Assembly: GCA_963802945.1 (NCBI GenBank)
Contig: CAWDKY010000067.1
Coordinates: 1-10,720, forward strand
Reading direction: 5' to 3'
From: an uncultured delta proteobacterium
Lineage (GTDB): Bacteria; Desulfobacterota; RBG-13-43-22
DNA: 10,720 nt
Part shown: piece after piece, positions 1 to 10,720 of the stretch
How the letters are laid out: each line of letters opens with the position of its first letter
How positions within the stretch are numbered: position 1 is the stretch's first letter
The notes under the pieces: generated by a model
The model's database searches: none
What the model saw: only the letters and a program-made list of their open reading frames with translations
What the model was told of the DNA's origin: nothing
Position numbers and translations under genes: made by a program

Positions 1-5
1 ACTCT

Positions 6-89
6 AAGCTATCAGCAGATAGCTGTCAGTATTCAGCTTGTTTTTTCTGAATTTTTTTCTGAGAACTGACTGCTGAATTCTGATTGCTT
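6..89. repeat. Inverted pair of degenerate heptamer tandem arrays (long imperfect palindrome)
   Basis: Left arm AGCTATC AGCAGAT AGCTGTC AGTATTC AGC (7-37). Right arm CTGAGAA CTGACTG CTGAATT CTGATTG CT (59-88). The reverse complement of the right arm (AAG CAATCAG AATTCAG CAGTCAG TTCTCAG) aligns in register with the left arm (AAG CTATCAG CAGATAG CTGTCAG TATTCAG). The spacer is T-rich. Confidence 0.75.
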
Positions 90-95
90 TTTAAC

Positions 96-188
96 GGAGA
101 GATGACCGAGTAGGCTTAAGGTGCTCGCCTGCTAAGCGAGTGTAGGGGGAAACTTCTACCGAGGGTTCGAATCCCTCTCTCTCCGCCA
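96..188 (+). tRNA. tRNA-Ser, anticodon GCT
   Basis: Acceptor stem GGAGAGA(96-102)/TCTCTCC(178-184). Anticodon stem CTCGC/GCGAG with loop CTGCTAA (GCT at 131-133). Long class II variable arm. T-arm GAGGG-TTCGAAT-CCCTC. Discriminator G and encoded CCA (186-188). Confidence 0.98.
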
Positions 189-205
189 TGAACCCTACAA
201 GGTTC

Positions 206-247
206 ATGGCAGTCCTAAACGCAACGTAGTTTAGGGCGCCATTTTTT
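206..247 (+). terminator. Probable Rho-independent terminator of the tRNA transcript
   Basis: Core stem CCTAAAC(214-220)/GTTTAGG(229-235), extendable through a G-U pair and a 1-nt bulge to ATGGC/GCCAT, followed by TTTTTT (242-247). Confidence 0.65.
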
Positions 248-250
248 AGT

Positions 251-278
251 TTGGATTTTCGCTTGCGGATTTCGAATG
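251..278. repeat. Short degenerate heptamer array
   Basis: TTGGATT TTCGCTT GCGGATT TCGAATG shows 7-nt periodicity. No clear inverted partner. Confidence 0.35.
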
Positions 279-405
279 ACACTCCTCCAACCCTAACAAG
301 TAGGGAAAAAATATGTTCCTCTTCCCTCGTCCTAATCTCTTATCGTTATCATAAAACCCTGTCTAAAATATCCGGCAGAAGGTATCTATCCCCAAGTTTC
401 GATCA

Positions 406-1128
406 TCAAGGATTTTTATTTTTTTGCGGCTGTTTTTGGGCCAGTTTTTCTTTACAGATCTGGATATAGTGTTCCAATTTAGGTGGGTGGGTCGTTTCGG
501 GGAAATGCTGAACGATACCTTCAAACCTGCCCAGAGCCGCGTCATAATTCTTTCTCTTAAAATAATATTCCCCTATATAAAATTCATGAGAGGCCAATTT
601 TTTTTTGGCGGTTATCAGATGGGTTTGGGCTTGGGAAATATATTCGCTCTGAGGATAGTTTTTGATCAATCGATCGAATTCCTGAACTGCTTGTAAAGCG
701 TAACTCTGGTCCCGGTCAACAGTGGGCATTTGTTTAAAGTAACACATGGCCACTTGAAAAATTACATAAGGAATGATTTCATTGACTGGATGTAATTTTT
801 CGAATTCCTTATAGGCCGTAGCCGCCAACAAATATTCTTTATTTAAGAAATAACCGTCGGCTAATTTAAGCTCAGCGACGATCGCATAGGGATTGTAAGG
901 GAAACGATCTTTTAACTTTTGAAAGGCTTCAGTGGCTTTTTCATATTTTTTTCGCTGATAGGCATCCAGGCCTTCCTGAATCAGGGCTTCGGGGGTCTTT
1001 TCCAGTTCTTTGGCCTCTTTGCTTTTAAAATATCCGCAACTCACCATGGAGAATAAAAACCAACCGATGATCAGAACAATCAGGCTGTATTTGTAAAAGG
1101 AATGTGTAAAAAGCGGATTTTTTCTCAT
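406..1128 (-). CDS. bamD: Outer membrane protein assembly factor BamD (YfiO/ComL family TPR lipoprotein)
   Basis: Hydrophobic signal peptide ending in a lipobox-like MVS-C. TPR-like helices with family-typical segments (LKDRFPYNPYA, FEKLHP, VDRDQS, YPQSEY, LASHEFYIGEYYFK). Its ATG overlaps the trxB stop (ATGA, 1125-1128). Confidence 0.9.
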   Translation of the reverse strand: MRKNPLFTHSFYKYSLIVLIIGWFLFSMVSCGYFKSKEAKELEKTPEALIQEGLDAYQRKKYEKATEAFQKLKDRFPYNPYAIVAELKLADGYFLNKEYLLAATAYKEFEKLHPVNEIIPYVIFQVAMCYFKQMPTVDRDQSYALQAVQEFDRLIKNYPQSEYISQAQTHLITAKKKLASHEFYIGEYYFKRKNYDAALGRFEGIVQHFPETTHPPKLEHYIQICKEKLAQKQPQKNKNP

Positions 1129-2054
1129 AGGGCCTCCAGGTATCTCTCGGCGGCAAAGGCGGCTGTGGCCCCATCACCAACCGATGTGGATATCTGTCTC
1201 AATAGTTTTTGGCGGACATCTCCGGCGGCAAAAATTCCCGGCACGGAGGTGGCCAGGTGTTCACTAGTTTGAATAAACCCTTCGGGATTCAACGGCAAGG
1301 TCTCTTTCAACCAATCGGTGTTGGGTTGGATCCCGACCAGAATAAAGACCCCTTGAATGGGAATCATCTGTTTGGAGGAGTCATCCACTGTTTTAACCCG
1401 AATCCCTTCGACTTGGTCGGTTCCCAGGATGGCTTCCACCACCGTTTTCCAAACAGGTTGGATGGCAGGATGGGCCAAGGCCTTTTCTTGAAGGATTTGG
1501 GTGGCTCGAAGCCGATCCCTTCGGTGGATCAGATAAACTTTTTTTGCAAAACGGGTTAAATAAAGGGCCTCTTGAACGGCGGTGTCTCCGCCCCCGACGA
1601 CGGCAATCTCCTGATCCTTAAAAAAAGGACCATCACAGGTGGCGCAATAAGAAACACCTTTACCTCTTAAAAGTCCTTCTCCCGGGACTCCTAATTTTTT
1701 ATAAATCGCTCCGGTGGCGATAACCAAGGCCCTGGTTTTATAGATACCCTGGTTTCCGTGCAATATTTTTGCAGTTCCTTGAAGAGACAGGGAAACAATT
1801 TTATCATTGGTGACCGGCAATTCGAACCGCTCGGCCTGTCGGCGCATATTATCCACTAAGTCAAAGCCGGTAATCCCTTCGGGAAAGCCGGGATAATTGT
1901 CCACCCAGTCAGTATTTAAAACTTGTCCTCCCGGTACGAACTGTTCTATAAGAAGGGTGCTAAGTCGGGAACGTCGGGCGTACAGCCCGGCGGTCAGCCC
2001 TGCCGGGCCTCCACCAATGATAATCAGGTCGTAAATAGGATTTTCTAAGGGCAT
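1125..2054 (-). CDS. trxB: Thioredoxin-disulfide reductase
   Basis: FAD-binding GGGPAGLTAG, active site GVSYCATCDG, NADPH-binding GGGDTA and HRRDRLRA, C-terminal TSVPGIFAAGD. Adjacent to thioredoxin. Confidence 0.96.
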   Translation of the reverse strand: MPLENPIYDLIIIGGGPAGLTAGLYARRSRLSTLLIEQFVPGGQVLNTDWVDNYPGFPEGITGFDLVDNMRRQAERFELPVTNDKIVSLSLQGTAKILHGNQGIYKTRALVIATGAIYKKLGVPGEGLLRGKGVSYCATCDGPFFKDQEIAVVGGGDTAVQEALYLTRFAKKVYLIHRRDRLRATQILQEKALAHPAIQPVWKTVVEAILGTDQVEGIRVKTVDDSSKQMIPIQGVFILVGIQPNTDWLKETLPLNPEGFIQTSEHLATSVPGIFAAGDVRQKLLRQISTSVGDGATAAFAAERYLEAL

Positions 2055-2055
2055 A

Positions 2056-2385
2056 CTACAAGGTTTTTTTTATGGCAGTTTCCAGGGTGCTTTTGGAAAC
2101 TGCTCCGGTGATCTGTTCGACCACTTTTCCGTTTTTAAAAAGGATTAGGGTGGGGATGGCTCGGATTCCATAGTGGCCCGGTGTTTTGGGATTGTCATCC
2201 ACATTCAGCTTGCCTATTTTGATCTGACCTTGAAATTGAACGGCCAATTCTTCCACCACCGGGGCAATCGCCCGACAAGGACCGCACCAAGGAGCCCAAA
2301 AGTCAACCAGGGCCGGGGTAGAAGCTTCTGTTATTTCCTTTTGAAAATTTTCGTCGGTGACTTCGGCAATATTTTTTCCTGCCAT
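2056..2385 (-). CDS. trxA: Thioredoxin
   Basis: 109 aa with VDFWAPWCGPC and GIRAIPTL. SD-like GGGAG just upstream of the ATG. Confidence 0.97.
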   Translation of the reverse strand: MAGKNIAEVTDENFQKEITEASTPALVDFWAPWCGPCRAIAPVVEELAVQFQGQIKIGKLNVDDNPKTPGHYGIRAIPTLILFKNGKVVEQITGAVSKSTLETAIKKTL

Positions 2386-2443
2386 GATCTCTCCCTTCTG
2401 TATTCTGTGGTTACACAGTTAGGATATGCTGAACGCACAAAGG

Positions 2444-2472
2444 ATTCTAATTCCCTTTGGTTTCAATGTCAA
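2444..2472 (-). promoter_or_regulatory. Sigma70-type promoter for trxA-trxB-bamD
   Basis: Minus strand reads TTGACA (2472-2467), a 17-nt spacer, then TAGAAT (2449-2444), about 60 nt upstream of the trxA start. Confidence 0.75.
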
Positions 2473-2592
2473 TACTTACCCAAAATTCTAACCAAATATA
2501 TTTAAAATTTTGGAAAGTTCAAGGGGGGTCTTATTTTCAAAAGCAGGAGATAACTTCTCGGATTTCTGGTGTAAGGATTTAAAGGAAAAATT

Positions 2593-2620
2593 TTGACTTT
2601 GATGGTGTTTTTGGTTTAAT
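2593..2620 (+). promoter_or_regulatory. Putative sigma70 promoter for the aminotransferase-hom cluster
   Basis: TTGACT (2593-2598), a 16-nt spacer, then TTTAAT (2615-2620) preceded by an extended -10 TG (2612-2613). Confidence 0.55.
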
Positions 2621-2653
2621 GTCTTATGTGGTCATATGAAAAAGGAGATTGAT

Positions 2654-3829
2654 ATGGAAGAATTCAGACGAATGAACCGGTTACCCCCTTATGTCTTTGC
2701 CACAGTCGATGCCTTAAAAATGGAATTGCGACGTCAGGGTGAGGATATTATCGATTTGGGAATGGGGAATCCTGACTTGGCTACCCCAAAACATATTGTA
2801 GATAAACTTCGGGAAGCCTCTTTGAAATCCCATAACCATCGTTATTCAGCATCCAGGGGGATCACCCGGCTCCGAAAAGCCATCTGTGACTGGTATAAAA
2901 GGCGTTTTCAAGTGGAGCTGGACCCGGAAACAGAAGCCATTGTGACCATAGGGGCCAAGGAGGGGATATCCCATCTGGTCCTGGCCACCACCAGTCCTGG
3001 TGATGTGATCTTCGCGCCTGATCCCACCTACCCGATTCATCCCTTTTCGGTTATCATTGCCGGAGGGGATCTAAGAAGTATTCCTATAAGTCAGGATCGG
3101 GATTTTTTTGAAGACCTGCTGACGGCCACAAAACAAACCTGGCCCAGTCCGAAAATGTTGATCATCTCCTTTCCCCATAACCCCACCACTACGGTGGTGG
3201 ATAAGGGATTTTTTAAAAATATCGTGGCCTTTGCACAGGAACATCGTATGATGGTCATCCACGACTTTGCTTATGCCGATCTGGTCTTTGACGGGTATAA
3301 GGCCCCCAGTTTTATGCAGATTCCCGGGGCAAAAGAAGTTGGGGTGGAATTTTTTTCGTTGTCCAAGAGTTACAGCATGCCTGGATGGCGAGTGGGTTTT
3401 GCCGTGGGAAATCCCCAGTTGATTCACGCCCTGACCCGTATAAAAAGTTATTTGGACTATGGGGTTTTTCAGCCGATCCAGATTGCCTCCATCATTGCCT
3501 TAAATGGGCCTCAGGAGTGCGTTCAGGAGATCGTCGGCATATACCAGGAAAGAAGGGATGCCCTGATTCGGGGGCTGAACCAAGTCGGTTGGAGAACGGA
3601 AAAACCCAAAGGGACCATGTTTGTCTGGTCAAAAATTCCCGAGCCCTTTAGAAAAATGGGTTCGGTGGAATTTTCCAAGTTTCTCATACGAGAAGGGAAG
3701 GTGGCCGTATCCCCCGGACGGGGCTTCGGAGAATACGGGGATGAATATGTCCGGTTTGCTTTGGTAGAAAACCCCCATCGTATCCAACAGGCGGTCAGGG
3801 GCATTAAAAAGGCATTGAACAAGGGCTAA
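2654..3829 (+). CDS. alaC: PLP-dependent aminotransferase class I/II, AlaC/YfdZ-like
   Basis: N-terminal RLPPYVF...[10 protein letters not shown], plus FPHNPT, HDFAY, the PLP-lysine motif [14 protein letters not shown] and KSYLDYG. Start moved from 2636 to ATG 2654 because of the AAGGAG SD at 2642-2647. Exact substrate is uncertain. Confidence 0.8.
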
Positions 3830-3881
3830 TGGCTTCAAATAAAATCTCAGAATTCAAGGACGAGCCTATAGTGAGGGGGTT

Positions 3882-5186
3882 ATGAAAGAGATTCAGGTTG
3901 GCTTAATCGGTTTCGGCACGGTGGGAACCGGGGTGGTAAAGATTTTGATTGAAAAAGAAGGACTTCTTCGATCCCTGGTCGGTGCTCCCATGAAATTAAA
4001 AAGGATCGCCGATCTGGATTTGAAACGGAATCGAGGGATCAAGATTCCCAAGGGGCTTTTGGTGAATAGAGCCGATGACATCCTTAATGATCCGGACATC
4101 TCCATTGTGATAGAACTGATAGGGGGTTTGGAACCGGCCCGAACCCTTATTTTAAAGGCCCTGGGAAAAGGGAAACACGTAGTAACGGCCAACAAGGCCT
4201 TGCTGGCCCACAAGGGGGATGAAATTTTTCAAAAGGCCTTTGATCGTAAGTTGGATATCGGCTTTGAGGCCAGCGTTTGCGGAGGCATTCCGGTTATCAT
4301 GGCCCTTCAGCAGGGGCTGGTGGCCAATGATATTGAAAGCATTTTAGGGATCTTTAACGGGACCTCCAATTATATCCTGACGCGGATGACTGAAGAAGGT
4401 CTGCCTTATTCACAGGCCTTGAAGGAGGCCCAACAAAAAGGATACGCCGAGGCCGATCCCACCCTGGATGTGGAGGGCATGGATACGGTCCATAAACTGA
4501 CCATTTTAATGCATCTGGCCTATGGCTCTCCGTTAAATCCTGAGACTGTTTTTGTGGAAGGCATTACTCGAATCGGGGCATTGGACATTGAATTTGCCCG
4601 GGAATTCGGTTACTCGATCAAGCTTCTGGCCATCTGTCGAAAGGAAGGGGACCTTTTAGAGGCGAGGGTCCACCCGACCATGATTCCTAAAATTCATATG
4701 TTGACCAGTGTGCAGGGGGCCTATAATGCCCTTTATATAAAGGGAGATTCAGTGGGAGATGTTTTGCTCTACGGAAAGGGAGCTGGCATGATGCCTACCG
4801 GAAGCGCCGTAGTCAGTGATCTGGTCAATATGGGCCGAAATATCAACAAAGGAGTTGCCCAAAGAATCCCCCAGAACCTTTCAAGAAAAAGCTTTAAAGA
4901 AAAGGGCTTGGCTTTTAAGCCTTTTACTGATGTGTTAACCCGTTACTATTTTAGGTTTTCCGCTTTGGATCGCCCCGGAGTCCTTTCCACCATAGCCGGC
5001 ATTCTTGGGGCCTATCAAATCAGTGTGGCCTCGGTGATCCAAAAAGGGCGGGAAACTAAAGGGTCTGTCCCGATCGTTATGATGACCCATGAGGCCAGAG
5101 AATCATCGGTTCACAAGGCCATCCAAAAGATTGACCGGCTGCCGGTGATTACTGATAGAACGATGATTATCAGGGTGGAAAATTAA
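3882..5186 (+). CDS. hom: Homoserine dehydrogenase with C-terminal ACT domain
   Basis: GFGTVG Rossmann motif, VVTANKA, FEASVCGGIP, GIFNGTSNYIL, GYAEADPTLDVEG, GKGAG, and an ACT domain (DRPGVLS). SD-like GAGGGGG upstream. Confidence 0.95.
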   Translation: MKEIQVGLIGFGTVGTGVVKILIEKEGLLRSLVGAPMKLKRIADLDLKRNRGIKIPKGLLVNRADDILNDPDISIVIELIGGLEPARTLILKALGKGKHVVTANKALLAHKGDEIFQKAFDRKLDIGFEASVCGGIPVIMALQQGLVANDIESILGIFNGTSNYILTRMTEEGLPYSQALKEAQQKGYAEADPTLDVEGMDTVHKLTILMHLAYGSPLNPETVFVEGITRIGALDIEFAREFGYSIKLLAICRKEGDLLEARVHPTMIPKIHMLTSVQGAYNALYIKGDSVGDVLLYGKGAGMMPTGSAVVSDLVNMGRNINKGVAQRIPQNLSRKSFKEKGLAFKPFTDVLTRYYFRFSALDRPGVLSTIAGILGAYQISVASVIQKGRETKGSVPIVMMTHEARESSVHKAIQKIDRLPVITDRTMIIRVEN

Positions 5187-5196
5187 AAACATAGAA

Positions 5197-5309
5197 AGGG
5201 TCAAAGGATTCGAGGATTCAAGGGTTCACAAAGACTACCGGTCTAAGGTGTAAGGTTTACGGTATTCGGTTTTTCCTTGAACCTTGCACCTTGTACCTTA
5301 AACCTGCAA
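5197..5309. repeat. Octamer tandem array followed by an inverted pair of heptamer arrays
   Basis: AGGGTCAA AGGATTCG AGGATTCA AGGGTTCA (5197-5228). Then GGTCTAA GGTGTAA GGTTTAC GGTATTC GGT (5240-5270), TTTT, and CCTTGAA CCTTGCA CCTTGTA CCTTAAA CCTGCAA (5275-5309). The two heptamer arms are in-register reverse complements. Confidence 0.85.
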
Positions 5310-5331
5310 TCATTCTATTCCTTTATTTATT

Positions 5332-6561
5332 ATGAGTCCTGAAAAAAGAAAATACATCATTTTAGTTGGGGACGGGATGGGGGATTACCCTCAAGAGGCC
5401 CTGGATGGAAAGACCCCCCTGGAAGCGGCTCATACACCCCATATGGATAAAACGGCCTCCCAGGGGATTATGGGGTGTGCTCAAACCGTCCCGTCGGCCT
5501 GTGAACCGGGAAGTGATATTGCCAACCTCTCCCTTATGGGATATGACCCGTTGATCTATCATACTGGCCGCGCCCCATTGGAAGCGGTCAGTATGGGGAT
5601 TCGATTAAAGGATGAGGACGTGGCCTTTCGCTGCAATCTGGTTTGTCTGGATCACCAGGGAAATGATGCAGTGGTCATGGATTCTTATAGCGCCGGTCAT
5701 ATTTCTACCGAAGAAGCCAAGATTTTAATCAATGACCTGAACGGGTTTTTAGCTCGTCCCGAGTTGTCTTTCTATCCGGGGGTTAGTTACCGACATATCC
5801 TGGTCTGGTCCGGGGCTGATCCATCGGCCAAGACCAAGCCCCCCCATGACCTGAGCGGGCAGAATGTGACCGACTACTTGAAATCCAAGGGGGAATTGGG
5901 ACCGATTGTGGATCTGATGCGCCGGACCTGGCCTTTTCTCAGCCGACACCCGATCAATCAGAACAGACTGGAACGCGGTTTGGTTCCGGCTAATTCCATT
6001 TGGTTGTGGGGTCAAGGAAAGCCACCGGCAATGCCCTCTTTCCTGGAAAGATTCGGCCTTCAGGGGGGAGTGATTTCCGCTGTAGATCTTTTAAAAGGTA
6101 TTGGATTGTGCGCTGGGTTGGAATCCATTTTTGTAAAGGGAATGACCGGATATTTAGATACTAATTTCCTGGGGAAGGCCGAAAAAGCTCTGGCTTTCCT
6201 GGCCGAAAAAGACCTGGTTTATGTCCATGTAGAGGCCCCGGATGAGGCTTCCCATGAAGGCAGCCTGGAGAAGAAAATCCAGGCCATTGAGGCCTTCGAT
6301 CGAGAGGTTGTGGAGCCGGTTCTTATTGGGTTGAGTCGATTTGAAGCCTATTCCTTGATGATTGTGACCGATCATTTCACGCCTATCCAGGTCATGACCC
6401 ACACTCGGGAGCCAGTCCCTTTATCGATCTTCTGTTCTGGAGACCAGCACCGTCCTTCCCGAAAAAGAGGTTTCTCCGAAAGAGCGGCTTTGGAGGGAGA
6501 GGTCTCTTTTTTAAAGGGAGATCAGTTGATGCCCTGGTTTCTCAAAGCCCATCAGGGGTGA
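5332..6561 (+). CDS. apgM: ApgM-type cofactor-independent phosphoglycerate mutase family protein (alkaline phosphatase superfamily); candidate alternative homoserine kinase
   Basis: GDGMGD, GKTPLEAA, catalytic-Ser region PGSDIANL, GRAPLEA, AFRCNLV, ANSIWLWGQG, and metal ligands in HVEAPDEASH and TDH...TH. Lies directly downstream of hom. Confidence 0.85.
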   Translation: MSPEKRKYIILVGDGMGDYPQEALDGKTPLEAAHTPHMDKTASQGIMGCAQTVPSACEPGSDIANLSLMGYDPLIYHTGRAPLEAVSMGIRLKDEDVAFRCNLVCLDHQGNDAVVMDSYSAGHISTEEAKILINDLNGFLARPELSFYPGVSYRHILVWSGADPSAKTKPPHDLSGQNVTDYLKSKGELGPIVDLMRRTWPFLSRHPINQNRLERGLVPANSIWLWGQGKPPAMPSFLERFGLQGGVISAVDLLKGIGLCAGLESIFVKGMTGYLDTNFLGKAEKALAFLAEKDLVYVHVEAPDEASHEGSLEKKIQAIEAFDREVVEPVLIGLSRFEAYSLMIVTDHFTPIQVMTHTREPVPLSIFCSGDQHRPSRKRGFSERAALEGEVSFLKGDQLMPWFLKAHQG

Positions 6562-6565
6562 TAAA

Positions 6566-6967
6566 ATGAAATTTTTTCAAACGACTTACCGGGTTATTTA
6601 CGGCGATGTGGATTCCATGAAAATGGCCTATTATGCCAATTATTTGCGCTGGTTTGAGATCGGCCGTTCGGAACTGATTCGCCATTTGGGGCTTCCCTAT
6701 GCCGAGATAGAAGCCAGAGGATATCGACTGCCGGTTACCGAAGCTTACTTAAAATATAACAAGCCGGCCCGTTATGATGAAATAATACTGATCAACAGCG
6801 GTGTGGGATTTATCCGCAAGGCCTCTATGCGGTTTGACTATAGAATTTTTAACCGGGAGGAAGATCTCTTGGTTCAAGGATACACGGTCCATGCCTGTCT
6901 GGATCCGGAAGGCAAATTGGTTCGTCTTCCTGAATCCGTGATCACCCTTTTGGCAAAATGGAAATAG
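6566..6967 (+). CDS. Acyl-CoA thioesterase, YbgC/FadM (4HBT hot-dog) family
   Basis: 133 aa with RVIYGDVDSMKMAYYANYLRWFEIGRSE and YNKPARYDE, matching the YbgC-family signature. Starts 4 nt after the apgM stop. Confidence 0.85.
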   Translation: MKFFQTTYRVIYGDVDSMKMAYYANYLRWFEIGRSELIRHLGLPYAEIEARGYRLPVTEAYLKYNKPARYDEIILINSGVGFIRKASMRFDYRIFNREEDLLVQGYTVHACLDPEGKLVRLPESVITLLAKWK

Positions 6968-7029
6968 CCTTTATTTTCCCATTGGAACTTCTTTCCCCTT
7001 AACCCATTCAAAATGTAAGGAGCAACTTC

Positions 7030-7413
7030 TTGTCTGAAGCCGAAGCCGCCAAAACGATTAAGGCTTATTTTGAGGCCTTTAACGCCCATGATAATAAGAC
7101 TTTTCTGGATACCCACCACTTCCCTCACATCCGGATCAACGACAAGGGACAGGTGAGTATCGTCCAAAATGCCTCGGAATTATTACCTCTGGATGAAACA
7201 CTGACCAACTTGACTAAAAAAGAAAGATGGTACCACAGCACTCTGGACTCGCTGGAAGTCATTCATGCTTCGGAAATCAAGGTCCATTTTAATATCCAAT
7301 TCAGTCGATATAAGGCGGACGGATCCAAGTATGCGGTTTACAAATCCCTGTGGATCATTACAAAGAAGGATGGCCGCTGGGGTATACAAGCCCGCTCCAG
7401 CTACGCCCCTTAG
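7030..7413 (+). CDS. Small protein, probable NTF2/SnoaL-like fold, function unknown
   Basis: 127 aa. TTG start with AAGGAG SD (7017-7022). N-terminal YFEAFNAHD helix and C-terminal strand-turn-strand WIITKKDGRWGI are typical of NTF2-like proteins. Confidence 0.65.
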   Translation: MSEAEAAKTIKAYFEAFNAHDNKTFLDTHHFPHIRINDKGQVSIVQNASELLPLDETLTNLTKKERWYHSTLDSLEVIHASEIKVHFNIQFSRYKADGSKYAVYKSLWIITKKDGRWGIQARSSYAP

Positions 7414-7556
7414 GGCAGCTTAAAATAATTAATGGGCTGCTTCTCAACTTTCCACTCATGATAAAAAGAGGATCGACTTCAGGGAAATCTCTATCTCAGC
7501 AATTAACCTTTTCAGCCAGACACCAGAAACATTAGCTGACCAGCATAGAATATTTC

Positions 7557-7585
7557 TTGACAAGCGGGTTTCCCTCACCTATAAA
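7557..7585 (+). promoter_or_regulatory. Sigma70 promoter of bioB
   Basis: TTGACA (7557-7562), a 17-nt spacer, then TATAAA (7580-7585). Confidence 0.8.
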
Positions 7586-7586
7586 G

Positions 7587-7613
7587 GTTAACCAATTTTA
7601 AAGAAAAGTTAAC
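7587..7613. promoter_or_regulatory. BirA-type biotin operator
   Basis: GTTAAC (7587-7592)-N15-GTTAAC (7608-7613) matches the core of the BirA box (TGTtAAC-N14-16-GTTaACA). It covers the predicted transcription start and ends just before the bioB SD. Confidence 0.75.
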
Positions 7614-7629
7614 TATCGGGAGATTTGTT

Positions 7630-8646
7630 TTGAAAAACATCGTATCATTTTTCGGAGAAAAAGTATTGGGCGGAGAGGCGTTAACCCAGGCTATGGCCGG
7701 TCAGTTGGGTGAGATGAAGGAGCCGGAGGCGATATTTGATCTTATTTACTGGGCCAATAAAATACGGCAGAAATTTAAAGGGGAGACCATTGATCTTTGT
7801 GCCATAGTCAACGCCAAATCCGGCCGCTGTTCCGAAGATTGTGCCTTTTGTGCCCAATCCTCCTGGTATCCTACTGAGGCTCCGAATTATCCTCTATTAG
7901 AGACCGACGAATTACTGGCTTCGGCCCATAAAGCCTTTGAGAACAAAGCCGGACGCTTTGGCATCGTTACCAGCGGACGCTCCCTGTCCAGTCCCACAGA
8001 ATTGGACCGGGTTTGTCGGGTGATTTCTATACTTTCTACAGAAGGACAAATCAACCCCTGTGCTTCTTTGGGTCTGCTGACTCCGGATATGGTTAAGGCC
8101 TTAAAACTGGCCGGGCTAACATCCTATCATCACAACATCGAAACCTCCCCCAGCTTTTATCCTTCCATCTGCACTACCCATTCTTTTGAGGCTCGGGTCA
8201 AGACCATTCAGGTGGCTAAAGAAGAAGGGTTGCGTGTCTGTTCCGGGGGAATATTCGGCCTGGGAGAAACTATGGAACAGCGTCTGGAGATGGCTTTTAC
8301 CTTAAGGGAGTTAGGGGTCGATTCAATTCCTCTGAATTTTTTAAATGCAATTCCCGGCACACCTCTTGAGGGCCTTCCTTCTTTGCCTCCACTGGAACTT
8401 TTAAAGGTTATAGCTCTTTTTCGTTTTATCCTTCCCCAAGCAGATATTCGAACCTGTGGCGGAAGGGAAAAAGGACTCCGTACTTTGCAGCCTCTAATGT
8501 ATATGGCCGGATGTAATGGGACGATGATTGGGAATTATCTGACAACCGAGGGAAGAAACCCCAAGGTGGATATTCAGGAGATAAGGGATTTAGGATTGGT
8601 TCCAAGTGTAGAATGCGAGAATAAAAAAACACACCAAGCAAGATAA
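7630..8646 (+). CDS. bioB: Biotin synthase (radical SAM), probably type II
   Basis: NAKSGRCSEDCAFCAQS (CxxxCxxC), CASLG, YHHNIETS, VCSGGIFGLGE, SIPLNFL, PGTPL, GGRE and GNYLTT. TTG start with GGGAG SD at 7618-7622. Upstream BirA-like operator. Confidence 0.95.
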   Translation: MKNIVSFFGEKVLGGEALTQAMAGQLGEMKEPEAIFDLIYWANKIRQKFKGETIDLCAIVNAKSGRCSEDCAFCAQSSWYPTEAPNYPLLETDELLASAHKAFENKAGRFGIVTSGRSLSSPTELDRVCRVISILSTEGQINPCASLGLLTPDMVKALKLAGLTSYHHNIETSPSFYPSICTTHSFEARVKTIQVAKEEGLRVCSGGIFGLGETMEQRLEMAFTLRELGVDSIPLNFLNAIPGTPLEGLPSLPPLELLKVIALFRFILPQADIRTCGGREKGLRTLQPLMYMAGCNGTMIGNYLTTEGRNPKVDIQEIRDLGLVPSVECENKKTHQAR

Positions 8647-8688
8647 AAGGTGCAGGATGAAGGAATAAAAAATTGAGGATCAATGCCA

Positions 8689-8709
8689 ATTCGCTATTCG
8701 ATATTCCTT
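8689..8709. repeat. Three-copy heptamer array
   Basis: ATTCGCT ATTCGAT ATTCCTT, partly complementary to GGTG...AAGGAATA...AATTG at 8649-8675. Confidence 0.4.
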
Positions 8710-8753
8710 TTCACCACAATTGGGAACCCGTTTCACTGACCTTATTTTTATCC

Positions 8754-8782
8754 TTGACCACCTTTCTTTCCTAATTTATACT
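8754..8782 (+). promoter_or_regulatory. Sigma70 promoter of the response regulator gene
   Basis: TTGACC (8754-8759), a 17-nt spacer, then TATACT (8777-8782), 24 nt before the ATG at 8807. Confidence 0.7.
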
Positions 8783-8806
8783 TCTTTCATCAAAAAGGAG
8801 CATCCT

Positions 8807-9364
8807 ATGCCGCACAAAATTCTTCTTGTCGACGATGAACCTCACGTTACCGAAGCATTGAAGAGAACCCTTCATAGGGAGCCATTCGAGATCTTGAGTG
8901 CCGGTTCCGCCAATGAAGCGCTCCAGATTCTGGCTCGTGAGACCATAGCCGTTGTCATCTCCGACGAAATGATGCCGGGTATGTCGGGGTCCGAGTTTCT
9001 TGCTGTGGTGTACCGTAACTATCCGGAAACCATCAGAATCATGCTGACTGGGCATGCAAACTTGAATGTGGCGGTACGTGCTATCAACGAAGGACACATT
9101 TATCGTTTCTTGATGAAACCGTGTAACGAACAGGAAATCCGCCTTACCATTCGCCAAGCGATTCAACAGAAAGAACTGGCTGAAAAGAGCCGACAGCTTT
9201 TAAGAAAGGTCAAACAGCAGAATTTGATCTTACAGAGAATGGAAAAGGAATATCCTGGGATTGCCAAAGTAGAGAGAGATTCCACCGGGGCGATTATTGT
9301 TGACGACTTTGGATCTGATTTAGATAGACTTATCCAACAAATTAAGGAAGAATTGGACATCTGA
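8807..9364 (+). CDS. Response regulator: receiver domain (HupR-like) plus a short helical tail, no recognisable DNA-binding domain
   Basis: ILLVDDE, phosphoacceptor in VVISDEMMPGMSG, IMLTG, AINEGHIYRFLMKP. Start moved from 8720 to ATG 8807 because of the AAGGAG SD at 8795-8800, giving 185 aa. Confidence 0.88.
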   Translation: MPHKILLVDDEPHVTEALKRTLHREPFEILSAGSANEALQILARETIAVVISDEMMPGMSGSEFLAVVYRNYPETIRIMLTGHANLNVAVRAINEGHIYRFLMKPCNEQEIRLTIRQAIQQKELAEKSRQLLRKVKQQNLILQRMEKEYPGIAKVERDSTGAIIVDDFGSDLDRLIQQIKEELDI

Positions 9365-9420
9365 TCCGGCAACAGAGTCCAGGGCCCTTAAGGCAGCTCA
9401 TTGTTTCTCGATGTAACCGC

Positions 9421-10614
9421 CTATAATTGTTCTACTAAAGCCACCATCTCACGTACGGCCTGATCCAGTCCCACATACACGGCCCGGGCAATAATACTGT
9501 GGCCGATACTGTATTCTGTGATGTCTTCCAATCCCTGAAACCGCTTGAGGTTAACGTAATTGAGCCCGTGACCGGCACTGACTTTCAAGCCTAATTGGAC
9601 TCCCAGCTGCGCCCCGTTGACAATCCGCTCAAAAAGCCGCAAAACCTCTTTTTCCGTTTTGGCCTCGGCATAATGGCCGGTATGCAGTTCGATGATCTCG
9701 GCCCCTACCTCCTTGGAGGCCCGAATTTGCTCCGGAACGGCATCCACGAACAGACTGACGGCTATTTTGCCTCGGTGCAGCCGTTTGATGGTTTCCTTCA
9801 ATCCTTTCTGCTGTCCTTGGACATCGAGTCCTCCTTCGGTGGTCAATTCCTGCCTTTTTTCCGGCACCAGGGTAACCATCGGCGGGCGGACTTTCAAGGC
9901 GATCCGAATGATTTCTTCCGCTGCAGCCATTTCCAGGTTTAATTTGGTTTTGACGGTTTCTTTCAAAATAAAAAGATCGCGGTCTTGAATATGTCTTCGA
10001 TCTTCACGCAGGTGAACAATGATCCCTTCAGCTCCGGCCAGCTCGGCTATGCCGGCGGCCATAACCGGGTCGGGTTCATCAATCTTTCTGGCCTGGCGTA
10101 TGGTGGCGACGTGATCCACATTGACGGCCAAACGGGGGATTTGCATCCTTGTTTCCTCCTTTTTGTTGGTTTCGATACGGGTCATGATTTCCTCGGCCTT
10201 GGATTCCATCCGCCGGGCCTCCAACGCCGAGCCTTCGTGATCATAACCGGATAAATGTAATAACCCATGAATCAATAAGAATTGAAGGCGTTCGTTTAGC
10301 GTTATCCCGGCTTCCTGAGCCTCCCGCCCGGCGGTTTCGGTGGAAATAACCACATCCCCCCAGAGTTGGGGATTGATCTCCGGAAACAGGCCTTCTTTCA
10401 TGGGAAAGGCCAGGACATTGGTCGGACCTTCTCGGCCCAGATATCTCCTGTTATAGCGAGACATCTCCCGGTCCTCAACCAAGAGAAGACTGACTTCCCC
10501 TTTAGGTGTTCCCCAGGCCTTTGAGGTCTGCAGACTGATTTTCCGAATCTCTGCCGGGTCTATCAGAGTCTGCCGGTTGTTTATCTGTATCTCCATTTGG
10601 TTTTTTCTTGGCAC
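9421..10614 (-). CDS. ybeY-pdxJ: YbeY endoribonuclease - PdxJ pyridoxine 5'-phosphate synthase in-frame fusion
   Basis: Residues ~7-150 are YbeY (PTNVLAF, GDVVIS, HGLLHLSGYDH). Residues 157-397 are PdxJ (LAVNVDHVATIRQAR, VHLREDRRHI, LNLEMA, VTLVPEKRQELTTEGGLDV, IELHTG, AGHGLNY, IGHSII). No stop codon lies between them. The start is either GTG 10614 or ATG 10596. Confidence 0.9.
   Translation of the reverse strand: MPRKNQMEIQINNRQTLIDPAEIRKISLQTSKAWGTPKGEVSLLLVEDREMSRYNRRYLGREGPTNVLAFPMKEGLFPEINPQLWGDVVISTETAGREAQEAGITLNERLQFLLIHGLLHLSGYDHEGSALEARRMESKAEEIMTRIETNKKEETRMQIPRLAVNVDHVATIRQARKIDEPDPVMAAGIAELAGAEGIIVHLREDRRHIQDRDLFILKETVKTKLNLEMAAAEEIIRIALKVRPPMVTLVPEKRQELTTEGGLDVQGQQKGLKETIKRLHRGKIAVSLFVDAVPEQIRASKEVGAEIIELHTGHYAEAKTEKEVLRLFERIVNGAQLGVQLGLKVSAGHGLNYVNLKRFQGLEDITEYSIGHSIIARAVYVGLDQAVREMVALVEQL
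10144..10160 (-). promoter_or_regulatory. Internal ribosome-binding site and in-frame ATG for stand-alone PdxJ (9421..10146, 241 aa)
   Basis: Minus strand reads AAAAAGGAGGAAACAAGGATG: AGGAGG (10160-10155), 8 nt, then ATG (10146-10144) at the PdxJ domain boundary. Confidence 0.8.
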
Positions 10615-10720
10615 TCCCGCTTTTGATGCTGGCTTCAGGGTATTCGATCCGATGATGGAAAATCCCGTTTAAAATTTGATTAAAACTGGCGGCTATCAGA
10701 GAAAGATCTTTCAAGGTCAG
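10502..10720 (-). CDS. C-terminal end of an HD-family (7TM-HDIG, PgpH-like) phosphohydrolase; 5' part lies outside the window
   Basis: The frame is open to the window edge and reads LTLKDLSLIAASFNQILNGIFHHRIEYP, resembling the conserved C-terminus (H-x-R-I-x-YP) of PgpH-like proteins. These genes commonly precede ybeY. Confidence 0.7.
   Translation of the reverse strand: MTLKDLSLIAASFNQILNGIFHHRIEYPEASIKSGSAKKKPNGDTDKQPADSDRPGRDSENQSADLKGLGNT

Follow-up and report, generated by a model that had tools for sequence, protein, structure and literature searches.

Does the window contain a genuine fusion of two enzymes, YbeY and PdxJ, and if so, is PdxJ still made on its own as well? The question is raised by a single frame on the reverse strand of the DNA that we analysed, a stretch of 10,720 nucleotides referred to here as the window. 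The original prediction described an uninterrupted ORF of 397 codons. The open frame was confirmed: positions 9421-10614 (reverse strand) are stop-free and permit a GTG start at 10614, giving 397 codons. The true start, however, is likely the ATG at 10596, because the resulting 391 aa is the second-commonest length among 120 homologue clusters (16/120, after 389 aa with 39/120). The full-length product from this ATG would have a mass of 43.9 kDa. The locus comprises the following features.

9421..10596, reverse strand: ybeY::pdxJ fusion ORF with the likely ATG start, 391 codons plus the stop TAG at 9421-9423
10147..10596, reverse strand: YbeY domain (PF02130), residues 1-150 of the 391-aa form
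10237-10269, reverse strand: zinc-binding motif HGLLHLSGYDH, with His110, His114 and His120 of the 391-aa form
10155..10161, reverse strand: internal Shine-Dalgarno (SD) sequence AAGGAGG, 8 nt upstream of the internal ATG, encoding Lys-Glu-Glu of the linker
10144..10146, reverse strand: in-frame ATG, the ancestral pdxJ start, Met151 of the 391-aa form and Met157 of the 397-aa form
9424..10146, reverse strand: PdxJ (pyridoxine 5'-phosphate synthase) TIM-barrel domain (PF03740; alignment to 1m5w)
10502..10720, reverse strand: 3' end of the upstream 7TM-HD (PgpH-like) gene, which runs off the window

The end of the 7TM-HD gene covers the initial 95 nt of ybeY in a different frame, and in most family loci the overlap likewise stops at +95. 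A full homologue on another contig of the same genome (G000:C27) encodes the Pfam domains 7TMR-HDED, 7TM-7TMR_HD and HD and has a PhoH gene before it; ybeY::pdxJ is the last gene of a phoH / 7TM-HD (pgpH-like) / ybeY::pdxJ cluster.

We found that a complete YbeY is joined in frame to a complete PdxJ, as had been proposed, with Pfam and NCBIfam equivalog models above their cut-offs for both: the two domains lie in one uninterrupted frame, YbeY first, with a short junction and full-length alignment to named fusion members. The PdxJ half matches PF03740 over residues 161-393 of the 397-aa frame (profile positions 1-233 of 234, E 1.2e-97, 326.1 bits, cut-off 24.5) as well as NF003625 (350.7 bits, cut-off 190) and TIGR00559 (288.1 bits, cut-off 192.75), and its residues 6-238 align without gaps to residues 6-238 of E. 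coli PdxJ (1m5w_A, E 5.4e-77). In this alignment, all 15 positions that we take to form the E. coli active site (N9, D11, H12, R20, H45, R47, H52, E72, T102, T103, E153, H193, G194, G215 and H216) are identical in the window, and across 52 fused homologues they vary little or not at all. The YbeY half matches PF02130 over residues 36-146 of the 397-aa frame (E 1.7e-30, 105.9 bits, cut-off 25), TIGR00043 (117.7 bits, cut-off 45) and the structures 1oz9 (E 3.9e-20) and 1xm5, E. coli YbeY (E 1e-15). Aligned to 1xm5, its His110, His114 and His120 match the E. coli triad H114/H118/H124, spaced H-x3-H-x5-H, and the three histidines are invariant in 52/52 aligned fused homologues.

YbeY is nearly universal in bacteria, and in the window's genome the fusion protein is the sole YbeY: all three PF02130 matches of that genome are fusion loci, and outside the family a single such match is seen in 33 of the 36 genomes with a fusion. 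The uS11 of the same genome (G000:C14) ends in ...PIPHNGCRPPKKRRV and bears the Asn-Gly substrate motif (PHNG) near its C-terminus. A 2026 preprint, owing to which the role of YbeY is under revision, describes YbeY as the zinc enzyme forming isoaspartate in uS11, a reaction affected by T65, N66, D85 and H114 of the E. coli protein (bioRxiv 10.64898/2026.08.26.747336). The segments PTNVLAF and GDVVIS of the window align with E. coli PTNVLSF and GDLVIC, and the residues concerned, T59, N60 and D81, are invariant or nearly so among the 52 aligned fused homologues. E. coli Arg59, proposed as important to RNase activity in work cited in the same preprint, is replaced by Leu in the window (13/52 Leu and 39/52 Arg among the aligned fused homologues); since R59A E. 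coli YbeY is reported there to have wild-type isoaspartate activity, the Leu is no argument against YbeY membership. Because the catalytic residues are retained in both domains, both are expected to be active: YbeY would act on uS11 and the small ribosomal subunit, and PdxJ would serve the DXP-dependent route to vitamin B6.

Could the fusion be an assembly or sequencing error, or a one-off stop loss in this genome, with two separate genes in reality? The metagenome-assembled genome that contains the window is 6.72% contaminated and holds two more, damaged copies of the locus (C66 has stops, and C27 a 1-nt insertion within its PdxJ part), and a search of public runs for the window itself yielded none containing it (best share of words, 0.14). 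Against an error, 18 of the 20 genomes of the window's family share the open junction, as do 36 genomes from 13 further family codes and finished genomes of cultured species. Relatives' contigs from three other public runs span 10140-10200 without indels, namely X1 record 3 (9841-10350), X2 record 13 (9958-10500) and records 20 and 21 of the RNA-library run X20, the latter demonstrating junction contiguity only; the sole indel listed in such contigs, at 9389, falls beyond the ORF. Close and distant relatives lack the stop or frameshift before 10146 that the original prediction named as the sign of an artefact, and the fusion stands. As regards architecture, an error is refuted, and we assign this explanation practically no probability.

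How far the fusion extends, and whether it had been described, was left undecided earlier; it turns out to be widespread in one phylum, occurring in many sulfur-cycling bacteria, and catalogued in UniProt, under the name 'Multifunctional fusion protein'. Upon mapping proteins with both domains across the phylum, as had been suggested, we found an uninterrupted fusion in 49 of 401 sampled genomes from 14 family codes, each locus being checked individually, and 114 of the 120 best homologue clusters carry both Pfam domains. One genome (G208), whose junction is masked with N, is left out of all counts. On a PdxJ tree, the fused sequences form four clades (SH-aLRT 96-99). The window's clade (19 rows, support 99) corresponds to a family code of its own, with members seen so far in metagenome assemblies only, labelled 'Deltaproteobacteria bacterium' or 'Thermodesulfobacteriota bacterium', and has an in-frame split ybeY-pdxJ as its sister group. 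Exact look-ups placed the fusion in cultured Desulfurivibrio alkaliphilus (WP_013162690.1, UniProt D6Z002), Thermodesulfatator indicus (WP_013908098.1, F8A996), Thermodesulfobacterium commune (WP_081856443.1), Caldimicrobium thiodismutans (WP_231938340.1), Desulfobulbus oralis (WP_104935752.1) and Dissulfurimicrobium hydrothermale (WP_237888197.1), whose database names stem from automatic annotation. These proteins (391-403 aa) share with that of the window the domain order, a similarly short junction and a conserved ATG with an SD; their loci are 44-55% identical to the window's protein, which, unlike them, sits in a separate clade.

Among 80 loci listed from a scan of species genomes, nine are fused, all under Desulfobulb-, Desulfocaps-, Deltaproteobacteria or Thermodesulfobacteriota names, and 66 have no ybeY within 1.5 kb, 55 of these under other-group or unspecific names. 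Fused proteins among the best 150 of 1.84 billion representatives amount to only four full-length and four partial ones, and this search outside the phylum is a sample and no proof of absence elsewhere. A few close database entries are PdxJ-only at 240-241 aa (P0050, P0058 and P0101), two of which (P0058 and P0101) are 98-99.6% identical to genomes with the open frame; they may reflect a rare re-split in close relatives. Genomes G029 and G023, with an apparent single open frame, were rejected as fused, as stops lie between the genes, and an apparent triple fusion in G185 (open frame of 1337 aa) was rejected as well, the 1025 residues examined showing YbeY and PdxJ domains only. In the literature searched, whose coverage of YbeY reviews was incomplete, we found no paper on a YbeY-PdxJ fusion. 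The fusion is already catalogued in databases, and no study of any member was found; NCBI labels it only 'pyridoxine 5'-phosphate synthase', with YbeY missing from the name, which calls for caution with such annotations.

The new point beyond the catalogued fusion is the conservation of an internal SD and ATG in the fused genes. The SD-to-ATG string AAGGAGGAAACAAGGATG is unique in the window (10144-10161), and the residues IETNKKEETR stand immediately before the Met at 10144-10146 on the reverse strand. These residues had been taken for a short charged linker; their sequence and position were borne out, and the stretch is better read as nucleotides encoding the retained SD of pdxJ. The internal ATG aligns with the start codon of split pdxJ genes, and a product starting there would be a 241-aa PdxJ of 26.8 kDa. 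The junction codon is ATG in 55/55 fused loci, and 52 of these have an SD core of at least 5 nt at -17 to -4 of it (weak SD only in L014, L029 and L030), compared to 1081/19017 control codon positions (5.7%) and 21/401 other in-frame ATGs by the same criterion, although the fused loci are related, so that such counts overstate independence, at the extreme down to four clades. The spacing between SD and ATG is 6-10 nt in 49/54 fused loci. AAGGAGG by itself is not special: it occurs five times in the window, three of them within the fusion ORF, where one is imposed by the conserved TEGG motif of PdxJ. Since the GGAG core falls in codon phase 1 in 27 loci and in phase 2 in 26, and since the five residues before the junction Met form 42 different peptides among the fused loci, the constraint therefore acts on the nucleotides and not on the residues. 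The junction mRNA of the window folds worse than shuffled sequences (z +1.77), and the junction is more weakly folded than the ORF mean in 46/54 fused loci (GC 0.42 versus 0.51). We also considered a hairpin masking the internal start, suggested by a terminator-like match at 10130-10154, and rejected it, as the match is on the other strand and the local mRNA folds worse than shuffles; dnaX-like frameshifting on AACAAAAAG was likewise discarded, as the run is not conserved outside the genus.

The split genes of other Thermodesulfobacteriota indicate how the junction came about. They resemble the fusion in gene order, strand and the SD and start of pdxJ, and differ in that YbeY is terminated by a stop codon, in most cases located after the SD of pdxJ and before its start, giving two proteins. 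In 11 sampled genomes, ybeY and pdxJ share a frame and a single stop separates them, and in 7 of the 11 this stop lies 0-1 codon before the pdxJ start, after the SD (e.g., ggaggaaTAGgaaATG). Judged from these sequences, the fusion arose from an adjacent ybeY-pdxJ pair by loss of the ybeY stop codon. Within the fused clades, a rough neutral expectation, which uses protein branch lengths in place of neutral distance and assumes a re-split to be harmless, is 8-14 stop gains, and we observed 0/54. This points to an open frame that has been maintained and to a genuine, long-lived fusion. The PdxJ tree needs up to four changes of state, of which the starred branches force only one, so that a single ancient origin, retained ever after, is possible for all four fused clades.

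We suggest that the gene produces two proteins. In the ancestral tight pair, the ybeY stop would have stood between the SD and the start codon of pdxJ; once it was lost, ribosomes starting at ybeY would read on into pdxJ and make the 43.9 kDa protein, with a linker of about four residues between YbeY's last helix (residues 124-150, reaching the junction in the secondary structure of the AlphaFold model) and the opening strand of the PdxJ barrel. Because the old SD and ATG persist in frame in weakly folded mRNA, ribosomes would probably also start there and yield free PdxJ of 26.8 kDa. One ORF would thus give two proteins, and the two activities need not be equal in amount. The retained SD had been overlooked in the original prediction, and the picture changes, as free PdxJ is probably also made. 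Overall, we consider it likely that ybeY::pdxJ is a genuine, long-maintained bifunctional gene that arose by stop loss and gives both the fusion and free PdxJ. The bacterial genes clpB, infB and cheA give two proteins from one frame via an internal start. As in ybeY::pdxJ, this start is in frame with its own SD, the short product being a prediction in our case; the short forms of the three genes do not contain a regulatory or accessory part, while that of ybeY::pdxJ would be a complete ancestral stand-alone enzyme.

Other accounts of what the locus produces share part of this evidence. One bifunctional polypeptide is the simplest reading of one ORF, and other SD-like strings are present within it, so that the 44 kDa protein might be the only product, with the SD-like motif and the Met as left-overs or in the service of the linker. 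A left-over would decay, yet ATG and SD persist across clades that are ~50% identical; the encoded residues vary and the motif shifts its codon phase, and low GC with weak folding is typical of start sites. We regard the absence of free PdxJ as distinctly unlikely. Still more improbable, to the point of being scarcely credible, is a split of the polypeptide during or after translation that would release free YbeY, through linker proteolysis or through a programmed stop or frameshift close to the A-rich SD region: linker residues 149-152 have pLDDT <50 and an A-rich run, AACAAAAAGG, stands just before the SD in the window, but this run is not conserved in other clades and nothing points to a protease site.

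Whether selection acts on the fusion itself is a separate matter. The AlphaFold model consists of two confident domains with about four low-confidence residues in between, and at a pTM of 0.61 it gives no confident, fixed placement of one domain relative to the other; a complex prediction of YbeY (1-148) against PdxJ (151-391), with a 52-row alignment each, gave no answer (scores of 0.00 and 0.00, mark 0.32) and speaks neither for nor against an interface. The AlphaFold model, with no confident fixed interface, would suit a tolerated neutral accident in which PdxJ is mere cargo of YbeY, the internal start supplies most PdxJ and the two activities do not cooperate. A single point mutation separates the ancestral state from the fusion, and with up to four changes on the tree, fusing may be easy. 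The lack of any reversal in the 54 fused rows, against the rough neutral expectation, speaks against an accident, as does the single change forced by the starred branches, with which one old origin is possible. We consider a neutral accident possible, if somewhat unlikely; on expression it agrees with the two-product explanation and differs only on the selection of the fusion. A two-product gene under selection, in which a minority of PdxJ subunits carry YbeY and join free PdxJ made from the internal start, all YbeY thus residing on a large PdxJ oligomer, is a tentative and rather doubtful extension. PdxJ may form mixed oligomers carrying some YbeY, and the fusion may bring a selective benefit; the earlier ideas of several YbeY domains displayed on a PdxJ octamer and of ribosome quality control coupled to B6 status are speculation.

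Fusions of YbeY have a precedent. A 2023 review on Era describes YbeY-Era fusions in several Clostridia, some Selenomonadales and Thermoleophilum album, in which, as in YbeY-PdxJ, YbeY is N-terminal and the partner comes from the usual neighbour gene of ybeY (PMC10582724). There the rationale is obvious, Era being a known partner of YbeY in small-subunit assembly, while PdxJ, unlike Era, is a metabolic enzyme with no ribosome role known. In E. coli, the neighbourhood is rnc-era-recO-pdxJ-acpS, and the review calls pdxJ a 'frequent satellite' of era and ybeY genes and terms the meaning of the association 'enigmatic' (PMC10582724). As in the fusion, pdxJ there stands beside ribosome-maturation genes, but as synteny only, with separate proteins.

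For the lineages concerned, YbeY occurs only as a PdxJ fusion, kept through four clades, and cultured, non-pathogenic carriers exist in which the link can be tested. From the sequences, a lineage with the fusion alone would imply that YbeY can work with a 27 kDa barrel, probably an oligomer, at its C-terminus, and ybeY and pdxJ are expressed from one message in fused lineages. The retained internal ribosome-binding site provides a clean example of how a stop-loss fusion is able to leave protein amounts uncoupled. If the fusion is indeed under selection as a two-product gene, it would physically link small-subunit maturation (uS11 modification, Era) with vitamin B6 synthesis and would offer a first handle on why pdxJ lies near era and ybeY genes in bacteria at large, a pattern long noted but unexplained.

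At 9421..10614, the minus strand carries one open frame of 397 codons, beginning with GTG, and Pfam and NCBIfam bear out the original prediction that it holds both YbeY and PdxJ. Two NCBIfam equivalogs score above cut-off, namely 'rRNA maturation RNase YbeY' and, for the other half, 'pyridoxine 5'-phosphate synthase'. The HGLLHLSGYDH metal motif and the string IETNKKEETR likewise lie where they had been placed. We infer that the start is more likely ATG 10596, giving a protein of 391 aa and 43.9 kDa, a length found in 16 of 120 homologue clusters.

Features of the window and of the fusion protein
9421..10614, minus strand: ybeY::pdxJ open frame
Residues 36-146: YbeY, PF02130, E 1.7e-30 (Pfam)
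Residues 161-393: PdxJ, PF03740, 233 of 234 profile positions, E 1.2e-97 (Pfam)
10502..10596, minus strand: overlap of the pgpH-like gene with the first 95 nt of ybeY, in a different frame
10155..10161, minus strand: AAGGAGG (Shine-Dalgarno, SD), 8 nt upstream of the internal ATG
10144..10146, minus strand: internal ATG, Met151 of the 391-aa form
7030..7413, plus strand: 127-aa ORF with no Pfam match, flanked by thioesterase and BioB-like radical SAM genes
406..8646, minus strand: BamD/YfiO-like lipoprotein, thioredoxin reductase, thioredoxin
406..8646, plus strand: aminotransferase, homoserine dehydrogenase, cofactor-independent phosphoglycerate mutase-like, thioesterase, BioB-like radical SAM

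The genes at 406-8646 are ordinary housekeeping genes. The fusion is the last gene of a cluster running phoH, 7TM-HD (pgpH-like), ybeY::pdxJ, and is followed by a convergent response-regulator gene. Of the 12 family loci examined (among L002-L017), 8 have +95 as the end point of the pgpH-ybeY overlap, and the overlapping tail of the upstream 7TM-HD protein is of low complexity.

Had reads or close relatives shown a stop codon or frameshift ahead of 10146, the fusion would have been marked as an assembly error or a one-off; the relatives speak against this. Among 20 further genomes of the same family, 18 gave full-length matches without a stop; in G009 the match was present as broken pieces, and in G019, which is 90% complete, it was not found. 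Both Pfam domains are carried by 114 of the 120 best-matching protein clusters, whose identities are 53-98%. The window itself was not found in the public runs searched (best share of words, 0.14). Relatives' contigs, assembled from one RNA library and two DNA runs, extend across the junction and differ there by substitutions alone, the sole indel listed lying at 9389, outside the ORF.

The junction itself is best described at the nucleotide level. The original prediction had read it as a charged linker; the string is indeed present, and its Lys-Lys-Glu-Glu is encoded by AAAAAGGAGGAA, which points to a putative ribosome-binding site that the prediction missed. Across the 55 fused loci, which are related to one another, the junction codon is ATG in every case, and 52 have an SD core of 5 nt or longer between -17 and -4, the exceptions being L014 (AAGGGGG) and L029 and L030 (both GAGAGGA); by the same definition, such a core precedes 5.7% of the 19017 codon positions taken as controls and 21 of the 401 remaining in-frame ATGs in these ORFs. 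The site encodes 42 distinct 5-residue strings (KEETR, RRNVF, TRRHT, KRREY and NGGHK among them), and the GGAG core is read in two codon phases (phase 1, 27 loci; phase 2, 26 loci), indicating that the constraint acts on nucleotides. In 49 of 54 fused loci, 6-10 nt separate the core from the ATG. Messenger RNA folding at the window's junction is weaker than in 193 of 200 shuffles; among 54 fused loci, the junction folds more weakly than the mean of its own ORF in 46 and falls within the least-folded tenth of windows in 29, with a GC content of 0.42 versus 0.51. AAGGAGG occurs twice more within the window's fusion ORF, one of these copies being due to the conserved TEGG motif. Judged from sequence, the conserved internal ribosome-binding site and start codon predict that two products would arise from one frame. 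No canonical SD was seen within 17 nt of ATG 10596, which would fit the long form being made in smaller amounts than the PdxJ started at the strong internal site.

Split loci show the route by which the fusion came about. Where ybeY and pdxJ are separate and in frame, the ybeY stop lies between the pdxJ SD and start codon in 7 of 11, as in ggaggaaTAGgaaATG (L069), gaggaggaagggTGAATG (L071) and aaggaggatTAGgaaGTG (L075), and a single base change in that stop yields the fused form. In the PdxJ tree, the window's clade has as its sister a group made up of split families of this kind, mostly in-frame. The tree comprised 83 rows, 54 fused and 29 split; three damaged extra copies (L026, L027 and L028), the masked L031 and the truncated L063 were omitted. 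Fused rows formed four clades with support of 96-99; a minimum of 4 state changes was needed, of which well-supported branches force just 1, and there were therefore between one and four fusion origins.

Using the fusion protein as query against 401 genomes sampled evenly across the phylum, and checking each candidate locus, we found an uninterrupted fused frame in 49, comprising 13 of the window's family (its own genome included) and 36 from 13 other family codes; G208, whose junction is masked with N, was left out of the count. In 11 more genomes, ybeY and pdxJ are adjacent and in the same frame with exactly one intervening stop, and in most of the other genomes examined at this locus pdxJ lies directly downstream of ybeY in a different frame; several families gave no PdxJ match in this search. 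Other searches are in line with this: among the best 150 of 1.84 billion representatives (50% identity), the fusion was represented by just four proteins of full length and four fragments that span the junction. Among the 80 loci listed in a species-genome scan, 9 are fused, all under the names Desulfobulbaceae, Desulfocapsaceae, Desulfobulbus, Deltaproteobacteria and Thermodesulfobacteriota, and 5 have adjacent yet split genes; the other 66 lack ybeY within 1.5 kb, 55 of them carrying names of other groups (such as Nitrospirota, Cyanobacteria, Ignavibacteria, Gammaproteobacteria) or only unspecific ones.

Selection may keep the frame open. The four fused clades total 8.98 amino-acid changes per PdxJ site, and there are 2.7-4.7 single-base ways of gaining a stop in the last 5-10 codons ahead of the Met; by a rough argument, which substitutes protein distance, as a conservative choice, for neutral distance and assumes re-splitting to be harmless, 8-14 new stops were expected and 0 were seen among the 54 fused rows. 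Three database entries contain PdxJ only (P0050, P0058 and P0101; 240-241 aa); P0058 and P0101 are 98-99.6% identical to genomes with an open frame, and the entries are most simply explained as different start calls. The fusion is real, old and maintained.

Both enzyme halves appear intact. The PdxJ part aligns with E. coli PdxJ without gaps, residue for residue, from 6 to 238, and the residues that we take to form the E. coli active site are all identical. The three zinc histidines of the YbeY part are invariant in 52/52 rows, and the counterparts of E. coli YbeY T65, N66 and D85 are kept. The Arg59 counterpart is Leu53 of the 391-aa protein (about 10438-10440, minus strand); at this position, the 52 aligned fused homologues have Leu in 13 (the window included) and Arg in 39. 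Passages of a 2026 preprint tie T65, N66 and D85 to isoaspartate formation in uS11, cite earlier work proposing a role of Arg59 in RNase activity, and report full isoaspartate activity for R59A (bioRxiv 10.64898/2026.08.26.747336). The uS11 of the window's genome contains the PHNG substrate motif. All three PF02130 matches in that genome fall within fusion loci, with no other YbeY found, which leaves the fusion protein as the only possible source of YbeY function; a single YbeY match was present in 33 of 36 fused genomes outside the window's family.

An AlphaFold2 model (52-row alignment) had a mean pLDDT of 87.6 and a pTM of 0.61, which, with confident domains, would be expected of a model without a confidently placed interface. 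The last YbeY helix spans 124-150 and leads into four residues (149-152) with pLDDT <50, and the first barrel strand spans 155-159; the modeled tether is thus very short and joins the PdxJ barrel at the start of strand 1. In TIM barrels in general, this point lies on the face opposite the catalytic one. No solved chain with both domains was found.

Additional copies and longer forms were also observed. Three versions of ybeY::pdxJ occur in the genome bin of the window: the window's own (9407-10719), L026 (G000:C27:14501-17692) and L027 (G000:C66:14310-16606). The C27 copy is 97.9% identical to the window over 1.3 kb; its PdxJ frame is broken by one extra nucleotide near window 9766, and homology is lost right past the stop codon, so its downstream context differs. 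The C66 copy, at the end of a contig, is 84% identical and contains stops. In a bin with 6.72% contamination, this pattern resembles a mixture of strains or species, or a duplication followed by decay. G014, of the same family, has three full-length fused copies (contigs C12, C47 and C11), each 67-68% identical to the window; these are either true paralogues or redundancy within the bin. In L046 (G185:C33:50797-54567), the fused frame stays open for >600 codons upstream of YbeY (1337 aa); no further Pfam domain was found in the 1025 residues searched, and the extension may be open merely by chance, the DNA being GC-rich. Other PdxJ fusions may be represented by proteins well over 240 aa, with PdxJ N-terminal in P0170 (782 aa) and at about residues 80-340 in P0147 (353 aa) and P0185 and P0221 (331-336 aa).

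Exact look-ups among proteins of finished genomes recovered the fusion in several cultured species: Desulfobulbus oralis, Desulfurivibrio alkaliphilus, Dissulfurimicrobium hydrothermale, Thermodesulfatator indicus, Caldimicrobium thiodismutans and five Thermodesulfobacterium species or strains. NCBI names these proteins 'pyridoxine 5'-phosphate synthase' and UniProt 'Multifunctional fusion protein', and one JGI entry is titled 'TIGR00043/pyridoxine 5'-phosphate synthase'; the architecture is therefore already known to databases. A literature search, outside which the YbeY review of Liao et al. (2021) lies, returned no published description. Passages of an Era review name pdxJ as one of several metabolic genes forming 'frequent satellites of ybeY genes', call such associations 'enigmatic' and describe YbeY-Era fusions, with the YbeY-PdxJ fusion absent from those passages (PMC10582724). 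Overall, the fusion is not new to databases but appears unstudied, the conserved internal ribosome-binding site and start are apparently an unreported point, and the window contributes an uncultured clade to this known fusion.
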